In this document: positions 1 to 64,000 of the stretch, in pieces
How positions within the stretch are numbered: position 1 is the stretch's first letter
Layout of the letters: the number at the start of each line of letters is the position of its first letter
Source of the DNA: Candidatus Dojkabacteria bacterium HGW-Dojkabacteria-1
Lineage (GTDB): Bacteria > Patescibacteriota > Dojkabacteria > SC72
Direction: 5' to 3'
Length of the DNA stretch: 64,000 nucleotides
Assembly (NCBI GenBank): GCA_002840365.1
Contig: PHAO01000001.1
Coordinates: forward strand, 303,514-367,513
The notes under the pieces: generated by a model
What the model saw: only the letters and a program-made list of their open reading frames with translations
The model's database searches: none
Told to the model about the DNA's origin: nothing
Position numbers and translations under genes: made by a program

Positions 1-588
1 AGGTCATCTGCCTTTGGCGTTATCGTTGTAGACTCTGTTGCTGCTCTTACACCAAGAGCTGAGATTGAAGGAGAGATGGGTGATAGTCATATGGGTTTAC
101 AGGCCAGACTTATGTCTCAGGCATTAAGAAAACTTACTGCAATAACTGGTAAAACAGGAACTACCATCATATTCCTGAATCAGTTACGTATGAAGATTGG
201 TGTAATGTTTGGTAATCCTGAAACTACAACAGGAGGTAATGCATTGAAATTCTATTCCTCTATTAGGATGGATATTAGACAGAGAGATAAAATTATGAAA
301 GATGGTTCTCTAATTGGTCACTCTAGAGTAGTAAAAGTAGTTAAGAACAAAATGGCTCCTCCATTTAAGGAAGCAACCTTCGATATGATATATCCTAAGG
401 GAATAGATAAAGAGAGTAGTATCTTAGACGCTGCAATTCAAATGGATATTGTTCAAAAGAGTGGTGCTTGGTTTAAGCATGGTGATGAACAATTGGCCCA
501 AGGAAAAGATGCTACTGTAGCATTGCTTAAAGAAGATACAAAGTTAAAAGACAGTATTGAAAAAGCTGTACGTGCTAAAATGAAGTAA
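1..588 (+). CDS. recA: recombinase RecA (5'-truncated by window)
   Basis: Frame is open from base 1: [51 protein letters not shown]. Confidence 0.99.
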
Positions 589-1241
589 TGTTAATTACTA
601 AGCTTGAATATCAAAAAAGGGATCCTAATAGGGTGAATCTTTACCTTGAGGGTAAATTTTTCTGTGGTATTTCTCTTGATACATTAGCTAAAGAAGCTTT
701 GTATGAAGGGTTGAATATAGAAGAAGAGGTATTGGATAGGATTGTGAAGGAAGAGCTTAAAGCTAGATTCCTTTCAAGGGCTTTGGAATATATCTCTAAA
801 AGTCCTAAGACAGAGTTTCAAATAAAGAAATATTTAAAAGAGTTAAAGTTTAAAAAGAAGAATATTTGGTACAAAGAAGGCATAGAGATTGATTGGGAAA
901 GTATGATTGACAGTATTGTTCTGAAATTAAAAGAGCTTAAATATATAGATGATGAGAATTTTGCTCGTATGTTTGTTCAGAGTAGAATGAGAATAAAACC
1001 AAGAGGTAAGAATGTAATGATTTCAGAATTGATTTCTAAAGGGGTAAGCAAAGATACAGCTCAAATGGTTTGTGATGAGGAAGTAGAGGATGAATATGAA
1101 TTGTTAAAGAAAACTTTTAGAAAAAAATACAAAGGTAAGAAATTGGATACAAAGGATAGTAAGATGGTTGGATTTCTTTACAGAAAGGGTTTTTCATGGG
1201 ATTTAATTGAGAAGCTAAGTAACGATGACACTGAAGAGTAA
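588..1241 (+). CDS. recX: regulatory protein RecX
   Basis: Follows recA; YIDDENFA and FLYRKGFSWD motifs. Confidence 0.9.
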   Translation: MLITKLEYQKRDPNRVNLYLEGKFFCGISLDTLAKEALYEGLNIEEEVLDRIVKEELKARFLSRALEYISKSPKTEFQIKKYLKELKFKKKNIWYKEGIEIDWESMIDSIVLKLKELKYIDDENFARMFVQSRMRIKPRGKNVMISELISKGVSKDTAQMVCDEEVEDEYELLKKTFRKKYKGKKLDTKDSKMVGFLYRKGFSWDLIEKLSNDDTEE

Positions 1242-2928
1242 AAGTAATTGGATATTGCCTGAAAAGATAGAAATAGACGATTTAATATCCTTTTTACTTA
1301 AAACTAGGAATATTGAAGATGAGGAAAACTTCCTTAATCCTTCATTAGAAAGTATTCCTTTGTTTGAATATCTTCATGATTCTAAATTAGCAGCAAAAGA
1401 GATAGTAGAAGCAGTTAAAGATGGAAAGAAGATTCTCATACATGGTGACTTTGATGCAGATGGTATTTCCTCTGTAAGTATTCTTTGGGAATTTCTTTTT
1501 AAAGAAGTATCAAATTATATTGGTAAGCAAACAGATGTTGTTCCATATATACCAAGTAGGATAGATCAAGGATATGGACTTACTAAGTCTTCACTTGAGG
1601 ATATGGTTAATATGAAAGCTGATATGTTAATAACCGTTGATTGTGGAGTGAGAGATAAGGAATTGATAAAGGAGTACAGAGAAAAACATGGTATTAATTT
1701 TGTAATTACAGATCATCATCAACCCCCTGAAGATATTTTAGATAGTCTCGACTATACTCTTGTTCATCCAATGTATCCTCATTTTGAATATCCAGAGACA
1801 AATGTATGTGGTGCTTTTGTAACTTTTCTCCTAACTCAGGCAATTAGGAAAGAATTAGGAATGGATTCCAAAATTAGTGAAGAAAGTGAGGGTTTAGATT
1901 TAGTTGCATTGGCTACTGTTACAGATATTATGCCTCTTTTAGATTCTAATAGGGCGGTTGTATATTGGGGATTGGAACAGATAAAGAGGGGGAAAAGGTT
2001 AGGTTTAAATGAATTAATAGATATTGCTGGTATAGAGAGAAATGAGATAGATAGCTATCATTTAGGATATATTCTTGGTCCAAGAATAAATGCTGCAGGA
2101 AGAATAGGGTCTCCCTTGGATGCTGTTAAAATGCTTGTTAGTGACAAGGAGAGTGTATGTAAAAATATTGCCAATATTCTTAATGAAACCAACTATCAAA
2201 GACAATATATGACTCAAAGTAGTATAGAGGAGGCTGAGCAAATGATTGGTGATATCGCGGAAAAGAAATTACTCTTTGTTGTAGGAGATGCCTGGCATGA
2301 GGGTATAGTTGGTTTAGTAGCAGGAAAACTTAATGAAAAATATCATAGACCAGTACTCGTAGGTACAAGATCTAAAGAAGGAATACGTGGTTCAGCAAGA
2401 AGTATAGAAGGGTTTGATATAACTAAGGCGTTAACAGAGTGTAGTGAGTATTTAGATAGATATGGTGGTCATGAACAAGCAGCTGGGTTTACGATAAAGA
2501 ATGGAATGGAAAAAGATTTTGCAAAATGTATACATGAGATATCAGATAGGGAAATTACAAAGGAGATGTTAACAAAAGAATTAAAGGTAGATTTACTCCT
2601 TGGAAGTGATGATATTACAAAGGGTTTAGTAGAGAAGTTAGATATGTTTAAACCATATGGAAATGGCAACAGGAAGCCCCTAATAGGTATGACGGATCTA
2701 GTGGTATTTAAAAAACAGCCAATGGGAAAACTTGGAAATCATATGAAGTTAATATGTAAAGGGGAAGGTATAGACTTGATAACCTTTGTAATGTTTAATT
2801 GCGATGAGGATATTGAAGAGATACAGGTCGATAGTGTAATAGATGTTGTAGGAAGTGTAGGCATAAATACATGGAATGGAAATGAGCAGGTACAATTTCT
2901 TGTAAAGGAGTGGAGATTTAAAGTATAA
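1225..2928 (+). CDS. recJ: ssDNA exonuclease RecJ
   Basis: GDFDADG, TDHH, LGPRINAAGR, GGHEQAAG. Confidence 0.97.
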   Translation: MTLKSKSNWILPEKIEIDDLISFLLKTRNIEDEENFLNPSLESIPLFEYLHDSKLAAKEIVEAVKDGKKILIHGDFDADGISSVSILWEFLFKEVSNYIGKQTDVVPYIPSRIDQGYGLTKSSLEDMVNMKADMLITVDCGVRDKELIKEYREKHGINFVITDHHQPPEDILDSLDYTLVHPMYPHFEYPETNVCGAFVTFLLTQAIRKELGMDSKISEESEGLDLVALATVTDIMPLLDSNRAVVYWGLEQIKRGKRLGLNELIDIAGIERNEIDSYHLGYILGPRINAAGRIGSPLDAVKMLVSDKESVCKNIANILNETNYQRQYMTQSSIEEAEQMIGDIAEKKLLFVVGDAWHEGIVGLVAGKLNEKYHRPVLVGTRSKEGIRGSARSIEGFDITKALTECSEYLDRYGGHEQAAGFTIKNGMEKDFAKCIHEISDREITKEMLTKELKVDLLLGSDDITKGLVEKLDMFKPYGNGNRKPLIGMTDLVVFKKQPMGKLGNHMKLICKGEGIDLITFVMFNCDEDIEEIQVDSVIDVVGSVGINTWNGNEQVQFLVKEWRFKV

Positions 2929-2929
2929 T

Positions 2930-3050
2930 GAGGATGTGACAGTGCAGAAATGATAAAGAGGTCCACAAGACAATTGGGGTGGCACCGCGGTAGGAATATC
3001 GTCCCCTTTCCAGTGAAGATATTGTATCTTTAATGGAGAGGGGATTTTTA
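2930..3050 (+). promoter_or_regulatory. T-box riboswitch leader of aspS (very compact)
   Basis: GGGGTGGCACCGCGG (2976-2990) pairs with CGTCCCC as the antiterminator; overlapping terminator TCCCCTTTCCA...TGGAGAGGGGA-TTTTT; lies upstream of a tRNA synthetase. Confidence 0.85.
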
Positions 3051-3072
3051 TTTAACATATATATTTACAAAA

Positions 3073-4404
3073 ATGGAAAGAATCCATATTAAAGATTTAA
3101 AGGAATATATCGGAAAAGAAGTAAGAATAAGAGGAAGGGTAGATACTATTAGAGATCAGGGAAAAATACTCTTCTTAGTATTAAGAGACAGAACAGGCAA
3201 GGTACAAACAGTTGCATGGCATGGTGATGAGGAGGTATTTAAAAATGCTAAATCACTAACTAATGAATCTGTTGTAGATATCATTGGTGATGTAAAAGAG
3301 GCAAAGCAAGTTGCAACTGGCTACGAAGTAGCGATAAAGAGTTTAAAGGTTGATTCTCTTTCTAATACCCCATTACCAATCGTGATTGAGGAACCACATA
3401 CAAACAATATTTCTGCACTAGACAGAAGATTGGACTATAGATGGATAGATTTGAGGAGTGAAAGAAACTCTCTGATGATGGATGTTGCTACAACAATGGG
3501 ACATGCATTAAGAACATACTGTATAGAAAATGAATTTAAAGAAATACAAGCTCCAAGAATTATTAGTGCAGCAAGTGAATCTGGAGCTAGTGTCTTTGAA
3601 GTTAAATATTTCGACAAAAAGGCATATCTTGCTCAATCACCCCAGTTTCATAAACAGATGGGTATATCTTCTGATTTAGAAAGAGTCTTCAATATGGGTC
3701 CTGTATTTAGGGCAGAGAAGTCATTTACAACTCGTCACTTAACAGAATATACAAGTTTTGATGTTGAGATGGGGTATATAGATTCATACAAAGATGTTTG
3801 TCATTTTGAACAGGAGATGCTTAAGTATATGCTTAAGCAAGTAAAAGAGAAACATGGAGAAGAAATTAAAAGAGTTTTTGGTACAGAGGTAAAAGTACCC
3901 GAAGGAGATTTCCCATTCCTTTCTGTAGAAGAAGCAAAAAAGAAATTAGCGAAAGCAGGTGTCCCAAGTAAGGATACCGGTGACTTTTCACCTGAAGAGG
4001 AAAAAGCAATAGGGCAGATAATGGAGGAAGAAACAGGTAGTGAATTTATCTTTATGGTTGATTACCCTCATGCAAGAAGAGCCTTCTATCACATGAAAAA
4101 TGAGGAGAATCCCTCTATTGCATTAGGATTTGACCTTTTTTGGAAAGGATTAGAGATTACTACTGGAGCACAAAGAGAGCATAGGGTAGAGAATCTTAAA
4201 GAGAATGCTAAAGAAAGGGGTATGGGTGAAGAATCTCTTTCTGAGTATTTTGACTACTTTAAATATGGTTGTCCTCCACATGGTGGATTTGCAATAGGTA
4301 CTGAAAGACTCCTTATGAAGATGTTAGGCTTTGGAAGTATTCTAGAAACAACATATCTTCCAAATACACCTAATAGATTAGGAAAATTAATTGCAAGAAA
4401 GTAA
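3073..4404 (+). CDS. aspS: aspartate--tRNA(Asp/Asn) ligase, short archaeal-type, probably non-discriminating
   Basis: OB-fold N-terminus, YLAQSPQ, FRAE, GLEITTGAQR, YGCPPHGGFAIGTER; 443 aa, too short to carry the GAD insertion. Confidence 0.9.
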   Translation: MERIHIKDLKEYIGKEVRIRGRVDTIRDQGKILFLVLRDRTGKVQTVAWHGDEEVFKNAKSLTNESVVDIIGDVKEAKQVATGYEVAIKSLKVDSLSNTPLPIVIEEPHTNNISALDRRLDYRWIDLRSERNSLMMDVATTMGHALRTYCIENEFKEIQAPRIISAASESGASVFEVKYFDKKAYLAQSPQFHKQMGISSDLERVFNMGPVFRAEKSFTTRHLTEYTSFDVEMGYIDSYKDVCHFEQEMLKYMLKQVKEKHGEEIKRVFGTEVKVPEGDFPFLSVEEAKKKLAKAGVPSKDTGDFSPEEEKAIGQIMEEETGSEFIFMVDYPHARRAFYHMKNEENPSIALGFDLFWKGLEITTGAQREHRVENLKENAKERGMGEESLSEYFDYFKYGCPPHGGFAIGTERLLMKMLGFGSILETTYLPNTPNRLGKLIARK

Positions 4405-4459
4405 CCAAAATATATTAGATATATGTTAATATCAGGGAGTAATATTTCCTGATATATGT

Positions 4460-5530
4460 ATGTCTAATACGTTACTTACAGTAAACAGAGAAAAGGTTCT
4501 TCCTGATGAGAGATATGATGAAAAGCTTTTTAAACAGGCTTACAAAGCTGGTTTAGAAGCTAAAGAATTAGAGAAAAAGAATTCTAAAAAGAAAAAACTT
4601 TTTAAAATATCTGTAATACTCTTTTCTTTCTTGCTTGTATTGGGAATAGTATCGAGTTTTTTTCTTTTTAAAAAGGAAAAACTTGAATATATTGAAGCCC
4701 AAGAGGAAAACAAACAGGTATCTTTTTATGAAATTCAAGATGATATTGAAATCTTACCTCTTACACTCAATATCTCAGCAAACAATATATCCGCTCAAAG
4801 TGCATTAGTATTTGATAGTAGAAATGGTTCCTTTATATTTGAAAAAAATATTGATGAGAGAAGACCTATTGCTAGTATCACTAAGCTTCTTTCTGTAATA
4901 GTTGCGCTAGAAACATTTAAACTAGATGATACCGTTGAAGTTAGTTTAGAGAATATCCCTGAAAATTTAGATTGGAAGTTAGAATTGCAAGAGGGAGATA
5001 TCATAAAGGTTGATGCTCTTTTGAAATCTATGCTTTTAAGTTCTTTTAATGATACTGCGTATATATTAGCCAATGCATATCCAAATGGAGGATACAGTGG
5101 ATTTGTAAAGGCTATGAATAACAAAGCAAAGGTATTAAGAATGGAAGACAGTATGTTTAGTAATCCCGCAGGTTTAGATAATGAGAAGAACTATTCTACA
5201 GCAAGAGATGTTGGTAAATTAGTTGCAGCTACTCTTAACTACGAGTATATCCTTGATATTACAAGCAAAGCATCAGCTAATATCTCTTGGAATTCAGGTG
5301 ATGAATTAAAGAGTAAAATCATATACACAACTAATCAATTGTATGGTGTTAATCCATATTCAAAAGGGTTGAAGACTGGTATTACCAAAGATGCAAAACA
5401 GTGTTTTGTAGGGTATTTTGTATACCCAAGTAAGGGTGAAATAATTACAGTAGTGTTAGGATCTGAAGATAGGTTTACTGATACACAAAATCTTGAAAGA
5501 TTAAGCAGGCAGGTATTAGAAAGAAAGTAA
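4460..5530 (+). CDS. D-alanyl-D-alanine carboxypeptidase (peptidase S11), membrane anchored
   Basis: ASITK (SxxK), SFN (SxN), KTG, FSNPAGLD; N-terminal TM helix. Confidence 0.9.
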   Translation: MSNTLLTVNREKVLPDERYDEKLFKQAYKAGLEAKELEKKNSKKKKLFKISVILFSFLLVLGIVSSFFLFKKEKLEYIEAQEENKQVSFYEIQDDIEILPLTLNISANNISAQSALVFDSRNGSFIFEKNIDERRPIASITKLLSVIVALETFKLDDTVEVSLENIPENLDWKLELQEGDIIKVDALLKSMLLSSFNDTAYILANAYPNGGYSGFVKAMNNKAKVLRMEDSMFSNPAGLDNEKNYSTARDVGKLVAATLNYEYILDITSKASANISWNSGDELKSKIIYTTNQLYGVNPYSKGLKTGITKDAKQCFVGYFVYPSKGEIITVVLGSEDRFTDTQNLERLSRQVLERK

Positions 5531-6823
5531 CCCTTTCTCCTTAACTGGTGCAGGAGGAAGCTCTATTTTGTCTTGTACAATTCCGTAATTGATAGCAGGA
5601 TAATATATGAAGAAATCCGCTCTTTCACCACCTTTCAATTCAGCTTGTCCTTCTACCATGTAAACAGGTTGTAAATATTGCTGCTCTGCTGTTCCTTCAA
5701 AGTAGGTAATATATATATTGTCTACTCTAAATTTGTTTACACTAACTGGAGTATAATCTCTTACTTCATCTCCAGAGCTATTAAGATATACAATACTTCC
5801 TTCTCCTTCTTGTATTTTCTGTAGTGCGAGTGATGGAGAAATTAACTCATATGTACCACAACTTTCACTCTCAATACTCCATGTATTGTATTCAATTTGA
5901 TATATATTGGGGAGAATTTTTGTAGAATCGTCTTTTGGTCCAATATATACTGATATATTTGTTTTAACTGGATACTGGTATGTAAGAAGAGTACTGAAAT
6001 TATATACTTCTACCCTTTGATCATTCACTATACTACTACCCAGTTCATATGAAAGATTCTTTCTTGTTAGACTGTCTACCATTAATTGAGCACCTTCAAG
6101 ATTTGTAGCAATTGAAATCATAGGGACTTTTCTTAAGAAATCTACCCTAATTAATTCTGCAGTTATTAAAGATTCTGCTTGAGAGAATGAACCATCTGGG
6201 TTTATATCGATAAGGTGAATAGTTGGTTGTACCTCTGTATATGCCTGATCTAATATCCCTAAACTTCTCAATGCATTAGTAGCAATTGATGGTGCCTCTC
6301 TCTCTGTTGGCAAATCTATATCTCTTCTTAATCTCCTTATCTTTTCAAAATCAGTTTTCATTGTGAAGTTTAAATCTCTTGCTCTTACTATTAAACTTCT
6401 CTGAGTACTATTATCTGCCCATACATATGCTGTAGTTCCCTGCCTTACAAATCTTTCTGGGTCAAACCCTAATTTTTTAGATAGGATTTTAGCTTCTCCT
6501 TGAGAGTTAATAATTTGCCCCAGATTGGTATATCTATATACATTAACAATATTAGGTAGACTATCTACCTTACCTGTATCGGTTTGTAATTCAAATATCA
6601 TTTCTGAATCAGGATTAATTTGTAATCCTGGTATTTCTAGTTTGTGTTTAAGGAAATCGTCTTTCTTTTCCGTACAAGCAAAGTTTGCTGTTAAGTACTC
6701 TGGTGGGAGTGTTGTTTCTCTAGAAGTAAAGAGTAACATTAATACTAAGATGAAAATGAATCCTGCTACAAGTGCTATTACTCCAAATCTTTTAGTCCAG
6801 AATGCTGCTTCAGTTAATGTCAT
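5516..6823 (-). CDS. hypothetical membrane-anchored extracytoplasmic protein
   Basis: 435-aa ORF with an N-terminal TM helix. Confidence 0.8.
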   Translation of the reverse strand: MTLTEAAFWTKRFGVIALVAGFIFILVLMLLFTSRETTLPPEYLTANFACTEKKDDFLKHKLEIPGLQINPDSEMIFELQTDTGKVDSLPNIVNVYRYTNLGQIINSQGEAKILSKKLGFDPERFVRQGTTAYVWADNSTQRSLIVRARDLNFTMKTDFEKIRRLRRDIDLPTEREAPSIATNALRSLGILDQAYTEVQPTIHLIDINPDGSFSQAESLITAELIRVDFLRKVPMISIATNLEGAQLMVDSLTRKNLSYELGSSIVNDQRVEVYNFSTLLTYQYPVKTNISVYIGPKDDSTKILPNIYQIEYNTWSIESESCGTYELISPSLALQKIQEGEGSIVYLNSSGDEVRDYTPVSVNKFRVDNIYITYFEGTAEQQYLQPVYMVEGQAELKGGERADFFIYYPAINYGIVQDKIELPPAPVKEKGLLSF

Positions 6824-6884
6824 GGTATAATCATAACAGTGTATATATGTTATATCAACCTAATTTTATACTACTTTCTTTAGA

Positions 6885-8546
6885 ATGAGAACAGAGCAGG
6901 AGAATATTCAAATAGCACAATTACTTTTTCCAGAAGTAAAAGAATCAGTAGAAGATATTTTTAAAAGATACCCAAAAAGAAACTTAAATGAAGAGCAGTT
7001 AGTTCTAAGATTTGCACCTAGTCCAACAGGCTTTCTTCATATTGGGAATGTATATACTAGTTTAGTAGGATACCTTCTTTCAAAGAGAAGTAATGGTATG
7101 TTCTTACTTAGGATTGAGGATACAGATAAAGAAAGAGAGGTTGAGAATGGTATATCAGCAATAGTTAATGGTTTAAAAGGTTTTGGTATTCATTTTGATG
7201 AGGGAATGAAAAACGAACTGGAAAGCGAAGGTGAGTATGGACCATATATTCAAAGTCAAAGGATTGATATTTACAAGGTTTTTGCTAGAGATTTAGTTTC
7301 TAAAGGAAAAGCATACCTTTGTTTTGCAACACCTGAAGAATTAGAAGAGATACGAGAAAAACAAACTTCTATGAAGGTAAGAACTGGTTACTATGGTGAA
7401 TTTGCAAAATGGAGGAATGCTTCATTTGATGAAGTGATGAAGAATCTTAATTCTGGTAAACCTTTTGTAATACGATTGTATTCAAATGGAAATATTGAAA
7501 ACAAGATAAATAGTGTTGATTTGATTAAGGGTGGTGTTACTGTTTCTGAAAATGATATGGATGCTGTCCTTCTTAAGTCTGATGGATTACCAACATATCA
7601 TTTTGCTCATCCTATTGATGATACTTTGATGGGTATATCTTTTGTGACAAGAGGAGAGGAATGGTTTGCTTCTCAATCATTACATATGGAGATATTTAAG
7701 GTATTATATTTTAAACAGTTACAATATGCTCATATTTCACCTCTAATGAAAATGGATGAAGGAGGAAAGAGAAAGCTAAGTAAGAGAAAAGATCCTGAGG
7801 CTGCTGTTTCCTTCTATTTAGAAAATGGTTTCCCAATCGAAGGTGTAAAGGAATATCTTCTTAATATTGCAAATTCTAATTTCTCTGATTGGAGAATACA
7901 AAATCCTGAAAAAGGTATTGTAGAGTTTGATCTCAAATTAGAGAAGTTTAACAAGGCAGGTGCACTTTTTGATATTACAAAGTTAAATGATGTATGTAAG
8001 GAATATATTTCAAGATTAAGTGCTAAACAAGTGTATGAATATGCTCTTGAATGGGCAAGGGAATATGACTCTAGACTCTTTGAGAAGCTTACTAATCACA
8101 AGGATTACAGTATTGAAATTCTAAATATTGAGAGAGAAGGAGAAAAGATACGTAAGGATATTGTTAAATGGTCTGATGTACCATATCAAATGGAATTGTT
8201 TTTTGATGATATGTACAAAGATATGAAGAAAGAGTCTCTAGATATGAGCCTTGATTTACAAAAAGATATTTTAAATGAATACCTTGATACCTTCTATATG
8301 GGAGATTCTGCTCCAGAGTGGTTTGGGAAGATTAAGGAGATTGGAATTAAGAATGGTTTTTGTGCTGATTACAAAGAGTATGAGAAGAGTCCTAAAAAGT
8401 ATAAAGGTAAGATTGGAGATGTCGCCATGGTAATTAGGGTTGCAATAACCGGAAGAAAACAGACTCCTGATTTGTATCAAGTGATACAAGTGATGGGTGA
8501 GAACAGGATTCGTGAAAGGATAAAGGAGTATATTAATTCTCTTTAG
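6885..8546 (+). CDS. gltX: glutamate--tRNA ligase
   Basis: RFAPSPTGFLHIG, LRIEDTD, KSDGLPTYHFA, KLSKRK. Confidence 0.96.
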   Translation: MRTEQENIQIAQLLFPEVKESVEDIFKRYPKRNLNEEQLVLRFAPSPTGFLHIGNVYTSLVGYLLSKRSNGMFLLRIEDTDKEREVENGISAIVNGLKGFGIHFDEGMKNELESEGEYGPYIQSQRIDIYKVFARDLVSKGKAYLCFATPEELEEIREKQTSMKVRTGYYGEFAKWRNASFDEVMKNLNSGKPFVIRLYSNGNIENKINSVDLIKGGVTVSENDMDAVLLKSDGLPTYHFAHPIDDTLMGISFVTRGEEWFASQSLHMEIFKVLYFKQLQYAHISPLMKMDEGGKRKLSKRKDPEAAVSFYLENGFPIEGVKEYLLNIANSNFSDWRIQNPEKGIVEFDLKLEKFNKAGALFDITKLNDVCKEYISRLSAKQVYEYALEWAREYDSRLFEKLTNHKDYSIEILNIEREGEKIRKDIVKWSDVPYQMELFFDDMYKDMKKESLDMSLDLQKDILNEYLDTFYMGDSAPEWFGKIKEIGIKNGFCADYKEYEKSPKKYKGKIGDVAMVIRVAITGRKQTPDLYQVIQVMGENRIRERIKEYINSL

Positions 8547-8570
8547 GAATATAGTATAATTGCTTGTTTC

Positions 8571-8641
8571 TGCCGGATCGTCTAATGGTAGGACGACGGT
8601 CTCTGGAACCGTTAATCCTAGTTCGAATCTAGGTCCGGCAA
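8571..8641 (+). tRNA. tRNA-Gln(CTG), CCA not encoded
   Basis: Acceptor stem TGCCGGA/TCCGGCA; anticodon arm ACGGT-CT-CTG-GA-ACCGT; T-loop GTTCGAATC. Confidence 0.97.
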
Positions 8642-8642
8642 G

Positions 8643-8915
8643 TTACTCTCTAAATGAGGACATTAATTCCATTACCTTCTTTACTGCGTATGCTAATTGA
8701 GGATTCTCTGTTTCATCAACAAATCCTATCTCATCTAGAATAGTTTCAACTTCTTCCTCAGAGAGGAGTACTTTACAATCCTCCATATGATCAGGATTTT
8801 CTATCAAACAGGAAAGTTTGTTAAAAAGAGGAGTACCTTGATATTTATTTAAATCGACATTACCTAAAAGAGCTCTTGTTTCCTCATTTGTTAAATACAA
8901 CATACCTCTGTGCAT
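8643..8915 (-). CDS. hypothetical protein
   Basis: 90-aa ORF with protein-like composition filling the gap. Confidence 0.7.
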   Translation of the reverse strand: MHRGMLYLTNEETRALLGNVDLNKYQGTPLFNKLSCLIENPDHMEDCKVLLSEEEVETILDEIGFVDETENPQLAYAVKKVMELMSSFRE

Positions 8916-8920
8916 TTTCT

Positions 8921-9594
8921 TTATGATTCATATTTTAAAGTACCCTTCTTATAAAAGACTAGTAAAAGAAGGGAAATGGAGAGCATCTCTGAGAATTCTT
9001 CTAATGAAAGCCAAAGTATATTTTCAAAAGGAGCGAATCCTCTAGATGTATTATACAACTCAATGAAGGGAACACTAAAGAGTATTACAAATGCTATTAC
9101 TAGTACAGGATTTTTTTCTTAGAGAGTCTATTGTAAATAGTCTTTAAGAATATTAAGGACATAAGTCCAAAGAAAAGAATCGCGGGTGAGTAGAGTAATA
9201 CCCAATCTGCAGAATTGTATCCTAGCGATCTTGCAAAGGAATATATATCATTTATAAAGGGTAGTATTTGAGCTAATTGGGGTTTTAAATTCTCATGTAT
9301 TTGTCCAATTTCATCTAATGCAAGAAAGAAAAATGCTACAGGAAATGTGTATAGTGCTAGTTTCGTAATCTTGTTTGTTTTTTCCTTTATATTTTCTTTT
9401 GCGAATATGTAAAGGAAGAATGAAAGAGCGAGTAACTTAATAGTTTGGTATACAGTTGGAATATTGTTTTCTGTGTCTAAGTTGAAGAATTTAATAGTTC
9501 CTCTAGTAGAAATATATATTACAGTTAGCAAAATATCTATTCCAATTAAAAGTAGGGGAAGTTTATACTTCTTGAAAAACTCTTTATTAAGCAT
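8921..9594 (-). pseudogene. multi-pass membrane protein split by a 1-nt frameshift near an A7 run
   Basis: ORF 9100-9594 (LALDEIGQIHE) continues in another frame as VLVIAFVILFSVPFIE...LSLEEFSEMLSISLLLLVFYKKGTLKYES* ending at 8921. Confidence 0.8.
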
Positions 9595-9656
9595 TGAATT
9601 TCTTATTTATCTAAACTAGCTTCCTATTTATATTAGTTCTTTACTGTTTTTGCAAG

Positions 9657-9929
9657 TTATCTATTTAAGAGTTTTGTTACGGTTAGTATTTCTTCAATCA
9701 TTTTTTGTTTTTTGTTTTCATCTTCAGAGTCTATAGCCATAGAGAAACAATGATGTAAATGATTTTCCATTAAGGTCTGATTTGAAGATTTGAGTAATCC
9801 GATTGCTGCAAGATTTTGTTGCATAATGTCTATACAGTATTCATCCTTTTCAACCATATCAATAATTTTTTCTATTAGACTTTTTGCTTTCTTTAATCCG
9901 ATTAATGATTTTTGTTTGTTGTTTTTCAT
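9657..9929 (-). CDS. csoR: CsoR/RcnR family metal-sensing repressor
   Basis: YCIDIMQQ and ENHLHHC give the C-H-C ligand pattern; located in a copper cluster. Confidence 0.88.
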   Translation of the reverse strand: MKNNKQKSLIGLKKAKSLIEKIIDMVEKDEYCIDIMQQNLAAIGLLKSSNQTLMENHLHHCFSMAIDSEDENKKQKMIEEILTVTKLLNR

Positions 9930-9945
9930 TTTGCAAGGGTATTAA

Positions 9946-10971
9946 TTAAAATATCGGTGATATTACACCATTGGCAATTAATGTTCCAAGTAGGTTATAT
10001 ATCGCGAAAAAAATTACTAAGAATCCTGCTGTTTTCAAAAATAGGTCTGAATTTTTTCCTTGAGTAATTCTTTTAGAACTCAAGGTAATTATTAGTAGTA
10101 CAGGTAATGTACCAAGAGCAAATACAAACATTATCATCGCAGAGGTTAAAATATCTCCAGTTAAGACTGCATTAAGTTGCATTGCTTGGGTAAAGCCACA
10201 AGGTAAAAAGAAGGTAACAATACCAAGTAATATGGGAGCAAAGATATTTTTAATATCTGTTTTTTCTAATAGATTTTTAGATATTCCTTTAGGTAAAGTT
10301 AATTCTAATTTCCTAAACCACGGAGTAATATTAAGAAGATTTAGACCTAAAATCAGCATTACAAAGAAAAGAACAATTCCCATAACTATTTCAACAGATT
10401 TAGAAAGTAAGAATAGGGAACCAATGAGACCAAGTACTCCCCCTAATATTAGGAATGCAACTAATCTTGAAATATGAAAAAATATCATAGGTTTAAGACC
10501 TTGCTTCTCTTTTGCATAGACAGAAGACATAGAAAGAACCAAGGATCCTACTACTGCCATACATGAGGAAATGGATGCAAAGATTCCAAGTAGAAAAACG
10601 ATTGGGAATGATAACTCTTGTGCAAAGAGACTCTCTCCAAGAGCAAATTTTTGTAATCCAAGAAATAATAAGATGATTAAAAAGGCTATAAATATTGCTA
10701 TTGGAATATGTTTAGTATCAATACCTTTTTCTTGCACAAACTCGGTTTTAATTTCATAACCATTCTTTTTAATTTCCTTATTTATTTTTTCAATTATTTT
10801 TTCAATTATTTTTTCCTTATCTAAATCTGTTTCTATCTCAAAAGTAAGAATTTGAGTCTTGTTATTAGACTTTACATTTTTTATTCCTTTAATATCCTTA
10901 AATTGAGATTCTATATACATCTCACAGGAAGGGCAGTGCATTCCCTTCACAAAAAATTTCTCCTTATTCAT
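9946..10971 (-). CDS. HMA domain plus DsbD_2/TauE-SafE-like membrane protein
   Basis: GMHCPSC; SSCMAVVG and FFLPCGFTQ; multiple TM helices. Confidence 0.88.
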   Translation of the reverse strand: MNKEKFFVKGMHCPSCEMYIESQFKDIKGIKNVKSNNKTQILTFEIETDLDKEKIIEKIIEKINKEIKKNGYEIKTEFVQEKGIDTKHIPIAIFIAFLIILLFLGLQKFALGESLFAQELSFPIVFLLGIFASISSCMAVVGSLVLSMSSVYAKEKQGLKPMIFFHISRLVAFLILGGVLGLIGSLFLLSKSVEIVMGIVLFFVMLILGLNLLNITPWFRKLELTLPKGISKNLLEKTDIKNIFAPILLGIVTFFLPCGFTQAMQLNAVLTGDILTSAMIMFVFALGTLPVLLIITLSSKRITQGKNSDLFLKTAGFLVIFFAIYNLLGTLIANGVISPIF

Positions 10972-13195
10972 ATTGTGTGTTTAAAAGTTTAAGTCTAAGA
11001 GAGTTTGCAACTACAGAAAAACTACTAAAAGCCATAGCTAATCCTGCAAAGATTGGATCTAAAAGTAACCCCCATACTGGATAGAATACTCCTGCTGCAA
11101 TTGGTATACATATTACGTTATAAATGAAAGCCCAGAAAAGATTTTGTTTTATTGTTTTCAATGTAGCTTTCGATACTTTAAATGCTGTAGGTATTCTGTT
11201 TAGATTACCCCCTAACAAAGTTATATCTGAAGTAGACATTGCAATTTCTGTCCCAGTAGCCATCGCTATACTTACATCAGAGGATGCAAGTGCAGGGGCA
11301 TCATTGATTCCATCTCCAACCATAGCTACAAGATTACCCTGCTTTTTATATTTGTTAACATATGATGCTTTTTGTGAGGGTAATACATCTGCATAGTATT
11401 CATCTATGCCAAGATTGTCTGCAATATTCTGTGCAGCATATTTATTATCTCCAGTTATCATAACTGTATGTATTCCTTGATTATGTAAGTTTGTTATTAC
11501 ATGTTTACTTTCAGCTTTTATTTTGTCTGAGATAATGATTATCGCTAACAGTGTCTTTTGATCACTTAACAGAACTACCGTTTTACCCTTGTTTTCATGC
11601 TTTTGAATATCTTTTTCATTAATTTCTATACCAAGACTCTGAATATATTTTGGTTTACCTATATAATATGTTTTTCTATTAATCTTTCCAGAAATTCCCT
11701 TCCCGTCGATATTTAAGAAATTATCAATTTCTATCTCCTTTATTTTCTTCGTTTTAAGGTAGGAAACTACAGAATGTGCAAGAGGATGTTGAGATTGAAG
11801 TTCTAGAGAATATATTATATTTTCCAAATTAGCCTTTTCTTTAATAAAGATTATTTTCTCTACCTTTGGTTTTCCCTCTGTTAATGTCCCTGTTTTATCA
11901 AATATTACTGTATTAATTTTATTAAGCTTTTCTAAGCTTTCTGCATTTTTAACCAATATTCCACTCTGTGCAGCTTTTCCTACTCCTACAATTATTGCTG
12001 TTGGTGTTGCAAGTCCTAGTGCACAAGGACATGCTATAACGAGTACTGCAACAAATGCTGATATACCCATAGAAATGAAGGTTGGGTTACTAAATGTAAA
12101 CCCACTATATATCCAAACAAGAATTGTAATAGTTGCAATGACTAGAATTGTTGGTACGAAGATACTAGAAATTTTATCTACAGTTTTTTGTATTTCTGTT
12201 TTTGAATTTTGGGCATCTTTAACAATTTTAATGATATTGGCTAGAGCGGTTTCTTCTCCTACTTTCTCTGCAGTTATTGTAAAAGTGCTTTGAATATTTA
12301 AAGTTCCTTCATATACTTTGTCTCCTTTAGCTACATCTTGAGGAATTGGTTCTCCAGTAAGCATAGACATGTCTATAACACCATTTCCTTTAAGAATTGT
12401 ACCATCAACAGGTATTTTAGCTCCTGGCTTTATCAATAGAGTATCTCCTTTGTTAATTTCAGAAATTAGAATTTCTATTTGCTCTTTTCCTTTTACTAGG
12501 ATAGCGGTTTTGGCTTGTAATGTAGCTAATTTTTTAATTGCTTCTCCTGTTTTGTATTTTGATTTGTATTCCAAGTATTTACCTAGATATACAAAACCGA
12601 TTACTACGATTACTGCATCAAAAAACGTATTGCTACTAAGATTTATTCCAATATTTAATACTTCATTTATATATACAAAAGTGCTGTATATGTATGCAGT
12701 AAATGTTCCAATACCAATTAAGGTATCCATATTTGCACTCGTACCTTTAAAGAATTTCTGTATACCTCTCCAAAAGGGTCTTCCTGCACTTACAATTATT
12801 ATTGTTGCTAATACAAGAAGTATTCCGTTCATAAGGTTGTATGGAATCATTACTTCTGGTAAACCCATAATGAACATTGAGGATATTTCATATATCATAA
12901 AGAAGAATACAAAAAGAGATATAGGAAGAATGTAAGAGAGTTTTCTAACTTTTTCTTTTAATTGAATTTCCTGTACATTTTCTTTTTCTGTTAATATTTC
13001 ATACCCCATGGGTTTGAGTATTTTGTTTATGCTTTCTATGTTATTTTTTGGATTTTCTGCTTCTATATACCCACTTTCTGATGCAAAATTCACAGAAAAA
13101 TTTTTTATACCTCTTTCCTTCTTAAGAATACTTTCTATGTTAAGTGCACATGTTGCACAACTCATTCCCTTTATTGCAAATTCTATTTTTTCCAT
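10964..13195 (-). CDS. copA: copper-translocating P1B-type ATPase
   Basis: GMSCATC, TGEP, CPCALGLATP, DKTGT, HP, GDGIND, YN, MxxSS. Confidence 0.96.
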   Translation of the reverse strand: MEKIEFAIKGMSCATCALNIESILKKERGIKNFSVNFASESGYIEAENPKNNIESINKILKPMGYEILTEKENVQEIQLKEKVRKLSYILPISLFVFFFMIYEISSMFIMGLPEVMIPYNLMNGILLVLATIIIVSAGRPFWRGIQKFFKGTSANMDTLIGIGTFTAYIYSTFVYINEVLNIGINLSSNTFFDAVIVVIGFVYLGKYLEYKSKYKTGEAIKKLATLQAKTAILVKGKEQIEILISEINKGDTLLIKPGAKIPVDGTILKGNGVIDMSMLTGEPIPQDVAKGDKVYEGTLNIQSTFTITAEKVGEETALANIIKIVKDAQNSKTEIQKTVDKISSIFVPTILVIATITILVWIYSGFTFSNPTFISMGISAFVAVLVIACPCALGLATPTAIIVGVGKAAQSGILVKNAESLEKLNKINTVIFDKTGTLTEGKPKVEKIIFIKEKANLENIIYSLELQSQHPLAHSVVSYLKTKKIKEIEIDNFLNIDGKGISGKINRKTYYIGKPKYIQSLGIEINEKDIQKHENKGKTVVLLSDQKTLLAIIIISDKIKAESKHVITNLHNQGIHTVMITGDNKYAAQNIADNLGIDEYYADVLPSQKASYVNKYKKQGNLVAMVGDGINDAPALASSDVSIAMATGTEIAMSTSDITLLGGNLNRIPTAFKVSKATLKTIKQNLFWAFIYNVICIPIAAGVFYPVWGLLLDPIFAGLAMAFSSFSVVANSLRLKLLNTQYE

Positions 13196-13203
13196 TTCTA
13201 GTT

Positions 13204-13605
13204 CTATTCAAATTTAATTGTAAATGTGTACATACCCATACTGCATGTACCAAGTATATTTTCTCCACTGGAAGGAGTACCTAAATCAAATTCTGTGATA
13301 CCTTGTTGAGGTAATATATCAGTAATATTTAATTTCGGAATTCTAAAGGATCTTTCGCATCCATATGAATTTTTTGATTCCATTCTTAATACTGTCTTAG
13401 TATTCGCTTTTGCTACAATATTTTGAGGATAGTATCCTCCTGATGTTGAGACTACATTAATTACTTGTGTATCTCCTTCTTGGGTCACAGAAGGGGTGGT
13501 GTCTCCTTTTACTTCAGGTTGTTGAGTATTTTTTCCACTTGAAAGAGCAAACATAATTAGTAAAGCAGCAACAGTTATTGATACCATTAGAATAATATTT
13601 TTCAT
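13204..13605 (-). CDS. cupredoxin domain protein
   Basis: Signal/TM segment; GGYYPQ, GCER, CSMGMY. Confidence 0.88.
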   Translation of the reverse strand: MKNIILMVSITVAALLIMFALSSGKNTQQPEVKGDTTPSVTQEGDTQVINVVSTSGGYYPQNIVAKANTKTVLRMESKNSYGCERSFRIPKLNITDILPQQGITEFDLGTPSSGENILGTCSMGMYTFTIKFE

Positions 13606-13625
13606 GTTTTGGTATTAAAATTTAT

Positions 13626-13650
13626 TATATACCTAGGGGGTAGGTATATA
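13626..13650. promoter_or_regulatory. CsoR-type operator
   Basis: Perfect 10-bp inverted repeat TATATACCTA-GGGGG-TAGGTATATA with a G-tract, upstream of the copper operon; TTGACA on the minus strand at 13672-13677. Confidence 0.85.
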
Positions 13651-13748
13651 ATATGTGAAAGAATATACAGATGTCAACTACCTTCAAATCTGGCTTCAAC
13701 ACTAGATATCTTTACAAGTGCATTGACGAATGATACAGTGGATATCAT

Positions 13749-14654
13749 ATGGCTAATTACAGTATACATATTGAAAACTTTTCTAAAACATTTGAAAATT
13801 TAAAAGCAGTAGACAATTTATCTTTCGATGTTGAGGAAGGAGAAATATTTGCTTTTTTAGGAACGAATGGCTCTGGAAAAACTACCACTATTAGATGTTT
13901 ACTAAAGATTTATCAAGAAGATACAGGTAGGTTATTAATTAACAGTAAAGAGTACAACGATTCTTTAAACAACATTATTGGCTATCTTCCTGAGGAGAGA
14001 GGTTTATACAGAGATACGAAGGTAATAGATATTTTAGTATACACTTCAGAGCTAAGGGGAATACCTCATGATAGAGCTGTTAAGAAGAGTTTAGAATATT
14101 TGGATAGAGTTGGATTGATAGAACATAGGGAAAAAAATATTGCACAACTAAGTTCTGGTATGCAACAAAAAGTACAACTAGGAACAGCCCTTATTCATAA
14201 ACCTGAGATATTAATATTAGATGAGCCATTTAAAGGTTTAGATCCAGTTAATAGACAATTATTTATTGAACTCTTTATTGAGAGAGCAAAAACAGGTGCA
14301 ACAATTCTATACAGTACACATGTTATTGATGAGGCCCAAAAAATGGCTGATAGATTACTTATTATTCATAACGGTAAAAGACTAGAATATGGTTCTACTA
14401 CTCAAGTAAGAAAAAAATATGGAACTAATTCAATATTTTTGTCCTTTGAAGGTAAAAGACCATTAAAGGAAACCGAAATGTACAGAAGTATTATTTCAAA
14501 CAAAACAGCAGAAATAATACCAAAGGAGAACTTTACGTCAAATGATATTTTAGAATCATTGATAAAGGGAGGGACAAAAGTGTTAGATTTGAAAGTTGAT
14601 TATCCAAGTCTTAATGAGATATTTATAAAGTTAACAAAAGATGGCAAAAAGTAA
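13749..14654 (+). CDS. ABC-2 transporter ATP-binding protein
   Basis: GTNGSGKTT, LSSGMQQ, ILDEPF. Confidence 0.95.
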   Translation: MANYSIHIENFSKTFENLKAVDNLSFDVEEGEIFAFLGTNGSGKTTTIRCLLKIYQEDTGRLLINSKEYNDSLNNIIGYLPEERGLYRDTKVIDILVYTSELRGIPHDRAVKKSLEYLDRVGLIEHREKNIAQLSSGMQQKVQLGTALIHKPEILILDEPFKGLDPVNRQLFIELFIERAKTGATILYSTHVIDEAQKMADRLLIIHNGKRLEYGSTTQVRKKYGTNSIFLSFEGKRPLKETEMYRSIISNKTAEIIPKENFTSNDILESLIKGGTKVLDLKVDYPSLNEIFIKLTKDGKK

Positions 14655-15882
14655 AAAGTTTTTAACAATTGCAAAATTTGAATTTAAAAATGTTGTTAGA
14701 AAGCCTACATTTTGGTTGGCTACACTGTTTTTGCCAGTACTAATGGGAGTTATTTCTTTTGTATCTGGTTATGCAAGTATAGAGGCCACAAAGAAAATGG
14801 AAAATTTGGATGGTCAATTTACTCAAATATTAGTTTTAGATGAGTATGGTATCTTTTCAAAAGAAATATTTGTAGAACCCCTAAAAGAGGTTAAAGATTA
14901 TATACAAGCCCTTGACGAAGTTAAGGATGATACAAACAAGGCATTTGTATATATTCCAAGTAGCTTTGGAGATGACCTAAAGTATGATTTCATTTATCAA
15001 AAAGATGAATCAATATTATCTGGAGTTACGATGGTTCCTGTTATTAATTCCATAATTAAGCAAAGTATATATTCCAGAATAGAGGATCCATTGGTAGTAT
15101 CATTATTAGCTAAAGAACCTTCAGGGGAAGTAAAGAGCTTCGACAAAGAAGGAGAGATAGCAGTGGAAGGGTTTGGTCAATATATCCTTCCAATAGCATC
15201 TTTAGTAGTATTCTTTTTAGCAGTCTTTATTTCTTCTACCTTTCTTTTAGAGAGTGTTTCTGCAGAAAAGGAAAACAGAATGATTGAAACAATGCTTTCT
15301 ATCGTAGACAAGAAATCATTAATGTTTGGAAAGTTAATTGGTCTTGTAGGTATAGTTTCTTTACAACTTCTTGTTTGGTTATCTTTCGGAATACTTGTGT
15401 ATGTATTAGGACAGCAATATTTTTCGTTGGATTTACCTATTGATATTAGTAATATTGATTACTCAGTATTGCCCGTCAATATATTCTTTACAATATCAGG
15501 ATTCATATTCTTTGCTTCGATAATGGTTGGAGTAGGAGCTATTGGAACAGGAGCTCAAGACAGTAGAAATCTTTCTTCAGTGTTTATTCTTTTGGCAATA
15601 TTCCCTATCTATCTTATGCAAATTCTTGTAATGGAGCCTTCCGGTACTCTTGCAAAGATATTTACATACTTCCCATTTACCTCTCATATGATTCTGTTAG
15701 TAAGAAATTCTCTTGGGGCATTAAGTATTGGTGAATTGATATTAGGTGTTTTTGTAACTACCCTTTATGGAGTTATTGCTCTTTGGTTAGCTCTTAAGAT
15801 GTTTGAATTAGGTTGTTTAATGTACAACAGAAGACCTTCCTTCAGAGAGATTCTTGGCTATTTATCACCTAAAAAGTATTAA
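14641..15882 (+). CDS. ABC-2 transporter permease (NatB/YhaP-like)
   Basis: SAEKENRMIETML, FGKLIG, multiple TM helices. Confidence 0.9.
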   Translation: MAKSKKFLTIAKFEFKNVVRKPTFWLATLFLPVLMGVISFVSGYASIEATKKMENLDGQFTQILVLDEYGIFSKEIFVEPLKEVKDYIQALDEVKDDTNKAFVYIPSSFGDDLKYDFIYQKDESILSGVTMVPVINSIIKQSIYSRIEDPLVVSLLAKEPSGEVKSFDKEGEIAVEGFGQYILPIASLVVFFLAVFISSTFLLESVSAEKENRMIETMLSIVDKKSLMFGKLIGLVGIVSLQLLVWLSFGILVYVLGQQYFSLDLPIDISNIDYSVLPVNIFFTISGFIFFASIMVGVGAIGTGAQDSRNLSSVFILLAIFPIYLMQILVMEPSGTLAKIFTYFPFTSHMILLVRNSLGALSIGELILGVFVTTLYGVIALWLALKMFELGCLMYNRRPSFREILGYLSPKKY

Positions 15883-15935
15883 CATTTGAATGTTTTTGGA
15901 ATAAAATAGTGTAGATAACTTAAATATATACAAGT

Positions 15936-16238
15936 ATGTCAAAGAAATTGTATAGATCTGAAACAGATAAGATGATTGGTGGGGTATGTGGTGGATTAGC
16001 TGAATACTTTAATATTGATTCTTCCATCGTTAGATTAATATTTGTTTTTGTTCTCCTTTATGGAGGTTCTGGCCTATTAGCATATCTAATACTTTGGGTA
16101 GTTCTTCCAAGTAGTTCTGCACTCGATCTCTCCTCTGATGAGGTTATAAGTAAAAATACTCAAGAGATTAAAGAGAAGGTTGAAAAGAGTGCAAAGGGTA
16201 TCAAAAGAGAGGTAAAATCTGATACCAGAGAAAAATAA
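15936..16238 (+). CDS. pspC: PspC domain protein
   Basis: KKLYRSETDKMIGGVCGGLAEYF. Confidence 0.93.
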   Translation: MSKKLYRSETDKMIGGVCGGLAEYFNIDSSIVRLIFVFVLLYGGSGLLAYLILWVVLPSSSALDLSSDEVISKNTQEIKEKVEKSAKGIKREVKSDTREK

Positions 16239-16255
16239 CTTTTTAAAGTATTTCT

Positions 16256-17266
16256 ATGGAAAAAGACATAGAGAGATACAGGTCCAAGGATGTTGTATGG
16301 GCTGTATTTTTAATATTTGTAGGAACAATCTTCCTACTTAATACAACAGGAGTTGTAAGTTGGTCAATATGGTCATATATACTTAGATTCTGGCCAGTAT
16401 TTTTAATACTTGGAGGGTTGAAGTTGATAATGGGTAAGTCAGCATTAGCTGAGATACTTCTTTCTGTATTAGCATTAATACTTTTTCTTTTTGTAGGTTT
16501 AGTATCTTACCTTACATATACTCAAAGCAGGATAGATTTCCTACCAGAGTCTGTAAACAGATGTATAACTGGAAGGTGTATGGGTTTTACAGGGGGTAGA
16601 GAAAGCATAGAGAAACAAATGGTTGTTGCCCAAGATGACCATCCTGAAATCCTAGCAAGTAGGGCAGTAAGGCTAAATATCGGAGCTGCTGAATTTGAAT
16701 TAATAGATTCAGATGTATCGAATCACTTAACAGTAAGAGCTTTGTATCCCTCCAGATATATTGCTCCAAAGCTTTCTAGTGAGGTTTCAGGAGACAGATT
16801 AAGAATGGATTTTAGTAGTGCTTCTTTTAGTGGCTTTACATTCTTTTCCAATGATAGATCAGAGTATGATTTAGTATTGGGACAGAAGAACTTGCTTACA
16901 GATTTAGATATTAATTTGGGAGCAGGTAGTGGTACGGTTTACTTTGATGAGGTTATTACAGGAGAAATTCTTTCAAAAGTTGGAGCAGGGAAATTAGTTC
17001 TTAGGCTTGGAGAGAGAAGTATTCCATCAGAAAGAATTGTCATTGATGTAGGTGCAGGAGAAGTAACTTTAGAATTACCAGAGGAGGTTGGATATACATT
17101 AGAATATGATTTGGGAGTAGGAACTATTACTGGTAATGGAAACGATATTGCAACCTTTATTGGCAGTGAAAAAAGATATGAATCCGAAAACTATGACTCA
17201 GCGGAATTGAAAGTAAGGATAATTGCAAAGGTTGGTGTGGGTACTTTAAATATTAATAGTAGGTAA
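16256..17266 (+). CDS. LiaF/DUF5668-like TM domain plus toast-rack-like beta domain
   Basis: FWPVFLILGG TM region; repeated xGAGx/GVG beta-solenoid motifs. Confidence 0.75.
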   Translation: MEKDIERYRSKDVVWAVFLIFVGTIFLLNTTGVVSWSIWSYILRFWPVFLILGGLKLIMGKSALAEILLSVLALILFLFVGLVSYLTYTQSRIDFLPESVNRCITGRCMGFTGGRESIEKQMVVAQDDHPEILASRAVRLNIGAAEFELIDSDVSNHLTVRALYPSRYIAPKLSSEVSGDRLRMDFSSASFSGFTFFSNDRSEYDLVLGQKNLLTDLDINLGAGSGTVYFDEVITGEILSKVGAGKLVLRLGERSIPSERIVIDVGAGEVTLELPEEVGYTLEYDLGVGTITGNGNDIATFIGSEKRYESENYDSAELKVRIIAKVGVGTLNINSR

Positions 17267-17290
17267 TAATTTAAATTAATATATTTAATT

Positions 17291-17965
17291 ATGAGAAACA
17301 GTTCTAGATTTATTTTAGGGGTAATACTAATAACCTTAGGTATACTCTTTTTAATAGAACAAACAGGTTTTTTCGGAAGATTTAGTATTTCCATTTGGAA
17401 TCTAGTTTGGACTTTCTGGCCTTTAATATTAATATTTCTTGGAACAAGATTACTCATTGAAAGAAATACTAATGGAGGATTAATACTACTTGTATTGGGT
17501 GTTGTGTTTCTTTCAACAAATCTTTTTCAATGGAATTTCTTTGCAGTTCTTTGGCCTGTTGTAATAATTACAATTGGACTTTCAATTCTACTTCGTAGAG
17601 AAGGAGGAAGTTTTAATACAAGTACTACAACAACGAGTGCAGGAAAAATGAACGAGAGTGTAGTGTTTTGGGGAGTAGATAAGATAGTTAATTCTAAGGA
17701 ATTTAAAGGTGGGGAACTTAATGTTGCATTCGGAGGTATAAAGGTAGATTTGAGAGATGCAAAGATATCAAAAGATGGTGCAAAGTTACATGTAAACTGT
17801 GCATTTGGTGGAGTAGAAATACTTGTACCTAAGGATTGTAGAGTAATTACCAATGGAACAGGGATATTAGGTGGATGGGAATCTAAGGTTGAAGAAAGAA
17901 AAATTGATGAACCAGTACTTGAGATTACAGGGGGAGTGGCATTTGGTGGAGTAGAGATTAAGTAA
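17291..17965 (+). CDS. LiaF-like membrane protein (DUF5668 plus DUF2154-like)
   Basis: FWPLILI; [19 protein letters not shown]. Confidence 0.85.
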
Positions 17966-18563
17966 CTCTCCAATCTATTTCTTTTTTACCTTTACTTTTT
18001 AGGTAGGTATTTGTTGTACTAAAGGGTTTGCTTCCGAAAAAGCCTCTGTTTGCAGAGAATGGTGAGGGGTGAGGGGATGATATTACCAAGTGTTTTCTTA
18101 CGTCTATTAAATCTTTTTTACTTTGTGCATATTTTCCCCAAAGAATAAAGACGATATTTTCCTTCTTCTCAGATATTTCCCTTATTATGGAATCTGTATA
18201 TTCTTCCCATCCAATGTTTCTATGAGAAGCTGGTCTATCCTTTTCAACAGTTAATACACTGTTAAGTAGTAGTACTCCTTGACTAGCCCATGAGGTTAAG
18301 TCTCCATGGTTAGGTGTTTTTATACCAAGATCTGATTCTAATTCTTTGTAGATATTTCTTAATGATGGGGGTAATTTAATTCCTTTGTTTACAGAAAAAG
18401 CTAATCCATTTGCTTCTCCCTCTCCATGGTATGGATCTTGACCTAGAATTACGACCTTGATATTTTCAAAAGGGGTAAGCTCTAAAGCCCTAAAGATTAA
18501 TTCTTTCGATGGGTAGATTGTTTGATCAAAATCCACAGAATCAAGAATCTTCGTTCTAATCAT
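17958..18563 (-). CDS. ung: uracil-DNA glycosylase, family 1
   Basis: [29 protein letters not shown]. Confidence 0.97.
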
Positions 18564-18783
18564 CTTTTTGACCAGGGACTGTTAAGACATATTCTCCGTC
18601 TTCGTTAAGTTCATAATGATTACCATTTTGATCAATGAAATCAGTAACTCCTCTTACGGAAGATAGGTCTGGCTTACCTGTCTCTGGATCAATATCTAAC
18701 CAGTATGTGCTGTTATCTAGCATCTCATCCTTATTAACCTCATCATTAGGACCATTTTGTATATCTTTTTCTTCAAAATCCAT
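18556..18783 (-). CDS. small acidic hypothetical protein
   Basis: 75-aa ORF overlapping the ung start. Confidence 0.7.
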
Positions 18784-18849
18784 GTAAATATTCTCTAAAA
18801 TTAATTTATATATTCTACAACAAAATATTATCTTTGTGATATAATCGCA

Positions 18850-19063
18850 TCAACACAAAGACCCAGATATCACTGGAGAGTGGTGGAAAGAAAGCCATAT
18901 GGTGAGTAGACTCCAACGGTATGCTACCGAAAGAAAGCAAGACCATATATAGTGGTCTCAGAGAAGATTGTAGTAATACAATTTTGAAAAAGGGTGGTAA
19001 CACGTATATACGTCCCTTTGTAAGAGCTGATACAATGTATCATATCTTACAAGGGGATTTTTG
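18850..19063 (+). promoter_or_regulatory. T-box riboswitch, ultrashort Stem I with Ile (AUC) specifier, transcriptional
   Basis: TGaTATAAT promoter (-10 at 18840-18845); CCAG-ATATCA-CTGG stem I; GAA/AGTA S-turn stem II; AGGGTGGTAACACG T-box at 18991-19004; terminator TCCCTTTGTAAGA...TCTTACAAGGGGA-TTTTT. Confidence 0.92.
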
Positions 19064-19085
19064 TTTAATATAAATACAAAGAAAA

Positions 19086-21980
19086 ATGGATAGTATAAAG
19101 ATATCAAAAGAGCATAATATGCCTACTTTTCCAAACACAGAGTTGGAGATATTAAGATATTGGGAGGAAAAAGATATCTTGCGAAAATCAATTGAGCAAA
19201 GACCCACAGACAAACCATTCACCTTCTATGATGGACCAATAACTTCTAATAATAAACCCCACTATGGCCATGCTCTAACAATGGTAATCAAAGATGTTGT
19301 TCCTAGGTACAAAACTATGAAAGGCTTTAGAGTAGATAGGAGTTTAGGATGGGATTGTCAGGGTATACCTGTAGAGTATGAGGTTGAAAAGGAATTAGGA
19401 TTCGAACAGAAAGAAGATATTGAGAAATTTGGAATAGAAAAATTCAATGAGATGTGTAGAAAATCAGTTGAGAAATATCAAGGTGAGATATCTGCATTAA
19501 CTAAAAGAATGGGTAGATGGGTTAACAAAGATGAAGAGTATGCTACGATGGACTCTTCTTACATCGAAAGTGTATGGTGGTCATTAAAAGAGCTTTACAA
19601 TAAAGGATTGTTGTATCAAGGATACAAGGTAGTACCTTACTCTACTAGAGCAGGTACAACTCTTTCTAACTCGGAGGTAGCATTAGGAGGATACCAAGCG
19701 GTAGTTGACCCTGCAGTAACAGTTAAGCTTAAACTTAAGGAGAAAGATTCATATCTTCTAATATGGACTACAACTCCTTGGACACTACCAGGTAATCTAC
19801 TCGCTGCAGTTGGTAGGTCTTTTGACTATGTAGAAGTAGAATATGAAGGTGAAAAATATATAGTGGGGAAAGAGCTCGTAGAAACAATCTTTGGTAAGCA
19901 GTTAGAAATATTAAACACATACAAAGGTGAAGAGCTTGTAGGTATGGAGTATGAACCTTTATATCCTTACTACGCTGAGAAGAGCAAGGAGGGAGCATTT
20001 AAGGTAGTACATGCAGAACATGTAACTTTTGAGGATGGTACGGGTATTGTTCATCAGGCACCATATGGAGAAGAGGACTTCATATTAATGACCGGTATGG
20101 GTATTGGTATGTTTGACTATCTTGATGATCAAGGAAATATGAAAGAAGAGATAGAGCAGTTTAAGGGAATGTTCTACAAGAAGGCCAACAAATACATTAT
20201 GCAAGATCTGCAGGAGAGAAATCTTCTTTTTAAACATGAGGAATATGAGCACCAAATGCCAATGTGTTGGAGAACAAATACACCTTTAATATACAAACCT
20301 ATCAAGAGTTGGTATGTAAAGGTAACTGCTATAAGGGAATTGTTAGTAAAAGAGAACAAAAGTATAGGGTGGGTTCCAGAGCATGTAAAAGAGGGTCGTT
20401 TTGGTAATTGGTTAGAGGATGCAAGAGATTGGGCTCTAAGTAGAAATAGGTATTGGGGAACACCACTTCCAGCATGGGTATGCGACAAGTGTGGTGAAGT
20501 AGAAGTTCTTGGATCTTTTGCTGAAGTAAAAGAGAAATCTGGAGTAGAACTTAGAGATCCACATAAACCATTTGTAGATGATATTACATACAAATGTGAG
20601 AAATGTGCAGGTGAGATGAGAAGAGTAGAAGACGTAATAGATGTATGGTATGACTCAGGTGCTATGCCATTTGCAAGATTCCACTATCCATTTGAAAATC
20701 AAGAGAAATTTAAGTCTAAATATCCTGCAGAATTCATAGGAGAGGGTGTTGATCAAACAAGGGGTTGGTTCTATACCTTGCATGTACTAGGAGGAGCATT
20801 GTTTAACAAGAAAGCTTTTAAAAATGTAATAGTTAATGGTATGGCACTAGCTCCAGATGGAACGAAAATGTCCAAGAGTAAGCGCAACTATACCGAAGTA
20901 AATCTTGTATTAGATCAACTTGGAGCAGACGCATTAAGGTTGTACTTTGTTAGCTCCCCAATTGTTAATGGTGAAGAGGTTGTATTTAGTGAAAAGTTTC
21001 TAAAAGATATTACAGCTACTGTATTACTTCCATATTGGAACTCAGTAAAATATTTCCTCAACTATCAATCTCAATTCAAGTGGAAATATGATTCCAATTG
21101 GAGTACGGACAATGTAATGGATAGGTGGATATTGGCAAGATTAAATCAAACAGTACAAGAGGTAGAAGAAGGTATGGAAAGTTACAAGCTTCACAAAGCA
21201 TCTAAACCAATATTCAATTTAATTGACGATTTGTCTAAATGGTATATAAGAAGGTCTAGAGAAAGATTTGTTAATGGTGATAAGCAGGCTTTGGATACTC
21301 TTCATTTTGTACTTTTTGAAATATCAAAATTAATGGCTCCTTTTGCACCATTCATATCTGAATCTGTATACATGACACTAGCAAATGGATTTATACCATC
21401 TGTAAAAGAGTCTGTACATTTAGAGGATTTTCCATCTGTAAACAAAGAGTTCTTAAATGAAGAACTCCTTTCTAATATGTCTAAGGTAAGAGATATATGT
21501 TCCATAGGGTTAAATATTAGAGATGAGAAAAAACTTAAAGTAAGACAGCCTCTTTCTAAGGTATACATACCTTTGGAAGAGAAAGATATGATGGAAATAG
21601 TTAAGGGTGAGTTAAATGTAAAAGATGTAATATATTCGGAAAAGAAAGTAGAGGGAGAAGGTATAGAATCTCAAGAGGCAAAGTATGTATTTGTTTCTCT
21701 TGATACAAAGATTACAGAAGAATTGAAAGAGGAAGGGTTGTTAAATGAAATTGTAAGGGGATTGCAAGTTGCTAGAAAGGATAGTGGTTGTCAAATGGGT
21801 GAAATGATATCAGTGAAATATAGGAGTGAGAGTAAGGAAATATTAGATTTAATCGAGAAAAACAAGGAGAAACTTTGTAAGATGATATTTGTAGAATCAT
21901 TTGAAAAATCCCAAGAGATAACAGGGAATACTGTGATAAAGGTTGAAAATTATACTTTAGAGATAGAGATAGTTAAGTAG
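19086..21980 (+). CDS. ileS: isoleucine--tRNA ligase, type 2 (eukaryote/archaea-like)
   Basis: HYGH, GWDCQG, WTTTPWTLPGN, SRNRYWGTP, EGVDQTRGWFY, KMSKS, KVRQPL. Confidence 0.97.
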   Translation: MDSIKISKEHNMPTFPNTELEILRYWEEKDILRKSIEQRPTDKPFTFYDGPITSNNKPHYGHALTMVIKDVVPRYKTMKGFRVDRSLGWDCQGIPVEYEVEKELGFEQKEDIEKFGIEKFNEMCRKSVEKYQGEISALTKRMGRWVNKDEEYATMDSSYIESVWWSLKELYNKGLLYQGYKVVPYSTRAGTTLSNSEVALGGYQAVVDPAVTVKLKLKEKDSYLLIWTTTPWTLPGNLLAAVGRSFDYVEVEYEGEKYIVGKELVETIFGKQLEILNTYKGEELVGMEYEPLYPYYAEKSKEGAFKVVHAEHVTFEDGTGIVHQAPYGEEDFILMTGMGIGMFDYLDDQGNMKEEIEQFKGMFYKKANKYIMQDLQERNLLFKHEEYEHQMPMCWRTNTPLIYKPIKSWYVKVTAIRELLVKENKSIGWVPEHVKEGRFGNWLEDARDWALSRNRYWGTPLPAWVCDKCGEVEVLGSFAEVKEKSGVELRDPHKPFVDDITYKCEKCAGEMRRVEDVIDVWYDSGAMPFARFHYPFENQEKFKSKYPAEFIGEGVDQTRGWFYTLHVLGGALFNKKAFKNVIVNGMALAPDGTKMSKSKRNYTEVNLVLDQLGADALRLYFVSSPIVNGEEVVFSEKFLKDITATVLLPYWNSVKYFLNYQSQFKWKYDSNWSTDNVMDRWILARLNQTVQEVEEGMESYKLHKASKPIFNLIDDLSKWYIRRSRERFVNGDKQALDTLHFVLFEISKLMAPFAPFISESVYMTLANGFIPSVKESVHLEDFPSVNKEFLNEELLSNMSKVRDICSIGLNIRDEKKLKVRQPLSKVYIPLEEKDMMEIVKGELNVKDVIYSEKKVEGEGIESQEAKYVFVSLDTKITEELKEEGLLNEIVRGLQVARKDSGCQMGEMISVKYRSESKEILDLIEKNKEKLCKMIFVESFEKSQEITGNTVIKVENYTLEIEIVK

Positions 21981-21983
21981 ATA

Positions 21984-22505
21984 CTACTCTTCTATCTTTG
22001 TTTCAATACCTGTAATCTTTTCGAAGGTTTTTGCTGCAGTAAATAGCTTTACTCCAGATGATACTGCTAATTCACCAACGATATCATTTATTGCCCTATT
22101 TAATTCGTTTTCAATTGTTACAGGGATTAGTCTACCATCCTTTTCTCTACCTTTCTTAACATGATTACAGTACTGTATTGTTTCAATTGCGCTATCAATG
22201 TTTGCACCCTCCTCAAGTTTCTTAAAGAGTTCCATGAGTTTGTTAAAATCAGTAGTTTTTGGATCCTTTGTAGGTTTCTTTTTTAGTATGGATATTTTAT
22301 CCATAATTTCTTTTGTAGAAGATACTGGTCTAACACTTAGATTATCAATATTTTCAATTGGAGTTGATATTGTTATAGAACTATTTATAAACTCAAATTC
22401 AAAATACTGTTTTTTTTCTCCATTAAATTCAATTTCTTTTTCCTGTTTAACCCATCCTGCGCCATGTGAGGGATAGAATACTTTTGATCCAATCTTGAAG
22501 TTCAT
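21984..22505 (-). CDS. carD: CarD/CdnL family transcription factor
   Basis: FKIGSKVFYPSHGAGWV RNAP-interaction domain; C-terminal ELA helix. Confidence 0.82.
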   Translation of the reverse strand: MNFKIGSKVFYPSHGAGWVKQEKEIEFNGEKKQYFEFEFINSSITISTPIENIDNLSVRPVSSTKEIMDKISILKKKPTKDPKTTDFNKLMELFKKLEEGANIDSAIETIQYCNHVKKGREKDGRLIPVTIENELNRAINDIVGELAVSSGVKLFTAAKTFEKITGIETKIEE

Positions 22506-22566
22506 AATAAGGTATAATTGTTAACTAAACATTTAATTATACCATTTTTTAATATACAATTCACTT

Positions 22567-23586
22567 ATGAAAATAACAGTAATTGGAGGAGGAACAGGTA
22601 CATCAACAGTATTAGAAGGCCTAAAAAAATATAGGGACTTAGATCTGTCTATTATTGTTGGAATGATGGATGATGGAGGGAGCAATGCTGTTGTAAGAGA
22701 TGAATTCGGTCTTTTACCATTTAGTGATTTAAGGAAATCTATTATCGCTTTGTCCGAAGAAAACGAAGGGGATATCTTAAGAAGATTGTTTACATACAGA
22801 TTTGCACAGGGTGAAGGTTTAAGAGGTCATACATTAGGAAACTTACTTATGATCGCAATGACAGAGATTACTGGCTCTGAAGTTTCTGCGATAGAGATGT
22901 TTAAATATTTATTCAATGTTCGTGGTGATATACACCCTGTAACTTTAGATAAGGTGAAATTGGTTGCTGAGTATAGTAATGGAAAAAAGGTAGTAGGTGA
23001 GCATTTAATTGATGAACCAGAAGAAGATTTAAGGATTAAGGATTTCTATTTAGACGGAGAAGCGAAAGCATACGAAGGTGCAGTAGAATCTATTCTAGAA
23101 TCACAATTTATTATAGTTGGGCCTGGAGATTTATATACCACTACTCTCGCTAATATTGTAGTTGATGGTATTTCTCAAGCTTTACAAAAAACTAAAGCAA
23201 AGATTATCTTTATTCCCAACCTTATGACTAAGATAGGGCAAACAAGAGGATTTACTCACAAGGGAATGGTGGAGCTTTTAGAGGGATATATTGGTAGGAA
23301 GTTTGACTATATTCTAGTTAATAGTGGGAAAATACCTAAACAAGCATATGATAGGTATATAGCAGATGGAGAGAAGCTTTTTGAAGATGATTTGGGATAT
23401 GAATCAGAGAGGACTATCATTAGAGATGATTTGGTTGCTAATTCCTTGATAAAGAAAGATAAAGGGGATGTACTTGTTAGAAGTTTAGTTAGGCACGACC
23501 CTCATAAATTAGGAAGGAATCTATACAGTATATTTAGGGGAGAATGGAAATCAATTATTTACAAGCTTCTTTCCCTTTATCGTTAA
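22567..23586 (+). CDS. YvcK/GlmR (CofD-related) family protein
   Basis: VIGGGTG, DDGGS, GHTLGNL, GPGDLYT, RHDP. Confidence 0.92.
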   Translation: MKITVIGGGTGTSTVLEGLKKYRDLDLSIIVGMMDDGGSNAVVRDEFGLLPFSDLRKSIIALSEENEGDILRRLFTYRFAQGEGLRGHTLGNLLMIAMTEITGSEVSAIEMFKYLFNVRGDIHPVTLDKVKLVAEYSNGKKVVGEHLIDEPEEDLRIKDFYLDGEAKAYEGAVESILESQFIIVGPGDLYTTTLANIVVDGISQALQKTKAKIIFIPNLMTKIGQTRGFTHKGMVELLEGYIGRKFDYILVNSGKIPKQAYDRYIADGEKLFEDDLGYESERTIIRDDLVANSLIKKDKGDVLVRSLVRHDPHKLGRNLYSIFRGEWKSIIYKLLSLYR

Positions 23587-24249
23587 CAATTTCCCTCTCT
23601 CTAATCTTTTTATATATTTACCTTCATAATATATTTCTATTGAAAAATACTTTTTTAAGATATTTAATATATCTTCTGGTTTACTGTTTTGTATTGGATG
23701 ATATTCAATTGAAATATTGTTTACATTCATGAGTAAATGCTCATTAGCTTTAATTAGGGTTAATTCACATCCTTCAGTATCTATTTTGAGCATATCTACT
23801 TCATACTTTAAATATTCATCTAGAGTTGTGGTATCTACAATAATTTTCTTTGTTTGTTCTTTTCCTGTCCAACTCTTTTCTAAAAAACTTGAATTTGAAT
23901 TCCACTCATTTTGTGTACCATCAACATACAAATCTCTTTTTGTACTTTCTTTCCATACTGCCTTATTAAAAGCTTTAATATTACTTAGGTTGTTTCTATA
24001 TATGTTTTCTTCTAAGTATTTAAAAGATATAGGATTTGGTTCAAAGGCGAATATTTTACTCTTAGGGTATATTGCCTTGAAGTAAAGTACTGAGATACCA
24101 ATATGGGAACCGATATCAAGAATAACTGGAGATTCTTTCTCTGTTTCAAAGTGATATATATCTTCTCCCCAGATTTCTTTTTTTAAGGAATGAAATTCCT
24201 TACTGTTTGGAAATACAACAGAGAATTTACCAAGCTTAGTCTCTTGCAT
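23551..24249 (-). CDS. FkbM family methyltransferase
   Basis: LDIGSHIG, AFEPNP, LKIDTEGCE. Confidence 0.92.
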   Translation of the reverse strand: MQETKLGKFSVVFPNSKEFHSLKKEIWGEDIYHFETEKESPVILDIGSHIGISVLYFKAIYPKSKIFAFEPNPISFKYLEENIYRNNLSNIKAFNKAVWKESTKRDLYVDGTQNEWNSNSSFLEKSWTGKEQTKKIIVDTTTLDEYLKYEVDMLKIDTEGCELTLIKANEHLLMNVNNISIEYHPIQNSKPEDILNILKKYFSIEIYYEGKYIKRLERGKLLTIKGKKLVNN

Positions 24250-24258
24250 ATGGATATA

Positions 24259-24852
24259 TTACTTCTCTATTTCACTCATTACAAAGGTAACTTTTCTTGC
24301 CCACTCAGAAGCACTTGGAGGACAGTAGTAAGGAGCAATCTTTTGAGGAGTATTTAATCCTCTTGAGTAGTATCTTCCTAAACCAGCAGATACTTGATCA
24401 ATACCCTCTTCCCAGCTTGAAAAGTTCTTTTTGCCCCATCCCCATGCATTGTAGGTTCTGAATGTATGCTTACCACCACTTGATTCGATAATTGAAATTG
24501 CAGCTACAAGTCTGTAGTCAATACCATATCTGTCAGCTGCTTCTACTAACTCTTTCGCATATGCAGCTAAAGGAGCGTTTCTTCTTTCTAAGTATGTTTT
24601 AACATTCTCTATCTTTCTTAACTTTTCGGTATCTTCTGATCTTGTAGATACTGCCTCTTCTAATATTCTTTCTTTAATTTCATTAGAGTCCATAAATCTA
24701 ACAACTTCTTCACCGCTTTCAATGTAAAGTGCTTGATTTGTACTCATAACCTGTTTTGGAGATATTTGTTCTACTGTATTTAATATTAGTCCTGCAAAGA
24801 GTATTCCTGCAATTACAGCTAATATATTTTTTTTGTTTAAAAGTATATTCAT
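24259..24852 (-). CDS. secreted lysozyme-like/glucosaminidase-like cell wall hydrolase
   Basis: YGIDYRLVAAISIIESSGGK, NAWGWG; N-terminal TM. Confidence 0.75.
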   Translation of the reverse strand: MNILLNKKNILAVIAGILFAGLILNTVEQISPKQVMSTNQALYIESGEEVVRFMDSNEIKERILEEAVSTRSEDTEKLRKIENVKTYLERRNAPLAAYAKELVEAADRYGIDYRLVAAISIIESSGGKHTFRTYNAWGWGKKNFSSWEEGIDQVSAGLGRYYSRGLNTPQKIAPYYCPPSASEWARKVTFVMSEIEK

Positions 24853-24930
24853 ATGTATTTTATTTATTCTTATACCTTGTACCCCATAGTTTTCTTTTTC
24901 ACAGCAACATTTTTGTGATACTATGTATCT

Positions 24931-26610
24931 GTGAATATGCAGTACAAAGTAATGGGAATAAAAAAGAGTAAGAAAAAATACTTCTTACTCATACCTACAA
25001 TAGCTATTATACCATTTTTAAGCTTCTTTTTCTATTTCCTACTTTTTACACAAGCACCATTTGTACTCCTTAGAAGTTACTTTTTTGATTACACTCCTAA
25101 GGTTAATTATGAAACTTTCAAGATATATATTGATGATTCTGTGTCAGAGAGTGTTAGAGAGATAATTGTTAAAGAGGTGGAGGATATTGAATTTCAGGGT
25201 AAGAGAAGATTCGAATTTGTTGAGAAGAGTAAGTCTGATTTTGTATTAGGTGTATCAACTTCTAAAGAGAGTAATATTGTAACTAAGGAATTAATACCTG
25301 TTGGACACATCTATTGGATTAATGGTGAGAGTAATCTTAATGGAACGGAAATATTAATGGAGGAAGAGGAATATCTTTTCGCAAGTGAGTATATATCATC
25401 AATTCTAGATGTAAAGGTCAAAAAGGTTGATGTATTAGCAGATGAATTGAAAAAAAGTGAAAAGAACATTGGATTGGTTTTTCCTTCTAAATTAAGTAAA
25501 GAGTTGAAAGTTTTAAGATATGATGATGAATTTGCAATTAATGATGAGAAGGGGGGTATAAAAATATCGTATTCATTAGAGGGAAATGAGAAAGTTCCAT
25601 TTGTATATTCGATACTTTCGAAGAACATAGAGGGGTTTGAGGATGACATTATTGAAAGAGAAAAGGTTGTAAAGATAAATATGACAGGTGTTACAGCAAT
25701 ATCTCGTGGTTTAGCTATGAAGATGGATTCAACGAGAGATTATGCTTACGCAGCAAAAGAAATAGGGGAATTTTTGGCAGATGCAGACTTAACACATACC
25801 TCTAATGAGGTTTCCTTTATGGAGGGATGCGTGGCTTCTGTAGGTATGAGATTTTGTTCTAAACCAGAATATATTGAAACATTAAAAAAGAGTGGAATAG
25901 ATATTGTTGAATTAACAGGGAATCACAACAATGATTTCGGTTCATCATACAATACAAAGAGTATTGAAATGTATAAAGAGTTAGGATGGGATTACTTTGG
26001 TGGTGGATTAAATGCACAAGATGCTAGTAAGATACTTTACAAAGAAGTTAAAGACAGTAGAGTTGCCTTTGTTGGATACAATTATTACGACACTATGCTT
26101 AATACTGCAGCTATAGCTTCTGATACAAGGGCAGGGGCTAATTCCTATTCTGTTGAGAAGCTAGAGCGAGATATTAAAGAGGCAAAAGAAAATGCAGATG
26201 TAGTAATAGTTACATTTCAGTTCCAAGAGTGTTATAGCTATCCTCCATCTGATGTAATTTATCCTATTTGTTACAAACCTCTTTCATCTCCTGATCAGAA
26301 GGGAGTCTTTAGAAAGGCTGTAGATTTTGGTGCAGATGTAGTAGTTGGAACACAGGCCCATCAGCCACAAACATATGAAGTATACAAGGAGGGAGTAATT
26401 TTCTATGGCTTGGGTAATTTGTATTTTGATCAATACAGATGGATTGGTACAAGGCAGGGTCTAGTTTTATCCCTTTATATACTAGAGGGTAAACTTGTTC
26501 AAACAGAATTAACCCCTACATTATCTGATAGGGACTTGATTCCTAGAGTTGCTCAAAAAGAAGACGCCAACTTACTGTTAAATTTGTTGAAGAGTGCAAG
26601 AAATTTCTGA
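24931..26610 (+). CDS. CapA/PGA_cap metallophosphoesterase-like protein
   Basis: TGNHNNDFG, GADVVVGTQAH, FYGLGNLYFDQ. Confidence 0.88.
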   Translation: MNMQYKVMGIKKSKKKYFLLIPTIAIIPFLSFFFYFLLFTQAPFVLLRSYFFDYTPKVNYETFKIYIDDSVSESVREIIVKEVEDIEFQGKRRFEFVEKSKSDFVLGVSTSKESNIVTKELIPVGHIYWINGESNLNGTEILMEEEEYLFASEYISSILDVKVKKVDVLADELKKSEKNIGLVFPSKLSKELKVLRYDDEFAINDEKGGIKISYSLEGNEKVPFVYSILSKNIEGFEDDIIEREKVVKINMTGVTAISRGLAMKMDSTRDYAYAAKEIGEFLADADLTHTSNEVSFMEGCVASVGMRFCSKPEYIETLKKSGIDIVELTGNHNNDFGSSYNTKSIEMYKELGWDYFGGGLNAQDASKILYKEVKDSRVAFVGYNYYDTMLNTAAIASDTRAGANSYSVEKLERDIKEAKENADVVIVTFQFQECYSYPPSDVIYPICYKPLSSPDQKGVFRKAVDFGADVVVGTQAHQPQTYEVYKEGVIFYGLGNLYFDQYRWIGTRQGLVLSLYILEGKLVQTELTPTLSDRDLIPRVAQKEDANLLLNLLKSARNF

Positions 26611-26647
26611 TATATTGAATAGTGTATAAATTTTTTATAATAGCATA

Positions 26648-27577
26648 GTGGATAATTTCAACAACAATGGTATACCAAATACCCCAAATCCTACTAATGA
26701 TGATACTACTACCCCAAGTACTGATTACAATTCAATGCAACCTCAATCAAATACATTAGGTGTATTACCTACAGATAATGTATCTGGTAGTGCTCCAATA
26801 GATGGACAAACTCCTGTAATGGATCAATCTCCAGATTTAGATGCTTCTGCAATAGATGCATTAGCAGCAAACCCTGAAGATATTAATGCTCAACTGGGAG
26901 TTCAAACCCCACCCATAGAAGAAACTGTTACACAATCTGAAACACCTGCAGAAGATACTGTCCCTGCTGTTGATGTTGCAGGGGCTCCTCAAGTAGTAGA
27001 TCTTTCTGCACCAGTTGAAGAGACTACTCTACCACAAGAAGAGACACTAGTTGAAACAACGGATTCAACATTATCAAGTACTCCAGATATGACAATGCAA
27101 TCTCCTATGGAAGAATCAATCCAACCAATGGAGACTCAAGTAGTAAGTGATACACCTGTAATGCCAGATGTACAACCTGTAACAGAAACAATGTCTATAC
27201 CCCAAGAAGAGGTAACTCCTGCCATGGAAAATACTTCAGACGTATTCGCATCTGCTCAGCCATCTCCAACTATGGAAGAGGCTCCTACGCCTCCTGTAAT
27301 GGAGAGTGCACCTGTCGCTGAAAGTATTGATTCTCAACCAGCATTCCCATCTGTACCTACACCTATGCCAGACATGTCTGCTAATTTAGCACAGCCACTT
27401 AATACAGTTGAACAAGCTCCTGTAGTTGAAGCATCCTCAGAGGAAGTTGTGAGTACACTAAACGAGAGTAGTAAGGAGGAGAAAGATAGTAGTGTGGTTA
27501 TTATTGTTTTGGTAGTAATAATAGTACTGCTTCTTGCAGGTATTGGATATTTTGGATATCAGATTTTTTTGAGTTAA
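26648..27577 (+). CDS. low-complexity P/E/T/S-rich protein with a C-terminal TM anchor
   Basis: Acidic, probably disordered 309 aa; ends VVIIVLVVIIVLLLAGIGYFGYQIFLS. Confidence 0.8.
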   Translation: MDNFNNNGIPNTPNPTNDDTTTPSTDYNSMQPQSNTLGVLPTDNVSGSAPIDGQTPVMDQSPDLDASAIDALAANPEDINAQLGVQTPPIEETVTQSETPAEDTVPAVDVAGAPQVVDLSAPVEETTLPQEETLVETTDSTLSSTPDMTMQSPMEESIQPMETQVVSDTPVMPDVQPVTETMSIPQEEVTPAMENTSDVFASAQPSPTMEEAPTPPVMESAPVAESIDSQPAFPSVPTPMPDMSANLAQPLNTVEQAPVVEASSEEVVSTLNESSKEEKDSSVVIIVLVVIIVLLLAGIGYFGYQIFLS

Positions 27578-27579
27578 TG

Positions 27580-27963
27580 CTATTCTGAAATCCAAAGCCC
27601 GTGAATATTACAGTATGCTCTTGCCCTTATTCGTGTATACTCTGATGGTATCTTAAATGATACAATTGGATCTTGATTGGGTTTGAGATACTGTGTATAT
27701 ACCTCTTCATCGATTATCAATTCAATGAACTCTATGTAGTGATTCTCTTCCATTGGATGTAGTACGTCTCCAACACTTACCATAGCCATATTATCTCTAA
27801 ACTCAATCACTGGCACATGTTTCTCCATTCCTTCATCCTCGACCTTTTCCTCAAGATGTTGCATAGGTTGGTTACAACATACAAGCGTACCAGAACCTTC
27901 ATGTTGGACTTGTATTACATGCCCACATTCTACACATTTATATATATTGCCCCTCTTAGCCAT
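27580..27963 (-). CDS. dfx: desulfoferrodoxin (2Fe superoxide reductase)
   Basis: CVECG...CCNQPM, EKHVP, HPM, HYI, CNIHGLW. Confidence 0.95.
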   Translation of the reverse strand: MAKRGNIYKCVECGHVIQVQHEGSGTLVCCNQPMQHLEEKVEDEGMEKHVPVIEFRDNMAMVSVGDVLHPMEENHYIEFIELIIDEEVYTQYLKPNQDPIVSFKIPSEYTRIRARAYCNIHGLWISE

Positions 27964-28090
27964 ATTGGTATATGTCTAAATTTATATATTACTTAAACAT
28001 TACATAAAATTTAGAAAAAAATATAGGGTTAGGTATTGTCATATATGAATAAGTCACTTACAATGGATAATAACCTTACATAGTTAGTAC

Positions 28091-28777
28091 TTGCTTAATA
28101 CAGCCAAGAGACTAGAATTAGAACATTTAGAGGTAAACCCAATAGAATTAGGGTATAGGTGGGATGCACTCAGAGGTAAGGTATTAGGTTTAATAGATTT
28201 CAGATTAGAGAATGGTAATCCTCGTCAGTGGTATATTGACCACTATTTGTATGATAAGGATTTGTTTGAAAATGCCTCATATATAGATGAAGTATATTGG
28301 GTAAATAGGGTTCCAAATGGTATTTTAGGTGAGGTATTCTTTTTGGAGGCATGTGAATATTTTGGTTTTGATTGTGTACCTACTGGAGGCGATGAGGATT
28401 CGTGGGGTGCTGATTTTAGATTAGCAAGTAGAGATGGTAGACAAACAAGATTTGTTGATGTAACTATAAATACATCGGAGAGGGGATTAAGGCAAAAGAA
28501 TAGGGTGGGAACATTCCCAACTCTCTTTATACCTTGGCATACAGATTACTACGACCAGAGACACTCACCCTCATATGCAGAAGAATATTTAACAACAGGT
28601 ACTTTTGATGCAGATATGTTTGTAGATGGTATTTTGACCTTTAACTATCGTAATTTACATGATTTAAGAAGGTCTGTATGGAGAGATTCCCCATGGGGAG
28701 AGGGATATATGGCACAAGACGGTATTACATATCTTAGAAACTTAGAAGGAGTTCTAGATATATTAAAGGAGAGATAG
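28091..28777 (+). CDS. hypothetical protein, possible PD-(D/E)XK-like fold
   Basis: GE...DSWGADF...FVDVT pattern; start codon uncertain (TTG). Confidence 0.65.
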   Translation: MLNTAKRLELEHLEVNPIELGYRWDALRGKVLGLIDFRLENGNPRQWYIDHYLYDKDLFENASYIDEVYWVNRVPNGILGEVFFLEACEYFGFDCVPTGGDEDSWGADFRLASRDGRQTRFVDVTINTSERGLRQKNRVGTFPTLFIPWHTDYYDQRHSPSYAEEYLTTGTFDADMFVDGILTFNYRNLHDLRRSVWRDSPWGEGYMAQDGITYLRNLEGVLDILKER

Positions 28778-30313
28778 CTATATACTCTCAGTTGCTAGTA
28801 TCGTTATGGTAATATTTTTTTCTAAATAGTCAGTAGTTAAACTTGGTACTGTAATTCTAAAATCAACATTTTGAGTACTTGTTGGAGTAAGGCCAGAAAT
28901 CAGAGAGAAATATTGATCTGAGATAAAGAATTTATTCCATAGGGATCCTGAGTCTGTTGAATATTCATGAACAAAGGTATCATTACCATAAGTTGAACTT
29001 AATTCCCAAGGTACACCACCAAATGCGTTAGTGCTTTTTATTTGTAAATCAATATTTACATTTCCTGTATTTTTAATTGTTTGTGTATCACTTAAATCTA
29101 TTGTACTTCTACTTTCTGTTGCAGGTAATATACCATAGTCTATATCACCATCTGTTTCTATAGATATGGAAACTATTGGTGCTTCAGCAATTGTTGTAGT
29201 ACCGGTAATAACTACTGCCGTTGCAGGAGTAACAACGCCTGATGCTACTGTAACCTGGGTTGAAGGATTTGTAATTTGTATTTCTATAGTTTCTCCTATT
29301 TGTGCTCCAGAACCTATATCCAATTGTACATACAGGCAGGTTTGTGTAGCTCCAACACTCATACTTCCTGTAACAGTTGAACTCCCAGAGGAGAAAGAAC
29401 CAGGTGTAGAATTAAAGAGTGTTGCGTCTACAGGCTTTGATGTAGAGCAGCTACTCTCCTGCTTGTAGTAGAGTTTTAAATCTGAAAGATTTGAAGAAGA
29501 TACTGAACCTGTATGAGATATTGTTATACTCGTAACATTTCCAGACCCTTCATTCCTTACGAAGGTGAATGAACCTCCTATATTAAAATCGTTAGTATTA
29601 GGGTAAGTTTGGCTATTTTGTGTTCCAGATGTACCAACCGTTGTGGTAGGAGTATAGTGGGTAAAGTTTTCTATTCTACTGTTATATGTACTAGTTCCCC
29701 AATCAAAATCTCCTTGAGTATATCTTCCAGCCTGTCCACCAGTAGTTCTGCTTGTTCTTGTGGTATAGTAGATAACTGTCCACTCTTCCTGTCCCAAAAG
29801 AGTATTACCTAGCTGATTTGTAGTAAAAACAGGGGGGGTTCCTCCCTGTTGCCATCCACTTGTACCAACCTGTATATATACTCTTATCACAATACTGTCT
29901 GTAGTGTTGAGTATTGTTGGAGGAGGAGACCAATATCCTAATTGTGTACCTGCACCATTTCCACTTCTTTCTACTGTTGCAACTGGACTCCCACTTGTAA
30001 TTTCTGTTTCAACTCCCCCACTTGTTCTTTTCCACACCCTTATACCCCATGTCACCAGAGAACTACCACCATCTCCTGTTAATTGATAAAAAGTTGTTCT
30101 TCTTGTATTACTTTGTGCAGTTCCTAGCTGATATGCACTTAAACCATTTACTGTTTGTGTATCACCTCTAAAGTACCTTGTTTCAGAAGTAGCTTCTACA
30201 GGTTTAACTAAGGGATTTAAACTTGAAAGAAAGAAAGATAAAAAGAAAGAGATAAATACAAGTGCTGAAGTTTTTACTATCTTTAAAACAAAATCTTTAG
30301 ATACTGATAACAT
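28778..30313 (-). CDS. secreted S/T/G-rich beta-sheet surface protein
   Basis: N-terminal hydrophobic segment; Ig-like C-terminal IKNTGNVNIDL. Confidence 0.75.
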   Translation of the reverse strand: MLSVSKDFVLKIVKTSALVFISFFLSFFLSSLNPLVKPVEATSETRYFRGDTQTVNGLSAYQLGTAQSNTRRTTFYQLTGDGGSSLVTWGIRVWKRTSGGVETEITSGSPVATVERSGNGAGTQLGYWSPPPTILNTTDSIVIRVYIQVGTSGWQQGGTPPVFTTNQLGNTLLGQEEWTVIYYTTRTSRTTGGQAGRYTQGDFDWGTSTYNSRIENFTHYTPTTTVGTSGTQNSQTYPNTNDFNIGGSFTFVRNEGSGNVTSITISHTGSVSSSNLSDLKLYYKQESSCSTSKPVDATLFNSTPGSFSSGSSTVTGSMSVGATQTCLYVQLDIGSGAQIGETIEIQITNPSTQVTVASGVVTPATAVVITGTTTIAEAPIVSISIETDGDIDYGILPATESRSTIDLSDTQTIKNTGNVNIDLQIKSTNAFGGVPWELSSTYGNDTFVHEYSTDSGSLWNKFFISDQYFSLISGLTPTSTQNVDFRITVPSLTTDYLEKNITITILATESI

Positions 30314-30370
30314 TGTAAAATTATAAACGAAAAGTATATATCTATGAAGTTTTTAATAACCCTATAGGAA

Positions 30371-31717
30371 TTAATAAATAATAGGACCAAACCAACTACT
30401 ATCAATATTTAGCAAGAAATATGGAATAGAGAATATAATAAGCAGTATTAATGTTGTTAGTATTATAAATAATCTTAAATACCTGTTATTAATACTTAAC
30501 CAAAATACAGATAACAATACATAAAAAGAAGATATTACTGGAAACATATATCTACCTTGTAATGCTAGAGTGGGATATCCTCTCTTTAAATACATATCAT
30601 AGTTCTGAAAGAAAAGTAGAATTAGTAAGTAAGATATTGTAATAAAGAAGAGATATTTGTGTTCTTTCTTTAATTTTTTCCAATTATATATACCAATTAG
30701 GAAAGAAATAACTATTAAAAAAGTAAAGACTGATATTGTTAAAATATCATGATAGAAACTACTATCCCCCATTATCCCTACAGTTCTCTTAGTCATTTCC
30801 CATACCCACACGCCTGTATACCTTAGAGGATCTAATCTCTCTCCACTTAGTATCATTTCTTTAAGATTTACTTCTACCGCAGGCATAGTAATCATATCTC
30901 TGTAATATACTCCGTTCTCCAAACATTGTTCATGGGTTAAAACTTTCTCACAACTAGGAGTAAGTTCTTGATATTTTAGTAAGTTGTTTCCATACAGTAA
31001 GATATTTAAGGTTCCAAAGAGTAATAGGGGTACAATGTAAAAAAGATCTCTCTTTTTAAAGCTTTCTTTCCATATATTGAAGTTTTTAATAAATTCAAAA
31101 AGCAAGAATATTACAAGTATTACTGCTAGTGGAACTATAGTGAACTTTGTTAAAGTTCCTAAACAAAGCATTAATATTGTTAAAAGTGGATACTTGAATT
31201 CTCCTTTGTATTTTATTGTTTTAACAAAAAACAGTATCGCAAATGTAGCAAACATGTTCCCTAAGTTGTCGTAATTAATTGAACTTGAAAGAAGTAAAAA
31301 CATTAATGTATTAGTTATTAATACCAATGGTATTAATCTTGCCCACTTGTTCTTAATTACTTCCTTAGAAAGCAAATATACTCCTACTAATGTAAGAAGT
31401 GAGTACACAATATTTATTATCCTAAGGAGAATTACATGATTGAATTCAAATATACTGTCATTTAGATTAAGTATTCTTCCATTTGTCCAAAAGTATAAAT
31501 ATGGAATATTAGTTATATCTCTCCATTGATATGTTACCTCTGCGTTCTCTGGAATTGTGAGTGTTGTCGAATATGTCTGTGATACTCTCAGGTGGTACCA
31601 AGAGTCCGGTGATATTTCCATTTTTACATTGAGTGCTAGATACAGGGTAAATGCAGCAAATATCAAAAAGATTAATCCTAGTATCAAATTGTATTTATTT
31701 ATTACTTTCTTTAACAA
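30371..31717 (-). CDS. GT-C fold membrane glycosyltransferase (ArnT/PMT-like)
   Basis: SPDSWYH, SSSINYDNL, LTK, QGRYMFP; many TM helices. Confidence 0.8.
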   Translation of the reverse strand: MLKKVINKYNLILGLIFLIFAAFTLYLALNVKMEISPDSWYHLRVSQTYSTTLTIPENAEVTYQWRDITNIPYLYFWTNGRILNLNDSIFEFNHVILLRIINIVYSLLTLVGVYLLSKEVIKNKWARLIPLVLITNTLMFLLLSSSINYDNLGNMFATFAILFFVKTIKYKGEFKYPLLTILMLCLGTLTKFTIVPLAVILVIFLLFEFIKNFNIWKESFKKRDLFYIVPLLLFGTLNILLYGNNLLKYQELTPSCEKVLTHEQCLENGVYYRDMITMPAVEVNLKEMILSGERLDPLRYTGVWVWEMTKRTVGIMGDSSFYHDILTISVFTFLIVISFLIGIYNWKKLKKEHKYLFFITISYLLILLFFQNYDMYLKRGYPTLALQGRYMFPVISSFYVLLSVFWLSINNRYLRLFIILTTLILLIIFSIPYFLLNIDSSWFGPIIY

Positions 31718-32672
31718 AGAAGATATCTTTCAATTTAAATTTCTTTACAAAGAGAGAAATCAGAATTAACAATCCAAGTAAGAGAAAAAACATTATGCCT
31801 CTATCAAGGAATGCTAATTGCATTACCTGTTCATTGGTTATCCCAATAGATTCGGATGTTACAAAAAAGACTGCTTCCCTTAATCCTAGTGAACCTGGTG
31901 TAATACTGATTAGTAGTGATACACCAGAAAGACATGTGTAAAGGAGTATATCTAAGATAGTAGCCTTTATTCCAAGACCAATGAATTCAATATAGTTTAT
32001 TATTCCATTTAATAGGATATTTCCTGTTGTGATAAATATTAAGGAAAGGAATAGTTTTTCTTTTCTTACAATCATATCCCAACTATTCATAAATTTGTTA
32101 AGTATTGTAAGTACTTTCTCAATATATTTATTACCTTTAATATTCTTTAGGTTAATGGTCTTTCTAAAGAGAATTACTCCTAGAGTTATAATGAAGAGAA
32201 ACACAAAAAAGATTGTTACTAAGGGGTATGTATTCCCTGTGTTTATGTATTTAGAGATTAAAGAGAGTAATGCAAAAAAGGCATTAATAAGAAAAAGTAA
32301 TATGTAGTATGCATAAAGAGTAGAAAGAAACTTAGAATATTCAAATTGATATTTATTTTTTAAATATGTAGCTCTAAATATTGCACCAGCTCTCATTGGA
32401 AGTAGGTAGTTACCAATTCTTGATATAGTTGAGAGATAGTATGCTTCCTTTAAGTCTATCTTCTTATCAAATACATTTAAGGTTACTTTAATGAAGATTC
32501 CTTCTAGAAGAAATACTAGTAGGAATATTCCCATTATTAAAGCAATATATATTGGATTTATTTGTAACAGTACTGAAAGAATCTGTTGATTGTTATATAG
32601 ATATATTCCGAAAAGGATTAATACGATTACTGTTAGTAGAGTAGATATACTGTTTTTAGAAAACATTTTCAT
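31695..32672 (-). CDS. lysylphosphatidylglycerol synthase TM-domain/flippase-like protein
   Basis: GNYLLPMRAG, ITPGSLGLREA, LDRG. Confidence 0.85.
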   Translation of the reverse strand: MKMFSKNSISTLLTVIVLILFGIYLYNNQQILSVLLQINPIYIALIMGIFLLVFLLEGIFIKVTLNVFDKKIDLKEAYYLSTISRIGNYLLPMRAGAIFRATYLKNKYQFEYSKFLSTLYAYYILLFLINAFFALLSLISKYINTGNTYPLVTIFFVFLFIITLGVILFRKTINLKNIKGNKYIEKVLTILNKFMNSWDMIVRKEKLFLSLIFITTGNILLNGIINYIEFIGLGIKATILDILLYTCLSGVSLLISITPGSLGLREAVFFVTSESIGITNEQVMQLAFLDRGIMFFLLLGLLILISLFVKKFKLKDIFFVKESNK

Positions 32673-32710
32673 CTTGTATGTAGATATTTTAGACTCTGTA
32701 TTATATCAAA

Positions 32711-33736
32711 TTACTTCCTATCAACTTTTGTATATATTGAAGAGGAAATCTCCTTTAGAATTTCTTGTAAGCTTTCAAAATTAGAACCTTTTGTCATTAC
32801 ACAAAGAAGATATGGTTTGGTAGGATGATAGATTATTCCACAATCGTGTAATTGTTTTCTTTCATAGATTAGTGCATCTTTATACTCTCTTTCTCCAAAT
32901 TTATTTGAAATTTTTACATTTTCTGGTATTCCTGCAGAGAGTCCATCATCATACTCGGTTTGTGAAAGAACTTTTAATGCTTTCTCTGACATCTCCTTAT
33001 TTAAATATGAAGCATTGTAAAGAATTCTAAAGAAAGAAGCATAATCTTTTACTGTCATTGTATTTTCATTTTCTGGTTCATATGGATTTCTTAGACCTAA
33101 ATCTGTGTATATTTTTGCTAAATTTTCATAAGTAGTTAATTGTTCAATGGGGTATAGAGCATCATTATCAGAATAGATAATTAATTGTTCTACTAATCTA
33201 TCAAGGGTATATGTTTTTCCTTCTTCAAGATGATTTTCAGGAAGGAAATTTTGTGTAGCGCCAGTTTCCTCCCTTGTGAACACGATACTCTTTTCTAAAA
33301 GGTCTTTTTGTGATTCAGCTAATTTGTAAGTAGCAATCATAATTGGAAGCTTCAAAAGACTTGCTGGAGAAAAGGTTTCATCTTCATTTATTCCTATCCA
33401 TGCACCAGAGTTAAGATCTTTGTAATAGATAGAAATATGGGAGATGTTACTAATTCTATAATTTCCTATTTTTTCATCTATATAGCTTTGTAAATCTTTC
33501 TCTAACTTAACTAATTCCCCTATTTTTGCAGAATCAGTAGTTTCAAAATCAATTAAAGGATTAATAAATTCATATCCTCCCTCTCTTGTTTGTTTGTAAG
33601 CAAAATTCTCTTCTGATGGAAAAAATACTTTGTAAAGGATTCCCAAAGTAAAGCCAAGTATAAAGAAGAAAAACATTAAGATATATGAAATAGTTTTGTA
33701 AAGTTCCTTCTTTTCGTTGTCTTTCTTCTTACTCAT
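32711..33736 (-). CDS. class A beta-lactamase-like serine hydrolase
   Basis: PASLLK (SxxK), SDN, NKFG in place of KTG, HDCGII; N-terminal TM. Confidence 0.85.
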   Translation of the reverse strand: MSKKKDNEKKELYKTISYILMFFFFILGFTLGILYKVFFPSEENFAYKQTREGGYEFINPLIDFETTDSAKIGELVKLEKDLQSYIDEKIGNYRISNISHISIYYKDLNSGAWIGINEDETFSPASLLKLPIMIATYKLAESQKDLLEKSIVFTREETGATQNFLPENHLEEGKTYTLDRLVEQLIIYSDNDALYPIEQLTTYENLAKIYTDLGLRNPYEPENENTMTVKDYASFFRILYNASYLNKEMSEKALKVLSQTEYDDGLSAGIPENVKISNKFGEREYKDALIYERKQLHDCGIIYHPTKPYLLCVMTKGSNFESLQEILKEISSSIYTKVDRK

Positions 33737-33743
33737 ATCATTA

Positions 33744-33771
33744 ATTCTATCTTTAAAGTATCAATTGTCAA
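33744..33771 (-). promoter_or_regulatory. sigma70 promoter of the serine hydrolase gene (leaderless)
   Basis: TTGACA-16-TAGAAT-7-ATG on the minus strand. Confidence 0.7.
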
Positions 33772-33793
33772 TGATTAATATTAAGAAGAGATA

Positions 33794-33822
33794 TTGCACA
33801 AAAAGAGAGCTTATAGTATAAT
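33794..33822 (+). promoter_or_regulatory. sigma70 promoter driving the putative ncRNA
   Basis: TTGCAC-17-TATAAT. Confidence 0.8.
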
Positions 33823-33828
33823 GTACGT

Positions 33829-34160
33829 GTTCATTTCAAACCCCGGCTCAACAGAGCCACCTCAGAGAGGTAAAAGGGGAACATTAAAAGGATAGGAGTT
33901 GGCAAAGAGGCTTCCCGCTCAGGGGAGATAGCCAGTCGGCACATCAACCGTCCCATAGAGGGCGCGCCGATTTCCAGTGTATCTGCAGATACATTGGAAG
34001 CTTCGAGGAAACAGTTTGTTAGGGACTGGCGTTATGTCATTCTCTTTCAAGAAAAAGGAAATCCAAGGCGTAGCTTTGGGTTCTGTTTCCCCTAGGGATA
34101 TTATTACAGGTAGAAGTCATCTACTCACATAAATCCCCAGGTCCATCCTTTATTTTTTTT
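33829..34160 (+). ncRNA. unidentified large structured non-coding RNA
   Basis: GC-richer region with no long ORF, about 10 nested helices with G-U pairs on the + strand, a closing helix AAAGGAT/ATCCTTT, a T-run, and an upstream consensus promoter. Confidence 0.72.
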
Positions 34161-34162
34161 CT

Positions 34163-34537
34163 TTACATTTCACAAGTCCACTCTTTTGGATAGCACTCTG
34201 AACAGAGGAATTTTAGATTTCTTCCTAAAGATGTTACACAGAATTTACTACAATATCCTATTACTTCCCCTGTATCCAATTTAAGAAAAGAGTATGGTCT
34301 AAGTGGTTTCTCACATGACCAATCGCATTCAACAATTCCAATATTCTCACATCTAAATATAATCAAACACTCTCCTTTCTTGTGTTGCTCCAATCTTTCT
34401 AAATCCATATATACCCCTAAAGGAGGATTGGTAGATTTTTCAAAAAAGTATTGAATATCATCTTTGTATTTATAGAGAAAGGAAAAAGAGAGTAGTATGA
34501 GTAGTGATCCGAATATGAAAAAATCTTTCTTATGCAT
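34163..34537 (-). CDS. Cys-rich membrane-anchored hypothetical protein
   Basis: N-terminal TM, nine Cys; TGaTATACT 7 nt before the ATG. Confidence 0.75.
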   Translation of the reverse strand: MHKKDFFIFGSLLILLSFSFLYKYKDDIQYFFEKSTNPPLGVYMDLERLEQHKKGECLIIFRCENIGIVECDWSCEKPLRPYSFLKLDTGEVIGYCSKFCVTSLGRNLKFLCSECYPKEWTCEM

Positions 34538-34565
34538 GATTAATAGTATATCAAAGAGAGAGAAA

Positions 34566-34880
34566 TTATTGTTGTCCTATTACAAGGATTGAGAAAAGAA
34601 TTAAACCTAATGTAATTATTCCAAAAATACCAACAGTTTTTAAGAAAAGTTTAACTGCTTCTTCTTTTTTACCTTCCAGAAAGAGTGTAATTGGTTTAAA
34701 ACAAAATATATATCCCATCACAGCTGCAGAGAGTGTAAAAAGGGATATGACCATAACAGGCATTATATATTGAGCTAATCCTGAATTCACTTCTGTTTCA
34801 TCTATTATGTTTATTGTAAATACAACGACTACAATATATGCCAATGCAACAAGGGAATTAACAAAAGGATTTTTACTCAT
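34566..34880 (-). CDS. small 3-TM hypothetical membrane protein
   Basis: Hydrophobic 104-aa ORF. Confidence 0.78.
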   Translation of the reverse strand: MSKNPFVNSLVALAYIVVVVFTINIIDETEVNSGLAQYIMPVMVISLFTLSAAVMGYIFCFKPITLFLEGKKEEAVKLFLKTVGIFGIITLGLILFSILVIGQQ

Positions 34881-35038
34881 ATCTATATTCTAGATTTATA
34901 CAAGGATTCAGTCAAGGAACTTCCCGTATATGACATCTTCCTGAACCTTAAGTTAAACTTTGAAATAGACTTTACAAAGTTGAATTACCTCTTATATGTT
35001 TGATGTATAATGAATAAGTTAAATTGATATAAAACATT

Positions 35039-35578
35039 ATGAGAAAAGATATTACAATGCCAAATGATGAAATCATCTCAATTACAAAAAACTTTTCAAA
35101 AAATAAATATAAAGCAATATTTGAAAGCATGTTTTGGATTAAGAAGAACCTAGAAAAGATGGATTATGATAGAGGATTGTTCAGAAAGAGAGATGCTTCG
35201 GAAATTGTAAAATCTAAGAAATTTATGGGTTGCACGGATGTTGGTTTAGTTTTTATCTCCTTAATGAGGTCGTTAGGAATTAAAGCAACCTATATGGAAA
35301 CTATTTCGGAAGGAACACTTGTTGATTTTATAAAATATCCTGATAAAGAAATATCTATTTCAGGTCATATATTCGTAAGAGTAGAGATTGAAGATATTTC
35401 AATGATAGTTGATCCTATGACATTTCAGATACTTTTAATAAATAATCTTCCCGCTCATTCTATGTTCTCAGATGCCGTCATAATTGCTGAAGGAAAAGAT
35501 TTTGTTGAATTAGATATGAATAGTGAAGAGAAAATCAGAAAAAACACAATAAAATTTGTTAAGAAGACTTTTAAATAA
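35039..35578 (+). CDS. transglutaminase-like domain protein
   Basis: GCTD...RSLGI, GHIF, VDP (C-H-D triad). Confidence 0.78.
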   Translation: MRKDITMPNDEIISITKNFSKNKYKAIFESMFWIKKNLEKMDYDRGLFRKRDASEIVKSKKFMGCTDVGLVFISLMRSLGIKATYMETISEGTLVDFIKYPDKEISISGHIFVRVEIEDISMIVDPMTFQILLINNLPAHSMFSDAVIIAEGKDFVELDMNSEEKIRKNTIKFVKKTFK

Positions 35579-35584
35579 AGGAAA

Positions 35585-35656
35585 CTCCGCGACCAGGACT
35601 CGAACCTGGAACCAAACGGTTAACAGCCGTTCGCTCTACCATTGAGCTATCGCGGA
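35585..35656 (-). tRNA. tRNA-Asn(GTT), CCA not encoded
   Basis: Acceptor TCCGCGA/TCGCGGA plus G73; anticodon arm AACGG-CT-GTT-AA-CCGTT. Confidence 0.97.
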
Positions 35657-35707
35657 ATATCAATAGTACAGACCTATTATATATTCCAACTATTCATTCT
35701 GCAAGAA

Positions 35708-36151
35708 CTATTCTAAGTTGTAAGCAGCATATTTCTGATCAAGTATATCTATTAATACCGCAGAAGCTCTTTGATCAAAATATGGAAGTAATCTGAGATA
35801 GTAAGTTTGTTGCTCTGTTTCTATTACGGGTATTAAATCATGTATATCTCTAGATTCTGTCTGTGCAGAGAGCCTATTTGATTCTTCTAATAGGTGTATG
35901 CCTTCCTCTGTTTCAAAATTCATTTCCCAAATAACATCTTTATCCTCTGATGCTATGGCAACTATTCCAGAAGGGGTAATAACTAATCTATGTGCTCGAA
36001 CGGTATTATCATGTAATTTTTCAATGTAGAAAGGAAGGATATCAACATTTACAACATCAAATAGTTCTGAGTATGCCTCTAGAATTTCTTCTTTTCCAAC
36101 AACTAATACAAATTTGTTAGGATTATTTAAAATATTATCTTCTTTATCCAT
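35708..36151 (-). CDS. hypothetical protein
   Basis: 147-aa ORF. Confidence 0.72.
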   Translation of the reverse strand: MDKEDNILNNPNKFVLVVGKEEILEAYSELFDVVNVDILPFYIEKLHDNTVRAHRLVITPSGIVAIASEDKDVIWEMNFETEEGIHLLEESNRLSAQTESRDIHDLIPVIETEQQTYYLRLLPYFDQRASAVLIDILDQKYAAYNLE

Positions 36152-36254
36152 GCTAATCTGAGAATATATTATTATAGGATATTATATCAATCGCTTACTG
36201 TTTTATAAAGGAATAATATTAATGTAATATATTAATATATAACTTGTAACAAGT

Positions 36255-36854
36255 ATGCTCATGACTCTAGAAGAGATTAAGATAAGTTTTGTTGGAATGG
36301 AACCAACAGAACCTATTAAAAAGTATGTAGTAGATAAAATAGGTAAACATGAACATCTTTGGAAAGAAGCTACGAATATAGAGGTATTTTTGAAAGAGTA
36401 TGTAAATAGTAGGGGAGTAGAACACGACTTCAGAGTAGATATTAATGTATTCTTACCTAATTCAACTGTAAGAGTTGAAGTAACAGGTTCTGATATGTAT
36501 GCAAATATTGATGAAGCTTCTGATACTCTTGCAAGAAGATTGAGAAGATATACTGATAGAAAAACATATTGGGAAGGTGCTACACCATGGAAGGTATTAG
36601 AAGCTGATGCTCTAAACAGTACACCAGTTGAGAGTATTGATGATTATTCTGATTATGTACCAAGTATTTCTGTAAGAAAGAAGATTGAAGATATGAGTCC
36701 TTTAGAAGAAGGAGAAGCAATTGAGAGAATGGAACTTCTTGGATACGACCAATTGTTATTTAGAAGTAAGAAAACAGGAAAGATATCAATGCTTTACAAG
36801 AGAAAAGGTGGTGATTATGGATTGGTAGAACCTGCAGATAACGGGTTGAAGTAA
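36255..36854 (+). CDS. hpf: long ribosome hibernation promoting factor (HPF/RaiA)
   Basis: DMYANIDEASDTLARRLRRY; C-terminal EAIERMELLGYD...YKRKGGDYGL. Confidence 0.92.
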   Translation: MLMTLEEIKISFVGMEPTEPIKKYVVDKIGKHEHLWKEATNIEVFLKEYVNSRGVEHDFRVDINVFLPNSTVRVEVTGSDMYANIDEASDTLARRLRRYTDRKTYWEGATPWKVLEADALNSTPVESIDDYSDYVPSISVRKKIEDMSPLEEGEAIERMELLGYDQLLFRSKKTGKISMLYKRKGGDYGLVEPADNGLK

Positions 36855-36860
36855 AAAAAG

Positions 36861-36886
36861 AAAGGGGGCTAATGCCCCCTTTTATT
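36861..36886. terminator. bidirectional intrinsic terminator
   Basis: AAAGGGGGC-TAAT-GCCCCCTTT with A/T tails, between convergent genes. Confidence 0.85.
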
Positions 36887-36902
36887 TCCAATTTTAATAA
36901 CT

Positions 36903-37715
36903 TTATTCTTGATTTGTATTTACGCTATTAAACAAATTCTTGAATATATTTATTGTTGTAGTTAATACTCCATATTTTGGTTTTTCAGTTGCATTATTTT
37001 GTATCTTGTAATCAGTGTATAGTCCGTCAATCCAAGTATACTTCTGATTTTCAACCTCTTGTTGTAGGAAGATATCTTTGGTCTCATCTTTAAATTGCTC
37101 ATAGTCAAGCTTTTCCCCCTCTTCTAATGCTGCAGTTTCATTTGGGAATATTATTGCACTATATTGATCAAAGAATGCTTTAACATCTTCTTCGGTGTAT
37201 TGAATTGAAGGTTCTAAAATCTTTTTTGTAATAATGTCTAATTCAATTTGATCCTTTAGTTCTTGTTCTGTAAGATTGTTTGCAGTTAGTGCTGCTTCAT
37301 ATGTTTCCTGACCACCTATACTTCTGATAATTTCGTCTAATCTATCTTGTACTTCTTCTTTAGTTGCTTCCACTCCAGCGCTCTTAGCCTCTTGTCTAAT
37401 AATTTCTTCATCAATCATTTGTTTTGCTACTGATTGTCCATAAAGGCTTTCTAGTTTAGCATGGTATGTACTTCTTGAGATTCTTGATCCATTAACAACA
37501 GCTACACTGTAATCATTATTAAGATATTGGATTAAGAAATCTACTAATATGAAAGATACAAATACTACAACGACAGTCAATACTGGCTTAGCAAATCTTT
37601 TATAATTTCCTAAATCAGGCTTTGTAAATTTAAATTTAATATTGGGCTTTTTTATTCTAATCGTGGATTTTGAAACCTTTTCTGATTTCTCTGGTTTACT
37701 TTTTGCTTTTGCCAT
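36903..37715 (-). CDS. SurA N-terminal/PrsA-like foldase
   Basis: VAVVNGSRIS, QMIDEEIIRQEA; TM anchor; no obvious PPIase domain. Confidence 0.8.
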   Translation of the reverse strand: MAKAKSKPEKSEKVSKSTIRIKKPNIKFKFTKPDLGNYKRFAKPVLTVVVVFVSFILVDFLIQYLNNDYSVAVVNGSRISRSTYHAKLESLYGQSVAKQMIDEEIIRQEAKSAGVEATKEEVQDRLDEIIRSIGGQETYEAALTANNLTEQELKDQIELDIITKKILEPSIQYTEEDVKAFFDQYSAIIFPNETAALEEGEKLDYEQFKDETKDIFLQQEVENQKYTWIDGLYTDYKIQNNATEKPKYGVLTTTINIFKNLFNSVNTNQE

Positions 37716-37798
37716 TTGGCTCTATATGAAAAATTAAAATAAACTTATAGTTTAAGCTTAAGAAAGTTTAGCAGAAACTTTTCTAATTAGCAAAGACA

Positions 37799-39100
37799 CT
37801 ATCTCTTCATATGGAAGTATGCAGTTCTAAGTCCTGTATTAGGATTATCAATCACTGCGTACTGATCTCCACAACTATCAACACCTTTTCTCAAATTACC
37901 ATCCATTGCTGCATAGACTGGGATATTAGTCCAAAGTGTACTCGTTATATCTATAGCATACCTTGGTGCTGTACATGACCCTCTTGCAGAGTGTGTAGAG
38001 CCATCTCCTGTAAGTATAACAGTACCACCAAGAGGAACTCTCATACTGCCACTAGTAATGTAGAAATACTTCCAACCAGAAGCAGACATCCACCAATAGT
38101 CAGTACTTTTTACTAGGTGTCCTGCAAATGTATTAACTTTACCGCAACCATCCCATGCCGAAGACCCAATTGTATCTATAGAGAAGTGAAGGTGTGTACC
38201 TGTACTACAAGCACTTGAACCCTCTTTTACAGTACCTATCCATGTACCTTTTGTAACCCATCCATAGTTAGCCATTTTGTCTCCATGGGCAGCTATGTAT
38301 TCCATGATTGCATTATCAAAGGAAGACTGCATAGTTCTGTATGTATCCAATTGTGCAAGAATTTCTCTTCCTCTTCTTTGAGATTCTGCAAGTAATCTCT
38401 CTCTTTCAGCTTTTTGAGCTGCAAGACTGTTTTTTTCTTCAACTAATCTTGTTTTTTCTACCTCTATATCATTTCTTTTAATTTGTAATTCAGCTCTTTC
38501 CTTTGCAAGGAGTATTTCTTCTTGTTCAAGTTCCTCAGTTCTTTTACCATAGCTTTCTAGTGAGCTTTTATCCTTCTCTCTAGTTTCAATCAAATATTTT
38601 GTTTTTCTTAATACAGTATCAATATTCTTAACATCCATTATTAATTCCAAAAAACCGACATATGAATATTTATATGATTCTGTAACTCTTTGATTTACTA
38701 CTTCCTTAAGGATATTAATCTCTTGTTTTAATATACTTAGTTGATCTTCTTTTGCTTGTATTTCTTTTGCTAAGAGATTTATCTCTACATCTTGAGCTGC
38801 AATCTCCATGTGTAATGTATTAATTACTCTTTCCGTTTCTGCTACTTGTTGAGTTATATAGTTAATCTTTTCTTGTAAAGAAAGTTGCTGATACTGTTCA
38901 TCTGCTAACTTCTTAGAGAGAGCAGACTGTTGTTTGTTTGCTTCTGCAAGCTTAGCTCTTAGGTAATCAAGACATTCTCTTGATGAAGGATCCATATTTG
39001 AAGGACAAAGGGAAGATGCGTCAGTATCCCTTGCAGGTAGATTGACTGCTGTAACAATGGTGAGGGTTACAATTGTAATTAGTAACAGAACTTTTTTCAT
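37799..39100 (-). CDS. EnvC/CwlO-like coiled-coil protein with a permuted M23 peptidase domain
   Basis: Signal peptide, long coiled coil, STGTHLHF, AID, PVYAAMDG, YFH; downstream of ftsEX. Confidence 0.85.
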   Translation of the reverse strand: MKKVLLLITIVTLTIVTAVNLPARDTDASSLCPSNMDPSSRECLDYLRAKLAEANKQQSALSKKLADEQYQQLSLQEKINYITQQVAETERVINTLHMEIAAQDVEINLLAKEIQAKEDQLSILKQEINILKEVVNQRVTESYKYSYVGFLELIMDVKNIDTVLRKTKYLIETREKDKSSLESYGKRTEELEQEEILLAKERAELQIKRNDIEVEKTRLVEEKNSLAAQKAERERLLAESQRRGREILAQLDTYRTMQSSFDNAIMEYIAAHGDKMANYGWVTKGTWIGTVKEGSSACSTGTHLHFSIDTIGSSAWDGCGKVNTFAGHLVKSTDYWWMSASGWKYFYITSGSMRVPLGGTVILTGDGSTHSARGSCTAPRYAIDITSTLWTNIPVYAAMDGNLRKGVDSCGDQYAVIDNPNTGLRTAYFHMKR

Positions 39101-39103
39101 TGT

Positions 39104-40033
39104 TTACTCACTTAAATATTTCCTTACAGCACTATAACTACTAAAAAATCCTAGTAGAGAGCCTGCCAACATGTGTATTAAAAAGTATACCAGAATAAAG
39201 GCAAGAGTGGGTTGAGTTAAAAATGGCATTTTAAAATCGATAAAGACTTGGTTAATCCAATATGCAAAATCAGTGCCTCTCGAGTAAAAGATTACAATAT
39301 ACCAAGGTACAATGATTAGGAGTGATGAAATAAATCCTCCTATTAATCCATAGAATGTACCTTCAAGAATGAATGGGGTTCTAATAAATTTGTCCGAACT
39401 ACCAACTAAATGCATAATTTCAATTTCCTCTTGATGTAGTTTAATGTTAAAACCAATAGTAACCCTTATCAAAGATATTGTTACGATTGCCATCGCAGAA
39501 ATTAACACAATAGAGCCGATATTAATAATTCTTGACAAAGTCCGCATATTTTCTACTACATCTCTAAAGTACATTACTTCATCAACAGAGGCATTAATCT
39601 CTTTGGCTCTGTTAATATTTTCAATTACTTGTAACAGGGAATCTATATCTTTAGCTCTAATTTCTAAACTGGCAGGGAGTGAGTCTGCAGTAACAGTAGA
39701 AATTAAATCAGGATTATCAGCAAAATCCTGCCTATATATTTCTAATGCCTGTTCCTGAGAAACATATTCAATCTGTTCAATTAACTCTGCATTGTAAATA
39801 CTATCTCTAAAAGTAAGGATGTCAGACTCAGAGGTCCCTTTCTTAAAGAAGACAATGACCTGAGCTTTTTGTTCATAGTAATCTACTGCCTTCTTCGTAA
39901 GAATAGACATAGAGATGAAAACAGATGAAAGTGTAAAAACAATTGCAGAAACAAATATCGTTGATACTGTTAACCATTTATTTCTTTTTACATTTCTGCT
40001 GGTAACTTTTAATAGCTTTGTAGTACTAAGCAT
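39104..40033 (-). CDS. ftsX: cell division permease FtsX
   Basis: EEIEIMHLVGSSDKFIRTPFILEG; follows ftsE. Confidence 0.93.
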   Translation of the reverse strand: MLSTTKLLKVTSRNVKRNKWLTVSTIFVSAIVFTLSSVFISMSILTKKAVDYYEQKAQVIVFFKKGTSESDILTFRDSIYNAELIEQIEYVSQEQALEIYRQDFADNPDLISTVTADSLPASLEIRAKDIDSLLQVIENINRAKEINASVDEVMYFRDVVENMRTLSRIINIGSIVLISAMAIVTISLIRVTIGFNIKLHQEEIEIMHLVGSSDKFIRTPFILEGTFYGLIGGFISSLLIIVPWYIVIFYSRGTDFAYWINQVFIDFKMPFLTQPTLAFILVYFLIHMLAGSLLGFFSSYSAVRKYLSE

Positions 40034-40949
40034 TTTTCGTATTCTTACTTAAATAATTTTTCACAAAAGTTTCTAATTCTTTGTGTTCCTCTTTTGATAA
40101 ATTCATGTTTTTCAAATCTCCAGCTGTGATATTTAAGAGAATTTCAGGAGAATTAATAGCAAATTTTAGGAATTTTTCTTTCAAAGTATCACTTAAACTA
40201 TTAAATTCGGGATGAACCTCTTTCTTTTCTTTCTTCTCCTCTTTTACCACTTCCTTTTCCTTAACTTCTTTTTTAGGTCCAATACTTTTGCCAGAATCTT
40301 CCTCCAGTCTTCCATTTACAATCTTAATAGTTCTAGCTTTGGAACCATTAACTAGGTGAAAGTCATGAGAAATTACCATGACTGTTGTACCTGTTGCATT
40401 AATAGTTTTAAGAATTTCTAATATTTGTTCTGCATTTTGCTGATCTAAGTTACCTGTAGGCTCATCTGCAATGAATAAATCCGGTTTGTTTGCTAATGCT
40501 CTCGCTATAGCACCCCTTTGCTGTTCTCCTCCTGAAAGTTCATCAGGAAACAGAGTTCTTCTTTCTCTTAATCCAACCAAATCCAAAAGATAATCAGTAG
40601 TATCAACTATTTCTTTTGGACTTTTATCAAGTATTTCTAATGCAAAAGCGATATTTTCTTCTAAAGTTTTACTCTGAAGAAGCTTTATATCTTGAAATAC
40701 TACTCCTAGCTTTTGTCTGTAAGCAGGAAGAAGTCTTCTAGTTAATTTCGGAACCTCAATATCTCTAAAGAAGATACTTCCAGAAGTAGGTATCTCTTCT
40801 CTAATTAATAATCTCATAATTGTTGATTTACCAGCACCAGATGGGCCAACAACAAAGCAAAATTCTCCTTCCTCTATATTGAAGTTGACGTCTTCTAATG
40901 CTGTGATATCTTCTTTATATCTTTTTGTAACTGTATCAAAGAGTACCAT
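40026..40949 (-). CDS. ftsE: cell division ATP-binding protein FtsE with a C-terminal extension
   Basis: GPSGAGKST, GVVFQD, LSGGEQQR, ADEPTGNLD. Confidence 0.93.
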   Translation of the reverse strand: MVLFDTVTKRYKEDITALEDVNFNIEEGEFCFVVGPSGAGKSTIMRLLIREEIPTSGSIFFRDIEVPKLTRRLLPAYRQKLGVVFQDIKLLQSKTLEENIAFALEILDKSPKEIVDTTDYLLDLVGLRERRTLFPDELSGGEQQRGAIARALANKPDLFIADEPTGNLDQQNAEQILEILKTINATGTTVMVISHDFHLVNGSKARTIKIVNGRLEEDSGKSIGPKKEVKEKEVVKEEKKEKKEVHPEFNSLSDTLKEKFLKFAINSPEILLNITAGDLKNMNLSKEEHKELETFVKNYLSKNTKNA

Positions 40950-40981
40950 GTATTCTAGGCAGTTAGGTTATACAACATATA

Positions 40982-42064
40982 TTACTGTATTCTTACTTGA
41001 GCTTCAACAAATTCATCTATTTCCCCATCTAATACACTTTCCGGATTACTAGTTTCTATTCCAGTTCTCAAATCTTTTACTAATTTGTATGGATGTAATA
41101 TGTAGTTTCGTATTTGGTTTCCCCAACCTGCAACCTTATGCTCTCCTTTTATCTCAGATATTTCTTTAAGTCTGTTTTCCTCAATTATCTTCCAAAGCTT
41201 ACCTCGCAGTATTTGCATTGCTCTCTCTCTGTTTTGTAACTGGCTTCTACCTTCAGAACAGTGTACAGATATTCCTGTTGGTATATGTGTAATTTGAACA
41301 GCAGAAGATGTTTTGTTTACATTCTGTCCTCCTGGACCACCTGATTTTACTGCTTTAAAATCAATGTCACTTTCGGGTATCTCAATATCTTGATTTAATT
41401 CCTCCATTACAGGCATAACTTCTACTCCAGCAAAGGATGTTTGTCTAAGATTTTGTGCATTAAAGGGAGAGAGCCTAATTAATCTGTGTGTACCATGCTC
41501 TTTTTTAAGTAGCCCATACACGTACTTACCATTTACATCGATAGTTACAGTGGATATACCAACTTCATTCCCCTTTGTAATATCTGTGACCTTGTAGGTC
41601 CATCCTTTTTTCTCAAAATATTTTGTATACATTCTAAAAAGCATTTCTGCCCAATCATTTGCTTCTGTACCTCCTTGTCCTGCATGAATTGAAAAGATTG
41701 CATTGCTTTTGTCGTATTTTCCTGAAAGAAATTTAAGTGTTTCAAAAGAAGCGATTTTTTCTTTCAAGGATTTGAAATCTGTTAAAAGAGAATCTGTTTC
41801 TTCCTCTGGTAATTCTTCATACAAAGAGAGTAGGGTTTCCGATTCTTCCTTCAATTGTTTTAAAGTTGATATTTCATCTGTAATCTCACTTATTTGTGCC
41901 AATATATTCTGTGCATTCTTTTGATCCTCCCAAAGGTCTTCCCTGGTACTTTCTTTTGTAAGTATTGCTAAGGCACTTTCTTTTGATGGGATATCCAAAG
42001 AAAGCTCTATATCATGTAACTTCTCTATTAATTCAGTTATATCTTTTTTACTAATTGTACTCAT
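40982..42064 (-). CDS. prfB: peptide chain release factor 2 (no programmed frameshift)
   Basis: GGTEANDWAEML, SPF, GGQ; one continuous ORF. Confidence 0.96.
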   Translation of the reverse strand: MSTISKKDITELIEKLHDIELSLDIPSKESALAILTKESTREDLWEDQKNAQNILAQISEITDEISTLKQLKEESETLLSLYEELPEEETDSLLTDFKSLKEKIASFETLKFLSGKYDKSNAIFSIHAGQGGTEANDWAEMLFRMYTKYFEKKGWTYKVTDITKGNEVGISTVTIDVNGKYVYGLLKKEHGTHRLIRLSPFNAQNLRQTSFAGVEVMPVMEELNQDIEIPESDIDFKAVKSGGPGGQNVNKTSSAVQITHIPTGISVHCSEGRSQLQNRERAMQILRGKLWKIIEENRLKEISEIKGEHKVAGWGNQIRNYILHPYKLVKDLRTGIETSNPESVLDGEIDEFVEAQVRIQ

Positions 42065-42110
42065 TTGTGTATATTATACTAGTTTTTTACTTAATGACTA
42101 ATCTGCTAAT

Positions 42111-43763
42111 ATGTTTGGCCTATTCAACAAAAAAGAACAACAAAATTTAAATGGTTTCCTTGCTATTGATGGGAAGGAATTTGTTACTTTAGTAATACTT
42201 GATGGTTTTGGTATTCATCCAGATCCAGAGGGTAATTCTGTATTAGCAGCTAAGACTCCCTTTTTAGATTTAGCATGGTCTAAGAGTAGATCTACTTTGA
42301 TTCATGCTTCTGGTACATATGTGGGTTTGCCAGGAGAAGAAGATGGAAACTCAGAGGTTGGACATCTTAACCTTGGTGCAGGGCAAGTAGTATATCAAAC
42401 ATTACCAAGAATTAATGATGCAATATCAACACATGAACTAGACAAAAATGATGTTCTTAAAGAGACCTTTTCACAAGTGAGGAAAAGAAATTCCAATTTA
42501 CATTTGGTAGGGGTATTAAGTGCAGCCGGTGTGCATGGACATATTAAGCATCTTTTCTCCCTTATGGAGCTTGCTAAAGCTAATGGTGTAAATCCATATA
42601 TTCATGTAATGCTCGATGGAAGAGACACTCCACCTAAGGATGGCTTTTTGTATTTAAACAAATTAAATGAAAAGATAGCGGAATTAGGAGTAGGAAGAAT
42701 TGCGTCTATGCAAGGAAGATTCTATGGAATGGATAGGGATAACAGGTGGGAAAGGATAAAATTAGCATATGATGCTATGGTAGGTCTTTCTCAAGAGACT
42801 TTCCAAGACCCTATTGTGGCTATACAGAATGCATATGCAAAAAATGAGACTGATCAATTCTTCAAACCAAGAACTAGAGTAGATGCGGCAGGTAAACCTG
42901 TAGGTCCAATTAGACAAAACGATGTAGTGATATATTGGAATTTCAGAGAGGATAGGGCGAGAGAATTGACTAAAGCTTTTGTTTTGAGAGATTTTAATCA
43001 CTTTGTTAGAAGAGATTTTCCAGAAAATCTTTACTTTGCGACAATGACTGGTTATGAAGAAGGTATACCTGCACATGTAATCTTTCCTCCTAAAAAGATT
43101 AAAAAATCTTTGGCTTCATATCTTGCAGACAACAATATGAATCAATTACATGTTTCAGAAACTGAAAAGAATATGCATGTAACTTACTTCTTTAATGGTG
43201 GTATCGAGGCTCCACATAAAGGTGAACAAAATATTAACATTCCTTCTCCAAGAGTAGATAACTATGCAATGGTTCCTGCTATGAGTGCAGAATTAATCAG
43301 AGATGAAGTTTTAAACAATATAAAGAATATAAAGAGTAATGGATACAAATTTATCCTTATCAATTTCGCAAATCCTGATATGCTAGGTCACACAGGGGAT
43401 TTTAAAGCAGCAGTGATGGGGAATGAGATTGTAGATAATCTAACTGCACAAATTGCAAAAGCAACCTTAGAATTAGGAGGTGCCGCTATTATTACTGCTG
43501 ACCATGGTAATTGTGAGACTATGGTAAACAGGGTAACAAAAGAAATAGATATTGCACACACGAATAATCCTGTACCAATGATTATTATGACAGATAAAGA
43601 GGAAATGGTTCCTACACAGGGAATGAATATTCTTAAGGTTGGAACAGGTCCAAATGCAAAATCAACAGGACTACTAGCAGATGTTGCTCCTACATGCTTA
43701 GGTCTTCTTGGTTTAGAGGTCCCTGATAGTATGACAGGTGTTGATTTAAGAACGGTACTTTAA
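42111..43763 (+). CDS. gpmI: 2,3-bisphosphoglycerate-independent phosphoglycerate mutase
   Basis: ILDGFG, GNSEVGH, MDRDNRWER, NPDMLGHTG, TADHGN. Confidence 0.97.
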   Translation: MFGLFNKKEQQNLNGFLAIDGKEFVTLVILDGFGIHPDPEGNSVLAAKTPFLDLAWSKSRSTLIHASGTYVGLPGEEDGNSEVGHLNLGAGQVVYQTLPRINDAISTHELDKNDVLKETFSQVRKRNSNLHLVGVLSAAGVHGHIKHLFSLMELAKANGVNPYIHVMLDGRDTPPKDGFLYLNKLNEKIAELGVGRIASMQGRFYGMDRDNRWERIKLAYDAMVGLSQETFQDPIVAIQNAYAKNETDQFFKPRTRVDAAGKPVGPIRQNDVVIYWNFREDRARELTKAFVLRDFNHFVRRDFPENLYFATMTGYEEGIPAHVIFPPKKIKKSLASYLADNNMNQLHVSETEKNMHVTYFFNGGIEAPHKGEQNINIPSPRVDNYAMVPAMSAELIRDEVLNNIKNIKSNGYKFILINFANPDMLGHTGDFKAAVMGNEIVDNLTAQIAKATLELGGAAIITADHGNCETMVNRVTKEIDIAHTNNPVPMIIMTDKEEMVPTQGMNILKVGTGPNAKSTGLLADVAPTCLGLLGLEVPDSMTGVDLRTVL

Positions 43764-44531
43764 TCAAAAGAAAAGTACTATTAACAGTACTATTCCCAAA
43801 AATATTCTATAGTATCCAAAGATACTTAACCATTTTTCTTTCTTTATATTTCTTAAGAGTATTAGTGCTAGATATGCAAAAAGAGAAGAAACAATTATTC
43901 CTACAAAATGTGTAATATTAAAACCATCTTGAGGGGAATATTTGAAAATACCGTATATAGAAGTACCTAAAAGTATCGGTATACCAAGAAGAAAAGAGTA
44001 CTGTAGTGCACTGTATTTATTTACTCCTGAAAGAATACCTGCAATCGTTGTTATACCTGATCTTGATGTCCCAGGAATAAGAGCAACAATTTGTGCCAAA
44101 CCCATTGTTAATGATTGTTTCCATGAGATTTCTCTAAGGTTAGATTCTTGTTTTTCTTTGTATTTTCTCTCAACCAATATCATTACAAGACCCCAGAATA
44201 TTAAGGAGAGAGCAATGAATATTTCTCCTCTTAATATTCCCTCTATTATAGATTGTAAGAAAAAACCAACTACTGCGGCAGGAATTGTTGATACAAGAAT
44301 TTTTAAATAGAAAGAATGAGTATCTTTTTGAAGAATTTCCTTAAAAAGAGTTGGAGCAAAATATACAACAATGGCTATGGTTGTACCTAAATGAAGTAAT
44401 GCAAGAATGTATGTATCTGCTTCTAACCCAATTAATTTACCGGTTAAGATTAAGTGTGCACTACTAGAAATGGGTAAGAGTTCCGTAATACCCTGTTCAA
44501 TTGCTAATAATATGACCTTAAACATCTCCAT
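43764..44531 (-). CDS. uppP: undecaprenyl-diphosphatase
   Basis: QGITELLPISSSAHL, IPGTSRSGIT, FGYYR. Confidence 0.95.
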   Translation of the reverse strand: MEMFKVILLAIEQGITELLPISSSAHLILTGKLIGLEADTYILALLHLGTTIAIVVYFAPTLFKEILQKDTHSFYLKILVSTIPAAVVGFFLQSIIEGILRGEIFIALSLIFWGLVMILVERKYKEKQESNLREISWKQSLTMGLAQIVALIPGTSRSGITTIAGILSGVNKYSALQYSFLLGIPILLGTSIYGIFKYSPQDGFNITHFVGIIVSSLFAYLALILLRNIKKEKWLSIFGYYRIFLGIVLLIVLFF

Positions 44532-44578
44532 ATATTTTGATATGCTAGATTAATTACATGTGGTAATATCTTACTGTT

Positions 44579-45268
44579 ATGATATTAAAAAATCTAGTTG
44601 TATATGTTCTTACTTTAATAATACTTGGTGTATCCCCTATATTAAGTCATGCTGCTTCTCCTAGTTTTTCCTTCTATCCTCAAAATGGTAGTGTAAGAGA
44701 TGCCTCTAAAGGTTTTACAGTTGATATATTAATAGATTCTGCAGGAGAAAGAATTACAAAAGCTAGGTTTGCAGTAACATTTGATCCGACCAAAATACAA
44801 ATTGTTAAAGCGAATAGGAATAATACTCTCTTTGATCAATGGCCTGAGGATGAAAGTACAATAGATAATCAGAGAGGGATGGTAATGCTAACTGGTTTTA
44901 CTCAATCAGGTGGTACAAAAAGTCTCTACCTAACCGAGGGAGAGCCAGACGTTATGGCAAGATTAGAATTTGAAGTTATTACTGAAGAAAAAGGAGAGAT
45001 AGTATTGAATTTCGAATATTCAGGAGGTGACGATTTATTCAAATCTGTAATTATGAAAGAGGGTAGTCCTCCTCAAAATGTTCTAGCTTCTCAACCAGAA
45101 TCAGCAAATTTTGCATTAAGAGGATTTGTAAGTCCAAGTACTGCCATAGAACCAAGCCATCTTGGTATTGTTGCTGGTTTAGTTTTAATTGCAGTAGGTA
45201 TCTTTATCAGTAATTCTAAAGTATCTTCTTTTAGAAAACGTAAGGGTACTGTTGTATTGTATGAATAA
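44579..45268 (+). CDS. cohesin-like domain surface protein with a C-terminal TM
   Basis: Signal peptide; FTVDILID...VTFDP; C-terminal TM plus basic tail. Confidence 0.7.
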   Translation: MILKNLVVYVLTLIILGVSPILSHAASPSFSFYPQNGSVRDASKGFTVDILIDSAGERITKARFAVTFDPTKIQIVKANRNNTLFDQWPEDESTIDNQRGMVMLTGFTQSGGTKSLYLTEGEPDVMARLEFEVITEEKGEIVLNFEYSGGDDLFKSVIMKEGSPPQNVLASQPESANFALRGFVSPSTAIEPSHLGIVAGLVLIAVGIFISNSKVSSFRKRKGTVVLYE

Positions 45269-46370
45269 AGATATTTCAAATCTTAAAGTAGCTATTGTTT
45301 CTGATCACTATTTTACTTTTGCTGGGGCTAGCTTTGTTACAAAAGAGCTAGGTTCTTTGTTTAAAAATCCACATTACTATTTTTTAATGGGTGATTCAAT
45401 CAAGGCAAAGAAATATTTCAAAACGAATAGGATATTTTTCACTGGATTAAACAAATTCCCACTATTGAAAAAATACTACAGATATACATACTTTCTTTGG
45501 CCAGTATTTATAGAAACTTTTGATTTCTCTAAATATGATTTAGTAATTTCAAGTAGTTTTTCAGTTTCTCATGGTGTAATAACGGGTATTTATACAAAAC
45601 ATATTGCATATATTCATACCCCTATGAGATATGCATGGGATTTAACCAATGAATACTTTCCTTCAAAGACATTTTTTCTTAAAAGATTGATTGTTCATTT
45701 CTTTTTGAACTTTTTAAGAATATGGGATGTATATGCTTCTAGTAGGGCAGATTGTATTCTTGCAAATTCAAATTTTGTAAGAGACAGGGTAACGAAATAT
45801 TGGAAAAGGAATGTAGACAAAGTAATACATCCTCCAGTGAGTTTGTATAAAGGTAAAACTATTACAAGAAGAGAGAAGTATTTTGTTGCAGGAGCACCCT
45901 TTGAACCTAACAAGGGGGGATATTTTATCTTACATTGTGCTTCTAAGTTAGGTTTCGAATTAAAAGTAATTGGTATAGGAGATTCATACAAAAAATTAAG
46001 GAAAAAATACTCTAAAAACGAAAACATACATTTCTTAGGAAAAGTTACCGACAAGGAAAAATATGATGTACTATCAAAAGCACAAGGTTTCATATGCTCT
46101 GGTACAGAAGATTTTGGTATTTTCCCTGTAGAAGCAATGTCTTGTGGTACTCCTGTTTTGGCGATTAGAAAGGGTGGGTATTTAGATTTTGTACAGGAAG
46201 GTGTTAATGGAATGTTTTTTGACTATCAAATTGTTGAATCATTTGAAACTGTATACAAATCTTTTAAAAAGAAAAAATGGGATTATGCAAAAGTAAAAGA
46301 CTCTGTAAAAGGCTTTGCTAAAGAGAGATTTGAGAAAGAAATAAAAACTTTCGTATTGAAAAATATCTAA
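45261..46370 (+). CDS. glycosyltransferase family 4
   Basis: YIHTPMRYAWD, EDFGIFPVEAMSCGTPV. Confidence 0.92.
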   Translation: MNKDISNLKVAIVSDHYFTFAGASFVTKELGSLFKNPHYYFLMGDSIKAKKYFKTNRIFFTGLNKFPLLKKYYRYTYFLWPVFIETFDFSKYDLVISSSFSVSHGVITGIYTKHIAYIHTPMRYAWDLTNEYFPSKTFFLKRLIVHFFLNFLRIWDVYASSRADCILANSNFVRDRVTKYWKRNVDKVIHPPVSLYKGKTITRREKYFVAGAPFEPNKGGYFILHCASKLGFELKVIGIGDSYKKLRKKYSKNENIHFLGKVTDKEKYDVLSKAQGFICSGTEDFGIFPVEAMSCGTPVLAIRKGGYLDFVQEGVNGMFFDYQIVESFETVYKSFKKKKWDYAKVKDSVKGFAKERFEKEIKTFVLKNI

Positions 46371-46395
46371 TAGATTGTTATTATACATACTATAT

Positions 46396-46471
46396 GCCTA
46401 GATAGCTCAGTTGGTAGAGCATCTGTCTGAAGAACAGAGGGTCCTCAGTTCAAATCTGAGTCTAGGCACCA
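46396..46471 (+). tRNA. tRNA-Phe(GAA)
   Basis: Acceptor GCCTAGA/TCTAGGC plus ACCA; anticodon arm TCTGT-CT-GAA-GA-ACAGA. Confidence 0.97.
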
Positions 46472-46472
46472 G

Positions 46473-46549
46473 GCGAGAGTAGTTCAGTTGGCTAGAACGA
46501 CACATTGCCAATGTGTAGGTCGCGGGTTCGAACCCCGTCTCTCGCTCCA
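46473..46549 (+). tRNA. tRNA-Gly(GCC)
   Basis: Acceptor GCGAGAG/CTCTCGC plus TCCA; anticodon arm ACACA-TT-GCC-AA-TGTGT. Confidence 0.97.
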
Positions 46550-46569
46550 GTATTTTACCCTCTAAAACA

Positions 46570-46942
46570 ATGTCTCCAGAACATTCAAGATTTGCTCCAG
46601 AAGATTTTTTTTTCAATACAAGAGTTACAGGAATGGGGGGTAAAGTCTCTACTTGAATTAGAGGAAGAAATGGGTTCATATCTAAATATTGTTTTAAGAA
46701 ATTATAAATATGGAACACGCTTCATGCATGCAGAAGCATATGAACTTTGTTGTGCTGGAATAATGTGGCCTGAGTTTTTATACGATCCTAAAAGGTCAAA
46801 CTATGTTCTAGCGTTTCATTCACTCAATACATTAGAAAATCAGGACTTAAGGTTTGCTTTTGAAGATTGGTTTAACCTTAATAGGGGTGAAATTGCAGAG
46901 AGGGCTGCAGAGGCTTTAGGGAAAGAGATAGAAACTATTTAA
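46570..46942 (+). pseudogene. hypothetical protein interrupted at a T9 homopolymer
   Basis: MSPEHSRFAPEDFF joins SIQELQEWGVKSLLELEEEMG... if one T of 46605-46613 is removed. Confidence 0.6.
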
Positions 46943-47553
46943 ATAGATTGTCTTATTTTTCTCATAATCTTCTTCTTACTCTTGTAAAGCAAGTATCCAA
47001 TAGTACCTCCCACCAATATAATTATTATCCATCTATCCAATATCTTTATATAATCAGTTACTAATTCCCAATTTTCTCCTGCTTCTAGACCAATAAAAGA
47101 GATTAGGATTGTATATGTAAACATGCCAAGAAATATTGCTACTACATATTGAAAGAGATTTACCTTTACATATCCTGCTGCAATACTTGCTACAATTCTT
47201 AACCATGGTATTAATCTTGTAATATATACATATATAAAACCTCTCTTTCTCACTATTTTTTTGTTGCTCTCTATCTTCTCTGTATCTATATGTAAGAATT
47301 TACCTTTACCATTTAACCATTTATACAAAACATCTTCTGTGAATATATAACCGATAAAGTAGGTAGGTATTCCACCTACTAAGGCACCAAATGAAGCGGC
47401 TAGAGCTGTAAACCAAATATTAGAATCGGGTGTTGCAGAGAAAAGTGCAATAACTATTTCAGAGGGGAAAAGGCCAAGCGATGAGAGAAATACTCCCCAA
47501 TATCCCATATCTACTAAAATTTCTACAGTTTTTGTTAAAAGAAAATCTATCAT
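46939..47553 (-). CDS. DedA family membrane protein
   Basis: FPSEIV, TRLIPWLRIVASIAAG. Confidence 0.92.
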   Translation of the reverse strand: MIDFLLTKTVEILVDMGYWGVFLSSLGLFPSEIVIALFSATPDSNIWFTALAASFGALVGGIPTYFIGYIFTEDVLYKWLNGKGKFLHIDTEKIESNKKIVRKRGFIYVYITRLIPWLRIVASIAAGYVKVNLFQYVVAIFLGMFTYTILISFIGLEAGENWELVTDYIKILDRWIIIILVGGTIGYLLYKSKKKIMRKIRQSI

Positions 47554-47635
47554 GTATACAATTATGATAGTAACAGATATTTAAAAATCTTTGAATTGTC
47601 TTTCAAAATATATTGGAGTAGTATAAACTTTTCGT

Positions 47636-48412
47636 ATGCAAATATCCTCACCTAAAACACAAGCCCTTGTTAACAGAATTAGCAGATTCTCTCCTGTAGT
47701 TTTTCTTAGAAGATATATTCTTTTAATAGCTTTCTTACTATTCTTTTTAATATCAAACATCGTTGGTCTTTGGAATGTGAGAAATATTGAATTTGGAATC
47801 AAAGAGGATTCAAATGTAAATATTTCAACACTAGGTGAATATGTGGAAGAGATTAAGGGTAAGAATATTTTTTTAGTGACACCTTCTGAGGTAGAGGAAA
47901 AATTAAATGAGTACAACGGATTTGTTAAGAGTATTAATGTTGAAAAAAGGATTCCTTCAACACTGTATATTCAAATAGAGGAGTATGAGCCAAAGTTCCT
48001 AGGATATGCATCGCAAAGGTGCAAACTTTTCTCTGAAGAAGGAGTAAGGATAGTTGAGATATGTAAGGAATGTGAAGAGGAGTGTGTTCAATACACTGAT
48101 ATATATCCTTCAATATATATATCAAGCAACTCTTCTTTAGAGAATTCAAGGAAATTAATATATACAGAGGAAATTGTAAAAGGATTAGAGATATTAAAGG
48201 TGTTTGGATATGAGATAATAAGTATTGATATATTAAATGGTATTGCTAGATTCGAAGGTATAGATAATCATATTTTTATTTTTGATATTTCAGAGAATTT
48301 AGAAATACAGTTAAACAGAATGTATATTGTTGGAAAGAAAATCAATGATGAGAATATGAATTTTAGAAGTTTAGACTTGCGTTTTGAGAGACCTGTAATG
48401 AAATTAGAATAG
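47636..48412 (+). CDS. ftsQ: FtsQ/DivIB-like POTRA protein
   Basis: TM, POTRA (KRIPSTLYIQIEE), LDLRF; upstream of ftsA. Confidence 0.85.
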   Translation: MQISSPKTQALVNRISRFSPVVFLRRYILLIAFLLFFLISNIVGLWNVRNIEFGIKEDSNVNISTLGEYVEEIKGKNIFLVTPSEVEEKLNEYNGFVKSINVEKRIPSTLYIQIEEYEPKFLGYASQRCKLFSEEGVRIVEICKECEEECVQYTDIYPSIYISSNSSLENSRKLIYTEEIVKGLEILKVFGYEIISIDILNGIARFEGIDNHIFIFDISENLEIQLNRMYIVGKKINDENMNFRSLDLRFERPVMKLE

Positions 48413-48552
48413 GATTTTATTGACATAAAGGGGTTACTTTGACAGAATTGGTAAATGTTCTTGCTAAGTAAATCTTTTTTGATTATATTATATAGAGATT
48501 GTAACTTATATAGATCTTTAATTTAAAGTAAAATTTGACTGCCGAAAACTAT

Positions 48553-49845
48553 ATGGCACGTAAAATAATAACAGCAATAGATGTTGGTTCCTCTAAAATC
48601 ACTACAGTAATATCTGCTGTAGAAGATAACCAAGCACCTTCGGTAATAGGTGTTTGCTCCTTTCCAAGTAAGGGTATAAAAAAGGGAGTTGTAGTTAATA
48701 TAGATGATGCTACTACTGCAATTTCTGAAAGTGTAACAGCTGCAGAGAGAATGGCAGGTGTAACAGTATCTGATGTATATGTCTCAATTAATGGTGAGGC
48801 AGTAACTAGTTTAAACAACAAAGGGGTTGTTGCAGTTGCTAGCTCAGAAATTACAATTGATGATACTTACAGAGCTATTGAAAATGCCAGAACACTTTCT
48901 TTACCAGAGAACCTTAATCCAATTCACATAATTCCTAGAGAGTTTGTTGTAGATAATCAAGGTGGTATTAAATATCCAATAGGTATGTCGGGTACTAGAT
49001 TAGAAGTTGAAACTCATATTATCACTGCACCTAATTCATATTGGCAAAATCTAAAGAAATGCGTAGAACAGTTAGGTTTAAATGTATATGATGTTGTTTT
49101 TGCAGGATGGGCGTCTTCTCTTAGTGTACTAACAGATACAGAAAAAGAATTAGGAGTAACACTTTTAGATATCGGAGCAGGAACTACAACTATCTCAATT
49201 TTTCAAGAAGGTTCAATAACTTACAGCAGTACAATTTCACTCGGTGGAATAAATATTACTAGTGATATAGCTATTGGTCTTCAAGTTTCTTTGGAAGATG
49301 CAGAAAAGATTAAAATACATATGAATGATTTGTTTGAGAACAAAGGTAGAACTAAAAAGATTGGTATGGATTCTACTCCTGCTCTTCTAAGAAGAGTTGA
49401 AGAAGACAAACCTAAACAGACAAAAGAGGATGAAATAGATTTGTCAATATTAGATATTCCTGGAAAGAAAGTTTCCAAGGATATGCTTAAAAAGATTGTA
49501 GAAGCAAGATGTGAAGAAATTTTTGAATTAGCAAGAGAGAATGTACAAAGAGCTGGATTTGATATTGCTATGCCTGCAGGTATTGTTCTTTCAGGTGGTT
49601 CATCTCTTCTAAGAGATTTAACAAAATTTACACAAGGTGTATTTGGAGTAGCTGCTAGAATAGGGTATCCTTCAGGATTAAGTGGAATGACAGAGGAAAT
49701 ATCTGATCCATCCTTTGCTTGTGTACAAGGCCTTATCAAACACGCTATAGATGATGATGTAGAAATAGATACTTCTCATGGTAAAAGTAGTGGTGGAAAT
49801 TTTATTGGAAAGATTACAAATTGGTTTAAGTCATTGATGCCATAA
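48553..49845 (+). CDS. ftsA: cell division protein FtsA
   Basis: AIDVGSSKI, GIKKGVVVNID, LDIGAGTT, GIVLSGG. Confidence 0.97.
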   Translation: MARKIITAIDVGSSKITTVISAVEDNQAPSVIGVCSFPSKGIKKGVVVNIDDATTAISESVTAAERMAGVTVSDVYVSINGEAVTSLNNKGVVAVASSEITIDDTYRAIENARTLSLPENLNPIHIIPREFVVDNQGGIKYPIGMSGTRLEVETHIITAPNSYWQNLKKCVEQLGLNVYDVVFAGWASSLSVLTDTEKELGVTLLDIGAGTTTISIFQEGSITYSSTISLGGINITSDIAIGLQVSLEDAEKIKIHMNDLFENKGRTKKIGMDSTPALLRRVEEDKPKQTKEDEIDLSILDIPGKKVSKDMLKKIVEARCEEIFELARENVQRAGFDIAMPAGIVLSGGSSLLRDLTKFTQGVFGVAARIGYPSGLSGMTEEISDPSFACVQGLIKHAIDDDVEIDTSHGKSSGGNFIGKITNWFKSLMP

Positions 49846-49878
49846 ACTGCCCAGATTTAATTTAAAGGTTTGATAGTT

Positions 49879-51120
49879 ATGTTAGTAACAACAAACATAG
49901 ACCCAGTAGCCAAAATTAAGGTGGTTGGGGTAGGTGGTGGTGGCTGTAATGCTATCAATACTATGATTCATGATTATGATATCACTGGTGTTGAATTCAT
50001 GGCGTTTAATACTGATGCGCAAGCATTAAAACAGTCAGAAGCCGAAATTACATTACAATTAGGAGAAGATCTTACCAAAGGTTTGGGTGTTGGTGGGAAT
50101 CATGAAACTGGAGCACAGGCTGCAGAAGAGAGCTTGGATCAAATTCAAGAGCTTTTAGAGGGTGCAGATATGGTCTTTATAACTGCAGGAATGGGTGGAG
50201 GAACAGGAACAGGTGCAGCTCCAATAATTGCTGGTGTAGCTAAGAATATGGGAGCTTTAACTGTAGCTGTAGTTACAAAGCCATTTGATTTTGAAGGTAA
50301 TAGAAGGAAAGAGGTTGCAGAGGAAGGTATTGCTGCATTGAGAGACAAAGTTGATACATTAATAATAGTTCCAAACCAAAGATTACTTGAAATTGCGGAT
50401 GCAAATATCTCCTTTATTGAAGCTATGAAAATGGTAGATTCTGTACTAGCTGAGGGTGTAAACAGTATTTCCAACCTAATCAGTCAAACAGGATATATTA
50501 ATGCAGACTTTAATGATGCAAAATCTGTAATGTTAAACTCAGGTACAGCCCTTATGGGTATTGGAAGAGCAAGTGGTGAAAACAGAGCAGAACTCGCAGC
50601 TAGAGCTGCAACAACAAGTCCACTTCTTGATATGTCCATAGAGGGTGCAACTGGTGTTCTTTACAATATTGTAGGTTCAGATTTAACCCTACCTGAAATA
50701 AGTATGGTTTCTGAATTAATTAAAGAAGCTGTTGATCCTTCTGCAAATATTAAATTTGGTGCTCAAATAGATCCCTCTTTGGGTGATGAGATAATAATAA
50801 CGATTGTTGCTACAGGATTTGATGAGAACAAACAGGTCTTTACAAAACAATTAAGAGGAGATGAAGAAGAGGATGCATTTGGATTGGGTGGAGTATCAGT
50901 AAAATCACCGATGTACAACAAGAAGGCAGAAGAGGAAACACTTGAGGAGAAAGATTCATTCTTTGACGAACCTGAAGAAGAGGAGTTAGTTGAAGAAGAG
51001 AAAGAACCTGTACAAAAGGGTGCTACAAAAAAAGTGGAATTCGATTTAGATGATGACTTTGATGATCCTTTAGACAAACCAGCTTTCATGCGAAGAATGT
51101 TTAAAGGGAAAAAAGATTAA
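49879..51120 (+). CDS. ftsZ: cell division protein FtsZ
   Basis: VGVGGGGCNA, GMGGGTGTG, NADFND, C-terminal LDKPAFMRR. Confidence 0.99.
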   Translation: MLVTTNIDPVAKIKVVGVGGGGCNAINTMIHDYDITGVEFMAFNTDAQALKQSEAEITLQLGEDLTKGLGVGGNHETGAQAAEESLDQIQELLEGADMVFITAGMGGGTGTGAAPIIAGVAKNMGALTVAVVTKPFDFEGNRRKEVAEEGIAALRDKVDTLIIVPNQRLLEIADANISFIEAMKMVDSVLAEGVNSISNLISQTGYINADFNDAKSVMLNSGTALMGIGRASGENRAELAARAATTSPLLDMSIEGATGVLYNIVGSDLTLPEISMVSELIKEAVDPSANIKFGAQIDPSLGDEIIITIVATGFDENKQVFTKQLRGDEEEDAFGLGGVSVKSPMYNKKAEEETLEEKDSFFDEPEEEELVEEEKEPVQKGATKKVEFDLDDDFDDPLDKPAFMRRMFKGKKD

Positions 51121-51121
51121 G

Positions 51122-51376
51122 GTGAAGATACAGGTAACTGTAAAAACTAAATCAAAAATTTCGGAAATATCTCATATTGAACATACCAATTACTTGGTTA
51201 GATTGAAATCTCTACCAATTGAAAATTTTGCAAACAAGGAATTGATAGAAATACTTTCAAAATACTTTAGAATTCCTCAATCTTCTATTAAAATACTTAA
51301 AGGATTAAAGAGTAAAAATAAGTTAGTGGAATTATCCGAAGGTGAAGATTCAAACAAAAGAGAAAAAAATATTTAA
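51122..51376 (+). CDS. DUF167/YggU family protein
   Basis: PIENFANKELIEILSKYF, GLKSKNK. Confidence 0.85.
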   Translation: MKIQVTVKTKSKISEISHIEHTNYLVRLKSLPIENFANKELIEILSKYFRIPQSSIKILKGLKSKNKLVELSEGEDSNKREKNI

Positions 51377-52661
51377 TATAGATCCTGTTATTCTTGTACC
51401 AACGATATTACTTTGTGTAGTGGGAATAGTAGCTTTACTTTCAACAACAATAACAACAGATGGTTCTTTTGGTGATACTTCTATAATTACTAAACAGATA
51501 GCATTTATACTTTTCGGTTTAGTTGTTTACTTCCTTCTTACCTTTTTTGATATATCTTTGCTTCGAATGTGGCAAATAGGGCTCCCTATATATATATTTA
51601 CGATACTCTTACTAATACTAGTTCTTTTAATAGGCCCTGTTGTAAATAATGTACAAAGATGGTTGGTTATTGGTGGAATACAGATACAACCTTCAGAAAT
51701 TGCAAAATTTACAGTAATATTAACAACTGCTACTGTTCTTTCTTACAAAGATAAATACAACGAATGGTTGTTGTTTTTTATATCTCTATTACTGACTCTT
51801 CCTATGGTAATCCTTATATACATGCAACCAAGTGGAAGTATGTCTATACTCACTCTTTTAATTTGGTTTTTGGTCGCTTTCACAGGTCTTAATAATCAAT
51901 TGAGAAATACAATAAACTTAATCATCATTACTTCTATTGTTCTTACATTTTTCTTAATAAGTGTCACAGGGAATTGGTATTTTCTTCTGCTTGCAGTAAT
52001 AGGTCTGATTATTGCAATCTTTGGATTCTACTACCAGGAATCATGGAAACTCTTTATAGTTGCTAGTTTAGTTATTAGTGTAATTCTTGGTTTGTTTTCA
52101 ACAATAATATATTCAAATGTCTTAAGACAGTATCAAAGAGATAGAATAGAGGTATTCTTAAACCCAACCGAGAATACCCAAGATTTAGGATTCAATGTTA
52201 ATCAGGCAAGAATAGCAATAGGTTCTGGTCAAATATGGGGTAAAGGATTTGGAAATGGAACACAAAGTAAAAGAAACTTCCTTCCTGAGCATCAAACAGA
52301 TTTCATATATGCATCATTTGCAGAAGAATTTGGTTTAGTAGGTTCTCTATTTTTACTCTTTATGTTTGGGGTCCTTATAACAAAGGGATTAATTGTATCT
52401 GTTAACAATTTTGATAATCCATTTTTTTCGATGTTGCTAATTGGTATTACTATGAAAATTCTGCTTGAGGTTTTTATCAATATAGGTACGAATACTGGAG
52501 CAATACCAGCTACTGGTATACCACTGCCTCTTGTCAGTGCAGGAGGAAGTATAACAGTGATGACCCTATTTTCTTTAGGAGTAATTCAAAGTATAATGAA
52601 TGCCAGTCAAAGTAAGCAAAAAAAGAGTAATATAATTGACAATTATGAATTTATAAATTAA
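51342..52661 (+). CDS. rodA: SEDS peptidoglycan polymerase (RodA/FtsW)
   Basis: QRW, IQPSEIAK, AIGSGQIWGKG, FLPEHQTDFI, TGIPLPLVSAGGS. Confidence 0.9.
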   Translation: MKIQTKEKKIFNIDPVILVPTILLCVVGIVALLSTTITTDGSFGDTSIITKQIAFILFGLVVYFLLTFFDISLLRMWQIGLPIYIFTILLLILVLLIGPVVNNVQRWLVIGGIQIQPSEIAKFTVILTTATVLSYKDKYNEWLLFFISLLLTLPMVILIYMQPSGSMSILTLLIWFLVAFTGLNNQLRNTINLIIITSIVLTFFLISVTGNWYFLLLAVIGLIIAIFGFYYQESWKLFIVASLVISVILGLFSTIIYSNVLRQYQRDRIEVFLNPTENTQDLGFNVNQARIAIGSGQIWGKGFGNGTQSKRNFLPEHQTDFIYASFAEEFGLVGSLFLLFMFGVLITKGLIVSVNNFDNPFFSMLLIGITMKILLEVFINIGTNTGAIPATGIPLPLVSAGGSITVMTLFSLGVIQSIMNASQSKQKKSNIIDNYEFIN

Positions 52662-52673
52662 AATCCATCCGTT

Positions 52674-53006
52674 ATGGTTAAATCCAATGAAAGTAAAAAA
52701 TTTGCAGTAATAAAGATCTCTGGAGTACAACTAAAAGTTTACGAAGGTAAAGAGTACGAAGTAAACAAATTAGAAGGAAAAAAAGGAGAGACATTAGAAA
52801 TACAAGAGGTATTACTTCTTCATGATGGTGAGAATACAAAAGTAGGTACTCCATTAGTAGAAGGTGCAAAAGTAGTATTAGAAATCACTTCCCAAAAGAA
52901 AGATGACAAAGTAAGAGTTTTCAAATACAAGGCAAAATCAAGATACAGAAAGACTCAAGGGCATAGAGCTTTGATAACAAGAGTTTCTGTTAAGTCTATT
53001 GCTTAA
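52674..53006 (+). CDS. rplU: 50S ribosomal protein L21
   Basis: VGTPLVEGAKV, VFKYKAKSRYRKTQGHR. Confidence 0.97.
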   Translation: MVKSNESKKFAVIKISGVQLKVYEGKEYEVNKLEGKKGETLEIQEVLLLHDGENTKVGTPLVEGAKVVLEITSQKKDDKVRVFKYKAKSRYRKTQGHRALITRVSVKSIA

Positions 53007-53007
53007 A

Positions 53008-54174
53008 ATGCGATATTTTTTCCAATCAGGTAGTTTTCAAGAGTTATCACAAGCAGAGTTAATCTGTGTATTAGATTCATACGGTATTCAAAAAGACAGT
53101 TTAAAGAATGTCGGTGGTGGAATTTTTGTTCTTGATACTAAAGATGTTACAGATGAAATTGTTAAAAAGATTTTTAACCGGTTAGGAGGATATATTAGAT
53201 ATGGTCATGTTGTAGAGGATTTAGATTCTTTTCTTCCTTCTTTCGAAGACATGAAGAAAGTAACTTTTGGAGTATCATATATTAGTAATATTGGTGGTGA
53301 GAGAAAGAGTATTGTTAAGTTATCAAATGATATTAAAAGATATTTTAAAAGTGTAGGAATTTCTTCAAGATTTTTAATACCGAAAAGTACTCAATTGAAT
53401 GAAGCTCAGATAAGGAATAATAATCTTTTACAAGAAGGTTTTGAGTTTTGTATATTCGATACAAATGAAATTCAAATGTATGGGAGAACACTTGGAGTTC
53501 AAGATGTAGAGAGTTTTGTACATAGGGATTTGGATAAACCAGAATCAGACTATCAAATGGGAGTATTACCACAGAAATTAGCACGTATTATGTGTAATTT
53601 AACATCTCTTAAACAGGGTATCTTGTGGGATCCATTCTGTGGTAGTGGTACCATCCTTATGGAAGCCTCTATGCTTGGTTTTGATGTATTAGGCTCAGAT
53701 ATTGATATTAAGGCCATTGAAAATTCAGATAAAAATATTCAGTGGTTGAAAGATGAAAACCTTATTACCGGTATAAAATACAATCTCTTTCAATTAGATA
53801 TCCGAAATGTTGAAAAAAGAATAGTCAAGGATTTAAAAAGAACAAATATAAGTGCTGTAGTATGTGAACCATTCATGGGACCACCTCAAAGGAAAGAAGT
53901 AACAGAGAGTAAGGCAGATATACTTCTTAAGGATGTTGAAGATTTATATATTTCTCTTTTTAAAATACTAAATGAAATTGCACACTCAGGATTTAAGTTA
54001 GTATTAGTAATTCCTTCATACAAGACAATAAAGGGTGAAAAAACTATAAATATTTCTCAATTTGCACAGAAAAAATGGGAAGTATTGAACAAGAAATATA
54101 CAAAAGGGGACTTGAAATGGAAGAGAAATAATAGTATTATCACAAGGAATATTTTCGTACTATCTAAAAGATAA
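53008..54174 (+). CDS. Trm11/TrmG10-like SAM-dependent RNA methyltransferase
   Basis: PQKLARIMCNL, WDPFCGSGTILMEA, GSDID, CEPFMGPP. Confidence 0.82.
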   Translation: MRYFFQSGSFQELSQAELICVLDSYGIQKDSLKNVGGGIFVLDTKDVTDEIVKKIFNRLGGYIRYGHVVEDLDSFLPSFEDMKKVTFGVSYISNIGGERKSIVKLSNDIKRYFKSVGISSRFLIPKSTQLNEAQIRNNNLLQEGFEFCIFDTNEIQMYGRTLGVQDVESFVHRDLDKPESDYQMGVLPQKLARIMCNLTSLKQGILWDPFCGSGTILMEASMLGFDVLGSDIDIKAIENSDKNIQWLKDENLITGIKYNLFQLDIRNVEKRIVKDLKRTNISAVVCEPFMGPPQRKEVTESKADILLKDVEDLYISLFKILNEIAHSGFKLVLVIPSYKTIKGEKTINISQFAQKKWEVLNKKYTKGDLKWKRNNSIITRNIFVLSKR

Positions 54175-54198
54175 TATTTAAGTTAAATACACAGAGAA

Positions 54199-54465
54199 AT
54201 GTCACATGTAGTAGGAGCAGGTAGTGTCTCAATGGGGTCAAATGTTGCAGGTAAGAGACTCGGAGTAAAGAAATTTGAAGGAGAGAAAGTAAAATCAGGA
54301 AACATTATCGTTAAGCAGAGAGGATCTGTGTATCATCCTGGTAAAAATACATATATGGCAAAAGATTACTCTATTCATGCTAAGGTTGAGGGAGTAGTCA
54401 AATTCAGAAGAATGAGTGGCTTCAAAAGAGGACAGTACTACATTGATGTGGTAGAATCTCTTTAA
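54199..54465 (+). CDS. rpmA: 50S ribosomal protein L27
   Basis: KRLGVKKF, GNIIVKQRG, HPGKN. Confidence 0.95.
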   Translation: MSHVVGAGSVSMGSNVAGKRLGVKKFEGEKVKSGNIIVKQRGSVYHPGKNTYMAKDYSIHAKVEGVVKFRRMSGFKRGQYYIDVVESL

Positions 54466-54470
54466 GAGTA

Positions 54471-55214
54471 ATGACTAAACAACATTTCATCCAAATAGAA
54501 AGCAAGAATGCATTGTTAGAACTACTTAAGGAAGGTAGGGAATTTGAACGTATATATCTTGCAAGTACTGCTTTTAGAGATGAAAAAACAAAAGAGATTG
54601 TAGATATCGCAAACTCTAAGAATATCCCCCTTATACGTGTACCAAGAAAAACACTTACAAGAAGACTTAAAGCTTCTAATTCTGAGAGTGTAGTAGGTAT
54701 GATGATTTCCCAAAACTATTGGTCATTAGAAGATTTACTTGAGAGTATATACTCCGAAAACAAAATGCCTTTCTTCTTAATACTTGATGATTTGAAATAT
54801 ACTCAAAATGTTGGAGCTATAATGAGAACTGCTTTTGCGGTCGGTGTTAATGGAATTATTACTGCTCCAAGTGATGTTGCTTTGGTTAATGATGAAACAA
54901 TGAGGGTATCTATGGGGGCAGCTGAAAGAATCCCAATTGTTGAAATGAGTTTGTTTACAGCGGTAAAGGAACTACAAAAAAATGATATTAAGGTGTTTGC
55001 AGTTCATATGGATGGAGAAAACTACTTTGAGAGTAACCTTAAAGGTCCTTGTGCCTTCATAGTTGGTGCAGAAGATGTTGGTATATCTACAGGTATGTTG
55101 GAAAGAGCTGATGAAAAAATCTCTATTCCAATGAGAGAGGGTATTGGTTCCTTGAATGTAAGCGTGAGTGCTGCAGTATTAATGTATGAGAAATTAAGAC
55201 AAGAAGTATCTTAA
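54471..55214 (+). CDS. rlmB: SPOUT RNA methyltransferase (RlmB/TrmH family)
   Basis: NVGAIMRTA, VGAEDVGI, IPMREGIGSLNVSVSAA. Confidence 0.88.
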   Translation: MTKQHFIQIESKNALLELLKEGREFERIYLASTAFRDEKTKEIVDIANSKNIPLIRVPRKTLTRRLKASNSESVVGMMISQNYWSLEDLLESIYSENKMPFFLILDDLKYTQNVGAIMRTAFAVGVNGIITAPSDVALVNDETMRVSMGAAERIPIVEMSLFTAVKELQKNDIKVFAVHMDGENYFESNLKGPCAFIVGAEDVGISTGMLERADEKISIPMREGIGSLNVSVSAAVLMYEKLRQEVS

Positions 55215-56080
55215 TCCTCAATTTCTAATCCAAGTTTGTGTAATATATCCTCTAAATCTGCTTTTGTAACAAATCTAATCTGTATCTTTCCACCTTTACT
55301 CATCTTTTTTATAGTTGTTGTATATCCTAACTTCTTTGTTAACCCTTCTGCATAAAGTAATAGGTCGGGATGGGAAGTTTGTACTCCAGTATATTTACCT
55401 TTCCTATTGTAATTTATTTTTCTTACTAAAGATTCTGTTTGTCTAACACTTAGACCTCTTTTGATTACAATATCTGTTGCAGCTACTAATGATTCTTCAT
55501 CTCTTATCCCAAGTAATGCTCTTGCATGTCCTTCACTAATAGATTCATTTAAGATAACCTCTTTTACCTCATTGGGTAATTTAAGTAATCTAATTTTGTT
55601 AGTAACTGTTACTCTGTTAAGACCAACCTTTCTTGCTATATCATCCTGGGAGAGTCCGAATTCATCTTGTAATTGAAGAAAGGAGTATGCCTCTTCAAGA
55701 GGATTGAGGTCCTTTCTTTGAATATTCTCTATTAAGGCTAATTCTAACATTTCTTGAGGAGAGGAATCCTTAATAACAACTGGTACATATTTAAAACCAG
55801 CAAGTTGAGCAGCCCTATATCTTCGTTCTCCAGCAATGATAAAATAATTCTCTGCAGAAGACTTGTCCTTAGTAATGATTAAAGGTTGTATTATTCCATG
55901 TTCTCGTATTGAATCTGCAATACTAATTAATTCCTCTGGATCAATGTTCATTCTTGGTTGGAAGGGGTTGGGTGATATTCTGTTAATATCAAACTTCTCC
56001 CTATATGCACTACTTGAGTTATCAATTTCATTTGCACTTATCAATGCTGCTAATCCTTTTCCTAATCTTTCTTCTGACAT
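55211..56080 (-). CDS. parB: chromosome partitioning protein ParB
   Basis: LGKGLAALI, PNPFQPR, AGERRYRA, ENIQRKDL. Confidence 0.96.
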   Translation of the reverse strand: MSEERLGKGLAALISANEIDNSSSAYREKFDINRISPNPFQPRMNIDPEELISIADSIREHGIIQPLIITKDKSSAENYFIIAGERRYRAAQLAGFKYVPVVIKDSSPQEMLELALIENIQRKDLNPLEEAYSFLQLQDEFGLSQDDIARKVGLNRVTVTNKIRLLKLPNEVKEVILNESISEGHARALLGIRDEESLVAATDIVIKRGLSVRQTESLVRKINYNRKGKYTGVQTSHPDLLLYAEGLTKKLGYTTTIKKMSKGGKIQIRFVTKADLEDILHKLGLEIED

Positions 56081-56097
56081 ATTTTTACATTAATAAT

Positions 56098-56889
56098 TTA
56101 AAAGAATCTTTTTATAAATTCCTCCGCTAAATCTTCATATGCCTGAGCTCCTGTAGATTTAGAATCATATTGGAATATTGTTTTTCCATGAGAGGGAGCT
56201 TCTGAAAGTCTTACATTTCTTGGGACAATAGATTTAAAAGCACTCTCTTTGAAGAATTCCTGTACATCACTTACTACACTTGAGGAAAGTTTTGTTCTAC
56301 TGTCATACATGGTTAGTATTACTCCTCCAATTGAAAGAGAAGGGTTTATACCTTTAATCAGTTTTGTAGTCTCTATGAGCTGTCCTAGGCCTTCTAGCGC
56401 GAAGTATTCACATTGGATAGGTATGAGTAGTTTGTCTGCTGCACTTAAAGCGTTAATTGTTAACAATCCAAGGGATGGAGGACAGTCAATTAACACTATA
56501 TCAATATTCTTTTCTACTTTTGTTAATGCTTTTCTTAGTAATGTCTCTCTAGCTAACATATTGACCATTTCAATTTCTGCTCCTGCTAATGAAAGATGTG
56601 ATGGTACCAAAAAAAGGTTAGGTGTAGAGGTAGTAACAAATACTGAGGGTATCTCTGTAGAGTTTACTAATACATCATAAATACTTTTGTATGGGGCTTC
56701 TTGAGTTGAATTCCAACTCTTTTTATCAAATTGCTGTGTGAATCCAACCCCAGATGAAAGATTAGCTTGAGGATCTAAATCGATGAGGAGTACCTTTTTA
56801 CCTTTGTTAGCAAGCGCTGCTCCTAGATTTATTGTAGTAGTAGTTTTACCTACACCTCCCTTTTGGTTAGCAATTACGAAAATTTTCAT
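56098..56889 (-). CDS. parA: chromosome partitioning ATPase ParA/Soj
   Basis: NQKGGVGKTTT, DLDPQAN, DCPPSLG, EAPSHG. Confidence 0.97.
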   Translation of the reverse strand: MKIFVIANQKGGVGKTTTTINLGAALANKGKKVLLIDLDPQANLSSGVGFTQQFDKKSWNSTQEAPYKSIYDVLVNSTEIPSVFVTTSTPNLFLVPSHLSLAGAEIEMVNMLARETLLRKALTKVEKNIDIVLIDCPPSLGLLTINALSAADKLLIPIQCEYFALEGLGQLIETTKLIKGINPSLSIGGVILTMYDSRTKLSSSVVSDVQEFFKESAFKSIVPRNVRLSEAPSHGKTIFQYDSKSTGAQAYEDLAEEFIKRFF

Positions 56890-56921
56890 TTGTATAATCT
56901 ATCATGTTTCACGAATGGAGT

Positions 56922-57527
56922 CTACAATCCATAACTCTCATGAGTAACTAGTCTAAATTCTGAAAATGGGAAGTATACTATCCATGCTTTCCCCTTAATT
57001 CTTTCTTTTGAAATTGGTCCAAACTCTCTAGAATCTGAACTGTTTGGTCTGTTATCACCTGATACAAAATATTGTCCTTCTGGAACTGTAATACTTTGTC
57101 CTTCATGTATGTATGATCCACCATTTGTAATTACAGAGTCTGCTAGATAGTTGCCTTCATTTAATTTATCACCATTGATATATATGCTTCCATCTTTTAT
57201 CATTACTTCATCCCCAGGTATACCAATTACTCTCTTTATGAAATCCTGAGTATCAGAATATTTGAAGATAACGACATCTCCTCTTTGGGGTTCTGTAAAT
57301 CTGTAGGTAATTTTGTTAGCCATTAAGTACTCTCCATTTTTGTATGTAGGATGCATAGAATTTCCAACTACCTCATGTGGTGTCATTATGAAAAGATACA
57401 ATACAACTGCTAGTACTAATGCAACAACAACTGTTTCAATAAAGGATGAGATAAAGCTTCCAACAGATGCGAAAACTTCAGTTGCTTTAACCTTACCACT
57501 TACTTCACTCTCTGATGATTCGTACAT
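56922..57527 (-). CDS. lepB: signal peptidase I
   Basis: SMHPT, RGDVVIF, IKRVIG, GDNRPNSSDSR. Confidence 0.96.
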   Translation of the reverse strand: MYESSESEVSGKVKATEVFASVGSFISSFIETVVVALVLAVVLYLFIMTPHEVVGNSMHPTYKNGEYLMANKITYRFTEPQRGDVVIFKYSDTQDFIKRVIGIPGDEVMIKDGSIYINGDKLNEGNYLADSVITNGGSYIHEGQSITVPEGQYFVSGDNRPNSSDSREFGPISKERIKGKAWIVYFPFSEFRLVTHESYGL

Positions 57528-57552
57528 TCTTTTGGGGCATAAATTTAAGAAT

Positions 57553-57628
57553 TGGTACCGCTACGGGGAATCGAACCCCGGTTTACAGGATGAAAACCTG
57601 TCGTCCTAGTCCACTAGACGATAGCGGC
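57553..57628 (-). tRNA. tRNA-Glu(TTC)
   Basis: Acceptor GCCGCTA/TAGCGGT plus ACCA; anticodon arm ACAGG-TT-TTC-AT-CCTGT. Confidence 0.97.
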
Positions 57629-57647
57629 TTACCTGAAGTAGATTTTA

Positions 57648-57890
57648 CTACACTAAAGCCTTTTTGGAAAGTTCTTTTAGGAATTGTTGTTCCTCTTGGA
57701 AGCTAGCTCTTTGATATTCATTTAACTCTTTGTTAAAGATATATCTTCTTTTACATTTACACTCTACCATTTCTCTTCTTTCTGAGATTTTTCCTATTCT
57801 TTTAGCTTTATCCAATGGGTTTGTACATCCTACACACATTCTTTTTTCTAAAAGTACTTTCTGGAAGGGAGATACAAGTTTCTTATACAT
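57648..57890 (-). CDS. small zinc-ribbon-like hypothetical protein
   Basis: 80 aa from MYKKL; CVGC and CKC motifs; the longer ORF call overlaps tRNA-Leu. Confidence 0.7.
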   Translation of the reverse strand: MYKKLVSPFQKVLLEKRMCVGCTNPLDKAKRIGKISERREMVECKCKRRYIFNKELNEYQRASFQEEQQFLKELSKKALV

Positions 57891-57918
57891 GATTTTGTAA
57901 AAAGTAAGTAAATATATT

Positions 57919-58004
57919 TGCCGAAGACAGGAGTTGAACCTGCACTGGGAATTATCCCAACATGCTCCTAAGGCATGTGCGTCTGCCAGTTTCGCCACTT
58001 CGGC
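57919..58004 (-). tRNA. tRNA-Leu(TAG), CCA not encoded
   Basis: Acceptor GCCGAAG/CTTCGGC; anticodon arm CATGC-CT-TAG-GA-GCATG; long variable arm. Confidence 0.96.
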
Positions 58005-58048
58005 ACAACAGGCATATTTTACTAAAGAAAGGATATTTTTTCAAAAGA

Positions 58049-58345
58049 TTAACTTTCTTCTATAGCTCCAAATATTTTCCCATACACCTTAACACAACCC
58101 TTCTCAGTATACTTTGCATTTGAGAGGACATCCTTCTGTGTTAATGATTCTTCTACAATATCATCTCTTAAATCATCAAAGGGAAGATGTTTTTTCATTG
58201 GTTGAACATTAGAAGTATCTACCTCTTGTAATTGATTGGCAGATTCTAATATTGTTTGCATTTGAGGTGTAAATTTCTCTAACTCTTCATCAGAGAGTTT
58301 AATTCTAGATAGTTCTGATATATGTTTTAATGTTTTTTTATCCAT
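58049..58345 (-). CDS. gatC: Asp/Glu-tRNA amidotransferase subunit C
   Basis: HISELSRIKLSDEE, LQEVDTSNVQP, LRDD. Confidence 0.9.
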   Translation of the reverse strand: MDKKTLKHISELSRIKLSDEELEKFTPQMQTILESANQLQEVDTSNVQPMKKHLPFDDLRDDIVEESLTQKDVLSNAKYTEKGCVKVYGKIFGAIEES

Positions 58346-59855
58346 TTAACTTTTCCATTAAAATTGATCTTGCACTATTTGGGTCTGCAGTTCCTTTTGA
58401 TTTCTGCATTACTTGACCAACTAGAAAGCCTAAAGATGCTTGTTTACCTGACTTAAAATCCTCCACAGCTTTGCTGTTTTCCTTTATTACTTCTTCGACA
58501 ATTGAAGAGAGATTACCTGTTGTATTTCTAGCTTCTGTTTTAGCTTTTGTAATTAAGTCTCCCAAATCTATCTTCTTTTCAATCGATTCTCTTAATAGCT
58601 CTTCTGCCTTACTTCTTGTAAGTATTTTCTCTTCAAACTCTAGTATTAATTTTGCCAAATCTTCCTTCTGGATATTCTCCTCTGTTATATCTAGATTATT
58701 GTCATTAGCGATAGAGAAGACAGCACCAGTTAACCAATTCGCACATGCTTTTGCAGCTTTTTTTGTATCTATATCTTTTGAAACAAGAGAGAGTACAGCT
58801 TCATAGTATATTGATATATCTCTGTCAGAAGTTAAAACATTAGCATCATATTCAGAAAGCTCATAATCATTTATGTATCTATCTCTTTTTTCATCGGGTA
58901 ATTCGATAATTTCTTTAGAGATTCTTTCAATATCCTTTTCTGTTACTTCAATAACAGGAATATCAGGTTCTGGCATATATCTATAGTCATCTGCTGTTTC
59001 TTTCGATCTTTGGAATACTGTAATTGATTTGTTTGCATCCCATCCTCTTGTCTGCTGCTTAATTTCTTTCCCTTCTTCAATTTCTTTTATTAATCTCTCT
59101 ACTTCGTATGTAATAGATTTCTCTACGGCAGAGATTGATCCAATATTTTTTATCTCAACTTTTGGATTAAGCATATAATTACCAATAGGTAATATCTTAC
59201 CGTCTTTGTATTCCCATTTTCCTTTCTCCTGCACTGAGATATTTGGCTCACATCTCATTTGGCCTTTTTCCATATCTGCATCTGATATGCCCAAATATCT
59301 AGCAATTTGCCTTATTTTTGTTGCTAATTCCTTTGCCTGATATGCACTTCTAATATTAGGTTTAGTTACTAATTCAATTAAAGGCATTCCTGATTTGTTG
59401 TAATCAATCAAAGAATATTCTAATCCACTATTTATTTCAGTGTGGTGAGTTGATTTTGCAACATCTTCTTCCTGGTGTATTCTCTCAATCTCTATTTTGT
59501 ATTTTTTACCATCTTCATCCCTTATCTCAATGTATCCATCAGAGCAGATTGCTCTTTTGTACTGACTAATCTGATACCCTTTGGGTAAATCTGGATAGAA
59601 GTAATGTTTTCTGTCGAAATGAATTTCATTTTCGATATCACAATTGGTTGCTAATCCAAGTAAAATACAAAGTTCAATAGCTCTTTTATTTGGTACAGGT
59701 AGTGCTCCAGGCAATCCTAAACATACTGGGCAAACTTGAGTATTTGGTTCTTTATGAAAATATTTAGTTGAACAACTACAGAACATTTTACTCTCTGTCT
59801 TTGTCTGTATGTGTATTTCTAATCCAATTATTACATCGTATTTTGATGATTCCAC
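58338..59855 (-). CDS. gatB: Asp/Glu-tRNA amidotransferase subunit B
   Basis: IGLEIHIQ, CPVCLGLPG, YFYPDLPKGYQISQ, DYRYMPEPD, GQVMQKSKG. Confidence 0.97.
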   Translation of the reverse strand: MESSKYDVIIGLEIHIQTKTESKMFCSCSTKYFHKEPNTQVCPVCLGLPGALPVPNKRAIELCILLGLATNCDIENEIHFDRKHYFYPDLPKGYQISQYKRAICSDGYIEIRDEDGKKYKIEIERIHQEEDVAKSTHHTEINSGLEYSLIDYNKSGMPLIELVTKPNIRSAYQAKELATKIRQIARYLGISDADMEKGQMRCEPNISVQEKGKWEYKDGKILPIGNYMLNPKVEIKNIGSISAVEKSITYEVERLIKEIEEGKEIKQQTRGWDANKSITVFQRSKETADDYRYMPEPDIPVIEVTEKDIERISKEIIELPDEKRDRYINDYELSEYDANVLTSDRDISIYYEAVLSLVSKDIDTKKAAKACANWLTGAVFSIANDNNLDITEENIQKEDLAKLILEFEEKILTRSKAEELLRESIEKKIDLGDLITKAKTEARNTTGNLSSIVEEVIKENSKAVEDFKSGKQASLGFLVGQVMQKSKGTADPNSARSILMEKLNG

Positions 59856-59871
59856 TAGTATTGTTGTTTAA

Positions 59872-60969
59872 TTAAAGAAATATTTTGATATCACTATCTT
59901 CACTAGATATATTATCACTTTCATCTGGAATGATGTAGTAGGTTCCTCTACCTCGACCTTTTGTTTCAATATATTTTTTCTCCATTAGTTCTTGTAGGTC
60001 CCTGTATGAAGTCATAAAGGAAACGCCCATCATTTTTGTATATTCATGTCTTGTTATCTTAGCGTTGTTGTAAAGATATTCGACTATTTTTCTCTGTCTT
60101 GGATTTAAATCTTTTCCAATTCTTCTATTAATTTTAACCTTCTCTTCATATGTTTGTGAAAATTCTTTTGAAAGTTCAATAGTAGTTAAAGAGAGAGTAT
60201 ACAGTACTGCTTCTATGAAGATTGTTAAATCTCTTTTACCTTTTGATATTCTGAAAGCTGATTCTATATCTTCACTAATCAAATACATTGCTTTGGAGTA
60301 AGGTATAAGGTTGTGGGGATTTAATCCATATATTTTTGCTAATGCTTTAACTGTTAAGATAGAGGTAATTTGGTTTCCTGCAAAGAATGGAGCCTTATCA
60401 ATATATTCGTACAAGAGTATTGAAAGTTGTATTAGTTTATGAATTCCTGCTTCTGAGCTTGCAATCCATGTAAAAATATCATTGAAATGATCTTTCATAT
60501 CAATATTAGGATAGTAATCTCTTAACTTGTACCAGTTGTCATACAAATCATATGGTTTTTCAGAAAATGTTTTTATCCTGGCTAAATCCCAATCTTCAAC
60601 AATATTTTTCATAAGTATTTTGTTTAAGTGAGTCGATAGCTCAATAGATGGCTTAAGTGCACTTTTAATAGTGTATGTATCAAGAAAGTCTTGAGCATTT
60701 TTAAAGTTAGTAAAAATTCTTAGTTTGTTTCTGTATGAGGGTAATACCTGTCCTCTTTCTACGGTTAGAGCTTTGTTGTAACCGATTGAATATGAAATTA
60801 ATTCTCCCAGTTTATCTATTTCATCTGTACGATATTTTTCCTTCACTTGTAAAAGGGTAGATGAAGGCATGGGAGTATTTTTTATTTTATCTATACTAAG
60901 CTCATATTTAACAATATAGCTGAGTATTAGATTTGTTATTGTATATTTTGGTATATTCATATATTTCAA
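59872..60969 (-). CDS. degenerate Fic-domain protein with a C-terminal winged HTH
   Basis: APFFAGNQITS at the Fic motif position; LNPRQ...TSYRDLQEL...GRGRGTYY wHTH. Confidence 0.78.
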   Translation of the reverse strand: MKYMNIPKYTITNLILSYIVKYELSIDKIKNTPMPSSTLLQVKEKYRTDEIDKLGELISYSIGYNKALTVERGQVLPSYRNKLRIFTNFKNAQDFLDTYTIKSALKPSIELSTHLNKILMKNIVEDWDLARIKTFSEKPYDLYDNWYKLRDYYPNIDMKDHFNDIFTWIASSEAGIHKLIQLSILLYEYIDKAPFFAGNQITSILTVKALAKIYGLNPHNLIPYSKAMYLISEDIESAFRISKGKRDLTIFIEAVLYTLSLTTIELSKEFSQTYEEKVKINRRIGKDLNPRQRKIVEYLYNNAKITRHEYTKMMGVSFMTSYRDLQELMEKKYIETKGRGRGTYYIIPDESDNISSEDSDIKIFL

Positions 60970-60970
60970 A

Positions 60971-61043
60971 AGCTGATGGAAGGGTTCGAACCTTCGACCT
61001 GTCCCTTACGAAGGGAATGCTCTACCAGCTGAGCTACATCAGC
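60971..61043 (-). tRNA. tRNA-Thr(CGT), CCA not encoded
   Basis: Acceptor GCTGATG/CATCAGC; anticodon arm TCCC-TT-CGT-AA-GGGA. Confidence 0.95.
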
Positions 61044-61090
61044 AATGCGTAACGCAATTGTAACAGAGAAAATATTGGGAATCAAGAAAA

Positions 61091-61164
61091 AGCGAGAGAC
61101 GGGATTCGAACCCGCGACCTTCTCCTTGGGAAGGAGACATTCTAGCCAACTGAACTACTCTCGC
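61091..61164 (-). tRNA. tRNA-Gly(CCC), CCA not encoded
   Basis: Acceptor GCGAGAG/CTCTCGC; anticodon arm TCTCC-TT-CCC-AA-GGAGA. Confidence 0.96.
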
Positions 61165-61207
61165 AACTTTCAGATTGTATATCTAAAAGCTTTTTAATTC
61201 AATATAT

Positions 61208-61567
61208 TTAAACAACAGCTTCTTTAATTTCTTTCCAATCATCATTTAGCTTAACACCTATCTCTTTGGCTACTTCGCTGGTTACTTCTCCATCTTTCTT
61301 CACTTCATTTACTACTTTTTCAACTAACTTCTTATATCCATCCCAATCAATATTTTGACCTGCCTCTTTTAAATCAGCAACCTTCTTTGCTAGTTGTCTC
61401 TTTGCCTTTCTGTAATATTTCTCAGCCTTATCACCTGTTTCCTCTGCAAATCTTTTAATATCTGCTCTTGTTTCTGCACCGGATTTAGGTGCAAGTAAAA
61501 TACCAGCAGTAACTCCAACTACTGTCCCAAAGATTAGACCTTTGAAAAAATCATCTGATGAACTCAT
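61208..61567 (-). CDS. YtxH domain protein
   Basis: GLIFGTVVGVTAGILLAPKSGAETR. Confidence 0.9.
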   Translation of the reverse strand: MSSSDDFFKGLIFGTVVGVTAGILLAPKSGAETRADIKRFAEETGDKAEKYYRKAKRQLAKKVADLKEAGQNIDWDGYKKLVEKVVNEVKKDGEVTSEVAKEIGVKLNDDWKEIKEAVV

Positions 61568-61624
61568 GGTAAAAAAGATAACAAATTAATATATTTATAT
61601 GGTACATGAGATATACCATTAAAT

Positions 61625-61873
61625 CTAGAGATTAAATCTTTTTATTAGGTTATACCCCAAAGAAAGAAACAACCCTATACCTATTAAAGACAATATTATC
61701 AATACTGGTGAGACTGAAGGTTGTGTTACTACTGGTATATCTGCATCTACTTCTTCTGTAGTTCTTTCTTCAATTTCTACAAATTGATCAGAGTCCTCAA
61801 TCTGGGCATATGATTGGGAGAGCGGAAAAGAAAAAAGAAAAAATATTGTAATTGCTATCATAAAGATTCTCAT
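61625..61873 (-). CDS. small hypothetical protein (signal peptide plus C-terminal TM)
   Basis: Likely start MRIF at 61873, 6 nt after TATGAT. Confidence 0.65.
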   Translation of the reverse strand: MRIFMIAITIFFLFSFPLSQSYAQIEDSDQFVEIEERTTEEVDADIPVVTQPSVSPVLIILSLIGIGLFLSLGYNLIKRFNL

Positions 61874-61910
61874 TGTAATATCATATATCATATTTTTAGA
61901 TATATGTAGT

Positions 61911-62549
61911 ATGGTATTTCCAGATATTGAATTAGAAAAGAAACTTTGGAAGAAAGGTTTTAAATATGTAATAGGGATAGATGAAGCAGGAAGAGGACCT
62001 CTTGCAGGACCAGTTTGTGCAGGAGCTGTATTAATTAATGCAAATACTCAATTGCATCCTTTTGTAAGAGATAGTAAAAAGATGACTGAGAAAAGGAGAG
62101 AGGAAGTTTTTGAATATATTAAAGAGAATAGTTTGGCATATGGGATTGCAATGATAGATTCTGTTGTAATTGATGAGCTTGGTATACAAGAAGCCGTAAA
62201 GATGGCTATGGAAGAAGCTTTAAGGCAGATAGAGGAAAGGATTCAAAGTAGGGCAGATTACCTAATTGTTGATGGTACTAATGTAAGTACTATTTCCGGA
62301 TATCATATGGAAAAGATTAAAGCAGGAGACTTAAAACATTACTCTATTTCTGCAGCGTCAATCTTAGCTAAGGTTACAAGAGATAGGTATATGAAAGAAA
62401 TAGCGAAGGAATTTCCAGTATATTGTTTTGAAAAGCATGTAGGATATGGTACTAAACTACATATGGAAAATTTAATTAAGTATGGTCCTTGTAGTCTTCA
62501 TAGGAAGTCTTTTGCTCCTGTAAAGAAACTAATAGAAGAAAGCTTGTAA
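61911..62549 (+). CDS. rnhB: ribonuclease HII
   Basis: GIDEAGRGPLAGPV, DSKK, AASILAKVTRD, HVGYGT. Confidence 0.97.
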   Translation: MVFPDIELEKKLWKKGFKYVIGIDEAGRGPLAGPVCAGAVLINANTQLHPFVRDSKKMTEKRREEVFEYIKENSLAYGIAMIDSVVIDELGIQEAVKMAMEEALRQIEERIQSRADYLIVDGTNVSTISGYHMEKIKAGDLKHYSISAASILAKVTRDRYMKEIAKEFPVYCFEKHVGYGTKLHMENLIKYGPCSLHRKSFAPVKKLIEESL

Positions 62550-62585
62550 AAATGAGTGTTAAAGGGTTATAATCATATTCGTTAC

Positions 62586-62662
62586 GGGCCGCTAGCTCAT
62601 CAGGTTAGAGCAACTGCCTTTTAAGCAGTAGGTGCTGAGTTCGAGTCTCAGGCGGCTCACCA
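62586..62662 (+). tRNA. tRNA-Lys(TTT)
   Basis: Acceptor GGGCCGC/GCGGCTC plus ACCA; anticodon arm ACTGC-CT-TTT-AA-GCAGT. Confidence 0.96.
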
Positions 62663-62703
62663 TAGAATTTCCCTCAATACAAAAATTTTATCAAGAGAAT
62701 CAA

Positions 62704-63060
62704 ATGAAAGAAGCTAATCATAGGATTTTTACAATGAGCTTTTCTACGGTATATCCTCATTACATAGCCAAAGTAGAAAGAAAAGGAAGATTAAAATCTG
62801 AAGTAGATGAGATAATTCGTTGGTTAACAGGGTATACCCAACAACAACTAGAAATTGAAATAGAAAAGAATACTGACTTTGAAACATTTTTTAAAAAAGC
62901 ATCAAAATTAAATCCTAAACGAAATTTAATAAAGGGGATTATATGTGGTATTAGAATTGAAGAAATAGAAGACCCTCTTATGAGAGAAATTCGCTACCTT
63001 GATAAATTAATTGATGAGTTAGCTAAAGGGAAATCAATGGAGAAAATTTTAAGGAAGTAG
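62704..63060 (+). CDS. DUF2200 family protein
   Basis: [36 protein letters not shown]; start corrected to MKEANH. Confidence 0.88.
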
Positions 63061-63115
63061 TTATTGTATATTTATATTTGATATTATTTATTAATAACCT
63101 TATTACCAATGGCAT

Positions 63116-63640
63116 ATGTTACTTTGGATAATTATTGCTAATATTTTTTTAGCAAATCTCTTTGGAGTTATTTTTCACTACACACACAAACGAAAAACAC
63201 GAAGCCTACTTCTTCATGTTTTCTCTTCCGTTAATGAAAGTACTTGGGAACATCTAAAATTAGCGTTTACCCCAATGCTTTTTCTTACCTTTTTAAATTA
63301 TTTTCTTTTAAGAAATACTTATCCAAATGTTATTGAAAGCAATTTGTATGGATTGTTAATGGTAATACTGCTTATTCCTCTTCTTTACTATCCTATTCGA
63401 TTTTTTCTCAAAAGAGAGGTTGTTTTTGTAAGTATAGGTATTTTCATTTTATCTGTTATCCTTGGATATATTGGAGTATATAATATGTTACTAAAGGAAA
63501 TCTCATTAATAGGAGAAACAATATCTTTTACTTTGTTAGTATTAATATTTTTTCTTTTTGGAATATTTACCTTCTTTCCTCCTAAAATATTTCTTTTTAA
63601 AGATCCTGTTTCTGGTAAGTATGGTCATATTAGGGGGTAG
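63116..63640 (+). CDS. membrane protein (DUF6512-like)
   Basis: VNESTWEHLKL, FPPKIFLFKDP; multi-TM. Confidence 0.75.
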   Translation: MLLWIIIANIFLANLFGVIFHYTHKRKTRSLLLHVFSSVNESTWEHLKLAFTPMLFLTFLNYFLLRNTYPNVIESNLYGLLMVILLIPLLYYPIRFFLKREVVFVSIGIFILSVILGYIGVYNMLLKEISLIGETISFTLLVLIFFLFGIFTFFPPKIFLFKDPVSGKYGHIRG

Positions 63641-63694
63641 AAAATTCTTAAATATTTAGGTATACTCAACTATTAGATTTACTCTGTTAGTTTA

Positions 63695-64000
63695 ATGATA
63701 AAGAACTTAGTATTGATAATTAGTATTATACTGTTATCAGTAGTATTGATTCTTTTTTCATATCTTCTTAAAGAACCAGATTTGTGTTGTAAGTACGAAG
63801 TATGTACTAAGTTCACCAATATCTGTGAAAACTCTAAATCAGTTTTACAATTAAAAACGCAAGAAGGAGTTAGAATATATCTTGAGAATGTTAAACATGG
63901 AGATGAAATTGAATTAGGGTATGTAATTAGGGGTAGTGTAACAGGTAGCTGGTATTTTGAGGGAGAGTTTCCTGTAAGGGTTTTAAATGAAGAGATGGAA
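63695..64000 (+). CDS. membrane-anchored Gmad2 Ig-like domain protein (3'-truncated by window)
   Basis: Open frame from ATG 63695 to the window end; TM segment, then GSWYFEGEFPVRVL. Confidence 0.75.
   Translation, partial: MIKNLVLIISIILLSVVLILFSYLLKEPDLCCKYEVCTKFTNICENSKSVLQLKTQEGVRIYLENVKHGDEIELGYVIRGSVTGSWYFEGEFPVRVLNEEME

Follow-up and report, generated by a model that had tools for sequence, protein, structure and literature searches.

Between two oppositely oriented genes of Candidatus Dojkabacteria bacterium HGW-Dojkabacteria-1 lies a gap that raises a simple question: does it hold a gene of its own and, if so, for what kind of product? The genome (G000) is a single contig (C1) of 733,750 bases, with 33.9% GC and 98.5% completeness, and the window analyzed here is a stretch of 64,000 nucleotides of it (C1:303514-367513). 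The gap is bordered by a divergent Beta-lactamase2-family gene and by a convergent gene for a 124-aa protein (Table 1), to which no family could be assigned and for which an Atlas search gave no usable match. We find that the locus is probably a stand-alone plus-strand gene for a folded RNA of ~325 nt that falls outside the catalogued families.

Putative transcription unit

The promoter named in the preliminary description of this DNA, TTGCAC and TATAAT separated by a 17-nt spacer, is present as described. Its bare consensus is not above chance regionally (15 sites observed, 15.6 expected). Genome-wide, a looser -35/-10 pattern is confined to 22 sites, the RNA promoter among them, and the exact motif TAGTATAAT is common to this promoter and to the regions upstream of 4 of the 46 tRNA/tmRNA genes in the genome. 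Transcription would start near 33829. The run of T residues reported earlier was likewise found after the closing stem of the predicted fold. The terminator scan detected no ordinary hairpin terminator at this end, and the 3' end is placed here because the closing stem and the T-run are both present. Since the upstream gene is divergent and the downstream gene convergent, the view that the RNA is not a 5' leader holds.

Predicted fold and anatomy of the RNA

The plus strand of positions 33825-34160 folds with -121.2 kcal/mol (z -6.15, with 0 of 100 shuffles as good) and the minus strand with -108.9 kcal/mol (z -3.85), whereas under DNA parameters the two strands fold alike (-52.0 and -49.8). 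G-U pairs account for 11 of the 111 pairs in the plus-strand fold versus 6 of 101 in the minus-strand fold. The earlier assignment of the RNA to the plus strand agrees with these fold scores. The region is also GC-richer than the genome, as had been noted: its GC content of 0.48 is the highest among 65 ORF-free gaps of at least 250 nt, after four gaps near the contig ends that, judging from their position beside tRNA-Ile/Ala, are presumably the rRNA region. When the 22 most GC-rich gaps were compared by folding, the RNA gap (z -5.3, 12 shuffles) scored more strongly than the RNase P RNA (-3.4) and tmRNA (-4.7) of the same genome.

The overall architecture consists of a 5' three-way junction, a 265-nt domain closed by a stem of 7+3 pairs, and eight T residues (Table 1). 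All helices listed in the preliminary description, including GGAAACAG 34007/CTGTTTCC 34083 and CCAAGGC/GCTTTGG, were located at their positions, and most have pair probabilities of 0.64-1.0; TTGGC/GCCAG (0.05-0.28) and TTCCC/GGGGA (~0.4) turned out to be weak. The former competes with GGC 33909/GCC 33931 (0.55) and UG 33900/CA 34138 (0.44). A perfect 7-bp complement, GCCAGUC 33931/GACUGGC 34024, is unpopulated in the nested ensemble and costs ~9 kcal/mol as a nested pair. The locus is present as a single copy, and the longest complement to the RNA elsewhere in the genome is 14 nt.

Table 1. Features of the RNA locus and its surroundings (window positions).
Feature	Position	Strand	Basis or remarks
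Sigma-70-type promoter TTGCAC-17-TATAAT with TAGTATAAT motif	33794-33822	+	TTGCAC at 33794, TATAAT at 33817-33822; putative transcription
Domain 1: outer stem GUUC/GAAC and three-way junction CCCC 33841/GGGG 33876, GGCUC/GAGCC, ACCUC/GAGGU	33827-33884	+	Pair probabilities 0.64-1.0
Domain 2: multi-way junction closed by AAAGGAU 33887/AUCCUUU 34145 and GGA/UCC	33887-34151	+	Predicted fold
Ambiguous arm: UUGGC/GCCAG, or GGCU/AGCC with UCCC/GGGA	33899-33935	+	Competing probabilities 0.28, 0.55, 0.44
Arm UCGGC/GCCGA with inner hairpin	33936-33970	+	Probability ~0.8
12-bp hairpin	33972-33999	+	Probability 0.69-1.0
Three-way arm GGAAACAG 34007/CUGUUUCC around two hairpins (34015-34051, 34060-34082)	34007-34090	+	Predicted fold and pair probabilities
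Long irregular arm with GGGAU/AUCCC and GGUAGA/UCUACU	34091-34141	+	Predicted fold and pair probabilities
T-run behind closing stem, presumed 3' end	34153-34160	+	Sequence; not scored as a standard terminator
GTG frame of 51 codons within the RNA, unlikely to be a gene	33977-34132	+	ORF list; start codon lost in X12 variant
338-nt block missing in G003, starting at the -35 box	33794-34131		Bounded by ATA at 33791-33793 and 34129-34131
14-nt 3' tail of the RNA left in relatives without the rest	34135-34148	+	Identical in G003; same junction in X9 contig
Divergent neighbor: Beta-lactamase2-family (serine hydrolase) gene	32711-33736	-	Own promoter at 33771-33744
Convergent neighbor: 124-aa Cys-rich protein with hydrophobic N-terminus	34163-34537	-	Intact in G003, which is without the RNA
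tRNA-Asn, end of variable island	35585-35656	-	1.4 kb from the RNA locus

Comparison with catalogued RNA families

At the gathering score, Rfam models matched only tRNAs in the entire window, and a search of 901 nt around the RNA at E values up to 10 gave nothing above 20.6 bits. The Rfam check that had been proposed thus leaves the RNA outside every family, and the models for RNase P, tmRNA, SRP and group II introns have no match at the RNA, as the lack of their signatures had indicated. Among the housekeeping RNAs to be sought elsewhere in the genome, a canonical RNase P RNA (C1:169101-169401, 160.8 bits) and a tmRNA (C1:37524-37933, 116.2 bits) were found; for the other two, ssrS and ffs, the 6S and large SRP models gave no match in the genome.

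Individual assignments were rejected as follows. The RNA has neither a match to the RNase P model (RF00010) nor a P4 signature, and its alignment to the true copy is not above shuffles. ARAGORN and Rfam detect no tRNA-like ends or tag frame of a tmRNA (RF00023), and there is no SRP RNA (RF01854) model match or helix 8 motif; the Ffh/FtsY domain (PF00448) was not found in the genome, with a control positive in 14 of 14. The fold is branched and not the rod with a central bubble of 6S RNA (RF00013), whose model does not match (control positive in 5 of 14). A group I or group II intron was dismissed given no Rfam match, an intergenic location with its own promoter, and no RVT_1 in the genome. No ribozyme family in Rfam matches the RNA, which might still be a new ribozyme. 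Four likenesses that had been considered, namely the hairpin ribozyme, cobalamin riboswitch, HEARO RNA and group I P4-P6, found no backing in Rfam and were abandoned. In the openly accessible literature searched, which included two 2026 preprints, no Dojkabacteria RNA of this kind is described. The RNA is new in the sense that no catalogued family fits it; this does not in itself demonstrate a new mechanism.

A highly diverged raiA-motif RNA is a quite improbable identity for the locus. The raiA sequence and consensus were taken from the supplement of PMC10861870 and two real loci, and the defining parts from the available portion of PMC12968392. The ends of the RNA pair in an interrupted stem, and two motifs, GCCAGUCG (33931) and CCAGGUC (34137), are ordered and placed as in raiA RNA. 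On the same strand, 2.1 kb downstream, there is an hpf/raiA gene and, farther along, prfB; KhpA- and KhpB-like KH proteins, reported partners of raiA RNA, are encoded in the genome. Against this, the RF03072 model scores true raiA RNAs at 145-152 bits and gives no match at E up to 10 in the 901 nt around the RNA or at E up to 1 in the genome. Of nine short raiA motifs, at best three lie where they would be expected. Missing are GGGGUCNAA, P4 and the motifs for PK2 and for the six-pair PK1, which joins the P3b loop (the PK1 loop) to the PK-L linker (UAG..GUAAG). The P1 stem of raiA RNA has GU and GGU bulges; in the candidate CCAGGUC is rightly placed, AGU stands opposite GGU, and the 5' GU-bulge motif is lacking. 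When aligned to two raiA RNAs, the candidate scores no higher than shuffled sequences do (z -0.6 to 1.9). The ordered raiA motifs were seen in 0 of 20,000 cases, an unfair test since the pattern was written after seeing the sequence, and a two-motif pattern recurs at 96 other places in 400 genomes of the phylum, the 49 screened being due to chance. The raiA model had no match in 150 genomes of the class, where its control was found nowhere either, and two raiA patterns gave nothing in viral contigs. Without a model match or the defining parts, and with alignments no better than shuffles, the raiA assignment was dropped.

Several other structured gaps of this genome were observed along the way. 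A long rod-shaped RNA with an internal bubble (C1:681585-681725; L320; gap z -7.6, no Rfam match) lies just upstream of tRNA-Thr and is a candidate for the missing 6S RNA. An RNA of ~125 nt with paired ends and a T-loop-like 3' arm (C1:551770-551890; L321) is called by neither ARAGORN nor Rfam, and two hairpin-dense gaps (C1:202434-202730 and 725615-725956; L322 and L327) have no Rfam match. At C1:291065-291139, a tRNA was called with a UUA anticodon.

Distribution, loss and genomic island

The same DNA search that detects RNase P RNA in 38 of 40 relatives detects the candidate RNA in none of them, and the RNA is gone from the closest relative, G003, whose RNase P RNA is 98% identical. The proposed housekeeping role is untenable for these reasons; in addition, RNase P and tmRNA are provided elsewhere and no Ffh/FtsY was found. 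In G003 the matches to window positions 32700-33793 and 34129-34608 abut with a 3-nt overlap. We interpret this difference as a deletion, which is simpler than an insertion, because what G003 retains of the RNA (Table 1) is one half of the closing stem, its 3' strand, and the half with which this strand pairs falls within the missing block; given this remnant, insertion with an ATA target duplication was judged less likely. One X12 contig links 33692 to 34171 with 118 letters between, joining the flanking genes.

The surroundings also differ among relatives. In G001, G002, G005, G009 and G021 the Beta-lactamase2 gene is present with different DNA upstream, and G006, G007 and G008 have no match to this gene or region. 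In G003 the space from the 124-aa gene to tRNA-Asn holds an HTH gene and a gene for an IrrE/M78 peptidase (G003:C5:5500-7100; L332, L336). Such a gene pair is typical of integrative elements, and the G003 DNA beside the tRNA bears what we take to be a resemblance to the tail of a recombinase gene. As its flanks and gene content vary across relatives, the region is, to judge from sequence, a variable island that counts the RNA among its cassettes. From the same comparisons the RNA appears to be optional, an accessory element that is restricted to a small (sub-genus) clade and lost in some of its lineages. Repeated loss fits weak selection; it also fits a decaying remnant.

Two further observations concern the neighborhood. 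The Beta-lactamase2-family gene of G002 (L028:1501-2361 and L029) is apparently broken by a frameshift. Window positions 34918-34954 form a 37-nt stretch that is also found in G005, G021 and several X11 contigs and is possibly an attachment-site relic; in X9 and X10 contigs the tRNA-Asn sequence directly follows at 34919-34921, these relatives being without the 179-aa gene.

Metagenome variants

Variants were obtained from raw metagenome contigs of four runs (X9-X12), none of which spans the whole RNA; holes in their coverage carry no weight as evidence. The contigs were matched at 80% likeness and are therefore attributed to related organisms. Those from X9 over 33793-34046 (254 nt) and X10 over 34015-34204 (190 nt) are identical to the locus, and the RNA sequence is therefore real and not an assembly artefact. 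The X11 contig (34052-34223) has five substitutions and one gap, and the X12 contigs differ by five substitutions and 10 gap letters over 33809-33885 and by 13 substitutions and one gap over 33872-34012. Among the eight X12 substitutions listed inside the RNA, five are unpaired, one (at 33977, in the 12-bp hairpin) keeps its pair by turning G-U into A-U, and two more lie in the same hairpin. Four X12 substitutions fall in unpaired positions of the arm 33936-33970, and the X12 insertions and deletions affect the first hairpin of domain 1, on either side, as well as loops. Four of the listed substitutions, at 33978 and 33980 (X12) and at 34083 and 34084 (X11), break a predicted pair unless the partner has changed as well; the X12 partners are too close to the end of the contig to be listed, and the X11 contig does not cover the partner strand. 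The pattern leans towards selection on structure, short of a covariation test.

Searches for distant homologs

No full-length homolog was found in any collection searched. DNA searches returned only matches of 17-43 nt, in 11 of 99 genomes of the family and 5 of 400 genomes of the phylum, none of them a real homolog. A sequence-only model (R1) had hits at 12-16.5 bits in 13 of the 99 family genomes, and the 14 places printed are AT-rich and unrelated; a structure model (R2) had none among 39 relatives, 150 class genomes and 150 phylum genomes. Distant homologs may be missed by both models because each was built from a single sequence and works behind a seed filter. Pattern searches gave 10 matches in 9 of 220 class genomes, versus 5 for a reversed control, none backed by R2, and, for the two-motif pattern, the 96 places in 60 of the 400 phylum genomes, with none of the 49 screened being supported. 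Similarly, none of 41 pattern loci in metagenome contigs was supported, and searches of species genomes produced 0 and 2 loci, both due to chance. In viral contigs 12, more than 120 (80 retrieved), 3 and 26 loci were obtained, none of which extends past the seed; the best one falls within a 344-codon frame. Phage and plasmid collections held no match to the RNA.

Function and alternative explanations

The explanation that we favor, which seems to us about equally likely to be right or wrong, is an accessory, island-borne, stand-alone structured RNA whose shape enables it to act in trans. RNA polymerase would make one transcript of ~325 nt, from ~33829 to the U-run behind the closing stem. Its gene would have entered the sub-genus clade in a mobile island ending at tRNA-Asn, beside the 124-aa gene, and would later have been deleted in some lineages. 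By analogy with what has been proposed for ornate RNAs of islands and prophages such as ROOL and GOLLD, the folded RNA may serve in trans as a protein-binding scaffold or decoy, and would act neither by coding nor by pairing with the mRNA of its neighbor.

Patchy presence, repeated loss and a tRNA-bordered island would also be expected of an orphan RNA of a mobile or RNA-guided system (an omega RNA, or one derived from a retron or intron) whose protein gene is gone and which today either acts in trans or is decaying, and the size and multi-branch fold presumably fit such RNAs too. This reading is nevertheless rather unlikely: the RNA has no Rfam match to HEARO or intron families, no TnpB/Cas12f domain or RVT_1 was found in a one-contig genome that is 98.5% complete (with working controls), the unit is flanked by neither terminal inverted repeats nor long direct repeats, and it exists as a single copy. 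A search of the genome for IscB had no match, with its control found nowhere either. We consider it improbable that the locus is instead a tightly folded mRNA for a small peptide, one in which, as type I toxin mRNAs do, the 3' end folds back on a ribosome-binding site. On its 5' side the closing stem does read AAAGGA, 6 nt and a TTG that opens a 10-codon frame, AGGGA and 8 nt precede an ATG at 34034 that opens a 32-codon frame, both sites are paired, and the genome holds several units of promoter, small ORF and long hairpin. But those other units have strong, open AAGGAG-type sites and the RNA locus does not; the peptides it could encode are not hydrophobic; the listed variant changes, read by hand, are non-synonymous; and the 51-codon frame, whose start codon is gone in the X12 variant, has no homolog among proteins of 28-90 aa. 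The units with ribosome-binding site, short ORF (three of them Cys-rich) and long terminal hairpin were seen at C1:237005-237314, 453246-453560, 685330-685780, 57353-57715 and near 551470, and the four scanned have no Rfam match.

Little probability attaches to the locus being no functional RNA at all but a scrap of foreign, GC-richer DNA whose folding is accidental or left over from past function. Its loss in kin and the lack of a homolog in the genome collections searched would suit a scrap; the fold score, the strand asymmetry, and a promoter and T-run that match at the two ends would not, nor would the fact that two or more diverged populations have kept it, with changes mostly in loops. 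That the RNA is a cis element of the convergent 124-aa gene, whether antisense antitoxin or transcription barrier, is very improbable. The genes lie tail-to-tail, with 11 nt from the closing stem to the stop codon, but in G003 the 124-aa gene is intact although the RNA is gone, which largely refutes this reading; the RNA does not overlap the coding sequence, and a barrier needs neither 330 nt nor a promoter. A type I antitoxin RNA was rejected on the intact gene in G003 and on the length of the longest outside complement. A bolder model goes beyond the explanation that we favor and is, in our view, unlikely: the RNA might be the first known representative of a class of its own, borne on mobile islands of CPR bacteria, that combines a compact tertiary core with a switchable arm, and its role might be that of a ribozyme or of a decoy in conflicts with phages or the host cell. 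In the candidate for this arm, GCCAG could pair in three ways, one of which is a long-range helix of 7 bp. New RNAs that are large and structured are seldom found, and several have proved to be catalysts or parts of basic machines.

If the favored explanation is true, even minimal episymbionts with a genome of 734 kb trade RNA genes as accessory cassettes. G000, with the RNA, and G003, with the RNA deleted, make a natural pair that is ready for comparison. For now the value of the finding is limited, as it consists of one full sequence and a predicted fold, and the RNA is dispensable.

Comparison with known systems

6S RNA (RF00013), a family not detected in this genome, is free-standing with its own promoter, as is the candidate RNA. 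Class A RNase P RNA (RF00010), including the diverged CPR forms as described in the available part of PMC8172020, resembles it in size, paired ends and multi-way junctions; the candidate, however, is dispensable and without the P4 signature, and the genome has a canonical copy. With the raiA motif RNA/ModT (RF03072), as far as the accessible parts of PMC10861870 and PMC12968392 describe it, the candidate shares the interrupted end stem, GCCAGUCG, the 3' CCAGGUC, nearby hpf/raiA and prfB genes, and probably a transcript of its own, but it differs in having an extra 5' domain, in being dispensable and in its confinement to a small clade.

ROOL and GOLLD RNAs, according to the available part of PMC12286853, are prophage-borne, occur near tRNA islands and have no known function; ROOL is abundant yet non-essential in one strain. 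The candidate RNA does not belong to them, as it has no model match and its size is outside the range of 500-900 nt: with ~325 nt it is half as long as ROOL (659 nt, against more than 800 nt for GOLLD; PMC12286853, available part). RNA-only multimers and pseudoknots are features of ROOL and GOLLD, whereas the candidate is known from its sequence and predicted fold. As to mobile DNA, the candidate has no copy in the viral and phage collections and sits in a variable island, with tRNA-Asn nearby and the HTH and IrrE genes in G003. In the part of PMC12286853 that was available, ROOL and GOLLD nonetheless offer the closest working parallel to the candidate RNA, being elaborate stand-alone folds carried in mobile DNA near tRNA genes and non-essential where tested.
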